Assembly (NCBI GenBank): GCA_036163455.1
Contig: JAYZKL010000018.1
Location: 3,595-67,594 of the forward strand
Source of the DNA: Pseudomonadota bacterium
Lineage (GTDB): Bacteria > Pseudomonadota > Gammaproteobacteria > GCA-002705445 > GCA-002716945
Reading direction: 5' to 3'
DNA: 64,000 bases
The notes under the pieces are model-generated. The model was not told the origin of the DNA and did no database searches. It saw only the letters and a list, made by a program, of their open reading frames with translations. This document shows positions 1 to 64,000 of this stretch, piece by piece (the first letter of the stretch is position 1; each line of letters starts with the position of its first letter). Made by a program: the position numbers and the translations under genes.

Positions 1-762
1 AGTTGAAAAGAAATCTGATGAAGAGTATATGGCGGTCACATATTTTGATTTTTGTAAAGCTGTCTTAAGCGTAGCTAAGATTTTGCTCAATCGATCTTTT
101 TTATTAATATTTGAATTTATAGATTCTAAAAATTTTGGTATTTCATTTATTTTTATCTTTACATTTATAACCTGTAGATTTTTTTTCAGATTATTTATAT
201 CTTTCTGAGAAAACTGTCCAATTAAGAAGACTTTTCGAGCATTTTTTTTTGTATATAAACTAGAGTCAGGTGCCAGTATTTTTTCTATTAATCGCGGAGC
301 TTTATTAAAAACGTTATTTCCAAATACCAAAATAGTATCTGCTCTATTTTTTACCTCCATTAATGTAGTCGCAACAAATCCAGTTCTTTGAACAATATTC
401 ATATTATCAAAAAAATATTTGCTATTAATATGATCAAAATTTGCATTGATTTGAGAACAAAGATTAATTGCTGATCTTATTGATGCAACATCTGCGCCTC
501 TATTGAGAATTCCAATTTCATTCGATTTTTTTATTAATAATTTAGACTTTAAAATAGCATCATTATAAGACGAAACTTTATTTTTTATTTTTGGAGTTAA
601 TGCACTTTTATTATTTATATTAAAAGATTCAAATTTTTTTACACATTCTTTATTTTTGAGATTGTTAACCTTAAATTTTTTATTTTTATAAGTGATATTA
701 ACATCATCACAGAGAAGGGGGCAAAATGGGCACGTAATTTCTTTAGTTATAATCTTTTTCAT
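1..762 (-). CDS. Formylmethanofuran dehydrogenase subunit B family protein (FwdB/FhcB-like), 3'-partial: the gene runs off the window start
   Basis: I translated the minus strand by hand. ATG is at 762..760 and the protein begins MKKIITKEITCPFCPLLCDDVNI..., with no stops down to position 1. It carries an N-terminal CxxCxxxC motif and an ADTILVFGNN segment typical of the molybdopterin-oxidoreductase-like FwdB/FhcB family. It is not in the supplied ORF track, probably because it is partial. Confidence 0.55.
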   Translation of the reverse strand, partial: MKKIITKEITCPFCPLLCDDVNITYKNKKFKVNNLKNKECVKKFESFNINNKSALTPKIKNKVSSYNDAILKSKLLIKKSNEIGILNRGADVASIRSAINLCSQINANFDHINSKYFFDNMNIVQRTGFVATTLMEVKNRADTILVFGNNVFNKAPRLIEKILAPDSSLYTKKNARKVFLIGQFSQKDINNLKKNLQVINVKIKINEIPKFLESINSNINKKDRLSKILATLKTALQKSKYVTAIYSSSDFFST

Positions 763-842
763 ATACCCTATACATTCTACATTATAAACATATTACTTTA
801 CACTCAAAAGGTATAGAATAGACACCTGAAGTTTATTTTTTT

Positions 843-1805
843 ATGAAAAGAGATTCAAAAAAAAACATAAATGAGCTAGTCATCTCGAGTCCAGCACGAT
901 TACATCTAGGCTTTTTTGGGATTGAAGATAATTATGGTTATTCTTATGGAAGTATGGGTCTAGCTATAAACCTTCATAAAACATTAATTAAAGTTAGTAA
1001 AGCGAAAGAATCTTATTCCAATATTTCAAAAAAATATATAAAACCACTAGAAACTTATCTTAACTCAATTGGTAAAAAACAAAAAATGAGAATTATTTTA
1101 GAAAATAAGATGAAAAAGCATGTGGGTTTAGGGTCTGGAACTCAAACTGCATTATGTTTGGGAAAAGGAGTTTCAAAATTTTTAGGGCTGGAACTAGATA
1201 TTGAAAACATAGCTAAGATTTTTAATAGGGGATTAAGGTCAGGAGCCGGAATAGGAGTATTTGAAAAAGGTGGCTTTATAGTAGATACCTGTAAGAAAAA
1301 TAATCAACACCCACAAATTTTATTAAGGAAAAAGTTTCCAAGCAGCTGGAAAATAGTCCTATTGTCTGACATGGCATTGAGGGGTTTTTATGGAGAGAGA
1401 GAAGAAAAATTTTTTAGAAACACTAAAGCCTCTAAACTTATTTCTTCTGAATTATCTGAAGTGGTTTTAAGGGGAATAATACCATCTATTATATATAAAG
1501 ATTTTACATGTTTTGCGAGGAATATTTCCTATTTTCAAAAGTTGACTGCAGAGTTTTATAAGAAAAAACAAAAAGATTTATTTATAAGCGATGAAATATC
1601 GAAAGTTATAAAATATTTATCAAAGTCTAGAACATTGGGCATTGGGCAAAGCTCATGGGGCCCATTTTCATATATATTCACAGAATCATTGCCTTCTGCT
1701 AAAGAGGTGATTAAAATTATAAAGACTAAATTTAAAATGTATAATAATCTTACATATGAAATTGCCAGCGCTAAAAACTCTGGCTATACAATAAAAAATA
1801 TTTAA
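843..1805 (+). CDS. mptG: beta-ribofuranosylaminobenzene 5'-phosphate (beta-RFAP) synthase, methanopterin biosynthesis (GHMP-kinase-like)
   Basis: The N-terminal SPARLHLGF matches the PSRLHFGL motif of beta-RFAP synthases. A GHMP-like glycine-rich GLGSGTQ segment is present. The gene sits directly upstream of mtdB/mch in an H4MPT cluster. Confidence 0.6.
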   Translation: MKRDSKKNINELVISSPARLHLGFFGIEDNYGYSYGSMGLAINLHKTLIKVSKAKESYSNISKKYIKPLETYLNSIGKKQKMRIILENKMKKHVGLGSGTQTALCLGKGVSKFLGLELDIENIAKIFNRGLRSGAGIGVFEKGGFIVDTCKKNNQHPQILLRKKFPSSWKIVLLSDMALRGFYGEREEKFFRNTKASKLISSELSEVVLRGIIPSIIYKDFTCFARNISYFQKLTAEFYKKKQKDLFISDEISKVIKYLSKSRTLGIGQSSWGPFSYIFTESLPSAKEVIKIIKTKFKMYNNLTYEIASAKNSGYTIKNI

Positions 1806-1819
1806 ATTCGGGGGAATTT

Positions 1820-2710
1820 ATGGAAAAGCCTTACTTATTACATATGATAACACCAGAAAAAAACCTAAGTCCTTTTGATGCCAATATGGCTTTTGATGCA
1901 GGATGGAATTCTATAATTCCTTATACTGCAGTTGAGATGGAAGAAGTACAAACTTTAGTGCAAGATGCAATTTTTTCTAGATCAACTTCTGCTTTAAAGC
2001 GTACAGGAATTTTTTTTGGAGGAAGAGATTGTCATATGGCAATGGATATGATCAATGAAGCAAAAAAATCGATGGTTCCACCTTTTGAAGTTTCAGTCTT
2101 TGCTGATCCTAGTGGAGCATTTACAACTGCCGCTGGAATGGTTGCTGTTACTGAAAAAGCTCTTAAAGAAAAATTTAATCTTACACTTGCAGATACAAAA
2201 ATTGCAATTCTAGGAGGTACTGGTCCCGTAGGAATAGTTTCTGCTGTCATTACTGCAAAAGCAGGTGCAAATGTTTATGTAGTTGGAAGGAATGCAGAAA
2301 AGACTGAAAAAGTCGTCAATTTGTGTAGGGAAAGATATAAATCTTCAAATGTGAATGTAGGTTTAGATGCTGACAAAGAATCTCTTTTATCGGATACTGA
2401 TATAGTTTTTGGAACAGCAGCACCAGGAATAGAGATTATGAATAAAGATTTAGTAAAAAATTCAAAAGCATTAAAAATTTGTGCTGATACAAATGCAGTT
2501 CCACCTTCAGGGATTTATGGTGTAGGTGTAAGTGATAATGTTGTAAAAATGAAAGATTCTTCTTCTGATTGTTATGGAATTGGAGCTTTAGCAATTGGAA
2601 ATGTTAAATATAAGGCTCAGCATGAGTGTCTCAAATTAATGTGCAATACAGATAAGCCTGTTTATTTAGATTTTGAGCATGCATTTGAGTTTGCACAGAA
2701 GAATGCGTAA
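1820..2710 (+). CDS. mtdB: NAD(P)-dependent methylene-tetrahydromethanopterin dehydrogenase (MtdA/MtdB family)
   Basis: From memory it aligns along the whole length to methylotroph MtdA/MtdB (GIFFGGRD, FEVSVFADPSGAFTTAAGMVA, Rossmann GGTGPVGI, GIGALAIG). A GGGGGA SD lies upstream. It is adjacent to mch as in methylotroph islands. Confidence 0.75.
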   Translation: MEKPYLLHMITPEKNLSPFDANMAFDAGWNSIIPYTAVEMEEVQTLVQDAIFSRSTSALKRTGIFFGGRDCHMAMDMINEAKKSMVPPFEVSVFADPSGAFTTAAGMVAVTEKALKEKFNLTLADTKIAILGGTGPVGIVSAVITAKAGANVYVVGRNAEKTEKVVNLCRERYKSSNVNVGLDADKESLLSDTDIVFGTAAPGIEIMNKDLVKNSKALKICADTNAVPPSGIYGVGVSDNVVKMKDSSSDCYGIGALAIGNVKYKAQHECLKLMCNTDKPVYLDFEHAFEFAQKNA

Positions 2711-3773
2711 AGCTGTATTAATAATAAATACCCATACAGAATATTTAGCAACTCAAGCAGAAAAACTAGGATATAAAACTTTCTGCATTGATGGTTTTAA
2801 TCAAAATAATTTAAATAAAATTTCTCGACAAAACTTCTTAAAAAAGTTTATCAAAAAAATACAGAAAGATTATAAATCAATAAAACTAATTTATGGATCT
2901 GGGCTAGAAGATAAACCACACACCTACAAAATATTGGATTCTGAAGTTGATGTTCAGGGAAATTCTTTTGAAATGCTTGAGCACTGCAATGATATTTTAA
3001 AGTTGGAAAAAGCATTAAATATAAGTGGATTACATATCCCCAAAACAAGCTTTAGACCTCTTGATAGAACAATAAAAACTATTGTAAAGCCATTACAAGG
3101 CTTTGGAGGATTGCATATAAGCTTTGCTAGTAAAAATAATAAGAATAATTATTATCAAGAATTTATACCCGGACAAACATTCTCTATATCATTTTTTAGA
3201 AACAAGAAAAAATTTTTTTTCCTTGGATTTAATCAATTATTTACATTAAAAGAATTTCCAACCAGTCCATTTATACATGCTGGCGCAATGAATATTAGTA
3301 GGATTAAAAAATCAACTAAAATAAAGAAATCAATTGAAATATTTTCATCGTTAATAGATTTGCAAGGTTATAACACGATAGATTTTAAGATATATAAGAA
3401 TAAGGTTTTTGTGATTGATATAAATCCACGCATTACATCAACTTTCAGGATATATAATGAACTCTATGCTAATGACTTACTGAAATCTCAAATTAATCTT
3501 AAAAATGGTGGAATGAAAGTCAATTATCCTAAACTTAAAAAATTTTATGGTTTTATACATATGTTTAGTAGGTCAAACTTTACTTTTTATAATAAAATTC
3601 AAGGTGATTCATCTATTACAAACCTACCATTAGAAGGTGAATTTATAAAAAAGGATAGTCCAGTTTTTACGATTAATTTTTTATCTGACTCACCATCAAA
3701 AGTAATTAAGTCATTAAAGAAAAGAATTAGTATGACAAGAAAGTATTTTAACTGTTATGATATAGATATCTAG
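2703..3773 (+). CDS. ATP-grasp family ligase (H4MPT/methylofuran-cluster associated)
   Basis: It has an ATP-grasp C-terminal motif (FVIDINPR). The likely start is the internal ATG at 2703 (MRKAVLII), overlapping the mtdB stop. One of three ATP-grasp paralogs in the island. Confidence 0.5.
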   Translation: MRKAVLIINTHTEYLATQAEKLGYKTFCIDGFNQNNLNKISRQNFLKKFIKKIQKDYKSIKLIYGSGLEDKPHTYKILDSEVDVQGNSFEMLEHCNDILKLEKALNISGLHIPKTSFRPLDRTIKTIVKPLQGFGGLHISFASKNNKNNYYQEFIPGQTFSISFFRNKKKFFFLGFNQLFTLKEFPTSPFIHAGAMNISRIKKSTKIKKSIEIFSSLIDLQGYNTIDFKIYKNKVFVIDINPRITSTFRIYNELYANDLLKSQINLKNGGMKVNYPKLKKFYGFIHMFSRSNFTFYNKIQGDSSITNLPLEGEFIKKDSPVFTINFLSDSPSKVIKSLKKRISMTRKYFNCYDIDI

Positions 3774-3775
3774 AT

Positions 3776-4744
3776 ATGACAGATCAAATAAGTATAAATA
3801 AAATCACAAAACCTCTTGTTGAAGAATTAATTGAGAATGTAGATCAACTTAATCTTGGAATAACAACAAGCTCGGGTGGCGCTAAATTAATTGATGCTGG
3901 CATTAATCATAAAGGTTGCCTTGAGTCAGGGAGATTAATAACTGAAATATGTATGGGTGGTTTAGGAACTGTATCATTATCCATGAATAATACTTTTGAA
4001 AAATGGCCTTTATCAGTAGATGTACATAGCACAAACCCAGTTTTGAGTTGTCTTGCAAGTCAATATGCCGGCTGGAGTCTTTCACATGTAAAAGATGAAG
4101 AAAATTTTAATGCTCTTGGTTCAGGCCCATGTCGTTCATTAGCATGTAAGGAAGAATTATTTACAGATTTAGGTTACAAAGATAAATTTTTTTCTACTGT
4201 TGCAGTTATGGAAGTAGATACTACACCTCCGCAAGAAATTATTGATAAAATAGTTAATGATTGCAATATTAGTGAAAAAAACCTTACTGTTATATTAACT
4301 CCTACAAGATCGCTTTCTGGATGCGTTCAAATTGTTGGTCGTGTTCTTGAAGTTGGAATGCATAAAGTACACGAACTTGGTTTTCCATTAGATAAAATTA
4401 TAGATGGGTTTGGTTCTGCACCTTTACCTCCACCTGCACCTGATTTTTTAAATGGAATGGGAAGAACAAATGATGCTATTTTATATGGAGGTAAGGTTCA
4501 TTTATTTGTTGATGTACCAGATGATGAAGCTGATGAGCTTGCAAAAAGACTACCAAGTTCAACTTCTAGCGATTACGGGAAACCATTTGCTGAAGTTTTT
4601 AAAGAATATAAATATGATTTTTATAAAATTGATAAAATGCTCTTTAGTCCGGCCTATGTAATAGTTACATCAATCAAGACTGGAAATACCTTTAGAAATG
4701 GAAAGATTAATCCAGAATTAATCGATAAATCTTTCACTAAATGA
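3776..4744 (+). CDS. mch: Methenyl-tetrahydromethanopterin cyclohydrolase
   Basis: Near-colinear similarity to bacterial Mch (AGxKLIDAG, SxNPVLxCLxSQYAGWSL, ALGSGPxRSL, GRTNDAILxGGxVHLFV, DYGKPFAEVF). Confidence 0.9.
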   Translation: MTDQISINKITKPLVEELIENVDQLNLGITTSSGGAKLIDAGINHKGCLESGRLITEICMGGLGTVSLSMNNTFEKWPLSVDVHSTNPVLSCLASQYAGWSLSHVKDEENFNALGSGPCRSLACKEELFTDLGYKDKFFSTVAVMEVDTTPPQEIIDKIVNDCNISEKNLTVILTPTRSLSGCVQIVGRVLEVGMHKVHELGFPLDKIIDGFGSAPLPPPAPDFLNGMGRTNDAILYGGKVHLFVDVPDDEADELAKRLPSSTSSDYGKPFAEVFKEYKYDFYKIDKMLFSPAYVIVTSIKTGNTFRNGKINPELIDKSFTK

Positions 4745-5655
4745 GAAAAGTTTTAATATTAACTGATCAACAAGGTTGGCATTTTAATCAATTAAAAAGA
4801 TCTTTTTTAAAGCAGGAAATCAAAGTTGAATCTTATAACTTAACTCAATTAACTCTATCTTTTGTAAAAAATGAGAATAAAGTATTTTATGGCAATAGAG
4901 AATTAGACAATGTTACGGATGTAATGGTTAGATTCATACCAAATGGTAGTTTGGAAGAAATAGTTACTTATCTGAATATACTGAAAATATTTAAAATGCA
5001 AGGCGCAAATGTTGTTAATACAGCAGAAAATATCGAGCTGACTGTAGATAAATCTTTAACCACAGCTTTACTTAATTCTCTTAATATAAATACTCCAAAA
5101 ACTTGGGTTATTAGGGGAAAAAAAGAGACAAAAAATCTTGTCAAAAAAATATTAAAAGAATGTAAATTAATATATAAACCAATATTTGGTTCACAAGGAA
5201 ACAATATAAAAAAAATTGAAAAATTAGAGGATTTGGACTCTATTGATAACGAAAGCAATATCTATTATCTTCAAGAATTTTTAGACACTGATCCATTCCA
5301 TGACTATCGAGTACTTATTGTAAAGAATATAAATAAAAATAAAGTTTTTTCAATGATAAGATATGGCAAATCTTATATTAATAATTTCTCGAAGGGAGCT
5401 AAATGTATGCCAATAAAACTTGATCAGAAAATGGCTGAAATTGCATTGGCAGCAGCAGAAATAACAAATCTATCATTATGTGGCGTAGATATTATTAAAC
5501 AAAAAGATAAATTTTTTGTTATTGAAGTTAATGGAATTCCGGCATGGAAAGGATTACAGTCTATAAATAAAGAAAATATTGCTGATGTAATAGTTAATGC
5601 TTTTTTAAATTCATCAAGAAATAATACAAATCTATCTATTAAACCTGTTCCTTAA
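4741..5655 (+). CDS. ATP-grasp family protein, RimK-like (probable H4MPT/methylofuran gamma-glutamyl ligase-type)
   Basis: RimK-like C-terminus (FVIEVNGIPAWKG). ATGA overlap with mch. Position matches the orf5/orf17-type genes of H4MPT islands. Confidence 0.5.
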   Translation: MRKVLILTDQQGWHFNQLKRSFLKQEIKVESYNLTQLTLSFVKNENKVFYGNRELDNVTDVMVRFIPNGSLEEIVTYLNILKIFKMQGANVVNTAENIELTVDKSLTTALLNSLNINTPKTWVIRGKKETKNLVKKILKECKLIYKPIFGSQGNNIKKIEKLEDLDSIDNESNIYYLQEFLDTDPFHDYRVLIVKNINKNKVFSMIRYGKSYINNFSKGAKCMPIKLDQKMAEIALAAAEITNLSLCGVDIIKQKDKFFVIEVNGIPAWKGLQSINKENIADVIVNAFLNSSRNNTNLSIKPVP

Positions 5656-5657
5656 TA

Positions 5658-6539
5658 ATGTACAAGAATATCAATTATCCTAAAATTGATTCTGGACCTG
5701 AATACTCTTCCTTAAAAGAAGCATATAGCTTTGCTTGCAAGAAAGATGTTGAGATTATAAAGCCTGGAAATGTATATATCAGCTCTCCGCACAAAGATAC
5801 TAATTCTGATGATTATTTAAATAGTTATGAACATAGTTCTAAACATTTATTTCTTAAAGAAATAAGTCTTGGTAATAGAATATTTTTATCAGTTGAACAA
5901 ACACATAAATTTGTGAAAAAAAATACTAATTTAGGAATTATTTTGGTTTGTGCGCCATTAATCCACTCACTTATCTGTTATAAAGACTATCCTTTGAAAA
6001 AAGGCCTAACACTAACTCTAGAGAATACTACAAAATCAGATACAGTATCAGTTTGTAAAGCTATTAATCTAATAAACCCAGGCGGATTAGGTGTCAGCAA
6101 AGATCATGATACACGCACTTTGCCTGAGATTGGGCTCTTGGAGATTATGGAATATTCATCAAAATATGACAGAATCGCCTATCAATATACGAATATGTTC
6201 AATGATGTTCTAAATTTTGTAGTTCCATGCCTAAATAGCTACCAGGAGCGTTATAAATCACTTAGTTTGTCCATTTCTTTGACATTCCTAGAAGTATTAA
6301 GCAATATGCCAGATTCTCATATTGAGAGGAAATTTGGGCATAAAATAGCAAAAAAGACTAGTAATCAAGCCAATGATTTGCTAAAAATATTAGTTACGGA
6401 GAGAATTAATCAAGATTCACTTAATAATCGTTTAAGAGAACTTGATTATGAATACAAAAAACAAGGAATTAATCCGGGGACGACAGCAGATTTACTTGTC
6501 GCAGGTTTGATGATAAAACAAATCTTCAATAAAATTTGA
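5658..6539 (+). CDS. CitG/MdcB-like (triphosphoribosyl-dephospho-CoA synthase family) protein of H4MPT islands
   Basis: Size and position (between the ATP-grasp gene and fae) match the orf7-type gene of methylotroph H4MPT clusters. Family assignment is from weak pattern recognition only. Confidence 0.35.
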   Translation: MYKNINYPKIDSGPEYSSLKEAYSFACKKDVEIIKPGNVYISSPHKDTNSDDYLNSYEHSSKHLFLKEISLGNRIFLSVEQTHKFVKKNTNLGIILVCAPLIHSLICYKDYPLKKGLTLTLENTTKSDTVSVCKAINLINPGGLGVSKDHDTRTLPEIGLLEIMEYSSKYDRIAYQYTNMFNDVLNFVVPCLNSYQERYKSLSLSISLTFLEVLSNMPDSHIERKFGHKIAKKTSNQANDLLKILVTERINQDSLNNRLRELDYEYKKQGINPGTTADLLVAGLMIKQIFNKI

Positions 6540-6612
6540 AGATGGATTTTGCGCTCAAATTTGTGGTTGAAAATTAAAGCTTTAGGCCCGATAAATAACA
6601 CAGGAGATAATA

Positions 6613-7128
6613 ATGGCAGTAGTTGATAAAGTGTTAGTAGGTGAAGCTCTAGTTGTTACCGAAGGTGGCGACAATGAAATTTCACATATTGACCTATTAA
6701 TGGGTCCACGTGGATCAGCAGTTGAAGATGCGTTTTGTAATTCACTATGTAACAACAAAGATGGGTTTACATCTCTTTTAGCTGTAGTTGCACCTAACTT
6801 AGCTTGTAAACCAAGCACAGTTATGTTTAACAAAGTAACAATTAAAGGTGCTAAGCAAGCAGTTCAAATGTTTGGTCCTGCACAAGCAGCTGTAGCAAGA
6901 GCTGTAACTGATTGTGTTGAAGATGGAACAATACCAGAAAAAGAAGCAGAAGATATTTTCATCTGCGTTGGTGTATTTATCCACTGGGATGCAAGTGATG
7001 ATACTAGAATCTATGATTACAACTATGAAGCTACCAAAATGGCAATCAAAAATGCTGTTGCTGGTAAACCAAAAGCTGGAGAAGTTGTAGCAGGAAAATC
7101 TACACAACATCCATTTTCACCAAAATAA
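6613..7128 (+). CDS. fae: Formaldehyde-activating enzyme (5,6,7,8-tetrahydromethanopterin hydro-lyase)
   Basis: Strong similarity to Fae (VGEALV, HIDLxxGPRGS, [24 protein letters not shown], [30 protein letters not shown]). An AGGAGA SD sits 7 nt upstream. It appears monocistronic, with a terminator immediately downstream. Confidence 0.9.
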
Positions 7129-7142
7129 CAATTATGAGAATT

Positions 7143-7180
7143 GCCAACCGTGCTTTAAGCTCGGTTGGCTCTCTCTTTTA
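7143..7180 (+). terminator. Rho-independent terminator downstream of fae
   Basis: GCCAACCG(7143-7150), 11-nt loop, CGGTTGGC(7162-7169), followed by TCTCTCTTTT. The hairpin is GC-rich in an AT-rich background. Its 3' arm overlaps the last codons of the convergent gene 7155..7847. Confidence 0.55.
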
Positions 7181-7847
7181 GGAAACTAAATTTTCGAAGT
7201 TTATTCATAGATAATAAACTAGATACCAATACACCGCTTGCTCCAAGATTTTTTATAAACTTTATATCTAACATAGATCTAATTCCGCCAGCAACATAAT
7301 ATTCAGTTTTATATTTTTTTGTAATAAACTTTTTTATTATATGGAAGTTTGGTTTTGATTTTGTACCTACTCGTGATAAATCCATTATAATTACTTTTCT
7401 TGGATGCGTTCTTATGCATCTATGAATTGATTTTGGACCTATAATCCCATTTTTATAGTCTATGGAGCAAATATGTTTTTTAAACTTTTCTGAACTTAAT
7501 TCAAAATCTTTTGCTTTTTCACTACAAAATACTGGCACATAATTATTATAATTTTTATCTAGCTTGATTTTATTGAGGCCAGAGTCTATCCAAAAACTAA
7601 CTTTTGGAAATTTTTTTAATATTTGCATCAAAATATTATGATTAACTTTATCTGATATTATTGCGTCAAGATCAGCAATGTAGATTATTCTTGGAGAATA
7701 TATATCTATTAAATGAGTAATTATTTCAACAGGCTCTGTGGTATTGTATAGTTTGGGGTTTATTTTTTTATATGTGTTTCTATCGCCTTTTAAAGCTGTA
7801 ACTACTTGACTCTCTAATATGTCTATAACAGGAATGATGTCCATCAA
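7155..7847 (-). CDS. HisA/HisF-like (beta/alpha)8-barrel protein
   Basis: The N-terminus MMDIIPVIDILESQVV resembles the HisA/HisF start (IIPAIDLxxGxVVRL). It is embedded in the H4MPT island. Confidence 0.4.
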   Translation of the reverse strand: MMDIIPVIDILESQVVTALKGDRNTYKKINPKLYNTTEPVEIITHLIDIYSPRIIYIADLDAIISDKVNHNILMQILKKFPKVSFWIDSGLNKIKLDKNYNNYVPVFCSEKAKDFELSSEKFKKHICSIDYKNGIIGPKSIHRCIRTHPRKVIIMDLSRVGTKSKPNFHIIKKFITKKYKTEYYVAGGIRSMLDIKFIKNLGASGVLVSSLLSMNKLRKFSFLKERANRA

Positions 7848-8821
7848 TGATTAAGATACTAATATATGAATATGTTACAGGAGGTGGTTTGATAAATGAA
7901 GATTTAAGTTCAACTTTACTCAATGAAGCCAAATTAATTACATCAAACCTCTATAGCGATATGCGAGCATCGGATGGGGTTTCATTCAATTTTTTCTTAG
8001 ATGAAAGATTAAATAATCTTGTTACATCGGAATCAATCCTTATAAATAGAAAAAATATAAAAAAAATTTATGATAAAGACTTCCTAAAGAAATTTGACTA
8101 TATATTGCCAATACTGCCTGAAACAAATCTTGATTTATATAAGTATGTTAAATTTCTAGAAGAAAATAAAATAAATAAGATTATTTCAGATAAAAAAATA
8201 ATTTCTTTATTATCAAACAAATTATCTTTTTATAATTTTTTCATTAGTCATAATATAAATACAATACCAACATATGCTATTAATGACAGAAGAAAAATAA
8301 AAAAACTAAAAAACCTAATTGTTAAAGATAAATATGGAGCTGGATGTTCTTTTGTTAAAATCTTTAAGGGCCCATCTGACAAAGGTTTTTCTGGTTATAA
8401 TAATAATTATATCGTGCAACCCTATATTCATGGACAGTCATACAGCATATCGGCATTCTTTAGTAGAGATGATATATATTTATTGAGCATTAATAAACAA
8501 GATATAAAAATAAAACAAGGTTTCATTAAATTAAATAAAATTATTGTTAATGACAAAACTGTAGGTTGTACAAAAATATATGTTCTATTAGAAAGAATAA
8601 AATACATACTACCAAAACTATATGGATACATTGGCATAGATATAATAATTAATGATAAGGGCCTACATCTTGTAGAAATAAATCCAAGGTTGACAACTTC
8701 ATATATTGGATTAAGAGAGACTTTAGGAATTAATCTTGTTAATCTAATGATTGGAAAAAAAATAAAGAAAAGAATAGTTAGTGGAAAGAAATCCTGTATC
8801 AATTTAAATGAAACAAGATAA
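7847..8821 (+). CDS. ATP-grasp family protein (third paralog)
   Basis: C-terminal LVEINPRLTTS ATP-grasp motif. Confidence 0.45.
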   Translation: MIKILIYEYVTGGGLINEDLSSTLLNEAKLITSNLYSDMRASDGVSFNFFLDERLNNLVTSESILINRKNIKKIYDKDFLKKFDYILPILPETNLDLYKYVKFLEENKINKIISDKKIISLLSNKLSFYNFFISHNINTIPTYAINDRRKIKKLKNLIVKDKYGAGCSFVKIFKGPSDKGFSGYNNNYIVQPYIHGQSYSISAFFSRDDIYLLSINKQDIKIKQGFIKLNKIIVNDKTVGCTKIYVLLERIKYILPKLYGYIGIDIIINDKGLHLVEINPRLTTSYIGLRETLGINLVNLMIGKKIKKRIVSGKKSCINLNETR

Positions 8822-9860
8822 AACGAAAAATTTATATTTAGGTTGGGACATTGGTGGAGCACATACTAAATTATCTACAATAAAGCCTAACAGTTCTGCA
8901 TTTGATATATATAAGTGTCATTTATGGGAATCAACTAATCCATTAAAAAAAATTATCTCTTCTATTTGTGGAAAATATAAGAAAAAATTTAATGTAATAA
9001 ATATTATAACAATGTCAGGAGAGATGAGTGATATTTTTGAATCTAGGAGTAAAGGAGTTAAATATATTTTAAATATTTTTGATACTGTCAATAAAAACAA
9101 CTATGTATTCTCAATTAAGAAACCATTCTTCTTTAAACTTAGTAAGAGTATTAGTTCAGAATCTATATCATCAGCAAATTGGTTTGCTACGGCAAAGTTT
9201 CTTGAAACAAAAATAAATAATGCGATTGCGATTGATATTGGATCAACAACAACAGACATTATGCTTATAAAAGAAGGCAAGTGTATCAACAAAAATTATA
9301 GCGATCTTTTGAGACTACGATCTTCTGAATTGATATATATGGGCGTATTAAGAACACCAGTACACGCGGTTACAAAAGAGATACTGAGTCACCAAAAAAG
9401 GTTCCCTATAATTCCTGAAAATTTTTCTAATATGTCTGATGTATATAGTATTTTATCTGACATAAATCCTAAAATTGATTACTCAGAAAGTTGTGACCAC
9501 AAAAGTAAATCTTATAGAAATAGTTTGAGAAGACTCTCTCGCATATTGGGTTTTGACTATGAATCAAAAAATGAAAAAACAGTAATAAACTTAGCAAAAA
9601 AAATAAAGCTATCTCAAAAAGACTTTCTCACGAAAAAGATAAACAATCTATTACGAAAAAACTTCAAAAATGATAAATCGGTGAAAATTATTGGAATTGG
9701 AATAGGGAGTTTCCTAGTCGAGGAAATTGCTAAAAAAGTTAAGCTAAACTATAAAGACTTTAATAGCTTCTATCAAGATTATAATAAAAAATTATTCTTG
9801 CCATCAGATATTGCACCAGCTTACTCTATAAGTATGTTATTTAAATTAAGAAATGAATAG
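8808..9860 (+). CDS. ASKHA/hydantoinase-type ATPase-fold protein; resembles the conserved uncharacterised 'H4MPT-linked C1-transfer pathway' protein family
   Basis: N-terminal LGWDIGGAHTKL phosphate-1 motif and a second IAIDIGSTTTD motif, as expected for an actin-fold ATPase. It overlaps the upstream gene by 14 nt. Confidence 0.4.
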   Translation: MKQDKTKNLYLGWDIGGAHTKLSTIKPNSSAFDIYKCHLWESTNPLKKIISSICGKYKKKFNVINIITMSGEMSDIFESRSKGVKYILNIFDTVNKNNYVFSIKKPFFFKLSKSISSESISSANWFATAKFLETKINNAIAIDIGSTTTDIMLIKEGKCINKNYSDLLRLRSSELIYMGVLRTPVHAVTKEILSHQKRFPIIPENFSNMSDVYSILSDINPKIDYSESCDHKSKSYRNSLRRLSRILGFDYESKNEKTVINLAKKIKLSQKDFLTKKINNLLRKNFKNDKSVKIIGIGIGSFLVEEIAKKVKLNYKDFNSFYQDYNKKLFLPSDIAPAYSISMLFKLRNE

Positions 9861-11214
9861 AATAGAATTCGATTATTATAGCAATACTTCAGAAATTTTT
9901 GATTTTCTAAAAGATCAAGATTGGTCAGTTTTTCTATGTAGTAATTTTGATGTATTTGATACAGAAAAATATGACATTATTTCCTGTTGCCCAATTAAAA
10001 AAATTATAGCTTATCAGAATGCCACAATTGTTGAATTTAATGGTTCAAAAAAAGTTTTTAGAGATGATCCTATGGACGTGCTCAAGGACACAATGAAAGA
10101 ATCCTTTTCTAATAATTATACTGATTTACCTTTTTCTGGTGGTGCCATAGGTTATTTTTCATATGATTTAGGAAATAAATATGAATCTATCAAGTCTGTC
10201 AGCGCTGATTCTGATAATACTCCAATCATGGCATTTGGCATCTACGATTGGTCGATAATAATAGATCATAAATTAAAAAAATCAATTTTAATATATGAAG
10301 CTGAGAATGATTTGATTAAAGACATTATAAATAACTTTAAAAATAAAAAATTTGCAATGAAGAAAAAGAGAACTTTTTCAATTAATTCAAAGTACAGCTC
10401 TAATTTAAGTTATGAAGAATATGTTGAAAAATTTAATTCTATAAAGTCTTATATTGAAAAAGGAGATTGTTATCAGATAAATTTTGCACAACGATTTTCC
10501 CTTTCCTATGAGGGAGATACGTGGGAAATCTTTAAGAAGGTTTTGCAAAAATACAAAGCTCCGTATTCTTCGTATATGAATTTTCCATTTGTTAAAATTT
10601 TGAGTTACTCGCCTGAAAGATTTTTACAGATAGAAAATAATCATGTTGAAACAAAACCAATTAAAGGTACCAGACCGATACATGAGAATAAACAAAAAGA
10701 TATGCAATTAAAACAAGAACTTATTGACTCAAATAAAGATAAAGCAGAAAACTTAATGATAGTTGATCTATTAAGAAATGATTTAGGTAGAAACTGTAAT
10801 TTTGGCTCTATAAGGGTAAAAAAACTTTTTGAAATTGAAACTTTTTCGAATGTACATCACTTAGTTAGTACAATAGAGGGAAAAATATCTGATAAGAGTA
10901 ATATTTTTAAATTGATAAGAGATTGTTTCCCAGGCGGATCTATTACAGGTGCACCGAAAATACGTTCAATGCAAATAATTAATGAGCTTGAGTCAAATAG
11001 AAGAAGTATTTATTGTGGATCTATTGGTTATATTAGTTTTAACAATAAGGTGGATCTAAATATCGCTATCAGAACTATTATTGCAAATAAGAATTACCTC
11101 TATTTTTGGGGCGGAGGTGGCATAGTTTATGATTCAAATGTTAAGTCAGAGTTTCAAGAAACTATAGATAAGGTAAGCCCAATTATAAATGCTCTAAAAT
11201 CAGATAATACTTGA
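9853..11214 (+). CDS. pabB: Aminodeoxychorismate synthase component I-like (PabB/TrpE family), likely supplying the pABA moiety of methanopterin
   Basis: Chorismate-binding-enzyme motifs (IKGTRP, MIVDLLRNDLGR, FPGGSITGAPKIRSMQII, SIYCGSIGYI, GGGIVYDS). Confidence 0.65.
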   Translation: MNRIEFDYYSNTSEIFDFLKDQDWSVFLCSNFDVFDTEKYDIISCCPIKKIIAYQNATIVEFNGSKKVFRDDPMDVLKDTMKESFSNNYTDLPFSGGAIGYFSYDLGNKYESIKSVSADSDNTPIMAFGIYDWSIIIDHKLKKSILIYEAENDLIKDIINNFKNKKFAMKKKRTFSINSKYSSNLSYEEYVEKFNSIKSYIEKGDCYQINFAQRFSLSYEGDTWEIFKKVLQKYKAPYSSYMNFPFVKILSYSPERFLQIENNHVETKPIKGTRPIHENKQKDMQLKQELIDSNKDKAENLMIVDLLRNDLGRNCNFGSIRVKKLFEIETFSNVHHLVSTIEGKISDKSNIFKLIRDCFPGGSITGAPKIRSMQIINELESNRRSIYCGSIGYISFNNKVDLNIAIRTIIANKNYLYFWGGGGIVYDSNVKSEFQETIDKVSPIINALKSDNT

Positions 11215-11886
11215 GTTTATAGCTGATGAAACTTTTTTAAGTAGATTAAGATTAATCTCACTTCTATCAGCTTGATTCGAACATAATTGCCCTCGAAAAC
11301 CAAGAAAATCTGGATTGAATCTTTTCAGATTATTAATATCGCTAATCTTGAGCGAACCAGACAAACCGCAAAGAGTTTTATTTTTCTTAGTTATTGACAC
11401 AAATTTTTTAATTTCAGAGGGTTTGAGAATTTCAGTTAAAGATTTAGAGTTTTTATTAACAGTATCAATCATAATTCCTTGATAACCCATATTTATAATT
11501 TCTTCCAAAATATTCAGATCAAATGTTTTGTCTGCAAATAGTACACAAATAGGTTTTGTTTGAGCAAAGGAGAATTTTTGTAATAGTACTTTATGTTCAT
11601 CAATCATATTCTTATCAAATAGACCAATTTTTATATATTCAATTTCTTTATTAACAATTTTAGATAATATTGAAATAGTATTTGAATTATTTGGATTTGG
11701 ATTATTGCCTAAGGTCACACTTATTTTATGATGTTGTAGAGTTTTTTTTGCCTTATTGATAATGTCTAGTCCAACAAAACCAAGAGCCCCATCATCAACG
11801 TTTTTCAGATCAACAATATCTACTTTTGCATCAATAATTTTTTTTGCTTCCTCAATATTCTTAATACTTGCAAGAAAACCAGTCAT
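11200..11886 (-). CDS. mfnB: (5-formylfuran-3-yl)methyl phosphate synthase-like (MfnB/DUF556 family), methanofuran/methylofuran biosynthesis
   Basis: Aligns from memory with archaeal MfnB (VDIVDLKNVDDGALG vs ADIIDVKNPKEGSLGA; YIKIGLF vs YIKVGLY; GLSGSLKISDI...GFRGQLC vs ALAGSIKKEDI...GVRGAAC). Confidence 0.55.
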   Translation of the reverse strand: MTGFLASIKNIEEAKKIIDAKVDIVDLKNVDDGALGFVGLDIINKAKKTLQHHKISVTLGNNPNPNNSNTISILSKIVNKEIEYIKIGLFDKNMIDEHKVLLQKFSFAQTKPICVLFADKTFDLNILEEIINMGYQGIMIDTVNKNSKSLTEILKPSEIKKFVSITKKNKTLCGLSGSLKISDINNLKRFNPDFLGFRGQLCSNQADRSEINLNLLKKVSSAINSSII

Positions 11887-12443
11887 TTTTTTTCTCTATA
11901 ATTAGCAATTTTGTTTTCTATCCAATCCCATGCTTCTTTTTCTTTATCACCTGATGTTTTTTCTATACCTATTTTTAGATACTCAATCTCTTTTAAGATT
12001 TTTTCTAGAGATATACGTCCTAACCTACTAACTAATACAGAGGCTTCAATAACAGAGAATTGCGCCCTATTAAATCCTAAGAATGGTCTATGAATTTCTT
12101 TATTTAGAATCTCACAGATAACTTTAGGTCTAATTTCATCATCAATTGTTTCAGTCACAGAAATCTCATAATGAGAGTTTATATTCTCCAATCTTGGTAT
12201 ATCAACATTTTTAAGACTAATTAAAGGCCAGTCTTTTTTTATTCCGCAAATAATGCTTGCGAAAATCCTTACATCATCTGTAAAATTTATTACAGCTTTT
12301 TTTTGTGAAATTAAGTTCGCCAATGTTGTTGATGGCTTAAAGGGTGAAATAAAAACTTTTTCCTGGTCTATTTTAATCCCCATTGGCGCATTATGTACAT
12401 CGCCATCAATAGATTTAGTGGTTACTATTACTTCATGTATCAT
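11883..12443 (-). CDS. Conserved H4MPT-island protein (orf9/DUF447-like)
   Basis: Size, context and N-terminal (TTKSIDGDVHNAPMG) resemblance to the DUF447 proteins of methylotroph H4MPT clusters. Weak. Confidence 0.3.
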   Translation of the reverse strand: MIHEVIVTTKSIDGDVHNAPMGIKIDQEKVFISPFKPSTTLANLISQKKAVINFTDDVRIFASIICGIKKDWPLISLKNVDIPRLENINSHYEISVTETIDDEIRPKVICEILNKEIHRPFLGFNRAQFSVIEASVLVSRLGRISLEKILKEIEYLKIGIEKTSGDKEKEAWDWIENKIANYREKK

Positions 12444-13828
12444 TTCTTTTTATATGTTGGTCCAGCGGTTTTAAATGACATTTTATCATCTTCTTCCTTT
12501 TCTACTAAACATCCCCAAGATAATTCTTCATCTTGTGAATAGAATTTACCTAATTGATATGCAATCTGTGCTCTTGCTAACTCAACTCCAAGATAGAAAG
12601 CATGACCTGTATCATTATCTACATTTAAATTTTTGAAAAAATCAAAGGGATCTTTTGCCGTTTCAAACCCATCTCTATTAAAAACATGAATTCCTTTATC
12701 TGTGACCATTATTCTATAGCTAGGATCTTTAATATCTTTTGATAATTCTAAAACTTCATCATAAGAAAATTTAAAAGGTTTGTCTTCATGAGTAGTTAGC
12801 AAGTCATTACTAATATGTTTGGGCGTCATATTGCTCATACAAGATGCATGCAGTATTCTGCGTGCTATATCAGTTTCTTTTATAACTGTTTGACAATGAT
12901 CGCTAACCTGTGTTGTTAAAATATGGTTTATTTTTAATTCTGAAGCTATTCCCATCAATAATAGGGTAAGCCCTGTTGTATCTGCGTGTGATAATTCTGT
13001 TAAATTACCAGAACCCATCATGATATGTATATCCGGATATTTTTTTCTCAGTTCAGCATATCGTAAAATAGATTTTGTGAAACCAAAATTAATTGGGTCT
13101 AGGATAGAGTCAGCTATAAAAGTTCTTTTTTGTTGAATACATTTATCTATGATTTTATATAATTCATCTAATTTTCCATCCAGCGGGATAAGAATAGGGT
13201 ATGAGTCTACTTCATCTAAAATATAAAAATTGTCTGATTTTATACTTAGAAGATAATCTGCTCCTGCTTTACCTCCTCTAATCAGCTCATTATCATTATG
13301 AGAATCTACACTAACAAAAAAACCTAAACGCTTTAATTCTTGCACTGTTTCTTCTAGATGACCAAATTCAATATTTGGCAGACAACCGACATCTATTACA
13401 TCAGCACCATTATCTCTATAAAAGTTTGCTTGTTGTACAATCTGTTCTAGATTCATATTTGGTGCATCAGTAATTTCAGCAAAAATAGAAACTTCATATT
13501 GTGATAAATCATGCTTGAATGACTCTTTTCCAAATAAATTGGGTAGATCCTTGAGTTCTTCGGGCCCTCGAACGAAATCAACTTTTAATTTTTTAGATAA
13601 TATAGAGATATCGCCTCTAGTTCTTCCTGGAATTATGATCTTATCAAAGCTTGAGACATCACCGATTCTTCTTTCTATCATTTGTGTCGTTAATAATGAT
13701 GCAACACTAATATTTAGATTACGAATCTCGTAATCAAAAGGAAGTTCACCCATTTCATTTATAACTCTCTTCAAACTTCTTTCGGCAAGCTTTCCTGTAA
13801 TAAAAAGAATTTTTTCTTTCAACGCCAT
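12440..13828 (-). CDS. Dihydropteroate synthase-like (pterin-binding) protein fused to an N-terminal extra domain; methanopterin biosynthesis type
   Basis: Pterin-binding DHPS-like segment (GADVIDVGCLP, HILTTQVSD, MMGSGNLTE). Two-domain 462-aa architecture as in the orf19/MptH-like genes of H4MPT islands. Confidence 0.55.
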   Translation of the reverse strand: MALKEKILFITGKLAERSLKRVINEMGELPFDYEIRNLNISVASLLTTQMIERRIGDVSSFDKIIIPGRTRGDISILSKKLKVDFVRGPEELKDLPNLFGKESFKHDLSQYEVSIFAEITDAPNMNLEQIVQQANFYRDNGADVIDVGCLPNIEFGHLEETVQELKRLGFFVSVDSHNDNELIRGGKAGADYLLSIKSDNFYILDEVDSYPILIPLDGKLDELYKIIDKCIQQKRTFIADSILDPINFGFTKSILRYAELRKKYPDIHIMMGSGNLTELSHADTTGLTLLLMGIASELKINHILTTQVSDHCQTVIKETDIARRILHASCMSNMTPKHISNDLLTTHEDKPFKFSYDEVLELSKDIKDPSYRIMVTDKGIHVFNRDGFETAKDPFDFFKNLNVDNDTGHAFYLGVELARAQIAYQLGKFYSQDEELSWGCLVEKEEDDKMSFKTAGPTYKKK

Positions 13829-14352
13829 TTTTTAATTACTTTTTTTAGTTCATTAATATTTTTGACAACATCAGTATTTTTAAACTTCTTTAACAATTTA
13901 TAATTTTTAAGATCAATTTCTCTAGGATAAACAGTCACCATTTTGCCAGGGGCAGGTGTAATTATAACCGGTTCTGTATCACAGGCTAGTACAATTGAAT
14001 GAACATTACATTTACCAGCTTGCGCAAAAATATTTGATATTAAATTATCAGAAAACCCATATGCCATTTGAGCAACCGTATTTGATGTTGCTGGTGAAAC
14101 AATTAACACTTTATAAACATCTTCATAAAATAAGCTTACTGGAGCAGAACTTGCAGTTACATCTTTGAAAACCTTAATTTTATTTTTTTTAAGATCGCTC
14201 AACTTATAACCATACCATTTTAAGACTTCTTCTCCCGCTTTACTTAAGAATAAATCTATATTGTTCAAAGAATTAATAATTTCCATTGACTCTTTTAAAA
14301 AATGACCAGAACCTGTTATTGCCCAAGCTATTCTTTTATTTTTATTATTCAT
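13819..14352 (-). CDS. Flavoprotein of the HFCD/AfpA family (dihydromethanopterin reductase DmrB/AfpA-like)
   Basis: RIAWAITGSGHF... is an N-terminal flavin-binding motif typical of HFCD-family flavoproteins. Located in the methanopterin biosynthesis operon. Confidence 0.45.
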   Translation of the reverse strand: MNNKNKRIAWAITGSGHFLKESMEIINSLNNIDLFLSKAGEEVLKWYGYKLSDLKKNKIKVFKDVTASSAPVSLFYEDVYKVLIVSPATSNTVAQMAYGFSDNLISNIFAQAGKCNVHSIVLACDTEPVIITPAPGKMVTVYPREIDLKNYKLLKKFKNTDVVKNINELKKVIKKWR

Positions 14353-14959
14353 CTTTATTTAAAATATCTTTAATCTTTTCTTTATACTTATTTAAATCTT
14401 CCTTGTTGTTGATATTAATAAATAAATCTTTATTATTTTCAAAGTTAATAGTATTAACCGAACACAATTCAAACCATTTATCAATTTTTCTTTCTCCTGA
14501 ATCTAAAAATTTTTCAAGACTACCAAGTAAAGACTTTTTTATGAGACAATATACGGGTTGTAATCGTTCTCCATCAAATGCAACATTAATATCAGAATCA
14601 TCTTCTAATAATATCATTTTTTTGAAGTAAGATTCGTTAATAAATGGTCCATCACATGGTAAGGTAATTAGATATTCTGTATGCGATTCTTTTAAACCAG
14701 TATACATTCCAGCCAATGGTCCAAGATAACCACTCATTGAATCTACGCATACTTTGAAACCAAGGTTATTATAGATATCCAAATTTTTATTAGCATTAAC
14801 TAAAACATCAGTGCAATAAGTTTGAGATAAAGAACACAAGTGTTGGATTAAATATTTATCTTTAATCTTTATAAGGCCTTTATCAAGACCCTTCATTCTA
14901 GAGGATTTTCCACCAGCTAAAATTAAGGCAGTTAATTGATTTTTATCTATTTCAATCAT
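14345..14959 (-). CDS. mobA: Molybdenum cofactor guanylyltransferase
   Basis: LILAGGKSSRMKGLDKGLI N-terminal nucleotide-binding motif and LPCDGPF motif of MobA. Confidence 0.7.
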   Translation of the reverse strand: MIEIDKNQLTALILAGGKSSRMKGLDKGLIKIKDKYLIQHLCSLSQTYCTDVLVNANKNLDIYNNLGFKVCVDSMSGYLGPLAGMYTGLKESHTEYLITLPCDGPFINESYFKKMILLEDDSDINVAFDGERLQPVYCLIKKSLLGSLEKFLDSGERKIDKWFELCSVNTINFENNKDLFININNKEDLNKYKEKIKDILNKDE

Positions 14960-15012
14960 GGCATTAATATAAAATAAAATATAAAATAGTCTATTTAATA
15001 GAATAACCTAGC

Positions 15013-15978
15013 ATGACAAAGAAACGAATATATTTAGCTCCAATGGTTGGCCGAACAGATCAACATTTTCGTACTTTTGTAAGAATTCTATCAAAAAATA
15101 TTCATCTTTATACGGAGATGATTACCTGCGATACATTTCTTCATACTCATAGAAATAGAACCAAGATATGTAATTATGAACATCCGATTACAATACAGCT
15201 AGCTGGATCAGATCCTAAAAAGTACATAAAATGTTCAAAGATTATTCAAGAAAAAGGCTTTAGTGAGATTAATTTAAATATAGGATGTCCAAGCAATAAA
15301 GTTTTAAAAGGAAAATTTGGAGCATGTTTAATGAATTATCCAGATCAAGTTTCTGAAATTGTAGAAGCCATTAAAGAATCATGCACTTTACCTGTTTCTA
15401 TAAAGACTAGATTAGGACTTGATTATGATGAGAACTTAGATTTATTACATCAGTTTATTTATAAAACATCAAAGGCAGGATGCAGTAGTTATTTTTTACA
15501 TGCAAGAAATGCAATCTTAAAAGGAATAAGCCCTAAAAAAAATAGAAATATACCAGCTTTGAGATATGATGATGCTCTAAAGATTAAACAAGAATTTTCT
15601 CACCTTTCTATAATTTTAAATGGAGGAATTAAAACCATGGACGAGATAATTCATTATTCCAATCTCTTTGATGGAGTAATGATTGGTAGAAAGATTTATG
15701 ATGACCCTATGTTTCTTGTTAATATAGAAAACAAGATTTTTAACTCTATATCCTTTTATGATAAAAAAACTATTTTAGAGAAATATTTGAGATATTCAGT
15801 TAAACAAATTAACTCTGGTGTAAGCAAGTATTTTTTATTGAAACATTTATTTGGTTTATATTACAAAACAGGTTTTTCAAAGAAATGGAAAAAGTTTTTA
15901 AACATGATTATCCGTGGTGAAGTTGATATTCTAAAAGTGCCTTTATTTGAGGAGTTGATTTATGAAAAAAAAGTCTAA
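15013..15978 (+). CDS. dusA: tRNA-dihydrouridine synthase A
   Basis: YLAPMVGRTDQHFR, NLNIGCPS and IKTRLG motifs of the Dus family. The short N-terminus is DusA-like. Confidence 0.8.
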   Translation: MTKKRIYLAPMVGRTDQHFRTFVRILSKNIHLYTEMITCDTFLHTHRNRTKICNYEHPITIQLAGSDPKKYIKCSKIIQEKGFSEINLNIGCPSNKVLKGKFGACLMNYPDQVSEIVEAIKESCTLPVSIKTRLGLDYDENLDLLHQFIYKTSKAGCSSYFLHARNAILKGISPKKNRNIPALRYDDALKIKQEFSHLSIILNGGIKTMDEIIHYSNLFDGVMIGRKIYDDPMFLVNIENKIFNSISFYDKKTILEKYLRYSVKQINSGVSKYFLLKHLFGLYYKTGFSKKWKKFLNMIIRGEVDILKVPLFEELIYEKKV

Positions 15979-16771
15979 ATTAAATTCAAAGAATGCTGAC
16001 ATATATGATTTATATGAAAGATCGGTCCAATCCGTTGAATTTGAAGTTGAATTTATTGAAAAAATGTTTAAGAAATACAATAGGGGAAAATGTTTTGATA
16101 TCAGAGAGGATTTTTGCGCAACGGCAAGCATTTCAGCCACATGGGTAAAAGATAGTAAGAAAAAAAATGCATTTGCAATAGATTTGGATAAAAAAATATT
16201 AAATGTTGCAAAAAGGAGAATAAACAAAAACCTTACTGATGAACAATCTAAAAGATTGCATTTGATTCATGGAAACTCTCTTAATCACAAAACAAAGAAA
16301 GTAGACTCGGTTGTCGCAATGAATTTTAGCTATTGGGTTTTTAAGAATAGAGATGATTTAAAAAAATATTTTTCTAATGCGCTTAAACACCTAAAAAAAG
16401 ATGGAATTCTTTTAATAGATGCTTTTGGAGGATATGAGGCTCATCAGGAGCTAGAGGAAAGTACTAAACATAATGGCTTTACGTATGTATGGGATCAAAG
16501 TAAATTTAACCCAATCACCAATGAAATAACTTGCTATATTCATTTTGAATTTCCCAATGGTTCCAAAATTAAAAAAGCATTTAAGTATGATTGGAGGCTT
16601 TGGTCGCTTCCTGAAATTACTGAATGTTTAAAGGCCGTTGGTTTCAAATCAGTTGATATTTATATGCAAGGCTGGGATGAGAAAAATGACTGTGAATCAG
16701 AAAAATTTTATCGTATGAAGAAATGTGATCCAGATCCTGGCTGGATTGCATATATTGTGGCTTTAAAGTAA
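15962..16771 (+). CDS. Putative class I SAM-dependent methyltransferase-like protein
   Basis: 269-aa ORF with a loosely Rossmann-like methyltransferase layout (DIREDFCATA ... VDSVVAMNFS ... DGILLIDAFG). It overlaps the dusA 3' end by 17 nt. Function uncertain. Confidence 0.35.
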   Translation: MKKKSKLNSKNADIYDLYERSVQSVEFEVEFIEKMFKKYNRGKCFDIREDFCATASISATWVKDSKKKNAFAIDLDKKILNVAKRRINKNLTDEQSKRLHLIHGNSLNHKTKKVDSVVAMNFSYWVFKNRDDLKKYFSNALKHLKKDGILLIDAFGGYEAHQELEESTKHNGFTYVWDQSKFNPITNEITCYIHFEFPNGSKIKKAFKYDWRLWSLPEITECLKAVGFKSVDIYMQGWDEKNDCESEKFYRMKKCDPDPGWIAYIVALK

Positions 16772-16782
16772 AGAGAGAAGTA

Positions 16783-16811
16783 TTCAAATATTTACTTTTT
16801 TTCTATATAAT
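16783..16811 (+). promoter_or_regulatory. Putative sigma70 promoter of rnpB
   Basis: TTCAAA (16783-16788), 17-nt spacer, TATAAT (16806-16811), ending 6 nt before the RNase P RNA 5' end. Confidence 0.4.
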
Positions 16812-16816
16812 CAAGG

Positions 16817-17147
16817 CGAGAGTCAGCAATGCAGTTGCTGCAAATTGCAGAGGAAAGTCCGGGCTCCATAGGCAAGAACGCCAGGTAACACCTGGGAAAC
16901 GTGAGTTTACGGAAAGTGCTACAGAAAATAACCGCCAGTATTTGGTAAGGGTGAAAAGGTGAGGTAAGAGCTCACCACGTATATGGTAACTAATACGGTT
17001 AGAGCAAACCCCGTTCGGAGCAAGGCAAATTTATAGCGTATGTCAGCCTAAGACTTGCTATGTGGTATGCTGCTTGAGGTTTTTGGTGACAAAAATCCTA
17101 GATTAATGACTGCACAAGACAGAACCCGGCTTATTTGCTGGCTCTCA
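16817..17147 (+). ncRNA. rnpB: RNase P RNA (bacterial type A, M1 RNA)
   Basis: Universal motifs GGAAAGTCCGGGCTCCATAGG, AGGTAACACCTGGG, ACAGAAAATAACCGCC, GGTAAGGGTGAAAAGGTGAGGTAAGAGCTCACC and ACAGAACCCGGCTTA. The P1 stem is formed by GCGAGAGTCAGCAA (16817-16829) pairing with TTGCTGGCTCTC (17135-17146). Confidence 0.9.
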
Positions 17148-17263
17148 GCCTATATTCTCATATAAAATTCACTATAAACTGATAAGTTATTGTTTATAAA
17201 CATATTAATCAAATATACTAAAAAACCCACTATATATAACCACAAAACTGCTTGTATTGATCC

Positions 17264-17336
17264 TTGCATATGTTAAAAAAAACACATATAGTGTTGATAA
17301 ATGGTGTTTTTTGTTAAATTGTGGAGAATAATGGTA
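17264..17336 (+). promoter_or_regulatory. Putative mraZ (Pmra) promoter plus MraZ-operator-like direct repeats
   Basis: TTGCAT (17264-17269), 17 nt, TATAGT (17287-17292). Then five TGNTG/TGGTN pentamers at 10-bp periodicity (17292, 17302, 17312, 17322, 17332), resembling the E. coli MraZ GTGGG-N5 direct repeats. Confidence 0.4.
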
Positions 17337-17339
17337 GAT

Positions 17340-17792
17340 ATGTTTAGAGGCATACATAATATAAATCTTGACGGTAAAGGTAGATTAGCTATACCAACTA
17401 AGTATAGAGCTGCTATTAATGACCAATCTTCTGGAAACATGATAATTACTGTCGATCCAGGGGAAAAATGCCTTCTACTTTATCCATTGTCTTCTTGGAA
17501 TGATATAGAGAAGCAAATCAACGACTTACCTGCTTTTCAGAAAAATTCACGTAGAGTACAAAGGCTGTTAGTTGGCCATGCCGAGGATATTCAAATGGAT
17601 AAGGCTGGAAGAATATTAATATCTCAACCTTTGAGATCTATAGCAGAACTAAGCAAAAAAATAACAATGATTGGGCAAGGAAAAAAATTTGAGATTTGGG
17701 GAAATAATATTTGGGAAAATAAAATATCAAAATGGAGAACTGAAGAAACTGATGAATCTGAAGAATCTGTTTTGGGAGGCATTAGAATCTAA
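17340..17792 (+). CDS. mraZ: Transcriptional regulator MraZ
   Basis: MFRGIHNINLDGKGRLAIPTKYR matches the MraZ N-terminus. I chose the internal ATG (MFRG) over the track's longest ORF start at 17301. Confidence 0.85.
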   Translation: MFRGIHNINLDGKGRLAIPTKYRAAINDQSSGNMIITVDPGEKCLLLYPLSSWNDIEKQINDLPAFQKNSRRVQRLLVGHAEDIQMDKAGRILISQPLRSIAELSKKITMIGQGKKFEIWGNNIWENKISKWRTEETDESEESVLGGIRI

Positions 17793-17989
17793 TGGATATT
17801 ACGAGATGTTTTAGAACATTAGGTATAAGTGGACATGAAGATTTAAGTGCAATCAAAAAGGCATTTCTCAAAGTTGCTTTAAAATATCACCCCGATAAAA
17901 CAAAAAATGATATCAATTTACTTCAAAGGTTTATAGAAGCACGTAACGCATATGACAGTATTGTCAAATTTAAAAAGGCGATTAAATGA
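17792..17989 (+). CDS. Stand-alone J-domain (DnaJ-like) mini-protein, 65 aa
   Basis: Canonical J-domain helices and the HPD motif (LKVALKYHPDKTKND...FIEARNAYDSI). The start overlaps the mraZ stop (TAATG) and the stop overlaps the rsmH start (ATGA). Confidence 0.6.
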   Translation: MDITRCFRTLGISGHEDLSAIKKAFLKVALKYHPDKTKNDINLLQRFIEARNAYDSIVKFKKAIK

Positions 17990-18933
17990 ATGATTTAGCT
18001 AAACATATACCAGTTATGCAAAATGAGGCACTAAATGCTCTAAACATACAAGAAGCTGGCATTTATGTTGATGCTACTTTTGGTTTTGGTGGACACTCAC
18101 AAGCCATATTAAATAAATTAAGTACAAGAGGAAGGCTTTATGCAATAGACAAAGATCCATCAACAATAAAAACCAATCAAACAGAATTTTTAGAAGATAC
18201 AAGGTTTACCCTGAAACATGGATGTTTCTCCTCTCTAGAATCCCTTTCAAAAGAGTGGGGAATCTATGGTTCAGTAAACGGTATATTATTTGACCTTGGT
18301 GTTTCAACTGAACATTTAGAAAACCCTAAAAGAGGATTCAGTTTTTTGAGGAAAGGGCCAATTGATATGCGGTTTGATCAGAGTTCAGGTGATTCTGCTA
18401 GTGATTGGCTTGCTACCGCAAGCGAAAGTACGTTAGCTACAATAATCAAAAAATATGGTGACGAACGTTATGCTAAAAGAATAGCAAAAGGTATTGTTAA
18501 GCAGAGGGTGACAGAAAAAATTAGTACTACTGCAGATTTAGTAAATATAATTAATAAATCTATACCAAAAAATGAAACAAAAAAACATAATGCAACACGT
18601 ACATTCCAAGCGATAAGAATACACATAAATCAAGAACTAGAAGTGCTTAGAAGGGCACTGGAAAAAACATATAATATTTTAGCTCCAAAAGGAAGATTAG
18701 TATTAATAACTTATCACTCGTTAGAAGAACGCTTAATAAAAGATTTTATAACTCATACAGATAAAAGTTTATCGGCGCCAAGAGACCTTCCTTTAAGTGA
18801 AAAGTTCCTGACAAAAATGTATAAAATAATAGCCAAGCCAATTAAACCAACATATGAAGAAATTAAAATTAATAAGAAATCTAGGTCAGCAAAATTAAAT
18901 ATTCTGGAGAAGTATAATGAGAATCATAGTTAA
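17986..18933 (+). CDS. rsmH: 16S rRNA (cytosine1402-N4)-methyltransferase
   Basis: HIPVM, YVDATFGFGGHS, FDLGVSxxQL and AIRIxxNxEL motifs of RsmH/MraW. Confidence 0.9.
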   Translation: MNDLAKHIPVMQNEALNALNIQEAGIYVDATFGFGGHSQAILNKLSTRGRLYAIDKDPSTIKTNQTEFLEDTRFTLKHGCFSSLESLSKEWGIYGSVNGILFDLGVSTEHLENPKRGFSFLRKGPIDMRFDQSSGDSASDWLATASESTLATIIKKYGDERYAKRIAKGIVKQRVTEKISTTADLVNIINKSIPKNETKKHNATRTFQAIRIHINQELEVLRRALEKTYNILAPKGRLVLITYHSLEERLIKDFITHTDKSLSAPRDLPLSEKFLTKMYKIIAKPIKPTYEEIKINKKSRSAKLNILEKYNENHS

Positions 18934-19186
18934 TATAACTATCTTATTTGTTATAGCTTTTTCATCTTTCTTAGTTATATATGTTAAGCATCAAAATAGA
19001 ATTATGAATATACAAATTGAGAGCGTAGAAAAGCAATTATCAATAAAAATTAATCAATATAAAGAATTGCTAAATGTTAAAACCACTCTATTGGAAAAAG
19101 AATTAATGAAAGAAGGTTTCAAAAAGAGTTTGGGTATGGATATACCTTCAAAGAATAGAATTATTTATTTAGATTTAGCTGAGTAG
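18917..19186 (+). CDS. ftsL: Cell division protein FtsL
   Basis: 89-aa bitopic protein with an N-terminal TM helix and a coiled-coil, sitting in the canonical position after rsmH. Confidence 0.7.
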   Translation: MRIIVNITILFVIAFSSFLVIYVKHQNRIMNIQIESVEKQLSIKINQYKELLNVKTTLLEKELMKEGFKKSLGMDIPSKNRIIYLDLAE

Positions 19187-19202
19187 GCTGGAGGTTAGTA
19201 AT

Positions 19203-20351
19203 ATGTTTGAGTTAATTGAAAATTATAGCCAGAATGCAGTGATTAAAGTCATTGGCGTTGGTGGCGGTGGCGGAAATGCTGTTCAATCAATGTTAGAGTC
19301 GAAGATTCATGGTGCTGAATTTATAGTAGCCAATACAGACGCTCAAGCATTGAATGACATAAAAGGAGCCACGACAGTACAATTAGGATCTGAAATTACA
19401 AAGGGACTTGGAGCAGGTGCTGATCCAGAAATAGGCAAACAAGCCGCAGAAGAAGATAGAGACAAAATACAAGATGCTATTCAAGGAGCTGATATGTTAT
19501 TTATTGCTGCTGGGATGGGAGGTGGTACTGGAACAGGTGCTGCGCCTGTTATAGCACAATGCGCACATGACATGGGCATCCTTACCGTTGCAGTAGTGAC
19601 AAAACCATTTGAATGGGAAGGAGTTGAAAGAAGACAACATGCTGATGATGGCATAGCAAAACTAGAGGATTGGGTTGATTCTCTAATTATTCTTCCAAAT
19701 TCTAAACTAGAAGAAGTATTTGGAACTGATGCACCAATTTTTGATGCATTCGGCCAAGCAAATGATGCTCTTCGAGGTGCAGTTAAAGGGATTGCTGAAA
19801 TAATAACCATCAGAGGCTTAATTAATGTTGATTTTGCAGATGTTAAAACTGTAATGTCAGGTAAAGGTAAAGCCATGATGGGCTCAGGTGTAGCAAGAGG
19901 CGAAGGTCGTTCAGAAGAAGCAGTGAAATTGGCTCTTAGTAGTCCATTACTAGAGAATATTGATCTACATGGAGCTAGTGGAGTGCTTGTTAATATAACT
20001 GCAGGTTCAGACTTATCTGTAAGTGAATATAATAGTATTGGAAACACTATTAAAGATATCGCGGCAGATGATGCGACAATCATTACAGGTTGTATTAAAG
20101 AAGAAGACGCAAGTGGTGAACTTAGAGTTACTATCATCGCGACTGGTTTTGATGAAAGTAAAGCATCTGATGAATCTGCTTTAGCTTCAACAACAGAAGA
20201 GAAACAATTAGAAAATCAGGTGATGCCATTAAGACCGGCTCAAGGAACTATGTTTGAAGATAAATCACCACAACTTTCAGATGAAAATTCTGAAAGTAAA
20301 GATGGAGATGATTTAGACATTCCTGCTTTTTTAAGGCAACAAGCTGATTAG
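19203..20351 (+). CDS. ftsZ: Cell division GTPase FtsZ
   Basis: Tubulin signature GGGTGTG, IKVIGVGGGGGNAV, and the conserved C-terminal peptide DIPAFLRQQAD. GGAGG SD upstream. The location between ftsL and ftsI is atypical. Confidence 0.95.
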   Translation: MFELIENYSQNAVIKVIGVGGGGGNAVQSMLESKIHGAEFIVANTDAQALNDIKGATTVQLGSEITKGLGAGADPEIGKQAAEEDRDKIQDAIQGADMLFIAAGMGGGTGTGAAPVIAQCAHDMGILTVAVVTKPFEWEGVERRQHADDGIAKLEDWVDSLIILPNSKLEEVFGTDAPIFDAFGQANDALRGAVKGIAEIITIRGLINVDFADVKTVMSGKGKAMMGSGVARGEGRSEEAVKLALSSPLLENIDLHGASGVLVNITAGSDLSVSEYNSIGNTIKDIAADDATIITGCIKEEDASGELRVTIIATGFDESKASDESALASTTEEKQLENQVMPLRPAQGTMFEDKSPQLSDENSESKDGDDLDIPAFLRQQAD

Positions 20352-20354
20352 AAA

Positions 20355-22094
20355 ATCATAGACAACAGCAGACAAAGCGCATGGCGGCAATATTTCATTT
20401 ACCTTATTGCCGCCGTTTTTTTTGTATTTATAATTACAAGAGTAATATTACTTCAAGTTTTTGATACTGACTGTTTTATTTTAAATAAAGATAAATGTAA
20501 AAATAATCTGAGCTCAGTTGCTGATAAGCGCCAAATTGTTGAAAGAGTAATTGATACAAGTCGTGGAACAATATTTGATAGAAATAAAGAAATTCTAGCA
20601 ATGAGTTTACCAAGAAATACATTATGCATAAACCCATATATGTTACATAAATTATCTAAAAAAGAGATAAATAGATATAAACAATTTCTAGAGTTGATTA
20701 AAACAGATAATAATAAATTTATAAAATTAATCAATAAATATAAACAGAGAAAAGAATTTTATCTTAAAAGAAAAATAAATGATGAGTTAGCTTCAAAAAT
20801 TAGTAAATTAGATTTACCTTTTGTATATTTTATAAAAGAATATCATCGTGTATATCTTGGTGGTGAGGCTTTTTCAAACATAATAGGTTTCACTAATATC
20901 GATGATATTGGTCAAGAGGGAATAGAATTATCAAAAAATGAATTACTCATTTCAAAAAAAGGCTTAAAAAAGATAAAAAAAGATAATTTAGGCAGATCAA
21001 TACAAACTCTTGAAATTGTTAAACAACCAATATCAGGAAAAGATATTTTCTTATCTTTGGATAAAAATATCCAGATAATTGGATATAATATTTTAAAAAA
21101 ATATGTTGAAAGATTCTCTGCAGATAGCGCATCCTTAATTCTTGTCAAAAATCAAACTGGAGAAATTATTTCTATGGTAAATTATCCATCATTTAATCCT
21201 GAATCTCGAAATCAAATGAAGGGTATTAACATAAAAAATAGAGTAGCTACAGAAGTTTTTGAGCCTGGGTCGACAATAAAACCTTTTATAATTCTTTCTG
21301 CTTTAAATACAAATACCATTGGTCTAGATGATTTTGTAGATACTACTCCAGGTATAATCAAAATTGGTGATAAGAAAATTAAGGATCCACGTAATTATGG
21401 GAGACTCACACTATCACAAATTATTGAAAAATCTAGTAATGTAGGAGCTGTTTTAGTATCCAGGAGTTTAAATAAAAAAGATTTATGGAACACTCTAACA
21501 TCTTTGCAGTTTGGACAGAATTTATATACGGGTTTTTCTGGAGAGCAATTTGGTGAACTTAATCATCATTCTCAATGGAAATCAGTCAATCAAGAAACTA
21601 TGGCGTATGGTTATGGAATTTCTACAACTCTTCTTCATTTATCAAGCGCATACTCTATTCTTGCAAATCATGGAAAGTCTATACAACTAACCTATCAGAA
21701 AGTTGAAAATGATGATGAAATCTATCAGGAAGATGTTATTGATCCAATATTATCAAAAGAGATATTAAAAATGATGATGCAAGTAGTTAAGAAAGGAACA
21801 GGTACCAAAGCATCCTTAGATAAGTATACGGTTGCTGGCAAGACAGGAACAGTTCAAATCTTAAAGGAACAAGGCTATACATCAGAAGAGCACAACACAT
21901 TATTTATAGGAGTAGTGCCAGCTACTAATCCACAGTATGTTGCTGCTATAATAGTCAGGAAGCCTGACCCAGGAAAAGGTAAGGCATCTGGTGGAAAAAA
22001 TGCTGCTCCAATTTTTAAAGAATTTATGAGTCAATCACTAAATCTTTTGAAGGTGTACCCAGATAAAAAAATAGTGAAAAATGAAAGAAAATAA
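20355..22094 (+). CDS. ftsI: Peptidoglycan D,D-transpeptidase FtsI (PBP3); start codon uncertain/non-canonical
   Basis: The track ORF starts at ATG 20601. However the conserved FtsI N-terminus (AWRQYFIYLIAAVFFVFIITRVILLQV...SRGTIFDRNKEILAMSLP, aligning to E. coli SWRFALL...GRVAWLQV...SRGMITDRSGRPLAVSVP) is encoded in frame upstream with no ATG/GTG/TTG. The frame is open back to the ftsZ TAG at 20349-20351. Candidate starts are ATC 20355 and ATA 20358. SxxK, SSN and KTGT transpeptidase motifs are present. Confidence 0.8.
   Translation: MIDNSRQSAWRQYFIYLIAAVFFVFIITRVILLQVFDTDCFILNKDKCKNNLSSVADKRQIVERVIDTSRGTIFDRNKEILAMSLPRNTLCINPYMLHKLSKKEINRYKQFLELIKTDNNKFIKLINKYKQRKEFYLKRKINDELASKISKLDLPFVYFIKEYHRVYLGGEAFSNIIGFTNIDDIGQEGIELSKNELLISKKGLKKIKKDNLGRSIQTLEIVKQPISGKDIFLSLDKNIQIIGYNILKKYVERFSADSASLILVKNQTGEIISMVNYPSFNPESRNQMKGINIKNRVATEVFEPGSTIKPFIILSALNTNTIGLDDFVDTTPGIIKIGDKKIKDPRNYGRLTLSQIIEKSSNVGAVLVSRSLNKKDLWNTLTSLQFGQNLYTGFSGEQFGELNHHSQWKSVNQETMAYGYGISTTLLHLSSAYSILANHGKSIQLTYQKVENDDEIYQEDVIDPILSKEILKMMMQVVKKGTGTKASLDKYTVAGKTGTVQILKEQGYTSEEHNTLFIGVVPATNPQYVAAIIVRKPDPGKGKASGGKNAAPIFKEFMSQSLNLLKVYPDKKIVKNERK
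20383..20423 (+). terminator. Intrinsic-terminator-like GC-rich hairpin plus T8, immediately after ftsZ and inside the ftsI 5' coding region
   Basis: GGCGGCAATA (20383-20392), 12-nt loop, TATTGCCGCC (20405-20414), G, TTTTTTTT (20416-20423). It encodes YLIAAVFF of the FtsI TM helix. Confidence 0.5.
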
Positions 22095-23490
22095 TAAAAA
22101 TATTGATCAAATATTAAATTTTGTAAGAAATAATTTATCTGGCAATTTAGATATTGATAAAGCTTTGGCATGGAATAGTAAAGTAATTAAAAAGGGACAG
22201 ATTTTTGTTTCTGTTAAAACTAAATTAGAAAAAAGATATAATTACATTAAAGAAGCATTAAGTAGAGGGGCAAAAGCTATCATTTCTGATGTGCAACTTA
22301 AAAATAATTCTGAATTAAAAAATATACCAGTTTTATATTGTAAGTATTTAAAGGATAATCATAATAAATTTCTTAATCATATATATAAGAATCCATTAAG
22401 CAATATTAAAGTAATCGGAGTAACTGGAACTGATGGAAAGACATCGCAATTACATTTACTTGCACAAAGCTTATCTCTTAGTGGAAAAAAAATAGGTGTT
22501 ATATCAAGTGAAGGCAATGGTATTTATCCAAGATTAAAGAAATCAAATTATACAACACCAAGTTTTGATATTTTATTTAAGTATTTTAAAAAATTTAGCA
22601 TATCTAAAGTTAATATAGTATTAATAGAATGTTCATCTCAAGGAATACAGCAAGGGAGGGTAGATGATATTAAATTTGACTTAAGCATCTTAACTAATAT
22701 TAACAAAGACCATATTGATTATCATGGATCATTTAAGAATTATATAGCATCAAAAATGAAATTATTAAATATGACTAAAAGACATATCTTTATTAATAAA
22801 GATTGCATTACAACTAAGAAAAATATGAAATTAATCACCACAAAAGCTCATAAACACTTCTTTAATTATGACCTCAACTTAAAAGAAAAATTTACAACTA
22901 TCAAATTATTAGGTACTGTTTCCGATTATTACAATATTTGTGTTATCCAAAAAATTCTTTTGCTTCAAAAGATATCAGATAAAAGAATCTGTCAAATTAT
23001 TAGTCAACTTAAACCCATTGTCGGTAGAAATCAATTTGTAAGAACAAAAAATAAAGGAACATATGTTATTGATTATGCTCATACACCAAGCTCACTATCT
23101 AATTTGTTGAGAACCACAAACTTCTTTTCTATAGTCAACAATGGTAAGCTAATCACTGTTTTTGGTTGTGGAGGAGATAGAGACGTATGGAAAAGACAAG
23201 CAATGGGAAATGTATCGTCGAAATTCTCTAATCATATAATTTTAACAGATGATAATCCAAGAAATGAGGATTCAATGAAGATAATTAATGATATAAAAAA
23301 AGGAGTAAATCAAAAAATAAGCCTTTCAATTATACCTTCCAGAAAAAAAGCAATTAAAAAGGCTGTTTCAATTGCAAAAAAAAATGATTTTATTGTAATA
23401 GCAGGAAAAGGAAATGAAAACGAGATTAAATATAAGAAAAATATTATTAAACATAATGATTTTAAGGTACTGAAGGCGATTTTAAAATGA
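22081..23490 (+). CDS. murE: UDP-N-acetylmuramoyl-L-alanyl-D-glutamate--2,6-diaminopimelate ligase
   Basis: Mur ligase motifs (GVTGTDGKT, DNPRNED) and dcw position. Confidence 0.85.
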   Translation: MKENNKNIDQILNFVRNNLSGNLDIDKALAWNSKVIKKGQIFVSVKTKLEKRYNYIKEALSRGAKAIISDVQLKNNSELKNIPVLYCKYLKDNHNKFLNHIYKNPLSNIKVIGVTGTDGKTSQLHLLAQSLSLSGKKIGVISSEGNGIYPRLKKSNYTTPSFDILFKYFKKFSISKVNIVLIECSSQGIQQGRVDDIKFDLSILTNINKDHIDYHGSFKNYIASKMKLLNMTKRHIFINKDCITTKKNMKLITTKAHKHFFNYDLNLKEKFTTIKLLGTVSDYYNICVIQKILLLQKISDKRICQIISQLKPIVGRNQFVRTKNKGTYVIDYAHTPSSLSNLLRTTNFFSIVNNGKLITVFGCGGDRDVWKRQAMGNVSSKFSNHIILTDDNPRNEDSMKIINDIKKGVNQKISLSIIPSRKKAIKKAVSIAKKNDFIVIAGKGNENEIKYKKNIIKHNDFKVLKAILK

Positions 23491-24821
23491 ATGGAAACTT
23501 ATCACAATTAGAAGTAATTTTAAATGCAACAACAGACAGCCCAAATATTAAATTTGATGGAATTTCAATTGATTCAAGAAAAATAAAAAAAGGAAATATT
23601 TTTATTGCGATTAAGGGAGAAAATTTTAATGGCCATGACTTTATTAATGACGCTGTAACCAACGGATCTTCAGCAATTATTACTGAAAAACCATGTGATA
23701 ATATTCCACACCTATTAGTCAAAGATACAACTATAGCTTTGGGTAAAATTGCAAATTATCATATCAACAACATAAAACCTTTAACAATAGGAATAACAGG
23801 AACTAATGGAAAAACAACCACAACAAACTTGATAGGTTCGATGCTTACAAAATTTAAAAGCACTTTAATTAGTTTTGGAAATTATAATAATCAGATTGGG
23901 CTCCCATTATCAATATTAAAAATGAATAATAATCATAAAATGTGTGTACTAGAAATGGGTGCAAGCAGAAAAGGTGATATTGATTATTTGACATCTATTT
24001 CTTTGCCTAAAATTGTTGCACTTTTAAACGTATCATCTGCACATTTAGAAAGTTTTAAAGATATTGAGAATATTCGTCTAACTAAAGAAGAAATTTTCTA
24101 TGATCAAGGATATAAAAAGATTGTAATCCTAAATAAAGATGATGAAAATTATTCACGATGGGCTGAATTAGTTAAAATGCATCAAATTAGAACTATCTCT
24201 AAAAATCAAATTGCAGACTATTATATTGAAAATAAAAACAATAATTTGCTAAACATAAGAATTCCAAAAGATCAGTCATTTCAGCTAAAAATAAATGACC
24301 ATCATCAGCAACATATTGACAATATCCTTTTTGCAATTGCTTGCTCCTATGAAGCAGGAGCTTCCATAGAAAATATTATTGCTGGTTATCATGATTTTAA
24401 TGGAGTTCAGGGTAGGTTTTATATTAATAAAGGTATCAATGGATCAAAGATTATCGATGATTCATATAATGCGAATCCCTCTTCCATGAAATTATCTTTA
24501 ACATCATTAGTTTCAATGGAAGGAATTCCATGGTTTGTCATGGGAGATATGGGTGAGCTAGGGTCGGAATCTAAAAAATTTCATAAAGAAGTAGTGCAGT
24601 ATGCAAAGAAAATTGGAGTCAGAAAACTTTTTTATATGGGTGCTTATAAGGACATAGTTATAAAAAATTTTGGAGATAATTCTTTTTACTTTGCTGATAA
24701 GTCGGAACTTATTAAATATATACAAAATATTATCACTGAAGATGTTAATATTTTAGTTAAAGCCTCTAGATTTATGGAATTTGAGACTATTGTTAGTGAA
24801 TTAACACTCAGAAAAGCTTAA
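23487..24821 (+). CDS. murF: UDP-N-acetylmuramoyl-tripeptide--D-alanyl-D-alanine ligase
   Basis: GITGTNGKTTT P-loop, Mur ligase family, dcw position. Confidence 0.85.
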   Translation: MNGNLSQLEVILNATTDSPNIKFDGISIDSRKIKKGNIFIAIKGENFNGHDFINDAVTNGSSAIITEKPCDNIPHLLVKDTTIALGKIANYHINNIKPLTIGITGTNGKTTTTNLIGSMLTKFKSTLISFGNYNNQIGLPLSILKMNNNHKMCVLEMGASRKGDIDYLTSISLPKIVALLNVSSAHLESFKDIENIRLTKEEIFYDQGYKKIVILNKDDENYSRWAELVKMHQIRTISKNQIADYYIENKNNNLLNIRIPKDQSFQLKINDHHQQHIDNILFAIACSYEAGASIENIIAGYHDFNGVQGRFYINKGINGSKIIDDSYNANPSSMKLSLTSLVSMEGIPWFVMGDMGELGSESKKFHKEVVQYAKKIGVRKLFYMGAYKDIVIKNFGDNSFYFADKSELIKYIQNIITEDVNILVKASRFMEFETIVSELTLRKA

Positions 24822-24833
24822 ACTTACTTAACT

Positions 24834-25934
24834 ATGTTAATTTATTTTTTTGATTATCTCTCTCAGTATTACTCGGGCTTCAATGTTTTCCAATATCTTA
24901 CTTTAAGAATAATTCTTGCTGCCCTTACAGCCTTATTTACTTCTTTGATATTAAGCCCCTATATAATTAAAAAGCTTTTAGAAAATCAAATGTATCAAAC
25001 AATCAGAACTGATGGACCTGAATCACATATTGAGACTAAATCTAAAACACCATCTATGGGAGGAGTAATAATTCTTATTTCGATAGTGATTAGTACTTTA
25101 TTGTGGGCAGATATTTATAATAAAAATATATGGATCCTTTTATCTATTTTAATAAGCTTTGGCATTATTGGATTCTATGATGACTATAAGAAATTTGTTT
25201 ATTCGGACAGTAAAGGCTTAAGTGGCAAAACAAAATTATTCTTTCAGATTATTTTTGCCACTATAGTTCTGGTATTTATGTATGCGAACATACAAGACAA
25301 TTTAGAATTAACTTTAATTTTGCCATTCATAAAAACATTTTCTCTATATTTGGGCTGGATATTTATACCATGGAGTATTTTTATTATTGTAGGTTCTAGC
25401 AATGCTGTTAACCTCACTGATGGTCTTGATGGTTTAGCAATTTTACCTTGCATTTTAATTGCATCAGCATTTGTAGTATTTGCATATGTAGAAGGAAATG
25501 CAAATATAGCAAATTATTTACTTATACCATATTTGCCTCATGTTTCAGAGATTGCAATTTTTTCAAGTGCAATTGTTGGTTCAGGTTTGGGTTTTTTATG
25601 GTATAACTCTTACCCCGCAGATATATTTATGGGAGACGTAGGTTCTTTATCACTTGGTGCAGCACTCGGCACGATAGCTGTCTTGCTTAGGCAAGAAATT
25701 GCATTTGCTATAATGAGCGGAGTTTTTGTCGCGGAGGTTCTTTCGGTTATTATTCAAGTGGCTTATTTTAAGTTAACTGGAAAAAGAGTTTTCTTAATGT
25801 CACCATTACACCACCATTTTGAGTATAAGTGGGCAAAGATTTATAAAAACCCAGAGCCAAAAATTATTGTACGGTTTTGGATTGTGACCTTCATTCTTGT
25901 GCTTATTGCATTGTCATCTCTTAAAATTAGGTAA
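24834..25934 (+). CDS. mraY: Phospho-N-acetylmuramoyl-pentapeptide transferase
   Basis: Polytopic membrane protein with NLTDGLDGLA and MGDVGS motifs. Confidence 0.9.
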   Translation: MLIYFFDYLSQYYSGFNVFQYLTLRIILAALTALFTSLILSPYIIKKLLENQMYQTIRTDGPESHIETKSKTPSMGGVIILISIVISTLLWADIYNKNIWILLSILISFGIIGFYDDYKKFVYSDSKGLSGKTKLFFQIIFATIVLVFMYANIQDNLELTLILPFIKTFSLYLGWIFIPWSIFIIVGSSNAVNLTDGLDGLAILPCILIASAFVVFAYVEGNANIANYLLIPYLPHVSEIAIFSSAIVGSGLGFLWYNSYPADIFMGDVGSLSLGAALGTIAVLLRQEIAFAIMSGVFVAEVLSVIIQVAYFKLTGKRVFLMSPLHHHFEYKWAKIYKNPEPKIIVRFWIVTFILVLIALSSLKIR

Positions 25935-25938
25935 AATA

Positions 25939-27249
25939 GTGGCTAAGAAAAAATTAGTGTTAGGAATGGGTAAGACTGGCATCTCTTGTATAAATTTTTT
26001 AAATAAAAAAGATATAGGTTTTAAGGTATTTGATACGAGAGAAAAACAATTTATAGATATTTCTAACTGTGACGGCCAAAACTTTTTGAACTATAGGTTT
26101 TGTGATTTTGAAGATGATTTTTTGGAAGATATAGATGAGGCTATTATAAGCCCTGGATTAAATTTAGAACATAAAATAATAAATAGGATTAGGGCACTTT
26201 CAATTCCTATCATAACTGACATAGAGTTATGGAGTAGATATTCAGACACTCCTATCATAGCTGTTACAGGTACGAATGGTAAAACCACTACAGTTAGCAT
26301 GTTAGAGCACCTATTAAATAATCTGAAAATTGATTCATTGGCATGTGGAAATAATGGTATCCCAATTTTAGAGTCATTGAATAAGCAATATGAGTATTTG
26401 ATTGTAGAACTATCTAGTTATCAATTAGAAAATATCAACAATATTAAAACATTGGCAAGTTTAATAACTAATGTCGAAGAAGATCATTTAGAGAGACACA
26501 AAGAGTATCAAAATTATTTATCAATAAAAAAAAGAATATTTATGGATTGCGAGTATGCACTCTGCAATATAAATCTAAAAAATAGTATGGGCGATATACA
26601 AAATTGTAAATTTTTTGGCATTGAGAAAAATAAAAATAACTTTATTATTAATAATAGATATAATACAAAACTACTTCTCAGAGATGAAAATGTAATTTAT
26701 GGTGATTTAAAAATCCCTTTTAAAGGACTTCATAATATTAATAACTTACTTGCTGTTCTATCTGTAGCAGATTATTTAGGTATCAAAATTGATAAGTCTC
26801 TCCAAATTTTATCAACTTTTATTTATCCAGATCATAGAATCCAATTCATAAAAAAGAATAGAGATATACTTTGGTATAATGATTCAAAATCAACAAATGT
26901 TTCTTCTACTATTGCGGCATTAGAATATACCAAAAAAAATACTTTATTAATTTTAGGTGGATCAGAAAAATCTTTAGATTATCAAAAATTAAATCCATAT
27001 ATTAAAGAAAAAGTTAAAATGTTAATTTTTATAGGAGAGAATCGTAATTTAATAAAAAATCATTTAAAAACAAATATACCAATGATAGATGCAAGATCTA
27101 TTTCAGATGCTGTAGCAATAGCTGATAGAAATGCATTATCAGGTGATACAGTTTTGTTGTCACCAGCTAGCCCTAGTTTTGATATGTTTGTTAACTATGA
27201 AGAACGTGGTATAGAATTTATAAAAGCGGTTAATAATATTGTTAAGTGA
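25939..27249 (+). CDS. murD: UDP-N-acetylmuramoylalanine--D-glutamate ligase
   Basis: LVLGMGKTG N-terminal Rossmann motif and GTNGKTTT. I propose a GTG start at 25939, 4 nt after the mraY stop, rather than the track ATG at 25897 inside mraY. Confidence 0.8.
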   Translation: MAKKKLVLGMGKTGISCINFLNKKDIGFKVFDTREKQFIDISNCDGQNFLNYRFCDFEDDFLEDIDEAIISPGLNLEHKIINRIRALSIPIITDIELWSRYSDTPIIAVTGTNGKTTTVSMLEHLLNNLKIDSLACGNNGIPILESLNKQYEYLIVELSSYQLENINNIKTLASLITNVEEDHLERHKEYQNYLSIKKRIFMDCEYALCNINLKNSMGDIQNCKFFGIEKNKNNFIINNRYNTKLLLRDENVIYGDLKIPFKGLHNINNLLAVLSVADYLGIKIDKSLQILSTFIYPDHRIQFIKKNRDILWYNDSKSTNVSSTIAALEYTKKNTLLILGGSEKSLDYQKLNPYIKEKVKMLIFIGENRNLIKNHLKTNIPMIDARSISDAVAIADRNALSGDTVLLSPASPSFDMFVNYEERGIEFIKAVNNIVK

Positions 27250-28393
27250 AAATATAAAGAAAGCATTACTAATTAGTGAAAGCAGAGGTATAGATAATAT
27301 TTTTGTGATCTGTATTAGTATATTATCACTTATTGGTCTAATCATGGTTGCATCATCAACTTTAGATTATTCTATGCAAACATATAAAAATGCATTCCAT
27401 CTTACTATTAGGCATTCTATATACCTTGCATTAGGGTTATCTGTAACTTTTTTATTAGCAAGAGTAAAATTAAGTTTTTATGATGACTATAGCAAAATAA
27501 TCCTCTTATTTGCTTTTATTATTTCACTTCTTGTTTTTATACCAGGTTTAGGAAAGACAATTAAAGGTGCTACGCGTTGGATAGATCTAGGTATATTTAC
27601 TGTACAAGCTGCTGAGGTATCAAGATTATTTATACTTATTTGGGTATCAAGTTATATAGTTAGAAAAGATACTGAGAAATCATTTAACAAACCATTAATT
27701 TTTGTAATTATATTATCAACCATAATTTTGTTACAAAATGACTTTGGAAGCGCAGTTGTGCTGGTTTCAAGTTTCCTTGCTCTATCATTTATTTCTGGGA
27801 TTGATTTGAAAAAATTTATGATTTGGTTATCTGTATTTTTATTTTCAGCCTTATCAATCGCATTTCTGACCCCATACAGATTAAAAAGGTTACTTAGTTT
27901 TATGAATCCATGGGAAGATCCTACTGGAGCTGGATTTCAACTTATAGCATCTGAACTGGCATTTAGCAAAGGAGGTTTTTTTGGTCTTGGATTAGGCTCT
28001 AGCGTCCAAAAGCTTTTTTATTTACCTGAATCATATAATGATTTTATTTTTGCAATAATTGCTGAAGAATTAGGACTATTTTTTATATTTTTTGTTATTA
28101 TTATTTTTGTTTTACTTTTATTTCGGATATTTATTTTGGCAAAGCAATCTGCAAATAATGAAATGATGTTTGCGTCTTATTTGTCCTATTCAATAGGATT
28201 TCTAATTCTAATCCAAACACTAATACACATGTCAGTCAATGTAGGAATTATGCCAACAAAAGGGATGGGGCTACCCTTTATAAGTTTTGGAGGAACAAAT
28301 ATATTAGTGATGTTTATTTGTGTTGGTATTTTAATTAGAATACAAATTGAGAATAGAAAAAAAATAAGTCAAGCTGTACAAAGGAGCTATTAA
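27239..28393 (+). CDS. ftsW: Peptidoglycan glycosyltransferase FtsW (SEDS family)
   Basis: Ten-TM SEDS protein with GATRWIDLG and DFIFA motifs. dcw position. Confidence 0.85.
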   Translation: MLSENIKKALLISESRGIDNIFVICISILSLIGLIMVASSTLDYSMQTYKNAFHLTIRHSIYLALGLSVTFLLARVKLSFYDDYSKIILLFAFIISLLVFIPGLGKTIKGATRWIDLGIFTVQAAEVSRLFILIWVSSYIVRKDTEKSFNKPLIFVIILSTIILLQNDFGSAVVLVSSFLALSFISGIDLKKFMIWLSVFLFSALSIAFLTPYRLKRLLSFMNPWEDPTGAGFQLIASELAFSKGGFFGLGLGSSVQKLFYLPESYNDFIFAIIAEELGLFFIFFVIIIFVLLLFRIFILAKQSANNEMMFASYLSYSIGFLILIQTLIHMSVNVGIMPTKGMGLPFISFGGTNILVMFICVGILIRIQIENRKKISQAVQRSY

Positions 28394-29475
28394 TGACTGA
28401 AAAATTTATTTCAATACTTGCCAGTGGAACAGGCGGCCATGTCTATCCAGCATATACTATAGCGAATGAATTAATTAATAAAGGATATAAAATTATTTGG
28501 ATAGGAACAAAAAGTGGTATAGAAAATGCAGTAATTAAAAATGAAGCAATAAAAATTAAGCATATCGATTCAGCTGGAATAAGAGGTAAATCCTTCATTA
28601 AGAAAGTTTCTGGTTTTTTTCTTTTAATCAAATCTATATTTCAAGCATACTATATTTTGAAACAATATAAGCCAGTTTTGGTTATAGGGTTTGGTGGATA
28701 TGTCAGCGTCTCAGGATCATTTATTTCTTATCTTTTAAAGATTCCCTTAATCATTCATGAACAAAACTCGATTGCAGGCACTGCAAATAAAATTAATTAT
28801 TTTTTTTCTAAAATAGTATTTGAAACTTTCCCCAATAGCTTTAGTAAGGTAGAGAAAAAGATTATACATACAGGGAACCCTGTTAGAGATATATTTACAA
28901 ATCTAGAAAAGCCTGAAGACAAATATATTTCTCATAACCCATATTTAAATATTCTTACAATTGGGGGAAGTCAAGGGTCATCCTTTTTTAATGAATGTTT
29001 GCCATTTGCGTTTTCATATTTTAATAACCAGAATATTTCTATTAAACATTTATCTGGAAAAGGTAACAAAGATTTGCTAGAGGAGAGATATAAAAAATAT
29101 AAAATTGAAGCAGAAGTTATAGAATATTCTGATGATATGGATACATTATATAATTGGGCAAGTTTAATTATCTGCAGAGCTGGATCTACGACAATTTCAG
29201 AAATTTCAAAAGTAGGAAGAGCTGTAATCCTTGTGCCATTTCCTCATGCAACCGACAACCATCAATTCTATAATGCAAATTATTTAGCTAATCAGTCAGC
29301 ATGTATACTTTTAGAACAAACTGAGACGTTTGTAGAAGATTTTGTAAATACAATAAATATTCTGCTTAATAATCAGAAGAGAATGTATACGTTATCCAAG
29401 AATATACAAGAAGTTTTCCCAAAAAAATCCTTAGAAACAATTCTCAATACATCAATAAAGACCATCAATGAATAA
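28393..29475 (+). CDS. murG: UDP-N-acetylglucosamine--N-acetylmuramyl-(pentapeptide) pyrophosphoryl-undecaprenol N-acetylglucosamine transferase
   Basis: GT28 family, N-terminal GGTGGHVYPA motif. Overlaps the ftsW stop. Confidence 0.85.
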   Translation: MTEKFISILASGTGGHVYPAYTIANELINKGYKIIWIGTKSGIENAVIKNEAIKIKHIDSAGIRGKSFIKKVSGFFLLIKSIFQAYYILKQYKPVLVIGFGGYVSVSGSFISYLLKIPLIIHEQNSIAGTANKINYFFSKIVFETFPNSFSKVEKKIIHTGNPVRDIFTNLEKPEDKYISHNPYLNILTIGGSQGSSFFNECLPFAFSYFNNQNISIKHLSGKGNKDLLEERYKKYKIEAEVIEYSDDMDTLYNWASLIICRAGSTTISEISKVGRAVILVPFPHATDNHQFYNANYLANQSACILLEQTETFVEDFVNTINILLNNQKRMYTLSKNIQEVFPKKSLETILNTSIKTINE

Positions 29476-30847
29476 TTCCTTTGATCAAATCAAAAATTTA
29501 AAAAAGATACATTTCATAGGTATTGGTGGCTCAGGGATGTACGGAATTGCAGAAGTGTTGCTTAATTTAGGTTGTTCTGTATCAGGGTCTGATTTGGTGC
29601 AAAGCACTATAACAAGGAGATTAAGATCTTTAGGAGTTAAAATTTTTACTAAACATTCTGTATCAAATCTTAAGAATGTAGATTTGATTGTTTATTCAAC
29701 TGCTATTAAAAAAAATAATCCTGAATTAAGATTTGCTGAAAAAAATAAAATCACCATTATACCAAGAGCAAAAATGCTAGCTGAACTGATGAGATTCAAG
29801 TATGGAATTACTGTTGCTGGCTCTCATGGGAAAAGTACAACTACTAGTTTAATTAGTTGGATTTTAGCTGAAAGTAAACTTGACCCTACATATATTGTAG
29901 GAGGGAAACTAAAAAGCAGCAATAATCATGGTAGATTAGGTCATGGAAAATATCTGATTGCTGAAGCAGACGAAAGTGATTCAAGCTTCCTATATTTATC
30001 ACCAGAGCTTGGGGTTGTAACAAATATTGATAATGAACATCTTGATAATTATGATAATGATTTCAAGAACCTTCAGACAGCATATTTAACCTACATTAAC
30101 AATATACCTTTTTATGGACGAGTATTCTTGAATGGTGATGATAAAAATATTAGAACTATAATAAATAAAATTAATCGATCAATAGTAACCTTTGGGTTTA
30201 AATATGAAAATGATTTTTATGCAAAAAATATTGTTTATAACAAAGATGGGATGAGTTTTTCAATTTTTAATAATAAATCAACATATAAAATAAAAACTAA
30301 ACTTTTTGGTAAGCATAATATTTTAAATATACTTGCCTCTTTTTCAATTTCACTATTCTTAAAGATCCCATCAAAAAAAATTATACAAGCAATTAAGAGT
30401 TTTGAAGGAATTTCAAGAAGGTTTGATATATATAATAATTTTAAATCAAAATTTGGTGAATATACCTTAATAAATGATTATGGACATCACCCTACTGAAA
30501 TTAAATATACCGTTGAAACAATAAGGGAAGTCTGGAAAGATAAAAAGATTTTTATGATTTTTCAGCCTCATAGATATACCAGAACAAAAAACTGCCTTAC
30601 TCAATTTATAGAAGTTCTCTCAAAGGTTGATAAAGTAATATTGACAGAGACCTATTCAGGTGGAGAAAGAAAGACAAAATTTTCATCATATTTTTTATAT
30701 AATAAATTAAAAGAACATAATATAGATTGCCAATATGTTAAAGACATTGATAAAATCCCTGATAAACTTAAAAATTTATTTGAAAATGATAATATAGTAT
30801 TGGTCCAGGGAGCTGGAAATATATCCCAAGTAATAAAATTATTATAA
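29468..30847 (+). CDS. murC: UDP-N-acetylmuramate--L-alanine ligase
   Basis: HFIGIGGSGM and GSHGKSTTT motifs. Confidence 0.85.
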   Translation: MNNSFDQIKNLKKIHFIGIGGSGMYGIAEVLLNLGCSVSGSDLVQSTITRRLRSLGVKIFTKHSVSNLKNVDLIVYSTAIKKNNPELRFAEKNKITIIPRAKMLAELMRFKYGITVAGSHGKSTTTSLISWILAESKLDPTYIVGGKLKSSNNHGRLGHGKYLIAEADESDSSFLYLSPELGVVTNIDNEHLDNYDNDFKNLQTAYLTYINNIPFYGRVFLNGDDKNIRTIINKINRSIVTFGFKYENDFYAKNIVYNKDGMSFSIFNNKSTYKIKTKLFGKHNILNILASFSISLFLKIPSKKIIQAIKSFEGISRRFDIYNNFKSKFGEYTLINDYGHHPTEIKYTVETIREVWKDKKIFMIFQPHRYTRTKNCLTQFIEVLSKVDKVILTETYSGGERKTKFSSYFLYNKLKEHNIDCQYVKDIDKIPDKLKNLFENDNIVLVQGAGNISQVIKLL

Positions 30848-30848
30848 T

Positions 30849-31712
30849 ATGGAAACTCTTCATAGAGATAAATTATCAAAACATACTACTATTCGTTTAG
30901 GTGGGATAGCAAATAAAATTTGTTTTCCTAAAAATATAGAACAATTTCAAGAATTGTTACTTTCATTACCATCCAAAAGATTTATTATAATTGGAAATGG
31001 ATCTAACATTGCATTTAGAGATGGCGGCTATGATGGAATAGTGATAAGTTTAAAAAAATTTAATAGAGATTTAATATTACTTGATGAGAAAAAAATTGTT
31101 GTTGGAGCTGGAGTATCTTGCTCAAAATTCTCAAAATTTCTTCATAAAAATAAAATTTCTGGATTTGAATTTCTTCATGGTATACCTGGTACAATTGGAG
31201 GATCGATGGCAATGAATGCAGGAGCTTTTAAAAATTCAATTTGGGATAAAATCTCAAAATATAAAATCATCAATAGTGATGGCAATATTAAAACTTTCTC
31301 AAGAAGACAAATCTCTACTTTTTATAGAAAAGTTAATATAAATAGGAAATCATACTTTGTAGAAGCAGAATTCCTAATTGATCGAACTATTAAATTTCAA
31401 AAAAAATTAATTTTAGAATATGCTCTTAAAAGAAAAATATCTCAACCAGTCAATCAATTTTCTTCTGGCTGTATATTTAAAAACCCTAATTCCAAACATT
31501 CTGCAAGCTATTTAATTGAGAAATCTGGGCTTAAATCTGCAAGAATTGGAGGAATTTATGTATCAAAAAAACATTCTAATTATTTTATTAATGATGGAAG
31601 AGGAACTTGTAATGATTTAGAGAAATTAATTACATTTGTAAAAAATAGGATTAAAAAAGAACATAATGTGAGTCTTGACTGTGAAATTCATATATTTGGG
31701 AATAAGAAATAA
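30849..31712 (+). CDS. murB: UDP-N-acetylenolpyruvoylglucosamine reductase
   Basis: FAD-binding PCMH-type domain (GNGSNIAF) and C-terminal MurB domain. Confidence 0.8.
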   Translation: METLHRDKLSKHTTIRLGGIANKICFPKNIEQFQELLLSLPSKRFIIIGNGSNIAFRDGGYDGIVISLKKFNRDLILLDEKKIVVGAGVSCSKFSKFLHKNKISGFEFLHGIPGTIGGSMAMNAGAFKNSIWDKISKYKIINSDGNIKTFSRRQISTFYRKVNINRKSYFVEAEFLIDRTIKFQKKLILEYALKRKISQPVNQFSSGCIFKNPNSKHSASYLIEKSGLKSARIGGIYVSKKHSNYFINDGRGTCNDLEKLITFVKNRIKKEHNVSLDCEIHIFGNKK

Positions 31713-31718
31713 CTAGAC

Positions 31719-32633
31719 ATGACTAATCATAAAGAAAAATGCATTGGAATTATATGTGGAGGATGGTCTAAAGAACGAGAGATTTCTCTTTCTAGTGGCA
31801 CTACAACTTATAATTGTCTTAAAGATAATGGGTATAATGCATTTTTTTTAGATATCAAAGAGAATGACAAAAATATATTAATCAATTTTATTAAAAAAAA
31901 TTCAATTGAATTAATTTTTAATCTTGTCCATGGCACAGGTGGTGAAGATGGATTAATCCAATCATATTTGGATGAAATAGGAATAAAATATATTGGTTCA
32001 GATTCCGTATCATCAAAGGAATCATTTGATAAAATAGCGACTAAAAATATTTGGCGCACTAATCAATTGCAAACCCCTGATTACAAGGTTTTGGAAGATG
32101 GCTTGAACTATGAAGATATTGTTGAAAAGTTTGGTAATAATTTTTTAATTAAACCAATAAAATCTGGATCTAGTGTTGATATTGAAATTATAAAATCACA
32201 ACTACAATTTAATAATTATATAGAAGATAAAAATAATATAGGTGAATATTTTGTAGAAAAATTAGTAAGTGGAGATGAATATACTGCGCCAATAATATGG
32301 GAAGAGGTTTTTCCTATAATAAAAATTGAAACCAAAAGAGAGTTTTATGATTATCAAGCAAAATATTTTGATGAAAATACAATCTTTACATTCCCCAGTT
32401 TTAATAAAGAGGATTTAGAAAATATCCATGCTACTGTCAAAAAAGCATTTTCTATAATTGGCTGCACTGGATGGGGTAGAGTTGATTTTTTTATAGATAA
32501 TAATAAAGAAATTGAACTTATAGAAATAAACTCTATACCTGGGATGACAGATCATAGTTTAGTTCCAATGTCAGCAGAAAAAAACAATCTTACTTTAATT
32601 GAACTTTTAGAAAAAATTTTATTTAATTTATGA
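31719..32633 (+). CDS. ddl: D-alanine--D-alanine ligase
   Basis: ATP-grasp Ddl motifs (IGIICGGWSKEREISL, HGTGGEDG, EINSIPGMT). Confidence 0.85.
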   Translation: MTNHKEKCIGIICGGWSKEREISLSSGTTTYNCLKDNGYNAFFLDIKENDKNILINFIKKNSIELIFNLVHGTGGEDGLIQSYLDEIGIKYIGSDSVSSKESFDKIATKNIWRTNQLQTPDYKVLEDGLNYEDIVEKFGNNFLIKPIKSGSSVDIEIIKSQLQFNNYIEDKNNIGEYFVEKLVSGDEYTAPIIWEEVFPIIKIETKREFYDYQAKYFDENTIFTFPSFNKEDLENIHATVKKAFSIIGCTGWGRVDFFIDNNKEIELIEINSIPGMTDHSLVPMSAEKNNLTLIELLEKILFNL

Positions 32634-33295
32634 AAGTTATTTCAAAATATCTAATTCTGGTTCTAATTGTAGTTAGTGTATATATGTTTTTTAATTATAC
32701 TCAGGTGATTGGATCATATCCAATCAAAACCATTAGCTTTAAAGGCGATTTTATTTATGCTAATGAAAATAAAATACGAAAACAATTACGGTCACTTATT
32801 GGACAAGATTTAATAAAAATTGATATTTTGAAGATTAAAGACAATGTAAAAGAAAATGATTGGGTAAGTAATGTAATTGTTGAACGCAGATTACCTGATA
32901 CATTATTTATTGAAATATTTGAATATCGGCCTATTATTATTTGGAATAAAAACTATTATATAGATGATAAAGGTAAAAAATTTAGAGTAAAACAGAATAT
33001 TGTATTAGATTTACCTAAAATCAGAAGTAATATTTTAAATTATAAGACTATGTATAATCTCTATATAAACTTATCAGAAATGCTGAATGAAATTGATTTA
33101 AAAATAATTTCAATATCTCATGAAAATGATATGCTCGATATTCATACAGATAGGTATAATTTTCTAGTTAGATATTCGCTGTATTCTCAAAAAATAGATG
33201 AATTTATCCATGTTTTTGAGCAATTTCAAAATAAAAACAAGAAAAATATTCAGACCATTGATCTCAGATATCCAACTGGTTTTGCTGTTCATTAA
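32630..33295 (+). CDS. ftsQ: Cell division protein FtsQ
   Basis: Bitopic protein with an N-terminal TM helix followed by a POTRA-like region. dcw position between ddl and ftsA. Confidence 0.7.
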   Translation: MKVISKYLILVLIVVSVYMFFNYTQVIGSYPIKTISFKGDFIYANENKIRKQLRSLIGQDLIKIDILKIKDNVKENDWVSNVIVERRLPDTLFIEIFEYRPIIIWNKNYYIDDKGKKFRVKQNIVLDLPKIRSNILNYKTMYNLYINLSEMLNEIDLKIISISHENDMLDIHTDRYNFLVRYSLYSQKIDEFIHVFEQFQNKNKKNIQTIDLRYPTGFAVH

Positions 33296-33321
33296 ATAAG
33301 TTATAATGATAAAATAAGATA

Positions 33322-34575
33322 ATGATCAATAACCTTGATAAGAGAGAAGCCATTGTAGCCTTAGATGTTGGAACGACGAAAATCCTTTGTCTTGTTGCTG
33401 ATTATAATGATGATGGAAAGCTCAGGATTGTAGGAATTGGCGATGAACCTTGTGATGGACTTGAAAGAGGCGTCATTTCTGAAATTCAAACTACAGTTTC
33501 TAGTATCAAGCGTTCTGTTAGCAAAGCAAGAAGTATTTCATCTCACAAAATTGAATCAGTAACTACGGGTATAGCTGGTAGCCACATACAATGCTTTAAT
33601 GCTAATGCTGAAATTAATATAACAAATGATGAGGTTACAAACGAAGATAAAATAAAGGTTGTTGAGAATGCTAGAGATATACAAATTCCTAATGATCAAG
33701 AAGTGCTTCATGTTATACCTCAATACTATTCAATTGATGGACAGATTGGAATAAGGGAACCAATAGGAATGGCTGGTGCAAGATTAGGGGTAAATGTGCA
33801 TATAATAACATCTTCAACTACAGCTAAAAAGAATTTAACCAAATGCATAGAGAACAGTTTACTGGATGTCGACCACTTTGTCTTAGAACCCGTTGCTTCT
33901 AGTTATTCTGTTTTAACCGAAGAAGAGCGTTCCCTTGGTGTCTGTTTAGTTGACATTGGGGGCGGAACAACAGATGTGGCAATTTTTACAGATGGAACAA
34001 TTAAGCATACATCTGTTATTCAGATTGCAGGCCAAATGATAACTAACGATATCAAAATTGGTTTACGGACTTCAACTGAAGCGGCTGAAGAAATAAAAAT
34101 ACAACATGGCTCTCTAATAAATAACCCTGAAGATAGCGAAAAGATGATAAAAGTACCTTCTATTTCAGATAAACCTGACAATGAAGTTAGCCTAACTAAT
34201 TTAAGTCATATTATAGGATGCAGGATTGATGAAATTTTTGAAAAAATACAGGTAGAAATCGAAAATAGTGGTCATTCTAGTAAAATTAGATCGGGAATAG
34301 TTTTTACTGGTGGAGGTGCAAGATTATCTGGACTTGATGATTATGCTGAAGCAAAATTTTCATGCCCAGCAAGAATTGGTGCACCAGCGAATATTCCAGG
34401 AATTGGAAATGTAAGTGGAAAAGCTAGGTACTCTACTGCAGTTGGTCTTCTACTCTACAGGGAAGAAAAATTAATGAACATGCCTCATAGAAGTTCACTA
34501 GAAGATAATCCCATATTATCCTTTATTAATAATTTTTGGACTAAACTATCTGGATATTTCCATAAAGAACTTTAA
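33322..34575 (+). CDS. ftsA: Cell division protein FtsA
   Basis: Actin-fold motifs (VALDVGTTKI, CLVDIGGGTTDVAIF). Confidence 0.9.
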   Translation: MINNLDKREAIVALDVGTTKILCLVADYNDDGKLRIVGIGDEPCDGLERGVISEIQTTVSSIKRSVSKARSISSHKIESVTTGIAGSHIQCFNANAEINITNDEVTNEDKIKVVENARDIQIPNDQEVLHVIPQYYSIDGQIGIREPIGMAGARLGVNVHIITSSTTAKKNLTKCIENSLLDVDHFVLEPVASSYSVLTEEERSLGVCLVDIGGGTTDVAIFTDGTIKHTSVIQIAGQMITNDIKIGLRTSTEAAEEIKIQHGSLINNPEDSEKMIKVPSISDKPDNEVSLTNLSHIIGCRIDEIFEKIQVEIENSGHSSKIRSGIVFTGGGARLSGLDDYAEAKFSCPARIGAPANIPGIGNVSGKARYSTAVGLLLYREEKLMNMPHRSSLEDNPILSFINNFWTKLSGYFHKEL

Positions 34576-34679
34576 TACATTAATTTTGTCATAAATATAG
34601 GGGTATTTACTTATAATTTGGCTGTTTTTCCTTAACAAATATATTGAAAAACAATATACTTTATTAACTGCTTATAATT

Positions 34680-35606
34680 ATGATAAAACAACGTACACTA
34701 TCAAATAAAATTAAAGCAACTGGGGTGGGTCTTCATACAGGACAGAAGATTAACCTCACTTTGAATCCTGCTCCAGTCAACACAGGCATAAGGTTCAGGA
34801 GAATTGATGTAGATTTGGCTGAACCAGAACATGATTCAGTTAAAGCATCATTAAAAAATGTCCACGATACAAGATTATCAACTACCCTCTCTAATAAAGT
34901 AATTCAAATTTCTACTGTTGAACATTTGCTATCAGCAATGGCTGGTCTTGGTATAGATAACGCTTTGGTAGAACTTGATGGTCCAGAAGTTCCTATTATG
35001 GATGGTAGCTCAAGACCTTTTGTTTTCATGATTCAGTCAGCAGGCATACAAGAACAAGCATCGCCAAAGAAATTTATAAAAATTAAAAAAACTGTAGAAG
35101 TTAAGGAAGGTGAAAAATGGGCGAGAATAGAACCATTTGAAGGATTTAAAGTTGCATTCACAATTGATTTTAAGCATCCAACTTTCACAGAAACATCACA
35201 ATCAGCTGAAATAGACTTTTCTACAGTTTCATATCTAAGCCAAGTGAGCAGAGCCAGAACTTTTGGTTTTGCTAAAGACATTGAAATTTTGAGAAAAAAC
35301 AACCTCGCTCTTGGTGGTAGTGTTAATAATGCTGTTGTTATTGACGACTATAAAGTTATAAATGAAGAAGGATTAAGATTTGAAGATGAGTTTGTAAAAC
35401 ATAAAATTTTAGATGCAATTGGAGATCTTTATCTCTTGGGCCATGGTTTGATTGGCTCATTTTCAGCTTATAAATCAGGACATCATCTAAATAATCTATT
35501 ATTGCGTGAATTAATCAATAATTCAGAAGCGTGGGAAGAATTCATTATTGAGAATGAAGAAGACGCGCCAATTTTTTATACCAAGCCAGTAGAAGTAAAG
35601 CCTTAA
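34680..35606 (+). CDS. lpxC: UDP-3-O-acyl-N-acetylglucosamine deacetylase
   Basis: MIKQRTL, GVGLHTG, EHLLSA and HHxNNxLL motifs of LpxC. Confidence 0.9.
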
Positions 35607-35872
35607 TTATTAATCACAATTTTAAAATCTGCTATATTTAGGGAGTTATTTTTTCTAAATATATCCAAATATTTATTTCTTTCAAATTTTAAAACAGTGG
35701 CTATTGAACTATTTTTACAGCCCACTACAATGACATCTCCTTTTATATTGATAATTTCTATTTGGCCAGCAATATCTTGTGGAAAATTATTGTTTACAAA
35801 CTGATTTAAATTCTTTATCAATATGCTTTTATTAAGAATATTATCAGGAAGAAAGGATGAAATTTTTTTCAT
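35603..35872 (-). CDS. Hypothetical small protein (possibly DUF721-like) convergent with lpxC
   Basis: 89-aa ORF overlapping the lpxC stop by 4 nt. Many proteobacteria carry a small conserved ORF on the opposite strand between lpxC and secA. No motif recognised. Confidence 0.3.
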
Positions 35873-35949
35873 AAAAACCTAAAATTATTATATCATGATA
35901 AGCCAATAGGCAGTCTATATGTTAATATATATTTAACGCTAATATTTAA

Positions 35950-38589
35950 ATGATACCACAAATAGTTAAAAGTTTATTTGGTTCCAGAAACAGTCGTTTA
36001 CTCAAGAAATATCGCCCTTTAGTAGATAAGATAAATGACTTAGAAGAAAAATATACCTCTTTGAAAGATGAAAACTTTCCATCTGAAATGGAAAGACTTA
36101 AAAAATCTTACCTAGAATCAAATAATTTGGAGAAATTACTTCCAGATGCTTTTGCCCTTGTTCGTGAAGCATCAAAAAGATCCTTGGGTTTAAGACATTT
36201 TGATGAGCAATTAATTGGAGGGATTGTGCTTCATGAAGGTAAAATTGCAGAAATGAAAACTGGAGAAGGTAAAACACTGGTAGCTACATTGCCAGCATTT
36301 TTAAATACACTTACAAGTAAACCAGTATTTATTGTAACAGTTAATGATTATCTTGCTCAAAGAGATTCAATATGGATGGGAAAATTATTTAATTTCGTAG
36401 GTCTATCAGTTGGTACTATAACAAGCGGTTTAGATTCTGAAGCAAAGAAAGAAATGTATAACAGGGATATTGTTTATGGGACAAATAATGAATTTGGGTT
36501 TGATTATTTAAGAGATAACATGGTTTATCATATTAGTCAGAAGGTACAAAGTGAAATGTCTTATGCGATTATTGATGAAGTAGACTCCGTTTTAATTGAT
36601 GAAGCTAGGACACCATTAGTTATTTCTGGATCCGCTACAGAGAGCAGCATGCTTTACCAGCAAATTAATAAATTGACCAATTCTTTAATAAATCATAAAA
36701 ATAACGATAATTTATATAAAATTGATGAAAAACAAAAGAGCGCATCTTTAACAGAAGAAGGTCATAATGAAATAGAAAAACTTTTGTTATCAAATAATCT
36801 AATTACAAGCACATCTAGTTTATATGATCCAAAAAATATTTCTTTACTCCATTACATAGACTCATCACTAAAGGCAAACTTAATTTATAAAAAAGATATT
36901 GATTATGTAGTTGAAGATAATCAGGTTGTAATCATAGATGAATTCTCAGGAAGAAAGATGCCAGGAAGAAGATGGTCAGAGGGTCTTCATCAAGCAGTTG
37001 AAGCAAAGGAACAAGTGAAAATTCAAAATGAAAATCAAACATATGCATCAATAACATTTCAAAATTATTTTAGGTTATTCAAAAAAATATCAGGTATGAC
37101 TGGAACGGCCGATACAGAGGCAGTTGAATTTCAACAAATTTATAATCTAGAAGTAGTTGTGATACCAACAAATAAAAAAATGATTAGGAAAGATGAGGTA
37201 GATTTAGTTTTTATCACTGCAAAAGAAAAATATAATGCCATAATTGACGAAATAATTGAAAAAAATAAGACAGGGCAACCTATTCTTGTTGGTACTACAT
37301 CAATTGAGTCATCTGAATACTTATCCAAAATTCTTAAAGAGAAAAAACTGGAACATTCAGTGTTAAATGCAAAATATCACCAAAAAGAAGCTGAGATTAT
37401 TGCTCAAGCAGGAAAATTAAATACAATTACAATAGCTACGAATATGGCAGGAAGAGGTACTGATATAGTTTTAGGAGGCAACTACCTTTTTAATACAGAC
37501 AATCTAAAATCAGAAGAAATTTCAAAATTAAAAAAACAATGGGAAGAGAATAGCGAAAAAGTAAAACAGTTGGGAGGATTATACATAATAGGTACGGAAA
37601 GACATGAATCAAGAAGAGTCGATAATCAACTCAGAGGGAGAGCGGGGAGACAAGGAGATCATGGTAAGTCGAGGTTTTATCTATCGTTGGAAGATAATCT
37701 AATGAGAATTTTTGCTTCAGAGAAAGTTAGTGAAATTATGAAAAAGCTTGGAATGGAAGAAGGTGAATCAATTGAGCATAAGTGGGTTTCAAAATCTATT
37801 GAAAATGCTCAGAAAAGAGTTGAGGCATATAACTTTGATATAAGGAAAACACTTTTGGAATATGATGATATTGCAAATGAGCAAAGAAAAGTTATATATA
37901 ATCAAAGGAATGATGTATTAACCGCATCTGATGTTTATGCTTTATTACAGAATATTATCAGTTTTGAAGCTGAAGATATCATTAGTAGACATTTTCCTCA
38001 AGATTTACCAGTTGCTCAGTGGAACACAGAGGAGCTTAACACTTATTTAAATGAAGAGTTTTTAATAAATAAAGATTCAAAAATAATACTAAATGCTTCT
38101 GAAGAAAAGCCAAGAGACAATATCATAAACTTTGTGAAAGAAGAACTAAGGAAAAGAATAGATCTTAATTTAAGTAATCTGAATAGCGAAGATAAAAATG
38201 AACTTATTAGAAATATTTTATTAAGCGTTATTGATGAAGACTGGAGATTACATTTGAATGCAATGGATCATTTAAGACAAGGAATAGGGTTGAGAGGTTA
38301 TGCAGCTAAGAATCCTAAAAATGAATATAAAAGAGAATCATTTGAGATGTTTGAAGAAATGTTAGCTATTAATAATCATGAAATTGTAAAAACATTGAGC
38401 AAAATCAAAGTAAAAAATAAACCTACTGAAGAGGTTGCTAACCCATCATCATCTGATAATCTAACTAAAATATCAAAAAAATCAAATGACCCTAGATGTC
38501 TATTAAATACTACCAACACCCAAATCCCTAGAAATAAAAAATGCCCGGTAACTAATAAGAAATTTAAACAATGTTGTGGTAAATTATAG
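35950..38589 (+). CDS. secA: Preprotein translocase ATPase SecA
   Basis: FGSRN near the N-terminus, DEAD-like motifs, and the C-terminal zinc-binding KCPVTNKKFKQCCGKL. Confidence 0.95.
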   Translation: MIPQIVKSLFGSRNSRLLKKYRPLVDKINDLEEKYTSLKDENFPSEMERLKKSYLESNNLEKLLPDAFALVREASKRSLGLRHFDEQLIGGIVLHEGKIAEMKTGEGKTLVATLPAFLNTLTSKPVFIVTVNDYLAQRDSIWMGKLFNFVGLSVGTITSGLDSEAKKEMYNRDIVYGTNNEFGFDYLRDNMVYHISQKVQSEMSYAIIDEVDSVLIDEARTPLVISGSATESSMLYQQINKLTNSLINHKNNDNLYKIDEKQKSASLTEEGHNEIEKLLLSNNLITSTSSLYDPKNISLLHYIDSSLKANLIYKKDIDYVVEDNQVVIIDEFSGRKMPGRRWSEGLHQAVEAKEQVKIQNENQTYASITFQNYFRLFKKISGMTGTADTEAVEFQQIYNLEVVVIPTNKKMIRKDEVDLVFITAKEKYNAIIDEIIEKNKTGQPILVGTTSIESSEYLSKILKEKKLEHSVLNAKYHQKEAEIIAQAGKLNTITIATNMAGRGTDIVLGGNYLFNTDNLKSEEISKLKKQWEENSEKVKQLGGLYIIGTERHESRRVDNQLRGRAGRQGDHGKSRFYLSLEDNLMRIFASEKVSEIMKKLGMEEGESIEHKWVSKSIENAQKRVEAYNFDIRKTLLEYDDIANEQRKVIYNQRNDVLTASDVYALLQNIISFEAEDIISRHFPQDLPVAQWNTEELNTYLNEEFLINKDSKIILNASEEKPRDNIINFVKEELRKRIDLNLSNLNSEDKNELIRNILLSVIDEDWRLHLNAMDHLRQGIGLRGYAAKNPKNEYKRESFEMFEEMLAINNHEIVKTLSKIKVKNKPTEEVANPSSSDNLTKISKKSNDPRCLLNTTNTQIPRNKKCPVTNKKFKQCCGKL

Positions 38590-38591
38590 CC

Positions 38592-39767
38592 ATGAATAAA
38601 AGGGTATTAATTGAAACCTTTAATATAGGTATAAAGAATAATCAAAAAGATGCTGTTTGTATGATGCTACCAGAAAAAGCTAGTACAGCTATTGTGCTGA
38701 CAAAAAATAAATTTGCAGCAGCGCCAATTTTACTATCTAAGAAACATATTAAAGAAAGTAGACCGAAATATTTTTTAATCAATTCCGGTAATGCGAATGC
38801 ATGTACAGGGCCTCTAGGTATTTCAAATGCAAAAAAATATATAAAAACAGTATCTAAAAAGTTAAGCTGCAAGGCTAATGAAATATTGATATTTTCAACT
38901 GGTATAGTTGGCAGACAGTTGCCTATAGAAGATATGATTGAAAACATCAATAAAAAGCAATTTAAATTTAGATCATCATGGGATGAGGCAGCCTCCGCTA
39001 TTATGACCACTGATAAATTCAAAAAGATTATAAGAAAGAGTTTTATAATAAAAAATCAGAGAATCAAAGTTAATGCTATATGTAAAGGAGCAGGGATGAT
39101 TGAACCTAATATGGCAACTACGTTATCTTTCATAGAGATTAATGTGAAAATTAATAAAAGCTTATTATTAAAACTTTTAAAGAAAATTACAGAATTTTCA
39201 TTTAATAGAATTTCAGTTGATGGAGATATGTCTACCAATGATAGTTTTGCAATAATTGCTAATGGTGAAAATGATTATATTGATTTTTCTAAAGATAAAA
39301 TCTCATATCAAAACCTGGAAAAAAATCTAATTAATATCTCTCAAACTTTATCAAGAAAGATTATCGAAGATGGTGAAGGATCTACAAAGATTATTGATAT
39401 TAGTATAAATAATGCAAAAAACCATAAAGAAGCAAAAAAAATAGCATTATCATTAGCTAATTCATCTTTAATTAAAACAGCCTTTTATGGATCAGATCCA
39501 AATTGGGGGAGAATATTAGTTAAATTAGGTTCAGTTTATCATGCTACATACAACATAAATAAGATAGTTTTGAAACTAAATGATCAAACAATTTTTAAAA
39601 ATGGTTCGCCGGTTAAAAAGATTAATTATGGTTTATTAAATCAAAAAATGAAAAAAAGAAATATTAAAGTATCTCTAAGTTTGTCATCTGGAAAGGGATG
39701 TTATAACCTTGTAACATCTGATTTAAGTAAAAAGTATGTAGATTTAAACTCTAAATATTCAACATAA
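38592..39767 (+). CDS. argJ: Bifunctional glutamate N-acetyltransferase/amino-acid acetyltransferase
   Basis: Self-cleavage site context PNMATTLSF (ATML-type Thr). Its position after secA follows Pseudomonas-type synteny. Confidence 0.75.
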   Translation: MNKRVLIETFNIGIKNNQKDAVCMMLPEKASTAIVLTKNKFAAAPILLSKKHIKESRPKYFLINSGNANACTGPLGISNAKKYIKTVSKKLSCKANEILIFSTGIVGRQLPIEDMIENINKKQFKFRSSWDEAASAIMTTDKFKKIIRKSFIIKNQRIKVNAICKGAGMIEPNMATTLSFIEINVKINKSLLLKLLKKITEFSFNRISVDGDMSTNDSFAIIANGENDYIDFSKDKISYQNLEKNLINISQTLSRKIIEDGEGSTKIIDISINNAKNHKEAKKIALSLANSSLIKTAFYGSDPNWGRILVKLGSVYHATYNINKIVLKLNDQTIFKNGSPVKKINYGLLNQKMKKRNIKVSLSLSSGKGCYNLVTSDLSKKYVDLNSKYST

Positions 39768-39770
39768 ATA

Positions 39771-40694
39771 ATGAAGGACGTAATTAGTTGCTCAATTGGT
39801 TTAATACAATCTGAGGATTCCAAATTATTGTATATTGAACGCATAAAAAACCCTTATCAAGGTCAATTTGAATTTCCAGGAGGTAAAATTAGAAATAGTG
39901 AGACGCCTAAATCTGCAATTATACGAGAACTTAAAGAAGAATTAGATATAAAAGTAACGAAAACAAGATTTATAGGAAACATTTATCATAATTACCCAGA
40001 ATTTAAAGTTACATTATATGTTTTTTCTATAGATAGTTATGAAGGGGAGATAAAAAGTATTAATCGTGAACTCTGTTATAGAAGTTTATATGAATTAAAA
40101 AATGGCTTTAATGCGATTCAATCATGTATGAAGGTTTTGAAACTAAATTTATTATTACCTAAAATTAAGATTCTAGAGTGTAATCAAGTATTATTGAATA
40201 ATGCAGATTTACCTAAAATAGATAATGATGACATATCTTCTCAAATGATAAGATTAAGAAATCTAAAAGCATCAGAAAATATACAGCCTGATATTCTTAA
40301 TCGTTTTATAAAAAATAACCCTCATAACTACATAATTGATTATCCATGTGAAAAATTTTTTCATGAAAGGTTTGTTGGAATACATTTTAAAAGTAAATAC
40401 TTATCAACATTAAAATCTATTCCCAAAGATACAACTTTATATTCTGCCTCATGCCATAACCTGGAGGAGGTTGAGCATGCAAATCGTTTGGAATTAGATT
40501 ATATCCTGATTTCTCCAGTCCTTCTCGCTAAACATATTCATCAACAAACTCTTGGATGGGATGGATTCAGAAAGTTATCAGAAAAGGCCAATATGCCAAC
40601 TTATGCATTGGGCGGTATATGCTCTAATGACCATGACTACGCATTATCATTAAAGTATGGTGGGTTTGGTATTGCAGGTATAAAAAAATTTTGA
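39771..40694 (+). CDS. Nudix hydrolase (MutT-like) fused to a thiamine-phosphate-synthase-like (ThiE-fold) domain
   Basis: N-terminal Nudix box (GGKIRNSETPKSAIIRELKEELDI). The C-terminal half has a ThiE-like TIM-barrel ending (YALGGI...GGFGIAGI). Confidence 0.6.
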   Translation: MKDVISCSIGLIQSEDSKLLYIERIKNPYQGQFEFPGGKIRNSETPKSAIIRELKEELDIKVTKTRFIGNIYHNYPEFKVTLYVFSIDSYEGEIKSINRELCYRSLYELKNGFNAIQSCMKVLKLNLLLPKIKILECNQVLLNNADLPKIDNDDISSQMIRLRNLKASENIQPDILNRFIKNNPHNYIIDYPCEKFFHERFVGIHFKSKYLSTLKSIPKDTTLYSASCHNLEEVEHANRLELDYILISPVLLAKHIHQQTLGWDGFRKLSEKANMPTYALGGICSNDHDYALSLKYGGFGIAGIKKF

Positions 40695-40702
40695 TGTGGC
40701 AT

Positions 40703-41476
40703 TTACATTGAACAACAAGATAAAAAAAATTCCACATCTAATTTATGAGGAATAAATTTGTTCTCATCATTTTGAGTCATAAACCTTATAGAAAATCTTT
40801 GCTTTCCAACGCTAATTGATGGAAAAAAATAATGATCTGATGTCAGCGCAACACGTATAAGAAGAATATTTTTTTTACTATCAAGTTTGTCAGTAAAAAA
40901 ACCATTTTTTGCAAGCTGATCAACAGGGACTACAGACTTCCTGATTGTTGTAAGTAAAAATTCAACAGATTGGTTAATAAAATTTATGGGTTCTAACCAT
41001 AGGTTAATTTGGTTTTCTCTAGAAAGACTATCTCGTGATAACCAGTAAATTAATGAAGATGGATGAATTGAATTTTTTGAGTATTTTATAATGGTTTGAA
41101 ATAATTCATCTTTATCAAGATAATCAAGATAGTTTGCTTCTATTGAATACAAAAAACTTAGATGACTTTCTTGTTTTTCTAATATAGAATTTAGTTTACT
41201 AGAATCTGTGCCAGGCTTATTACTTTCTCTGATTTTTTTAAAAAAAACATTATGTGATTCAAGATCACGAATGAGTTCTGATTTAAGATCAGCTCTTGTT
41301 AACATTTCATAAAGTTCCGTAAGAGCAACAGCTGATGAATAACTTTCATGCTCAGATTCTTTATCTTTAAGATAATTAATTCTATTAAATAGCATTTCAA
41401 TTCTTAAGAACTTTCTAATTCTTTCATGCACAGGTTCTTCATAAACAGTGACTTGATTATCAGATAGTGTGGACAT
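40703..41476 (-). CDS. zapD: Cell division protein ZapD
   Basis: N-terminus VYEEPVHERIRKFLRIEMLF matches ZapD/YacF (FEHPLNEKMRTWLRIEFL). Adjacent to coaE as in E. coli. Confidence 0.75.
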   Translation of the reverse strand: MSTLSDNQVTVYEEPVHERIRKFLRIEMLFNRINYLKDKESEHESYSSAVALTELYEMLTRADLKSELIRDLESHNVFFKKIRESNKPGTDSSKLNSILEKQESHLSFLYSIEANYLDYLDKDELFQTIIKYSKNSIHPSSLIYWLSRDSLSRENQINLWLEPINFINQSVEFLLTTIRKSVVPVDQLAKNGFFTDKLDSKKNILLIRVALTSDHYFFPSISVGKQRFSIRFMTQNDENKFIPHKLDVEFFLSCCSM

Positions 41477-41477
41477 A

Positions 41478-42065
41478 TTATTTTTTTAAGATTTTAGTTA
41501 AGTATAATTTCTCAAATTTATTTTTCAAACTACTCATTGTATCATTGTTAACAAGTATATAATTAGATTTATTTATATAAAAACTTCTATTTTTCTGGAT
41601 TTTATCTAATTTGGTAAAGTCTTTTTTTGATATTTTTCTACTTTTAAGAGATCGGTTCATTCTTTTATAATATGTACTATCAATAGTTATTATTTTGAAT
41701 GGAGCAGTTATATTTTTTGCAGTCTCAATTAAAGGTAATTCAAGTACAGCTTTTAAATTTTTTAACTTATTTAGTTTTGAGTTTATATATAAAAAGAATA
41801 TTGGATGTATAGTTTTATTAATATACTCTCTATTTTTATTTGATGTTAGAAACTTTTCTTTTACTTTTTTTATAGAAATCTTATTTTTAGATAAAATATC
41901 TTTATCAAAAAATTTTACAAGCTTGGTTTTTATTGTATTATTTGTCCTTAATAATTTTTTAGCTATGTTATCAGAATCAAAATAATGGAAACCCTTTTTT
42001 TTCAATAATTTTGATACAGTTGATTTCCCTGATCCTATTAATCCAGAAACAATAAATAGTTGCAT
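41478..42065 (-). CDS. coaE: Dephospho-CoA kinase
   Basis: P-loop GLIGSGKST at the N-terminus. Synteny with zapD. Confidence 0.8.
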   Translation of the reverse strand: MQLFIVSGLIGSGKSTVSKLLKKKGFHYFDSDNIAKKLLRTNNTIKTKLVKFFDKDILSKNKISIKKVKEKFLTSNKNREYINKTIHPIFFLYINSKLNKLKNLKAVLELPLIETAKNITAPFKIITIDSTYYKRMNRSLKSRKISKKDFTKLDKIQKNRSFYINKSNYILVNNDTMSSLKNKFEKLYLTKILKK

Positions 42066-42155
42066 AGTATTATTTTAAAAATATAGTTAAGATGATTCCA
42101 ATCATCATTATGAAGAAAAGTGTTAATAGTAGAGGAGTTCTATTCATTTAATTAT

Positions 42156-42356
42156 TTATCTGAAATTTTTGCATTTATTTTTATCTATATTTTTTGTTTT
42201 ACATATCTCTTCTTCTGGCATGTATGTGTCACAATCCTCACAATACGATATATTTTTTTTAGATTTTTGACTTAATTTCGTGTTTTTTTTCATTAATGAT
42301 TTTATAATCAAATAAAGCAATACCAATATTACTATTATTATGAAAATACGCAGCAT
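42156..42356 (-). CDS. Hypothetical small membrane protein with a C-terminal Cys-rich (CxxC...C...C) segment
   Basis: 66 aa with an N-terminal TM helix (IFIIIVILVLLYLII) followed by CEDC-x9-C-x9-C. No family recognised. Confidence 0.35.
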   Translation of the reverse strand: MLRIFIIIVILVLLYLIIKSLMKKNTKLSQKSKKNISYCEDCDTYMPEEEICKTKNIDKNKCKNFR

Positions 42357-42438
42357 AAATATGTTACTTCAATTAATGTCAGTATATTATAAACGATATA
42401 TATGTCTAAAAAAATAAAATTCTTGTTCACTAATTAAT

Positions 42439-43185
42439 ATGAATAATAGAGAGAAAATTGACTTTATAACCAATTGGATAATGGATTATGCATCAAATAT
42501 GCAGAACCCTGCCAAAACCTTGGTAGTTGGAGTATCAGGCGGAATAGACTCAGCTCTAACAAGCTCCTTATGTGCATTAACAGGTATACACACCATCGCC
42601 GTTAGAATGCCAATCATCAATAGTTGCGAAATAGGTAGTATTAAACATTGTGATTGGTTAAAAAAAAGTTTTAATAATGTAGAGGTCCATGAAATTGATT
42701 TGACTAATATATTTGAGAAATTTTCTAATATCACTAAAAAAATAAAATTTGAAAGTGAACTGGGTTATGCTAATTCAAAATCAAGATTTAGAATGATAAC
42801 TTTGTATCAAATAGCATCTTCAACTAATGGCTTAGTCGTTGGAACTGGAAATAAAGTAGAAGATTTTGGTGTTGGTTTTTTTACAAAATATGGAGATGGA
42901 GGAGTTGATATATCTCCAATTGCTGATCTAACGAAGTCACAAGTAAAAGAATTAGCTACTGAACTTAATATTTCTGATGAAATTCTTGATGCTGAACCAA
43001 CAGATGGATTATGGGACGATGGAAGAACTGATGAGGAACAGTTAGGGTTAACGTATCAACAAATAGAAGATGCAATGATTAATAAAGATAGCAAATACAA
43101 AAAAATGTATGAAGACATAAGGAAGAAAAGTTTACATAAAATGAAACCAATACCAGTTTGCATTATTAACGATAAAGATAAATAA
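42439..43185 (+). CDS. nadE: NH3-dependent NAD+ synthetase
   Basis: PP-loop VVGVSGGIDSA and the size of single-domain NadE. Confidence 0.8.
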   Translation: MNNREKIDFITNWIMDYASNMQNPAKTLVVGVSGGIDSALTSSLCALTGIHTIAVRMPIINSCEIGSIKHCDWLKKSFNNVEVHEIDLTNIFEKFSNITKKIKFESELGYANSKSRFRMITLYQIASSTNGLVVGTGNKVEDFGVGFFTKYGDGGVDISPIADLTKSQVKELATELNISDEILDAEPTDGLWDDGRTDEEQLGLTYQQIEDAMINKDSKYKKMYEDIRKKSLHKMKPIPVCIINDKDK

Positions 43186-43216
43186 TTATTTAAAATAATT
43201 TAAAAGTTATAAATGT

Positions 43217-44095
43217 TTAATCTAAGAAAGGTATAAAATCATACCAAGATCCGTCTGATTCATCAGTTGTTTGTATTTTTGTTTCTGGCACAGGAATATC
43301 TTTCTTAATTTTTATAGGTTCTTTTATATCTGATTGAACAATCTTATAATTTGGATAATTTTTTATTAAAACCCTGCTACTATCATAAGCTAAATCATAA
43401 ATTCCTAAATCATTATAGCTATCAACTAACAAAACTAGAGCTTCTTCTGTACTAGGTGTACCGCCAAAATTTTCTAACATATATTTTATTCTCTCTATTG
43501 CTGCAACATGAGCTAGTCTCTTACGATAATATTTTGCTATGTATAATTCATTAGAGGCCATTTTATTTTTTAAATATAATAAGCGATTTCTAGAATCTTT
43601 AACATATTTACTCTTTGGAAATTTATTTATGATTAATGAGAAATCTTCAAAAGAATCCCTTAGGGATGTTATATCGTATCTAGATGTATCAGCCCCAAAA
43701 AACCTTGAAAATATATTTGCGCTTTTTTCAAAATTTGCTAAAGCACGTAAATAGTAAGCATAATCAACATTAGGATGGTTAGGGTATAGTCTAATAAATC
43801 TATTACAATGAACTATTGCTTCATCTTTATTCTCAAATTCATAGTGTGCATATGCAAGATCAAGCATAGACTGAGTTGCATAAATTCCAAACGGATATCT
43901 TGACTCTAGTACTTCAAAATATTTTATTGCATTAACAAAGTCTGCAGCATTTAAGAATGCTTTGCCTTCATTATATATTTGTGCAGGAGATAAATTTTTT
44001 GTTTTATCTTGCTCCCTGACCAGGTCATTCCAATAAGTACAACTATTAATTGTAACTAGAAGTAAAATATAGATAAAAAGTGCTCTTAGATTCAT
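43217..44095 (-). CDS. bamD: Outer membrane protein assembly factor BamD (lipoprotein)
   Basis: Lipobox (VTINSC), TPR repeats, divergent from rluD as in E. coli. Confidence 0.8.
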   Translation of the reverse strand: MNLRALFIYILLLVTINSCTYWNDLVREQDKTKNLSPAQIYNEGKAFLNAADFVNAIKYFEVLESRYPFGIYATQSMLDLAYAHYEFENKDEAIVHCNRFIRLYPNHPNVDYAYYLRALANFEKSANIFSRFFGADTSRYDITSLRDSFEDFSLIINKFPKSKYVKDSRNRLLYLKNKMASNELYIAKYYRKRLAHVAAIERIKYMLENFGGTPSTEEALVLLVDSYNDLGIYDLAYDSSRVLIKNYPNYKIVQSDIKEPIKIKKDIPVPETKIQTTDESDGSWYDFIPFLD

Positions 44096-44134
44096 TTTTT
44101 TTACTATAAAATTAGATTAGATTAATATTATAAC

Positions 44135-45079
44135 ATGAAAAATACAAGTTTTTATAAAATTGAAATAGAACCAGATAAGAATAGAAGGATAGACCAATTA
44201 ATAGCTGCTGAGCTTCCAGAATATTCAAGGTCTAGAATTAAATCCTGGATAAATAATCAAAATATTACGATAAATGGAAAAGCATGTTCCCCAAAGGATA
44301 AGATTTCCAAAAAATCTACTATTGAGATCAAAATTTTAGAAAATGAAGAATTAGACATTAAACCACAAAAAATTAATTTAGATATACAATATGAAGATAA
44401 GGATTTATTAATAATCAATAAAAAATCTGGAATGGTGACTCATACTGCTCCTGGCCATTATGAATCGACATTACAGAATGCATTACTTTACCACTATCCA
44501 GATTTACGAAAAGTACCAAGAGCAGGAATAATTCATAGGCTAGATAAAAATACATCTGGATTAATTATAATTGCAAGAAATTTAATTTCTCACAATCTCT
44601 TAGTAAAGAAGATGAAAGATAAATTAATTAAAAAAAAATATATTGCTTTTGTAACAGGATTGGTTGAAAAGAACCAAATTATCAATAATAAAATTGGAAG
44701 ACATAGAATAAATAGACTAAAAATGGCTATTTCAAATTCAGGGAAAGAAGCAATATCAAAAATTAAAGTTTTAGAAAAATTTGAGAGATCATCATTTTTA
44801 GATATTGAATTAATCACTGGCAGAACACACCAAATTAGGGTTCATTTGTCATCTTTAGGACATCCAATTTTTGGTGATGACTTATATGGTTTTAAAAAAA
44901 ATATGCATAAATATAATAAAAAACTTATAAATTTTCTAGATTCATACCCATATCATGCATTACATGCCTATTATTTATGTTTTAATCATCCGATAACCAA
45001 AAAAAAAGTTATAATTAATTCTAAAACACCTGAAACATTTGATACCATTAAATCATTACTATTAAATAATTATGGCTAA
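44135..45079 (+). CDS. rluD: 23S rRNA pseudouridine(1911/1915/1917) synthase
   Basis: S4 domain at the N-terminus and HRLDKNTSGLII catalytic Asp motif. Confidence 0.85.
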   Translation: MKNTSFYKIEIEPDKNRRIDQLIAAELPEYSRSRIKSWINNQNITINGKACSPKDKISKKSTIEIKILENEELDIKPQKINLDIQYEDKDLLIINKKSGMVTHTAPGHYESTLQNALLYHYPDLRKVPRAGIIHRLDKNTSGLIIIARNLISHNLLVKKMKDKLIKKKYIAFVTGLVEKNQIINNKIGRHRINRLKMAISNSGKEAISKIKVLEKFERSSFLDIELITGRTHQIRVHLSSLGHPIFGDDLYGFKKNMHKYNKKLINFLDSYPYHALHAYYLCFNHPITKKKVIINSKTPETFDTIKSLLLNNYG

Positions 45080-45800
45080 AGTAGAAACTAAAGAAATTTT
45101 GTGGAATGCTCCTGAAAATATAAAAGCATTTATCACAACTCGTATAGGTGGTTATAGTAAGGACAGATATGCATCTTCTAATATGAGCCTAGATGTTGGT
45201 GACCTGAAGTCTTCTGTTTTAAAAAACAGAGAAGATATTCACAGGTCTTTACAATTACCTTCTGAGCCATCATGGATGAAACAAATTCATGGCACTACTA
45301 TTCAGTATTTAAAGTCACCAAGAAAGAATATAATTTGTGATGGTTCTTACACTGATCAACAGGGAGTAGTGTGCGCTGTTTTATCGGCTGATTGTTTGCC
45401 AATCATGATGTGTGATAGGTTTGGAAAAAAAGTTGGTGTACTTCATGTTGGATGGAGAGGTCTTGATAAGGATTTGATACAAAAATTTATAAAAAGATTT
45501 AAAGTTGAACCTGAAGATTTGTGTGTGTGGATTGGGCCGTCGATTAGTCCACATAATTATATAGTTAGAGAAGATGTATATTCAAAGTTAAAAAAGATTT
45601 CTACAAAAGTATTTAAAAGAGTTGATGATTCACATTGGTCTTTGAATTTATCATTAGCTGCTCAAATAATCTTTCGTGATGCAAGAATTCATAATATATT
45701 TGTTGAGAGGTTATGTACATACGAAAGCTCAAACTTATATTATTCATTTAGGAGAGAGAATGTCACAGGAAGAATGGTCTCCTTAATATGGAAAATATAG
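45072..45800 (+). CDS. pgeF: Peptidoglycan editing factor/purine nucleoside phosphorylase YfiH family
   Basis: DUF152 motifs (QIHG, ADCLPI, HVGWRG). Follows rluD as in E. coli. Confidence 0.8.
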   Translation: MAKVETKEILWNAPENIKAFITTRIGGYSKDRYASSNMSLDVGDLKSSVLKNREDIHRSLQLPSEPSWMKQIHGTTIQYLKSPRKNIICDGSYTDQQGVVCAVLSADCLPIMMCDRFGKKVGVLHVGWRGLDKDLIQKFIKRFKVEPEDLCVWIGPSISPHNYIVREDVYSKLKKISTKVFKRVDDSHWSLNLSLAAQIIFRDARIHNIFVERLCTYESSNLYYSFRRENVTGRMVSLIWKI

Positions 45801-45803
45801 AAA

Positions 45804-46718
45804 ATGTTAACTAAAATAAAGTCTACATTGTCAAATGCTCAACCAATGCATTTTTTAATAGCTTTTTTAATACTAGGGCTATCTTATGGATCAATTAGTC
45901 TTTATATGAAGATTACAAAGTTTTCTGCTCTTGCAAATAAAACAAGAATTACTGCAGTCAAAATAAACCATATTAAGCTTGGAACTGCAAAAAAAATTTA
46001 TCAGACTATATCAACTATAGAAGCTCTACAATCAGTTGAAATAACATCTAAGGTTAATGGCATTGTGGAAAAAATTAACTTTATTGAAGGGAGCGAAATA
46101 AGTAGAGGAGATAAAATATTTTCAATATTATCCTCTGACACTGCTGGAAGGATAGAAATACATGCTCCATTCAATGGAAAACTTGGTCTAAGCAATGTCA
46201 ATATAGGCGATCAAGTTTCAAGAAATCAAGTTTTAACAACTCTTGATAATTCTTCACAAATGAAAATAAAATTTGATTTACCAGAAAATAATTTAACTTT
46301 TATAAAAAAAAATCTTTCTTTTGAAGCAACATCAGAAGTTATTAAGGAAAAAGTATTTCATGGGAAAATTGATTATATTGACTCAAGAATTGATGAGCAA
46401 TCAAGAACTATAAGGGTATATGCAATTTTAAATAATCAAAATAATATTTTAAAACCTGGATTATTCATGAAAATAAAATTAATTCTACAAGAAAAACAGA
46501 ATGCTTTTTTAATACCAGAAGAAGCATTGCTTAGTATTAATAAAAAGCACTATGTATATGTTGCAAATAAAGATAATGCTAAAATTAGAGAAGTATCTGT
46601 TGGAATAAGAATGAATGAATTAATAGAGATAAAAAAAGGGTTAGATATTAATGATAGAATAATTGTCCTTGGTCATGAAAAACTTAAAGATGGCTCTAAG
46701 ATAAAAATCTTAAATTAA
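45804..46718 (+). CDS. Efflux RND transporter periplasmic adaptor (membrane fusion protein)
   Basis: Single N-terminal TM helix, HlyD/AcrA-like beta-barrel and lipoyl segments. Directly upstream of an RND permease. Confidence 0.7.
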   Translation: MLTKIKSTLSNAQPMHFLIAFLILGLSYGSISLYMKITKFSALANKTRITAVKINHIKLGTAKKIYQTISTIEALQSVEITSKVNGIVEKINFIEGSEISRGDKIFSILSSDTAGRIEIHAPFNGKLGLSNVNIGDQVSRNQVLTTLDNSSQMKIKFDLPENNLTFIKKNLSFEATSEVIKEKVFHGKIDYIDSRIDEQSRTIRVYAILNNQNNILKPGLFMKIKLILQEKQNAFLIPEEALLSINKKHYVYVANKDNAKIREVSVGIRMNELIEIKKGLDINDRIIVLGHEKLKDGSKIKILN

Positions 46719-46723
46719 ATAAA

Positions 46724-49700
46724 ATGCATATTTCTGAACTTTCCATTAAGAGACCAGTTTTAGCTATAGTTATAAGTTTATTTTTGATTTTAATTGGTTT
46801 AGCTTCATATGATAAATTAACTATTAGAGAATACCCTGATATTGATAATCCTGTTGTATCTGTTACAACTATTTATCGAGGGGCCTCCTCTGAAATTATA
46901 GAGAGAGATGTTACACAAATTATTGAAGAGTCTATTTCTGGTATATCAGATATTAGAGAAATTTCATCTCAGAGCAAAGATGAGACATCAACTATTAGAA
47001 TAGAATTTAATCTTGGTAGGGACATGGATGATGCTACTAACGATGTCAGAGACAAAGTTGCTAGGGTAGCTTCTAAATTACCAGAAAATTCAGATCAACC
47101 AACTGTATCTAAATCTGATTCAGATGCTCGTCAAGCAGTTATGTGGGTTGGGTTTACCAGCGACCAACTTGATAGTATAGAATTAAATGACTACTTAGAA
47201 AGAAATATTATTGATCGTCTATCAATTGTATCTGGTGTTGCTTCAATTATAGTTGGAGGGGAACGCAAATATGCTATAAGGATTTGGTTGGATCCAGATA
47301 AAATGTCAGCTAGACAAGTCACCGTGAGTGACATACTTTCCTCTATTTCACAAGAAAATGTAGAAAGGCCTGCTGGTAAAGTTAAGTCCAGTCTCAGAGA
47401 AATGAACGTGCAAGTTGATTCAAAACTAAAAAATCTAGATATGTTTAAACAACTAGTTATTAAAGACTATGGTGATAGAAAAGTAAGATTAGAAGATATT
47501 TCTGATATAGAGATTGGAGCAGAAAGTAGAAGGGGTTTTTTAAGAGCAAACAATAAAAATGCTATAGGGCTTGGAATAGTCAGGCAAACTAAATCTAATG
47601 TGCTTCAGGTAACTAATCTAGTTAAAAAAGAACTTGAAGAGATACAGGAATCTCTTCCTGAAAATATTAATATGAGTATAGGCTATGACCAGTCTATTTT
47701 TATTGATGAATCAATATCAGAAGTCCAGTTAGCTTTATTTATTTCTATGATAATGGTAATTGCTGTAATTTACTTTTTTTTATTTTCACCTGTTGCAACA
47801 ATTATACCTGCTATTACCATTCCTGTTTCAATTATATCAACATTTTCAATAATACATTTTTTTGGGTTCTCATTAAATGTTTTGACTTTTCTTGCTCTTG
47901 TGCTTGCAATAGGGCTAATAGTAGATGACTCAATTGTTGTTTTAGAAAACATAAAACGGAGGATAGAAAATGGAGAAGAGTCATATCAAGCATCAGTTAA
48001 TGGAGCTAAACAAATTACATTTGTTGTGATTGCAACAACAGTTGTTTTAGTTAGTGTTTTTTTACCACTATCATTTATGGGAGGTAAAACAGGAAGATTA
48101 TTTATTGAATTTGGAGTTGTTTTATCATTTGCTGTTATTTTCTCTAGCTTGATAGCTTTGACGCTTACTCCAATGCTATGTTCTAAAATTATGAAACATG
48201 ACCGTCAAGAAAAAAGCGAACCAAAACTATTAATAAAATTTAAGAAATTTTATGAAGAATCATTAAGTTTTTCTCAAAACAATGTTAAGTATGTTTATAT
48301 ATTTTCAGCTGCAGTTGTTTTAATTTCAGTAATTTTATTTCAATTTATTTCAAAAGAATTAGCTCCTACTGAAGACAGAGGTATATTTATTATATCTGTT
48401 CAGGGGCCTGAAGGGGCAACATTAAAATATACAGATAAAATTGTTAAGGAAGTAGAAAAAGAGTTACAGACATATGTTGACAATAATGAGATTAAAACAT
48501 TATTCTCTATAGTTGCTCCTGGATTTACAGGGCAAGCAGGAGCTTCAAATTCTGCATTCTTATTTGCATCACTTCAACCATGGGATATTAGAGATCGACA
48601 TCAGAAAACTATCGTAAGAGAAATCTTCCCTAAACTAATTTCTATGCCAGGTGCACGTATTTTTACAATTAATCCTCCTAGCCTTGGACAAAACCCTTTC
48701 AGATCGCAGGTTCAATTAGTTATCAGTGGTGATAATTATGAAGATGTTGGGCAATGGGGGAACGCCTTGAAAAATGAAGCTTCTATCTTAAATTTGAGAG
48801 CTCCAAATATTGACTATACAGTTAATAATCCTAGGTTAAATTTAAAAATTAATAGAGAAAAAGCATCTGAGCTTGGCATAACAGCTGAACAATTAACAAA
48901 AACAATTGAGACTTTATTTGCTTCTAATAGAATTACTACTTTTTCTGATAGGGGTTTAACTTATAATGTGGTACTACAAGCTAAAAAAGATTTTAGAATA
49001 AATAAGAATAGTTTTGATAATGTATTTCTAAAATCTCCAAAATTTAATAAATTAATCCCATTATCAAACTTTGTTTCCTTTGAAGAAACTTCTGTAAGTA
49101 AAGAATTAAAAAGAATAAATAGAATGCCATCAACAATACTATCAGCATCGTTGATACCTGGATATCCTCTTGGGGATGCTTTGGATGATATAACCAGTCT
49201 TTCAGAAGAGGTGCTACCGATTAATGCGAGACTGTCTTATACTGGAGCATCTAGAGAATTCTTTGAATCTGGAAATAAACTAGAGTTAACAATATTATTT
49301 GCAATTTTAGTTGTTTATCTAGTGTTAGCAGCACAGTTTGAAAGTTTTAGATACCCTCTTACAATAATGTTGTCAGTACCAATTGCTATGACAGCTGGTG
49401 TCTATACGCTTTTCGTTACGGGGGCATCACTTAATGTTTATAGTCAGATTGGTTTTTTAATGCTCATAGGTTTAATTACTAAAAATGGTATCTTAGTTGT
49501 TGAATTTGCCAATAAATTGCGAGAAGACGGGCTGAATGCTGAAGACGCTATATATAAATCATCTTTAATAAGATTGAGACCTGTTTTAATGACAACAATA
49601 TCTACTATGTTTGGAGCAATACCACTAGTCTTAAGCAGTGGCGCTGGAGCAGAAAGCAGATATTCAATGGCAGCTGTTGTTTTTGGAGGAATAACTCTTT

Positions 49701-49768
49701 CAGCATTAATTACTCTCTATTTAATACCAGCTCTTTATAAATTTATAGAAGCTAAAAAAGAATTCTAG
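46724..49768 (+). CDS. Efflux RND transporter permease (AcrB/HAE1 family)
   Basis: 1014 aa, 12-TM AcrB architecture with two large periplasmic loops. Confidence 0.85.
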   Translation: MHISELSIKRPVLAIVISLFLILIGLASYDKLTIREYPDIDNPVVSVTTIYRGASSEIIERDVTQIIEESISGISDIREISSQSKDETSTIRIEFNLGRDMDDATNDVRDKVARVASKLPENSDQPTVSKSDSDARQAVMWVGFTSDQLDSIELNDYLERNIIDRLSIVSGVASIIVGGERKYAIRIWLDPDKMSARQVTVSDILSSISQENVERPAGKVKSSLREMNVQVDSKLKNLDMFKQLVIKDYGDRKVRLEDISDIEIGAESRRGFLRANNKNAIGLGIVRQTKSNVLQVTNLVKKELEEIQESLPENINMSIGYDQSIFIDESISEVQLALFISMIMVIAVIYFFLFSPVATIIPAITIPVSIISTFSIIHFFGFSLNVLTFLALVLAIGLIVDDSIVVLENIKRRIENGEESYQASVNGAKQITFVVIATTVVLVSVFLPLSFMGGKTGRLFIEFGVVLSFAVIFSSLIALTLTPMLCSKIMKHDRQEKSEPKLLIKFKKFYEESLSFSQNNVKYVYIFSAAVVLISVILFQFISKELAPTEDRGIFIISVQGPEGATLKYTDKIVKEVEKELQTYVDNNEIKTLFSIVAPGFTGQAGASNSAFLFASLQPWDIRDRHQKTIVREIFPKLISMPGARIFTINPPSLGQNPFRSQVQLVISGDNYEDVGQWGNALKNEASILNLRAPNIDYTVNNPRLNLKINREKASELGITAEQLTKTIETLFASNRITTFSDRGLTYNVVLQAKKDFRINKNSFDNVFLKSPKFNKLIPLSNFVSFEETSVSKELKRINRMPSTILSASLIPGYPLGDALDDITSLSEEVLPINARLSYTGASREFFESGNKLELTILFAILVVYLVLAAQFESFRYPLTIMLSVPIAMTAGVYTLFVTGASLNVYSQIGFLMLIGLITKNGILVVEFANKLREDGLNAEDAIYKSSLIRLRPVLMTTISTMFGAIPLVLSSGAGAESRYSMAAVVFGGITLSALITLYLIPALYKFIEAKKEF

Positions 49769-50097
49769 TTTTTAGGTAAAACTTTTAAACCTTTCTGTTC
49801 TGAAAAATATTTTGATATATCAAGGATATCCTGTTCAGATAGAGTAGCGGCAAAGCCATTCATAATCGCATTGTCTCTTTCGCCATTTTTATATGCATTA
49901 AGTGAATGTATAAGATAGTTTTGATATTGACCAGCCAATTTAGGGTACATTATATTTTCTGAATTTCCATCAACGCCATGGCATGCTACACAGGCTTGAG
50001 CTTTTCTTTTACCATTATCATAATCTCCAGCAGCAAAAATAGTAGTGCTAAACATAAAAACTAGAATAAAAAATATTTGTTTGGAAAGTTTGATCAT
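49765..50097 (-). CDS. Monoheme c-type cytochrome (cytochrome c4-domain-like)
   Basis: Signal peptide, CVACHG heme motif, and PKLAGQ...Y...NGER c4-domain signature. Confidence 0.7.
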   Translation of the reverse strand: MIKLSKQIFFILVFMFSTTIFAAGDYDNGKRKAQACVACHGVDGNSENIMYPKLAGQYQNYLIHSLNAYKNGERDNAIMNGFAATLSEQDILDISKYFSEQKGLKVLPKN

Positions 50098-50414
50098 TTA
50101 ATTGACTCAAAAAATTTTGCAATTTGATTAATATCTTCATCAGTTAAACCTTTTGCATTAGCATGCATTGTATTGTGTTTTCTTTCCATTTTTTGATAGG
50201 CTTTTAAAGCTAATTTAATATATTCTGAATGTTGACCACCTAATTTTGGCACTTTGTACGTAGGATATACATTGTTATAACCAGGAACAGCATGGCAGCC
50301 AAGACAGGTTTCAGATTTTTGTTTTCCAGATAATATATCCGTGTCAGCAGAGGCGTTTGCTATTGCAAAAATTGTTAAAAAAGTTAATAGTTTGACTGAT
50401 TTTATAAATTTCAT
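50094..50414 (-). CDS. Monoheme c-type cytochrome (cytochrome c4-domain-like)
   Basis: Signal peptide, CLGCHA heme motif, and PKLGGQ...Y...M c4-domain signature. ATGA overlap with the downstream cytochrome gene. Confidence 0.7.
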   Translation of the reverse strand: MKFIKSVKLLTFLTIFAIANASADTDILSGKQKSETCLGCHAVPGYNNVYPTYKVPKLGGQHSEYIKLALKAYQKMERKHNTMHANAKGLTDEDINQIAKFFESIK

Positions 50415-50514
50415 ATAATAAATTAGTCAGCATTATAGCACTAAATTTATAATAGATAAAACGACAATTTTTTATATAATGATGGCATTTATCAAGCTAT
50501 AATTGATTTAGGTT

Positions 50515-50757
50515 ATGCCGATATATGAATATAAGTGCCAGGTATGTGGTTCTATCTTTGAGATATTTCAGAAAGTATCTGATCAAAAACTAAATAAGAC
50601 CTTATGTAGAGTTTGCAATAAGGAAACGATTGTAGATAAAATAGTATCCACATCTGGATTTAGACTGAAGGGTTCTGGTTGGTATGTAACAGATTTCAAA
50701 AATAAAGGTAAAAAACCAAAAGACCAGGCAAAGGACCAAACAAAAACGCCAAAATAA
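50515..50757 (+). CDS. FmdB-family zinc-ribbon protein
   Basis: MPIYEYKCxxCG...CxxC zinc-ribbon layout typical of FmdB-like proteins, which are commonly upstream of aspS. Confidence 0.7.
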   Translation: MPIYEYKCQVCGSIFEIFQKVSDQKLNKTLCRVCNKETIVDKIVSTSGFRLKGSGWYVTDFKNKGKKPKDQAKDQTKTPK

Positions 50758-50761
50758 TTTA

Positions 50762-52528
50762 ATGAAAAAATATTTATGTACTGATATATGTGAGTCTCTC
50801 TTAAATAAGGAGATAACTGTATATGGTTGGGTTTCTACTAGAAGAGATCATGGTGGTGTAATTTTTTTAGATTTAAGAGATTATTCAGGAATTTTGCAAC
50901 TTGTTTTTCACCCAGACAATAAACCTATTTTTGAAGTTGCTGAGAATATTAGGAGCGAATATGTATTGCAGGTAACAGGAACTGTTTGTAAGAGGCCAGA
51001 AGGTACGATTAACAATGATTTAAAAACTGGAAAAATTGAAATTGATGTAAAATCTGTTGTAGTCTTAAATAAATCTAAAACCCCACCTATACAGATTAAT
51101 GATGAAGAGTTAAATGAAGAACAGCGATTGCAATTTCGTCACTTAGATATCAGAAGTAATCATATGCAAAATAATTTAAGGTTTAGATCAAAACTTATTG
51201 CAATAATCAGAAATTTTTTTTATGAGAGAGAATTTGTTGACGTTGAAACCCCTGTACTAACAAAAACTACCCCTGAAGGAGCTAGAGATTATTTAGTTCC
51301 AAGCAGAATATATGCTAATAAATTTTTTGCTTTACCTCAGTCACCCCAATTATTTAAACAAACTCTCATGATTGGAGGGCTTGATAAATACTTTCAAATT
51401 GCAAAATGTTTTAGAGACGAAGATCTTAGGGCAGATAGGCAGCCTGAATTTACTCAATTGGATTTAGAAATGTCTTTTGTTGAAGAAAAAGACATTATGA
51501 ATTTATGCGAAGAACTTTTCTCAAAAATTTTCTCTGAACTAATGGACAAGACTCCTCCTATAAATTTTTGTCAAATGCAATATCCTGATTCTTTGAGAGA
51601 CTATGGATGCGATAAACCAGATTTGAGAAACCCATTAATTTTGCGTGAAATTAAAGAGATAGTTAGTGATGTTGAATTTAAAGTATTTTCTGCACATGCC
51701 AACAAAAAAGATTCAAGAATTGTTGCATTAAATGTACCTAATGGCTGTTCACTGAGCAATAAACAGATTGAAGACTATACTAATTTAGTTATGAAATATG
51801 GAGCAAAAGGTTTGGCTTATATCAAATGCAAAGATGTATCTAATATAGATCAAGGATTAGAATCTCCTATTAAGAAGTTCTTAAAAAAAGATGTTTTGTT
51901 AAAAATTATTGAGATAACCAGTGCGAAGAACAATGATTTGATATTTTTTTCTGCAGACACGAATGTAATTGTCAATGAATCAATGTCTTCTTTAATCAAA
52001 ACCTTAGGTAGTGACTTGAAACTATTAAAGGATACATGGGAGTTTGTATGGATTACAGGCTATCCTTTATTTGAACAAGAAACTAAGACAAATAACTTAA
52101 CATCTGTTCATCACCCTTTTACATCACCAGTTAACATTAATGATATTGATAAAAAAGATTTATTATCTATAGAATCAAGAGCATATGACCTTATTTTAAA
52201 TGGCAACGAAATAGGAGGTGGATCAATTCGAATACACTCCAAAGACTTACAAATTAAAGTTTTTTCTGCCCTAGGAATTGAAAAAGATGAAATGAATAAA
52301 AAGTTTGGTTTTTTCTTAAATGCATTAGATTACGGTTGCCCACCACATGGCGGAATTGCCTTTGGCATAGATAGAATTATAATGATTCTGCTTAAACTTA
52401 ATTCGATAAGAGATACAATTGCATTTCCAAAAACTCAATCAACATCTTGTATGTTAACAGAAGCCCCATCAGATGTAGATGATAAACAACTTAAAGAACT
52501 GTCATTGAAAACAATCAAAAATAATTAA
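50762..52528 (+). CDS. aspS: Aspartate--tRNA ligase
   Basis: Class II aaRS motifs (FRDEDLRADRQPEFTQLD, GGGSIRIH, GIDRI). 588 aa, bacterial-type with a GAD insertion. Confidence 0.95.
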   Translation: MKKYLCTDICESLLNKEITVYGWVSTRRDHGGVIFLDLRDYSGILQLVFHPDNKPIFEVAENIRSEYVLQVTGTVCKRPEGTINNDLKTGKIEIDVKSVVVLNKSKTPPIQINDEELNEEQRLQFRHLDIRSNHMQNNLRFRSKLIAIIRNFFYEREFVDVETPVLTKTTPEGARDYLVPSRIYANKFFALPQSPQLFKQTLMIGGLDKYFQIAKCFRDEDLRADRQPEFTQLDLEMSFVEEKDIMNLCEELFSKIFSELMDKTPPINFCQMQYPDSLRDYGCDKPDLRNPLILREIKEIVSDVEFKVFSAHANKKDSRIVALNVPNGCSLSNKQIEDYTNLVMKYGAKGLAYIKCKDVSNIDQGLESPIKKFLKKDVLLKIIEITSAKNNDLIFFSADTNVIVNESMSSLIKTLGSDLKLLKDTWEFVWITGYPLFEQETKTNNLTSVHHPFTSPVNINDIDKKDLLSIESRAYDLILNGNEIGGGSIRIHSKDLQIKVFSALGIEKDEMNKKFGFFLNALDYGCPPHGGIAFGIDRIIMILLKLNSIRDTIAFPKTQSTSCMLTEAPSDVDDKQLKELSLKTIKNN

Positions 52529-52532
52529 TTGA

Positions 52533-53549
52533 TTGATTAATAATCATATAAGACAATATAAAGAAATGAATGATTATAAAAATAAACTAAAAAAAATTAG
52601 ATCTTTGTTAGAACAGCATAATGCAAAGATAATTGCACATTATTATGTTGACGAATCACTCCAAAGAGTAGCAGAAGATACAGGTGGTTTTGTTAGTGAT
52701 AGTTTACAAATGGCTAGATTTGGCGCTGCTCAAAATGAACAAACTCTGATTGTTGCCGGAGTTAGATTCATGGGTGAAACAGCCAAAATACTAAATGCTG
52801 AGAAAAGAATACTGATGTTAGATATGGATGCTACTTGTTCCCTTGATACGAGTTGTCCTTATGAAAACTTTAGTAATTTTTGCAAACAATACCCTAATCG
52901 TGAAAAAGTAGTTTATGCCAATACGAGCGCACAAGTTAAAGCGATGTCAGATTGGGTAGTAACATCAAGTATAGCAGTACCCTTGGTTGAATATTTGACA
53001 TCCCTTGGAAAAAAAATAATTTGGGCCCCTGATAAGTTCTTAGGTGAATATATTATAGATAGAACTGGAGCTGATATGATACTTTGGGATGGATCCTGTG
53101 TTGTGCATGAAGAATATAAAACTAAGTCACTTATAAAACTTAAAAATAAATATCCAGACTCAGACATTTTAGTTCACCCTGAGTCTCCTAGAAGCATCAT
53201 TCAACTAGCTGATGTTGTTGGTTCCACTACAAAACTTATTAAGGCTTCACAAGAAAGCAAAAGAAAGTATATTATTGTTGCAACTGAAAAGGGGATACTA
53301 TATCAAATGAAAAAATTATCACCTAATAAAATATTTTTTGAAGCTCCTACAGAAGGGGATGGAGCAACTTGCAAGAGTTGTGGCAGGTGTCCATGGATGA
53401 ATATGAATACATTAGATAAGCTTATGAATATATTTGAAAATGATGCTAACGAAATAAAATTAGATTTAGAAACCATAAATAAAGCAAAATTACCAATTGA
53501 AAGAATGGTTAATTTTAATGAAAAGCAAACTATAAATTTGGCATCGTGA
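52533..53549 (+). CDS. nadA: Quinolinate synthase A
   Basis: Colinear with E. coli NadA (AHYYxD, GGxxSDSLxMARFGA, VAGVRFMGETAKIL, VYANTSAxVKAxxDWVVTSSIAV, WAPDKxLG, VHPESP, ATCxSCxxCPWM). The start could be 52533 or 52566. Confidence 0.9.
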   Translation: MINNHIRQYKEMNDYKNKLKKIRSLLEQHNAKIIAHYYVDESLQRVAEDTGGFVSDSLQMARFGAAQNEQTLIVAGVRFMGETAKILNAEKRILMLDMDATCSLDTSCPYENFSNFCKQYPNREKVVYANTSAQVKAMSDWVVTSSIAVPLVEYLTSLGKKIIWAPDKFLGEYIIDRTGADMILWDGSCVVHEEYKTKSLIKLKNKYPDSDILVHPESPRSIIQLADVVGSTTKLIKASQESKRKYIIVATEKGILYQMKKLSPNKIFFEAPTEGDGATCKSCGRCPWMNMNTLDKLMNIFENDANEIKLDLETINKAKLPIERMVNFNEKQTINLAS

Positions 53550-53555
53550 TAAGAT

Positions 53556-54269
53556 ATGGCCGGGCATAGTAAATGGGCAAATATACAGCATAGAAAAAAA
53601 GCTCAGGATAATAAAAGAGGAAAGGTTTTTACTAAAGTTATTAGAGAAATAACTGTTGCAGCAAGACTTGGTGGGCCAGATATATCAAGTAATTCAAGAC
53701 TCAGACTTGCTATTAGTAAAGCTAATTCTAGCAATGTACCAAAAGATACAGTTGAAAGAGCTATCAAAAAAGCGATCGGAAACAAAGAAGAGAATATTGA
53801 AGAAGTCGTTTATGAAGGGTATGGTCCTAATGGTATTGCAGTAATTATGGAATGTCTTACTGATAATAAAAATAGAACAGTTTCCGAACTTAGACATGTT
53901 TTATCTAAGTATGGTGGAAGCTTAGGAACTAATGGTTCTGTTGCTCATTTATTCAAGAAAGTTGGGATTATAAAAGTTTTAGATATGACAGAAGAGGAAT
54001 TAACCTCCCATATGGAAAGTATAGATTTGATAGATTTTGAAATAATAGAGGGTGGATGTATTTTATTTACAAATCCAAGTCAATTATTTGAAGTAAAAAA
54101 ATATTTAGAAGATAAATCAATTAAAGTAGAAAGTGAAGAGATTACAATGGACCCAATTACTCTAATAAACATAGATAATGATCAACAAACAAAAATTAAT
54201 AACCTATCTGATAAACTTGAAGAAATTGATGATGTACAAAATATTTATATGAATGTAAATCTTAGCTAG
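53556..54269 (+). CDS. YebC/PmpR family DNA-binding transcriptional regulator
   Basis: MAGHSKWANIQHRK N-terminus. Confidence 0.9.
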   Translation: MAGHSKWANIQHRKKAQDNKRGKVFTKVIREITVAARLGGPDISSNSRLRLAISKANSSNVPKDTVERAIKKAIGNKEENIEEVVYEGYGPNGIAVIMECLTDNKNRTVSELRHVLSKYGGSLGTNGSVAHLFKKVGIIKVLDMTEEELTSHMESIDLIDFEIIEGGCILFTNPSQLFEVKKYLEDKSIKVESEEITMDPITLINIDNDQQTKINNLSDKLEEIDDVQNIYMNVNLS

Positions 54270-54272
54270 AAT

Positions 54273-54770
54273 ATGACAAGAATACTCGGAATTGACCCAG
54301 GAACAAATATAACAGGATTAGGCATAGTTGATATAAGTGGATCAGATGTAAAATATATACATCATCAGACTTTAAAAACAGGAATTAAAAACAAATATTC
54401 TGTAAAATTAGCAACGATACATAAAGCTGTAAATCAAATAATTTTGGACTATAAACCTGAAGAAATAGCAATAGAATCAGTCTTTTTTAGTGTTAATGCA
54501 GCTACCGCCATAAAACTTGGACAGGCAAGAGGGGCAGCGCTCTCAGCATGTAGTATAAATAATTGTAATATTTTTGAATATAGTCCACGTAGAGTTAAAT
54601 TAGTAATTTCAGGACATGGAGCATCTGATAAGGAGCAACTACAAAAGCAGGTAAAAAAGATTTTAAACATACGCAGAAAGCTTGATGTTGATGCATCTGA
54701 TGCACTTGCTGTAGCTATCTGTCATGGAATTGTTTCAAATGAAAACCCTGAAAACCTAAAAATTTTATAA
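54273..54770 (+). CDS. ruvC: Crossover junction endodeoxyribonuclease RuvC
   Basis: ILGIDPGTNITGLGIV N-terminal catalytic Asp motif. Follows yebC as is typical. Confidence 0.9.
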   Translation: MTRILGIDPGTNITGLGIVDISGSDVKYIHHQTLKTGIKNKYSVKLATIHKAVNQIILDYKPEEIAIESVFFSVNAATAIKLGQARGAALSACSINNCNIFEYSPRRVKLVISGHGASDKEQLQKQVKKILNIRRKLDVDASDALAVAICHGIVSNENPENLKIL

Positions 54771-54772
54771 TT

Positions 54773-55414
54773 ATGAGTAGTCTTATCATTAATGAAATAT
54801 TTTATTCAATACAGGGTGAGAGTTTAAATACTGGTCAGCCAACAATTTTTGTAAGATTAACAGGGTGTCCTTTAAGATGTTTATATTGTGATACAGACTA
54901 CGCCTTTAATGAAGGAAATCAAATGTCTTTTAAAGAAATACTAACAAGAATAAATACTTATAAATGTAATAAAATCATGATAACAGGAGGAGAGCCGTTA
55001 TCGCAAAAAAATATCCTTAGTTTAATGAAAATGCTTTCTGACAACGGATTCTCTGTTTCAATTGAAACTAGCAATGCTATAAATATTAGCCAGATTGATA
55101 AAAGGGTTACAATAATTTTAGATGTAAAAACCCCAGGATCTGGAGAAGAAAAAAGAAATCTTTCAAATAATTATGAGTATTTAAAAAGTAGTGACCAAAT
55201 CAAATTTGTTATATGTAATCAAAAAGATTATGAATGGTCAAAAGAATATATTGCCAACTATAAGTTATTTGATAAATGTGAAGTATTGATGTCTCCATGT
55301 TATGAAACAATGAATGTAAAGCAGTTAGCTGAAAATATTTTAAAAGACTCATTACCAGCACGCCTTCAAATACAATTACATAAATTTATTTGGGGTGAAC
55401 AGCGTGGCAAATAA
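54773..55414 (+). CDS. queE: 7-carboxy-7-deazaguanine synthase (radical SAM)
   Basis: N-terminal IQGES, CPLRCLYCDT cluster motif. ~210 aa. Confidence 0.8.
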   Translation: MSSLIINEIFYSIQGESLNTGQPTIFVRLTGCPLRCLYCDTDYAFNEGNQMSFKEILTRINTYKCNKIMITGGEPLSQKNILSLMKMLSDNGFSVSIETSNAINISQIDKRVTIILDVKTPGSGEEKRNLSNNYEYLKSSDQIKFVICNQKDYEWSKEYIANYKLFDKCEVLMSPCYETMNVKQLAENILKDSLPARLQIQLHKFIWGEQRGK

Positions 55415-56096
55415 AAAAAAAGCAATTGTACTATTTTCAGGTGGAATAGATTCGGCCACCTCATTATTAATCGCTAAATCCCAAAATTTTGAATGCACTG
55501 CTTTAACATTAAATTATTCTCAAAGACACTCCTATGAGATAACTGCTAGCAAAAATTTTTTACGTGATTATAAAGATATAAAACATATAGTATTTGATAT
55601 AGATTTATCCAAGATAGGTGGTTCAGCTTTGACAGATAGTGACATAGAGGTACCTCATGCACCAACTGAAGGTATACCTATAACATATGTTCCTGCAAGG
55701 AATACTATTTTCCTCTCCATAGCTTCATCTTTTGCAGAAAGATATGAGATAGATGATATATTTTTAGGAGTTAATGAAATAGATTATTCAGGCTATCCTG
55801 ATTGTAGACCTGAGTTTATTAAAGCATTTGAAAAAATGATAAATCTAGCCACTAAAAGAAGTGTAGAAGGAATCAAATTAAATATACACACGCCATTAAT
55901 TAATATGTCTAAGTCAGAAATTATAAAGAAAGGAGTAGAGTTGGATATTGATTATTCAAAAACTCTATCATGTTATTCACCCGATGATACAGGTCAAGCT
56001 TGTGGTCATTGTGATTCATGTAGATTTAGGAAACAGGGGTTTTTGGATGCAGGAATTATTGATCCAACTCGATACAAAAAAATTGAAAAAGAGTAA
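55395..56096 (+). CDS. queC: 7-cyano-7-deazaguanine synthase
   Basis: PP-loop VLFSGGIDSAT and C-terminal zinc-binding CxxC...CxxC. Confidence 0.85.
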   Translation: MNSVANKKKAIVLFSGGIDSATSLLIAKSQNFECTALTLNYSQRHSYEITASKNFLRDYKDIKHIVFDIDLSKIGGSALTDSDIEVPHAPTEGIPITYVPARNTIFLSIASSFAERYEIDDIFLGVNEIDYSGYPDCRPEFIKAFEKMINLATKRSVEGIKLNIHTPLINMSKSEIIKKGVELDIDYSKTLSCYSPDDTGQACGHCDSCRFRKQGFLDAGIIDPTRYKKIEKE

Positions 56097-56131
56097 AGTT
56101 TATATTAACGTATGCTAATATAATTCAAAAA

Positions 56132-57331
56132 ATGGATATTACACTTAAACTATTATCATATACAGCAATTCTTGGCTTTATTCTTGGATACATAGTCAAT
56201 AAAACAAACTTCTGTACTATGGGTGCAGTTTCAGATTGGGTTAACATTGGTGATTTAAATAGGTTTAAAGCCTGGATGTTAGCCACATCAATTGCTGTAT
56301 TAGGTGTATCTATACTAGAATTTATTGAGATTATAAACCTTGACTCTAGCAGACCTCCATACAGAAGTTCTGTTTTCTTTTGGCCCAGATACTTAGTTGG
56401 TGGTTTGATGTTTGGAATTGGCATGACATTGACTAGTGGTTGTGGAAATAAAACTCTTATAAGACTTGGGGGTGGAAATTTAAAATCTTTCATTGTGATT
56501 TTAATTGCTGGCTCAATGGCTTATTTAATGACTAGAACAGGTTTTTATGGGTTAGTTTTTCATAGTTGGATGAGTCCAATTAGCCCCGACCTTGCAAAAG
56601 TTGGAATTGATAATCAATCTATTTCGACTATTCTTTCTAGTTTTTTCTTATCTGAAAATTTAGAAACTTTTAGATTTGCTCTAGGAATTATAATTTCTTT
56701 AGCAATTTTTTTATTTGTGATTAAAGCTGGAGATTTCTTTAATAATAAAAATAATTTTTTAGCCGGCCTTACTGTTGGAACAATTGTAGTTATATCATGG
56801 TTTTTAACTGGCGGACAATTAGGTAAGGAATGGATAGAATCAGTTGAATTTATGGATAACCCTCTACCAGGCGTCGGAGTACAATCTCTTACATTTATCA
56901 ATCCAATGGGCGAAACACTTATTTTTGCTAGTAATGCTGCTGACTTATATTATTTAACATTTGGTGTTACAACATTACTTGCTGTGATTGCTGGTTCCTT
57001 TGCATATGCTATCACTTCGAATAACTTTCGGTTTGAATGGTTTGTGTCATTACAAGATTTTAAAAGACATGTTTTTGGTAGTATATTGATTGGCATTGGC
57101 GGTGTTTTATCGCTTGGATGTACAATAGGGCAAGGTGTTACAGGAGTTTCTACTTTAGCGTTAGGATCCTTTCTTGCACTAGCCTCCATAATATTGGGTG
57201 CAGCAATTACTATGAAAATAGAATATTATAGTACAGTGTATGAAAACAATACGTTTTTAGATCATTTAAAATCAAGCTTAGCTGATTTGAAAATAATACC
57301 TAATAAATATAGGACTCTTGAAAAAATTTGA
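56132..57331 (+). CDS. YeeE/YedE family sulfur-compound (thiosulfate-type) transporter, two-repeat form
   Basis: Internal duplication of YeeE/YedE repeats with conserved Cys motifs (FCTMGAVSD in repeat 1; GCTIGQG in repeat 2). Confidence 0.7.
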   Translation: MDITLKLLSYTAILGFILGYIVNKTNFCTMGAVSDWVNIGDLNRFKAWMLATSIAVLGVSILEFIEIINLDSSRPPYRSSVFFWPRYLVGGLMFGIGMTLTSGCGNKTLIRLGGGNLKSFIVILIAGSMAYLMTRTGFYGLVFHSWMSPISPDLAKVGIDNQSISTILSSFFLSENLETFRFALGIIISLAIFLFVIKAGDFFNNKNNFLAGLTVGTIVVISWFLTGGQLGKEWIESVEFMDNPLPGVGVQSLTFINPMGETLIFASNAADLYYLTFGVTTLLAVIAGSFAYAITSNNFRFEWFVSLQDFKRHVFGSILIGIGGVLSLGCTIGQGVTGVSTLALGSFLALASIILGAAITMKIEYYSTVYENNTFLDHLKSSLADLKIIPNKYRTLEKI

Positions 57332-57332
57332 T

Positions 57333-57405
57333 GGGGCGTTAGCTCAGTTGGTAGAGCAGTGGCCTTTTAAGCCATTTGTCACAGGTTCGAATCCTGTACG
57401 CCCTA
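57333..57405 (+). tRNA. tRNA-Lys (anticodon UUU)
   Basis: Cloverleaf: acceptor GGGGCGT/ACGCCCT, D-arm GCTC-AGTTGGTA-GAGC, anticodon arm GTGGC-CTTTTAA-GCCAT, T-arm ACAGG-TTCGAATC-CTGT. Very similar to E. coli tRNA-Lys. CCA is not encoded. It starts 2 nt after the yeeE stop. Confidence 0.9.
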
Positions 57406-57431
57406 TAATTTAGTATGTCTATCTTATGATT

Positions 57432-57950
57432 TTATTGTATTTCAAAAGGTTCTTCGGATTGTAGATCATCACTACTATTTATATTTAAGCTTCTGTTTAT
57501 AGTTGTAGTAGTTTTCGGTCCAATTGTTATTTCTGATGCTGAATTATCAAACATTCTTTCAGATACTTTAATAGTGGCAAAACGTTCTTCTTTATCAAAA
57601 TTAATCAATATAAAGTCACTTCTAACTATGGCTATTTCAGTCCATCCATCCGCAGTCATTGCCCTACGATAAAAGCCTACGACTTCTTCTATTTCCATAT
57701 CATGCAATAAATACAAAACACCAGAAAAACGTTCACCTTCTCCAAAGATTATTGTTTTTGCTCTTAAGTATTTAGAATTGTCAGGAAGAGGTATAGATAT
57801 TTGCAATCTTTGATCTACACTAATTTCTTTAACTTCAGATGCATCCTCATTTTCAGACGAAAGCATTGAATCAAGTGTGGTGCATGAAGATAGTAGTAAA
57901 CTCACAGCTACTGTAAGTAGAGCAATTCTCCGGTTGAAGATATTTACCAT
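57432..57950 (-). CDS. Hypothetical lipoprotein encoded immediately downstream of soxA
   Basis: Signal peptide plus lipobox (LLSSC) when started at the internal ATG 57950 (MVNIFNRRIALL...). That start gives a 37-nt gap after soxA. The track's longer start at 58025 would overlap soxA. Confidence 0.5.
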   Translation of the reverse strand: MVNIFNRRIALLTVAVSLLLSSCTTLDSMLSSENEDASEVKEISVDQRLQISIPLPDNSKYLRAKTIIFGEGERFSGVLYLLHDMEIEEVVGFYRRAMTADGWTEIAIVRSDFILINFDKEERFATIKVSERMFDNSASEITIGPKTTTTINRSLNINSSDDLQSEEPFEIQ

Positions 57951-57987
57951 AAGATTAGTATAACCATTTTCTTTATGATTAGCACAT

Positions 57988-58851
57988 CTATTTTCTAGTT
58001 GACGGACCATTGGCCTCCAAACCATTACTAATAAATGTCATATAATATTCTAGATTTTTATATTCTTCACTTTGAGCTCTATATGGCTTGGCTCTGATTT
58101 GATTAAGGCATTGGGCAAATCTTTCATGCAAGGTAACCATTCTACCGGTATTAGTTCTATATGCAGGAAAGTGTGTAGGGTGACCAATTGCTGGACTTGT
58201 AATATCAGCGCGTAACGTAACACCTGTCTGCCACACATGGCAGTCAGCGCAGGAAAAGTTTAACTGACCTTTTTTAGTGAAGTATAATTTTTTTCCTTGT
58301 TCATAAGCATCTAATGCATCCATATTATTAGGTATTTCAATATCAAATACTTTTCCTCTTGATGTATATGCCATGTAAGCAGAGATATCACCCATATCAC
58401 CACCTTTATAATAACTAAGTGGTTTCTCGCCGTTATTTTTTCTACAGTTATTAATAGCTAATTCTAAAGTAATGATTTCGCCTTTATCTTCATCATAGTA
58501 TGGGTAATTTTGTCTTATACCTATACCTTCATTTTTAAAACAAGAAGAATAAGTATTTCCATTTTTAAAAGGAGTATTAAAAAGTTTCTCTCCATTTTCA
58601 ACATTAATTTCATAAGGAGGAAAGTCTTCTATAGATTCCCATTGTTCTCTTAGCCCAGCATCTATTGCATAAGCACCATTATTGTAGTCTTTAAAAGGTG
58701 TGTTGGGAAAACGATTATTAAAATATTCTCTAATCTCAGCTAAATCTTCTTCAGGAGAAGCATAGACTGGTATATTAATTGAAAAAAAACAAACGATTAA
58801 TAGAAATAAAAATTTTTTAAAAATTAAGATGATTTTATTTCCTATGATCAT
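57988..58851 (-). CDS. soxA: Sulfur-oxidation c-type cytochrome SoxA (monoheme type)
   Basis: Signal peptide and a single CADCH heme motif in a SoxA-like C-terminal context (GHPTHFPAYR, ERFAQC). Operon context with soxXYZ. Confidence 0.7.
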   Translation of the reverse strand: MIIGNKIILIFKKFLFLLIVCFFSINIPVYASPEEDLAEIREYFNNRFPNTPFKDYNNGAYAIDAGLREQWESIEDFPPYEINVENGEKLFNTPFKNGNTYSSCFKNEGIGIRQNYPYYDEDKGEIITLELAINNCRKNNGEKPLSYYKGGDMGDISAYMAYTSRGKVFDIEIPNNMDALDAYEQGKKLYFTKKGQLNFSCADCHVWQTGVTLRADITSPAIGHPTHFPAYRTNTGRMVTLHERFAQCLNQIRAKPYRAQSEEYKNLEYYMTFISNGLEANGPSTRK

Positions 58852-59156
58852 TTAACGGTCGCTGTTTTCGAATCTTTATTACCTTTATTATCTACCCAAA
58901 GTAGTTCTACTTTATCGCCTTTGGCACCTTTATAACTACAGGTTACGTATGGGTTTTTAGAAACTGCAGGTCCCCAATAAACTGTGATAACTTCTTTTCC
59001 ATTAGCTGTTGCAAGTATTTCTTGTATATAGTGAGGTGGTATTACATCACCAGTTTTTTTATTTTTTCTTAGACCTGTTTCCATAGGGTGTTTGATAAGT
59101 GCCTTTACGGTAACCGATCCATTATTTTCTCTTGCTCTAATTTTTATAGTACTCAT
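58848..59156 (-). CDS. soxZ: Thiosulfate-oxidation carrier complex protein SoxZ
   Basis: MSTIKIRA...VKALIKHPMETG SoxZ N-terminal signature. ~100 aa. Overlaps the soxA start. Confidence 0.75.
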   Translation of the reverse strand: MSTIKIRARENNGSVTVKALIKHPMETGLRKNKKTGDVIPPHYIQEILATANGKEVITVYWGPAVSKNPYVTCSYKGAKGDKVELLWVDNKGNKDSKTATVK

Positions 59157-59171
59157 AGTAATTTTCCTCTG

Positions 59172-59636
59172 TTAACCACCACATCCACCAATTGTGACCT
59201 GAACCTCTTGAGATGCTGTATAAATTTTACCATCACTTTTAACAGCAGCCATTACTTTTGTAGTTTTTCCCATTTTGAGCCTTGTTCCAATTTTAGGTTC
59301 AGAAAGAGAGGTTAGTTTATAGCCACTAGATAGCGGTTGTGGATTTTCTTCAACGAAAATCATAATCGATTCAACATTTTTCAAGTTTGCTTTTACATTA
59401 ATTGGCACAATAGCGCCATTCTCAGCTATTTTAGGCGCTTTTAATTCTACTTTAGTTGATTCAACTCTACTAGTTCCACCATAAATAGTTTCTAATGCGC
59501 CTGATAAATCTTTTTTGTCAAATGCTGCTTTAGGCCATGCGGCATAGAGATTCTTTGGTGTAAGTAAAATACCAGCAGATGTTCCTATGACAGCCGTCGT
59601 AAGTAATGTTTTTTTTAAAAAATTTCTTCTATTCAT
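59172..59636 (-). CDS. soxY: Thiosulfate-oxidation carrier protein SoxY
   Basis: Tat signal (RRNFLK) and the invariant C-terminal GGCGG swinging-arm motif. Confidence 0.85.
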   Translation of the reverse strand: MNRRNFLKKTLLTTAVIGTSAGILLTPKNLYAAWPKAAFDKKDLSGALETIYGGTSRVESTKVELKAPKIAENGAIVPINVKANLKNVESIMIFVEENPQPLSSGYKLTSLSEPKIGTRLKMGKTTKVMAAVKSDGKIYTASQEVQVTIGGCGG

Positions 59637-59645
59637 AATCGTTCC

Positions 59646-59981
59646 TCACAAAGTATAAAGATATTCTACTATCAAGTTTATTTCTTCTTTTGTTAGAATT
59701 CCATGCTTTCCAAAAGGTGGCATAAAAGTATGCGGATTACTTTTTGTTGCGTCCCAAATTTTGTTAAAAAGATCCTTTTTATTTGGAAATCTTGCTTTCA
59801 TAGCCAATAATGGAGGTCCTGCATTCCCAGCTAATTCACCATCTTCAATTAGATGACAGGCTAGGCAATTACCTTTTTTTCTTTCAAAAGCCAGTTTTTT
59901 ACCTTTTTTGATAGCGTCTGCATAAACATGAGAACTGATCCCTAAAAAAATAATTAACGATAGATATGTAAATATTTTCAT
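59646..59981 (-). CDS. soxX: Monoheme cytochrome c SoxX
   Basis: Signal peptide and CLACH heme motif. ~110 aa. First gene of the soxXYZA operon. Confidence 0.65.
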   Translation of the reverse strand: MKIFTYLSLIIFLGISSHVYADAIKKGKKLAFERKKGNCLACHLIEDGELAGNAGPPLLAMKARFPNKKDLFNKIWDATKSNPHTFMPPFGKHGILTKEEINLIVEYLYTL

Positions 59982-60035
59982 ACTTTTTATTTATTAGCTA
60001 CATTATAGTACCGATGAAGAGATAAAAAAACTACT

Positions 60036-61484
60036 TTAATTACATGTTTTTTCACCAAAAATTGGCTCTAGAGGTCTCTGATATTTGCAAATTATCTGAC
60101 TCCTTTTTTTCTTCAATACCCTTATTTCATTATTAGTAAGTTTTCTTGATTGTATACCATCGTTTAGAACCTGTACTGCTAATTTTAAGTTATCTAGTAA
60201 GAGGTGATATTCCGAAAGATATATTTTAGAATTGAAAGTATCTTTTTGAAGATTATACATTTTTGACATTAACCTGAGATAGTTTGGATTATATTTATTT
60301 GATTCTTCTATTTGCAGAAGAACATTTGATGCGTAATCAAGATTTAGATTATTTTGGATTAATATTTCTCCCAAATAAAATGAAATTGATGAGTTTAATG
60401 GATAAATTTTTCTTAAGTTTTCTAATACTTTTATAGATTCTTTATGATTATTGCTGTTATTTAATAATTGGGAGTAGAGTACAGCTAAATATACATTCTC
60501 TTTCTCTTTTTCATAATAAGGTTGTAGAAGTTTTTTTGCAGTTTTATAGTCAGATTTTTTCATATATAAAAGAGATAGTTTATGTACATCATATAGGTTA
60601 TCTTTTTTAGTAGAGTTAATGAGTGAACTAATATTTGTAGTTTCATTTACCTCGATAATATTTTTCACAAAAAGATAATCTTTAGTTAGTTTTTTTTTGT
60701 TATTAATTTTATAAGTGCTTCTAGATTTTATTCGAGCAATTCTATTTTCATAAAGTGGATGGGTGTAGAAATATGCAAATTGTGGGTTTAATGCCGACGT
60801 TGATGACTGCATAATTTCAAAAAAATCTGCCATTTCAGCGACATCTAAATTTGATCTATTAAATAGTTCAACTGCAAATTCATCAGCTTCAATTTCATTA
60901 GACCTTATTAGATTGATACTCATTTGTGCAGACATACCTAGGCCAGATTGCATTATAGCCATTCCTGCTTGAGGATTTCCTGAAAAAATACCGACTATCA
61001 TACCAAGATAAGCTGGAAGTGAAGTCCTTGCAGTATTTGCAACCATTTCTGCGGCATGTCTTAATTTAACATGTGCAATTTCATGCGCTACTACTCCAGC
61101 AAGTTGCTGTTCATTTTCAGTTAAAGAAATAAGTCCAGAATTTAATCCTATATAACCACCGGGTAAAGCAAAAGCATTTACAGACTTTGATTTTGTAACA
61201 AAAAAAGTATAATTTCTTTGCGTATCTAAAGTATGACGAGTTAATTTATTACCCAAGTAACTTATATACGATTGTACAAGAGGGTCATTAACTATTAAAT
61301 TATATTTCTGCAAACTTCTATATGATGCAAAACCAATAATATTTTCTTCTTCAAGGGTTAATACATCGCCATAAGGGGTGCCAAGATTAGGAGCTGTATT
61401 TTCTTGTCCGTATGAAAAGTTCGAGGCGCAGAGTAAAGTTGTTAGTATTATAAATGACGGAACTCTCATAAAAAAATCTACCAT
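60036..61484 (-). CDS. bepA: Beta-barrel assembly-enhancing protease BepA (M48 peptidase with TPR domain)
   Basis: HEIAH zinc motif, EIEADEF, and C-terminal TPR repeats. Signal peptide present. Confidence 0.8.
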   Translation of the reverse strand: MVDFFMRVPSFIILTTLLCASNFSYGQENTAPNLGTPYGDVLTLEEENIIGFASYRSLQKYNLIVNDPLVQSYISYLGNKLTRHTLDTQRNYTFFVTKSKSVNAFALPGGYIGLNSGLISLTENEQQLAGVVAHEIAHVKLRHAAEMVANTARTSLPAYLGMIVGIFSGNPQAGMAIMQSGLGMSAQMSINLIRSNEIEADEFAVELFNRSNLDVAEMADFFEIMQSSTSALNPQFAYFYTHPLYENRIARIKSRSTYKINNKKKLTKDYLFVKNIIEVNETTNISSLINSTKKDNLYDVHKLSLLYMKKSDYKTAKKLLQPYYEKEKENVYLAVLYSQLLNNSNNHKESIKVLENLRKIYPLNSSISFYLGEILIQNNLNLDYASNVLLQIEESNKYNPNYLRLMSKMYNLQKDTFNSKIYLSEYHLLLDNLKLAVQVLNDGIQSRKLTNNEIRVLKKKRSQIICKYQRPLEPIFGEKTCN

Positions 61485-61564
61485 AGATAACTATATTAAT
61501 ATTTATAAATGTATTAATATATGCACATAACTTGATGATATTATAACTTATTTGAGGTTTAAAA

Positions 61565-61794
61565 TGAGTAATTATGATAAAGAACTTGATACAAGTGGCC
61601 TTAATTGCCCCTTACCAATAATTAAAGCAAAAAAAGAAATAAATTTGATGGATTCTGGGCAAACACTACATGTTATTTCTACCGATCCAGGAGCTGTTCA
61701 AGATTTTGAGTCATTTGCTAAACAAACAGGCAATCAACTTGTGGAGAGTAGTGAAAAGGATAACAAATTCTATTTTCTTCTAAAAAAAGCTTAA
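61565..61794 (+). CDS. tusA: Sulfurtransferase TusA family protein
   Basis: LDTSGLNCPLPI CPxP active-site motif. I chose ATG 61565 (GAGG SD 7 nt upstream) rather than the track's TTG 61552. Confidence 0.75.
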
Positions 61795-61801
61795 GTAGTC
61801 T

Positions 61802-62434
61802 GTGAAATTTAAAATCGATAAACTATTAACTATAATAGGTGTAATTTCTCTATCCTTATTAGTTTTTACACTATATCTAATTTTTCAAATTTCTAACCCA
61901 ATATTGTCTAAACATATTGAACAATATGATGCGATTGTAATACTTTCTGGAAATCCAGTTAGAGCTGAATATGGAAGCAAATTATTTTCTGAGGGAAAAT
62001 CAAAAAAAATATTTCTAAGCAAAGAAAAAGCAGTAATTAAAAATTACTTAAACAAGGACGATGATTTAATGACATATGAATTATATGTAAAGATTTTAAA
62101 AAACAACAATATACCAAAAGATTCTATTAGTCTTTTTGGTGAAAATAACAAAAGCACATATGATGAGGCTGAATCCTTGTCTTTTGAACTTGATGATAGT
62201 ATCAATTCTTTACTTATAGTTACTGACAAATATCATATATATCGATCCAATTTAATTTTTAAAAAACTTCTTCCGCAAAAAAAAATTAATTTTATTTTTT
62301 CAGAAACAAATCAAAAAAAAACACAATGGTGGAAAGACAAATATTCTATCCAGATAATTTTATTGGAAACTTTTAAAACAATGCTTTTTTATTTTTTTGG
62401 GAGTTTTGATAATTATTTGTCTATTGCTGAATAG
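61802..62434 (+). CDS. DUF218/YdcF-ElyC-like envelope protein
   Basis: N-terminal TM helix plus DUF218-like core (DAIVILSGN...TSTYDEA). Confidence 0.5.
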   Translation: MKFKIDKLLTIIGVISLSLLVFTLYLIFQISNPILSKHIEQYDAIVILSGNPVRAEYGSKLFSEGKSKKIFLSKEKAVIKNYLNKDDDLMTYELYVKILKNNNIPKDSISLFGENNKSTYDEAESLSFELDDSINSLLIVTDKYHIYRSNLIFKKLLPQKKINFIFSETNQKKTQWWKDKYSIQIILLETFKTMLFYFFGSFDNYLSIAE

Positions 62435-62475
62435 CGAATTTTGATCAAAATCTCTATATAACTAATGCTGAATAG

Positions 62476-62523
62476 ATGAAAAAGATGTATTATGTATCAG
62501 GAATAATTGGAGTTATGTTGTGA
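62476..62523 (+). CDS. Putative 15-codon upstream ORF/leader peptide (MKKMYYVSGIIGVML) preceding the acetolactate synthase gene
   Basis: ATG 62476 to TGA 62521-62523. The stop overlaps the GTG start of the ilvB-like gene (GTGA). One third of its residues are Ile/Val/Leu. Confidence 0.3.
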   Translation: MKKMYYVSGIIGVML

Positions 62524-64000
62524 AATTAAGTGGATCTGAGATTATCATTGAATGCCTAAAAAAAGAGGGTGTAGAATTTATTTTCGGTTATCCTGGTGGC
62601 GCTGTCTTGCATATATATGATGCATTGTTTAAGGATAAGAAATTAAAACATATACTTGTTAGACATGAACAGGGTGCAACTCATGCTGCAGATGGTTATG
62701 CTCGTGCATGCGGTAAACCTGGCGTGGTGCTTGTTACATCTGGTCCCGGAATTACAAACTGTGTAACTGGATTAGCTACAGCTCATATGGACTCTATTCC
62801 ACTTATTGTTATCTCAGGACAAGTATCTAGAGAATATGTTGGAAGCGATGCTTTCCAAGAGGCTGATGCAACAGGAATTACGAGACCTGTTACAAAACAT
62901 AATTTTTTAATCGATACCAGAGAATCTATATCTGAGGTATTTAAAAAGGCATTTATGATTGCTACAACAGGGAGACCTGGGCCTGTACTTATTGATGTTC
63001 CAAAAGACTTAACTGATCCTAAAGTTAAAATACCTTTTGAATACCCAAAAAAAATTAAACTTAGATCATACAGTCCTGCTAAAAATAGAAATAAAGATAA
63101 AATTGATGAAGCTGCACGGTTAATTTGTAGCGCAAACAAACCAATGATTTATACTGGTGGTGGAATAATCTTAGGGAAAGCTCACAATCAACTTAAGACA
63201 CTAGTAAAAAAATTAAAATTTCCAATTACAAATACATTGATGGGTCTTGGCGGCTACCCTGGGTCTGATGAAAACTTTCTTGGTATGCTTGGTATGCATG
63301 GAACTTATGAAGCTAATATGGCAATGCATGAGTGCGATGTGTTGCTTGCTGTGGGCGCAAGATTTGATGATCGTGTAACTGGCGATACTTCAAAATTTTG
63401 TCCTTCTGCAAAAATCATTCATATTGACGTTGACCCCTCATCCATTTCTAAAATAATAGAAGTTGATTTATCTTTAGTTGGTGAAACTTCTAAAGTTCTT
63501 AATGATTTGAATAAAGCTGTAGATACACATAAGAAAGATATAAAAACAAATAAAATAAAAAATTGGTGGAAACAAATTAATAAATGGAAACAAAAAGAAT
63601 GTCTCCGTTATAAAAAATCAAATAAAACAATTAAGCCGCAGTTGGTAATCGAAAAATTATATGAATTAACAAAAGGAAATGCATTTATTACTTCTGACGT
63701 AGGTCAACACCAAATGTGGGCAGCACAATATTATAAATTTGACAAACCAAATAGATGGATAAATTCTGGAGGGCTTGGAACAATGGGGTTTGGATTGCCT
63801 GCTGCGATGGGAGTGCAGTTTGCTCATCCTAAATCAGATGTAGTTTGTGTTACTGGAGAGGCAAGTATATTAATGTGTATTCAAGAATTATCTACATGTC
63901 TCCAATATCGATTACCATTAAAGATTGTTAATTTAAACAATAGGTATATGGGCATGGTAAGACAATGGCAGGAATTTTTTTATGAAGGCAGGTATGCAAT
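62520..64000 (+). CDS. ilvB: Acetolactate synthase large subunit (biosynthetic-type, IlvB/IlvI), 3'-partial: the gene runs off the window end
   Basis: GTG start (VKLSGSEIIIECLKKEGVEFIFGYPGGAVLHIYDAL ... GPGITNCVTGLATAHMDSIPL ... GGLGTMGFGLPAAMG). ThDP-enzyme motifs are colinear with E. coli IlvI/IlvB. Not in the ORF track because it is partial. GGAG SD 8 nt upstream. Confidence 0.85.
   Translation, partial: MKLSGSEIIIECLKKEGVEFIFGYPGGAVLHIYDALFKDKKLKHILVRHEQGATHAADGYARACGKPGVVLVTSGPGITNCVTGLATAHMDSIPLIVISGQVSREYVGSDAFQEADATGITRPVTKHNFLIDTRESISEVFKKAFMIATTGRPGPVLIDVPKDLTDPKVKIPFEYPKKIKLRSYSPAKNRNKDKIDEAARLICSANKPMIYTGGGIILGKAHNQLKTLVKKLKFPITNTLMGLGGYPGSDENFLGMLGMHGTYEANMAMHECDVLLAVGARFDDRVTGDTSKFCPSAKIIHIDVDPSSISKIIEVDLSLVGETSKVLNDLNKAVDTHKKDIKTNKIKNWWKQINKWKQKECLRYKKSNKTIKPQLVIEKLYELTKGNAFITSDVGQHQMWAAQYYKFDKPNRWINSGGLGTMGFGLPAAMGVQFAHPKSDVVCVTGEASILMCIQELSTCLQYRLPLKIVNLNNRYMGMVRQWQEFFYEGRYA

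Follow-up and report, generated by a model that had tools for sequence, protein, structure and literature searches.

A covariation-supported RNA hairpin in the ftsI membrane-anchor codons as a candidate partial terminator behind a relocated ftsZ

The dcw cluster has long been studied for its conserved gene order and its regulation, and the 64 kb stretch of DNA analyzed here (the window) raises the question of what a terminator-like hairpin does inside the membrane-helix codons of ftsI, in the middle of such a cluster. The ftsZ gene (19203-20351, + strand; 382 aa; TIGR00065, E 7.6e-123) has a strong upstream SD (GGAGG), ends with TAG at 20349-20351, and belongs to an operon reading mraZ-dnaJ-like-rsmH-ftsL-ftsZ and then ftsI-murE-murF-mraY-murD-ftsW-murG-murC-murB-ddl-ftsQ-ftsA, with all genes on one strand, tiny or overlapping junctions, and lpxC directly 3' of ftsA. 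The translocation of ftsZ proposed in the preliminary description was confirmed by its location between ftsL and ftsI and by ftsA directly preceding lpxC. The accompanying statement that the dcw operon normally closes with a terminator behind ftsZ did not agree with E. coli, where the cluster runs on past ftsZ into lpxC/envA. The order ftsL-ftsZ-ftsI was common to all relatives examined, such that a whole clade of abundant marine bacteria has rearranged its dcw cluster with ftsZ second-to-front. A genome scan and protein searches for an outgroup with ftsL-ftsI adjacency returned clade members only, and literature searches located no account of this gene order or of the ftsZ/ftsI junction. Cells require much FtsZ and little of the proteins encoded by the following operon genes, and the hairpin is positioned after the high-demand gene and before the low-demand genes of one operon.

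The hairpin sequence was exactly as first noted, a perfect 10-bp stem of GGCGGCAATA (20383-20392) and TATTGCCGCC (20405-20414) enclosing a 12-nt loop (20393-20404, TTTCATTTACCT, also written UUUCAUUUACCU) and followed by G20415 and T8 (20416-20423), all on the + strand. RNAfold added the pairs A20381-U20416 and U20382-G20415, extending the arms to 20381-20392 and 20405-20416 and giving a 12-bp stem with six G-C pairs in a window of 0.26-0.35 GC. The minimum free energy was -18.6 kcal/mol (z = -3.7; equally good folds in 0 of 200 shuffles), and within a 201-nt context both the MFE and the centroid fold retained the hairpin. On the coding strand, 29 nt separate the ftsZ stop from the stem. An assembly artefact was excluded because the junction is identical in the independent Tara assembly L072.

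The entire structure is coding, specifying W-R-QYFIYLIAAVFF of the FtsI membrane anchor, with Trp-Arg-Gln-Tyr codons in the 5' arm, Leu-Ile-Ala-Ala in the 3' arm, and Val-Phe-Phe in the U8 tract. Translation in the ftsI frame bore out the reading of the 3' arm and T8 as TAC CTT ATT GCC GCC GTT TTT TTT (YLIAAVFF). The suggested rarity of the alanine codons was likewise upheld, with GCC accounting for 8.7% of Ala codons and the GCC-GCC pair absent among the 40 Ala-Ala dicodons of the window ORFs; CGG in the 5' arm represents 1.3% of Arg codons. The T8 run is near-automatic in the window because of the Val-Phe-Phe residues and the codon bias of this genome, in which TTT makes up 86% of Phe codons.

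Comparative analysis of 57 distinct relatives, collected by an ftsZ C-terminal DNA pattern that excluded the hairpin, identified the stem in the same codon register in all of them. The nine core pairs were ~98% paired with double compensatory changes at seven, and the covariation score of 0.475 compared with 0.23 in shuffles (reached by 0 of 500) and 0.05-0.23 in slid registers. Arm sequences varied among lineages, the encoded amino acids differed while the stem was kept, and synonymous third positions of the Arg codon covaried with second positions of the Ala/Val codons. The preliminary description had considered the case of nucleotides left unconserved beneath conserved amino acids; the opposite was observed, with compensatory changes despite differing residues. 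Core pairs contained 42 G·U versus five A·C combinations and therefore selection has acted on the sense (+ strand) RNA. Clade medians were a 12-bp stem and -17.2 kcal/mol, and loops of 4-8 nt occurred in several relatives, often shortened through extra pairs. These sequence comparisons show a genuine, selected element rather than a chance product, located at the new ftsZ/ftsI junction within membrane-helix codons. It constitutes a natural case of dual coding in which RNA structure limits residue choice, with Ala-Ala, Val-Ala, or Val-Ser selected for pairing to the Trp-Arg codons.

With moderate confidence, this hairpin within ftsI is interpreted as a partial intrinsic terminator (attenuator) that creates or protects the 3' end of ftsZ transcripts, and it probably holds ftsZ expression far above the level of the downstream genes. 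Complete termination is precluded, since ftsI coding sequence already starts before the hairpin, in line with the earlier argument against a full terminator. RNA polymerase from the mraZ promoter region would transcribe mraZ, the small dnaJ-like gene, rsmH, ftsL, and ftsZ, with the stem starting out of reach of a ribosome terminating on ftsZ; some polymerases would be released at the U-tract and the remaining hairpin would guard the ftsZ mRNA against 3' exonucleases. The genes ftsI, murE, murF, and onward to ftsA would be carried on read-through transcripts only, where ftsI would be poorly translated for want of a canonical start codon, and any ribosome initiating on ftsI would melt the stem and favor read-through. 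The predicted result is that FtsZ greatly outnumbers FtsI and the late dcw products with no need of internal ftsZ promoters, and the hairpin thereby offers a testable design for keeping FtsZ far above FtsI.

Features shared with intrinsic terminators were a stable GC-rich stem (about 5-14 bp), a U-tract, and a sense-strand position after a gene end. Against the terminator reading, the 12-nt loop in the window exceeds the 3-8 nt typical of intrinsic terminators. A standard terminator scan missed the hairpin because loops were limited to 8 nt, and flagged the homologous hairpin of lineage L030 (13 bp, loop 4, tail TTTTGTTTTT). Our own two-strand scan of the 64 kb (128 kb of strand; stem of at least 7 bp with at least four GC pairs, loop 3-14, and at least six T in nine) recovered two sites only, the ftsZ/ftsI hairpin and 7143-7169, the latter after fae at a convergent gene end, a position typical for a terminator, and likewise overlapping codons of a neighbor. 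The same scan on 20 block shuffles gave a mean of 0.6 sites, with a stem of at least 10 bp in one of the 20. Elements of this kind in streamlined genomes will escape terminator finders that allow only short loops or search only intergenic regions.

The U-tract bears on whether termination or protection of the RNA is the conserved role. At least six of the eight nucleotides after the stem were U in 25 of 57 lineages (44%) and three or fewer in 14, as in GTCTCC-ATAACATTCC. Canonical tracts were present in the window, L001 and L004 (both retaining a T7-T8 run), L030, and L053/L074/L083. Mean U content was 4.86 in these 8 nt versus 3.76 in later parts of the same helix, and at least six U were present in 44% of cases versus 12% of phase-matched control windows, a statistic that ignores phylogenetic relatedness. 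Canonical termination is not the function conserved clade-wide because the U-tract is poor in 14 of the 57. The second choice is that the hairpin is a stability or processing element only, blocking 3'-to-5' exonucleases after downstream cleavage or decay without any termination, so that the ftsZ-containing 5' segment would outlive the ftsI-murE segment and the T8 would be a by-product of Phe codons. The universal stem beside a non-universal U-tract and the codon bias that predicts T8 both suit this explanation, and a median stem of 12 bp at -17 kcal/mol would suffice to stall exonucleases, as generally understood from puf and malEFG. The significant enrichment of U just after the stem and the canonical tracts of the lineages named above argue against it, and as the sole function it is considered unlikely. 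Attenuator and stability element, both put forward in the preliminary description, are viable as first and second choice, respectively. Protection of the RNA and termination are compatible and not exclusive.

A further line of evidence concerns how ftsI is translated. Its frame is open from 20352, with the ftsZ stop in the same frame, and contains no ATG, GTG, or TTG between that stop and 20601, a feature absent from the preliminary description that bears on the mechanism; a canonical start before the membrane helix was missing in the window and in most relatives. Public annotation begins ftsI at ATG 20601, giving 497 aa without the membrane helix, while the gene must be translated as approximately 20355-22094 (+ strand). 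The FtsI of this clade is consequently mis-annotated in public databases as N-terminally truncated and lacking its membrane anchor because gene callers disallow the start actually used. The anchor itself (20382-20441, + strand) comprises W-R, 17 hydrophobic residues (QYFIYLIAAVFFVFIIT, 20388-20438), and then R. In the 20352 frame, alignment to the NCBIfam FtsI and PBP2 profiles starts at residue 10 or 11, and the W-R-helix segment enters the FtsI family profiles at their position 21 or 26; a PDB sequence search aligned only past the membrane helix and was uninformative on the anchor.

The best candidate start, judged from position and conservation, is ATC at 20355, 4 nt after the ftsZ stop and part of a putative non-canonical ATC ATA start (20355-20360, + strand) at codons -9 and -8 from the Trp codon. 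Codon -9 is ATT or ATC, in frame, in every member of the window's super-group that lacks ATG, and single-nucleotide indels in the super-group fall between the ftsZ stop and that codon. The probable ancestral start is occupied by AGA in the window (20370-20372, + strand), with ATG in L007, ATA in L017 and L036, and AAA in L004 and L016. Canonical starts elsewhere were ATG at codon -4 (L007), -1 (L086), and 0 (L075) and TTG at -6 (L088), in or against the 5' arm, and likely non-canonical starts lay 26-36 nt upstream of the stem with variable spacing. Along the 22-30 nt that link the ftsZ stop to the Trp codon, differences peaked at codon position 3 with position 2 above position 1, which hints that this segment may be translated. 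Initiation at the out-of-frame ATG 20381 with a subsequent +1 shift in the T-run was rejected: it would yield an N-terminus (MAAIFHLPYCRRFF) unlike a helix, relatives do not retain the small ORF (seven codons in L007), and the ATG is missing in L010, L023-type, and L077; the A before TGG is accounted for by pairing with T at column 53. A FtsZ-FtsI fusion by read-through or frameshift was likewise rejected, as ftsI occurs in all three frames relative to ftsZ among relatives.

These start sites suggest another role, translational control of ftsI by a hairpin located in its initiation region, either occluding the start to keep FtsI low or acting as a barrier that holds post-ftsZ ribosomes for re-initiation at a weak start. 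The missing canonical start in most lineages, the location of existing canonical starts at the 5' arm, and SD-like character of that arm (GGAGA or GGAGG) in most lineages are all in its favor. Conversely, in the window 26 nt separate ATC 20355 from the downstream stem, which is outside a 30S footprint, candidate starts at 26-36 nt show no fixed spacing, an elongating ribosome easily unwinds such a stem as is generally known, and the U enrichment is left unexplained, making this role doubtful.

The attenuator and the start codon may also be combined, in a more speculative proposal that we regard as rather improbable, with the hairpin and the missing start forming one self-contained, ribosome-gated attenuator. 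Post-ftsZ ribosomes would, in this tentative scheme, rarely re-initiate at an ATC, ATT, or CTG abutting or overlapping the ftsZ stop. Failure to re-initiate might let the hairpin end or cap the transcript, and re-initiation might melt the stem so that ftsI and the entire late dcw operon are transcribed. It is similarly conjectural that the ftsZ move plus this device took the place of the internal promoters from which E. coli expresses ftsZ. If such gating were true, routine translation of an essential division gene in an abundant ocean clade would start at a non-canonical codon.

Inverted repeats can pair on either strand, and a DNA-level element (cruciform, single-stranded DNA hairpin, or protein operator) or an opposite-strand RNA hairpin was therefore weighed. 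The ratio of G·T to A·C in the core (42 versus 5) fits + strand RNA only, the lineage-specific arm sequences leave no fixed protein site, no - strand gene occurs at the hairpin, and the element is single-copy without a REP-like family, all of which render these options very improbable. A REP-like repeat was rejected on the basis that the site gave a single match at up to three mismatches in the 64 kb, and the window contained no second inverted repeat resembling it. The gathering threshold of Rfam 15 was reached in the window by rnpB and a tRNA only, with the hairpin fitting no family, and a permissive local Rfam search returned sub-threshold noise only. Promoter-like matches were in general at or under shuffle expectation, and a sigma-70-like candidate (TTGCCG-16-TATAAT, 20407-20434) was dropped as its -10 is not conserved in L001 or L004. 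Finally, a chance inverted repeat, a coding by-product, or a frozen relic of the ftsZ translocation, despite the ease with which T-runs arise in AT-rich membrane-helix codons and the long stem in one of the 20 window shuffles, is practically dismissed by the compensation seen at seven of the nine core pairs over 57 lineages with differing residues, by the rare codons in the arms, and by the alignment of the segment to the FtsI N-terminus, which with the continued co-evolution of the arms led to rejection of the relic of a former ftsZ 3' flank that the preliminary description had allowed.

Compared with known systems, the hairpin resembles intrinsic terminators in its GC-rich stem, immediate U8, coding-strand position shortly past a stop codon, and a stem that the terminating ribosome does not reach, but differs in lying wholly inside the membrane-helix codons of the next essential gene, which precludes a full stop, in its 12-nt loop, and in the poor U-tract of about one quarter of related lineages. 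Leader-peptide attenuators may offer a parallel in placing a terminator hairpin in translated sequence where a ribosome would suppress it, whereas here there is no leader peptide or antiterminator fold and the regulated gene itself is translated. The mRNA-stabilizing intercistronic hairpins of the Rhodobacter puf operon and the E. coli malE-malF REP share a location at the 3' edge of the more abundant segment and have no strict need of a U-tract; in contrast, the present hairpin is intragenic, belongs to no REP family, and has an enriched U-tract. Internal attenuators in E. coli include T1 of rpsU-dnaG-rpoD and the rplL-rpoB attenuator. The stoichiometry of operons is documented to be set by internal terminators that combine a long stem with a weaker U-tract, including stem-loops after substrate-binding-protein genes in Ruminiclostridium ABC importers (PMC9045158). 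The ftsZ/ftsI hairpin is alike in its stem-loop right behind the gene needed in excess with low-level genes following, and in the long stems and lower U content found across this clade. Those internal terminators occupy intergenic spacers, whereas the present one is built from the downstream gene's own codons and is coupled with a missing canonical start.

The dcw cluster of the window displayed a rearranged gene order, entirely on the forward strand, in which mraZ (17301-17792), rsmH (17986-18933), ftsL (18917-19186), and ftsZ (19203-20351, stop codon TAG at 20349-20351) were followed by ftsI, murE, murF, mraY, murD, ftsW, murG, murC, murB, ddl, ftsQ, ftsA (33322-34575), and lpxC (from 34680). 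The usual place of ftsZ is between ftsA and lpxC; here it was relocated between ftsL and ftsI, and ftsA was directly followed by lpxC after a 104-nt spacer. The order ftsL-ftsZ-ftsI was identified in every related contig retrieved and is that of the whole clade, and no outgroup with adjacent ftsL and ftsI was found by genome scan or protein search. The RNase P RNA gene rnpB (16819-17149, forward strand, 293.6 bits) lay directly upstream of mraZ, accounting for an apparent 530-nt gap before the cluster. Between mraZ and rsmH, a 65-aa ORF matching DnaJ (J-domain; 17792-17989, forward strand) overlapped both genes by 1-4 nt and was conserved in the related loci L001, L004, and L007; murF of L004 (6881-8193) was called as two ORFs of 136 and 299 aa, possibly due to a frameshift or assembly error.

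The ftsZ stop codon is followed, 29 nt downstream, by the start of a hairpin. Rereading of the forward strand matched the arms, loop, and T-run of the preliminary description, namely a 5' arm GGCGGCAATA (20383-20392), a 12-nt loop (20393-20404), a 3' arm TATTGCCGCC (20405-20414), and a tail of G20415 and T8 (20416-20423). With the pairs A20381-U20416 and U20382-G20415 added by RNAfold, the stem reached 12 bp and a minimum free energy (MFE) of -18.6 kcal/mol (z = -3.7; as stable in 0 of 200 shuffles), and both the MFE and the centroid structure retained the hairpin when 201 nt of context were folded. The element was single-copy, matched no Rfam family, and had an identical junction in an independent Tara assembly (L072). 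A standard terminator scan with loops of at most 8 nt did not flag it, only because of that loop limit. Scanning both window strands for terminator-like sites (stem of 7 bp or more including at least four GC pairs, loop of 3-14 nt, and at least six T in the next 9 nt) gave two sites compared to a mean of 0.6 in block shuffles, where a stem of at least 10 bp occurred in 1 of 20. The other site, on the forward strand at 7143-7169 (GCCAACCG-11 nt-CGGTTGGC, then TCTCTCTTT), lies 15 nt past the stop of the formaldehyde-activating enzyme gene fae (6613-7128), and a convergent gene (7155-7847) shares its stop and last codons with the loop and 3' arm of this site. Since this second hairpin likewise overlaps its neighbor's codons, the pair suggests that terminator-like signals are tucked into neighboring coding sequence in this compact genome. 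A sigma-70-like promoter match (TTGCCG-16-TATAAT, 20407-20434) overlapping the 3' arm and T-run is probably due to chance, as neither L001 nor L004 conserves its -10 hexamer and promoter-like hits were no commoner than in shuffles.

In the ftsI frame, the hairpin encodes W-R-Q-Y-F-I-Y-L-I-A-A-V-F-F, with which the FtsI membrane anchor begins. Profiles of FtsI and PBP2 from NCBIfam aligned from frame residue 10 or 11 (profile position 21 or 26); therefore, the segment is genuine ftsI and not a remnant of the ftsZ 3'-flank, which argues against the earlier suggestion of a relic of ftsZ translocation. The arms contained rare codons, including CGG (1.3% of Arg codons) and, in agreement with the preliminary description, GCC (8.7% of Ala codons), and no Ala-Ala pair among the 40 in window ORFs was encoded by GCC-GCC. 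Every ftsI mRNA contains the hairpin, because the ftsI start must precede the membrane helix, and termination can therefore be partial only.

The window derives from an uncultured AT-rich marine proteobacterium whose FtsI matched only MAG and metagenome proteins. Junctions were sampled by a scan of metagenome contigs in which the degenerate DNA query covered nothing but the FtsZ C-terminal peptide, so that the sample was not biased toward the hairpin, and ftsI was directly 3' of ftsZ in 65 of the 66 loci. No indels occurred between the Trp codon and a conserved TDCF motif, allowing 57 distinct junctions to be aligned without gaps and anchored on codons. In every lineage column c paired with column 71-c, the nine core pairs were 97-100% paired, and seven of them showed double compensatory changes, such as AU, UA, GC, GU, and UG at pair 26-45 and AU, CG, UA, and UG at pair 29-42. 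RNAalifold recovered the same stem unaided. The median stem across junctions was 12 bp at -17.2 kcal/mol, and the covariation score was 0.475 compared to 0.23 in column shuffles (reached in 0 of 500) and 0.05-0.23 in slid registers. Compensatory changes thus kept the stem among relatives with differing peptides (WRQYFIYLIAA, WRRSFFYAIVS, IRLLLFSIVAF, and WRLLLFLIIAS), answering whether conservation extended to the nucleotide level. A synonymous Arg third position covaried with an Ala/Val second position ten codons downstream, which is unexplained by any protein-level constraint. Directly 5' of the hairpin, two sub-clades carried ACCTCC, a hexamer identical to the anti-Shine-Dalgarno core of 16S rRNA, as ACC TCC TGG (L023, L039-L043, L046, L062, and L064) or A CCT CCA TGG (L024, L027, L042, L045, L066, and L071); its occurrence in two reading frames suggests a nucleotide-level rather than protein-level constraint.

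The tail was more variable. U7-U8 followed the stem in the window, L001, and L004, 17-bp stems preceded at least U6 in L053, L074, and L083, and the homologous hairpin of L030 (13 bp, 4-nt loop, tail TTTTGTTTTT) was flagged by the standard terminator scan. Across the alignment, the 8 nt after the stem held a mean of 4.86 U compared to 3.76 in phase-matched windows further along the same helix, and at least six U occurred in 44% of tails and 12% of these controls (paired Wilcoxon p = 8e-6, a statistic that ignores phylogeny). The window T8 is about what codon bias alone yields for Val-Phe-Phe. As U was enriched overall yet numbered three or fewer in 14 of 57 lineages (e.g., GTCTCC-ATAACATTCC), it is the hairpin that is conserved, with a canonical U-tract frequent but not obligatory.

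The ftsI frame was open from 20352 with no ATG, GTG, or TTG between there and 20601, past the membrane helix, and a canonical start before the helix was also lacking in L001, L004, L016-L019, and most of L020-L085. Public FtsI calls were cut N-terminally at many differing internal positions (MSLPRK..., MLQGF..., and MIVRVILLQ...), including the 497-aa entry P0001 that begins at ATG 20601, and coding selection was clear between the helix and 20601. In the window super-group, codon -4 (numbered from the Trp codon) was ATG in L007, ATA in L017 and L036, AAA in L004 and L016, and AGA in both L001 and the window. Every member of this super-group without ATG carried an in-frame ATT/ATC exactly at codon -9; because this codon was kept and single-nucleotide indels were confined between the ftsZ stop and codon -9, ATC 20355-20357 (ATT in relatives) is the best candidate ftsI start in that group. 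In a large sister group, ftsZ stop-to-Trp spacing was always 1 modulo 3 (22, 28, or 31 nt), and the only shared near-cognate was a CTG within the last ftsZ codons, a candidate start overlapping the ftsZ end, with an additional ATT where ftsZ ended in GAT-TAR. We infer that FtsI synthesis may be very slow, from a weak start adjoining the ftsZ stop.

The proposed mechanism builds on a selected sense-RNA hairpin directly 3' of ftsZ, too far downstream to be reached by a ribosome that terminates on ftsZ, on the U-tract of the window lineage, on the clade-wide gene order, and on the missing canonical ftsI start. Some polymerases would terminate at 20416-20424, the hairpin remaining at the 3' end would shield ftsZ mRNA, and ftsI and the late dcw genes would be carried on read-through transcripts. 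Weak initiation would keep FtsI low, and a ribosome on ftsI would melt the stem and favor read-through. A pure 3'-exonuclease barrier is the most credible rival, if an unlikely one, with U-poor tails on one side and the overall U enrichment on the other. Somewhat less likely again is a translational element for ftsI; canonical starts, where present, lay in or against the 5' arm at codon -4, -1, or 0, or as TTG at -6, and the window has none. Core G·U cells outnumbered A·C cells by 42 to 5, indicating selection on sense-strand RNA and not duplex DNA or antisense RNA, so that a DNA-level element is very improbable. Chance or a relic is the least plausible origin, given the covariation.

The novelty of the partial terminator and stabilizer proposed here is its combination of features: the hairpin is encoded inside membrane-helix codons of an essential downstream gene, covariation has preserved it throughout a broad marine clade, the ftsZ/ftsI junction where it lies is rearranged, and it is paired with loss of the canonical ftsI start. 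A literature search found no description of such an ftsZ/ftsI junction element. Compared with an intrinsic terminator, the hairpin has the expected stem, U-tract, and position but not the short loop. By analogy, it resembles an internal operon terminator or stabilizer in its predicted activity. Internal terminators that set operon stoichiometry have long stems and weaker U-tracts (PMC9045158), and the profile of the hairpin across the clade was consistent with both features.
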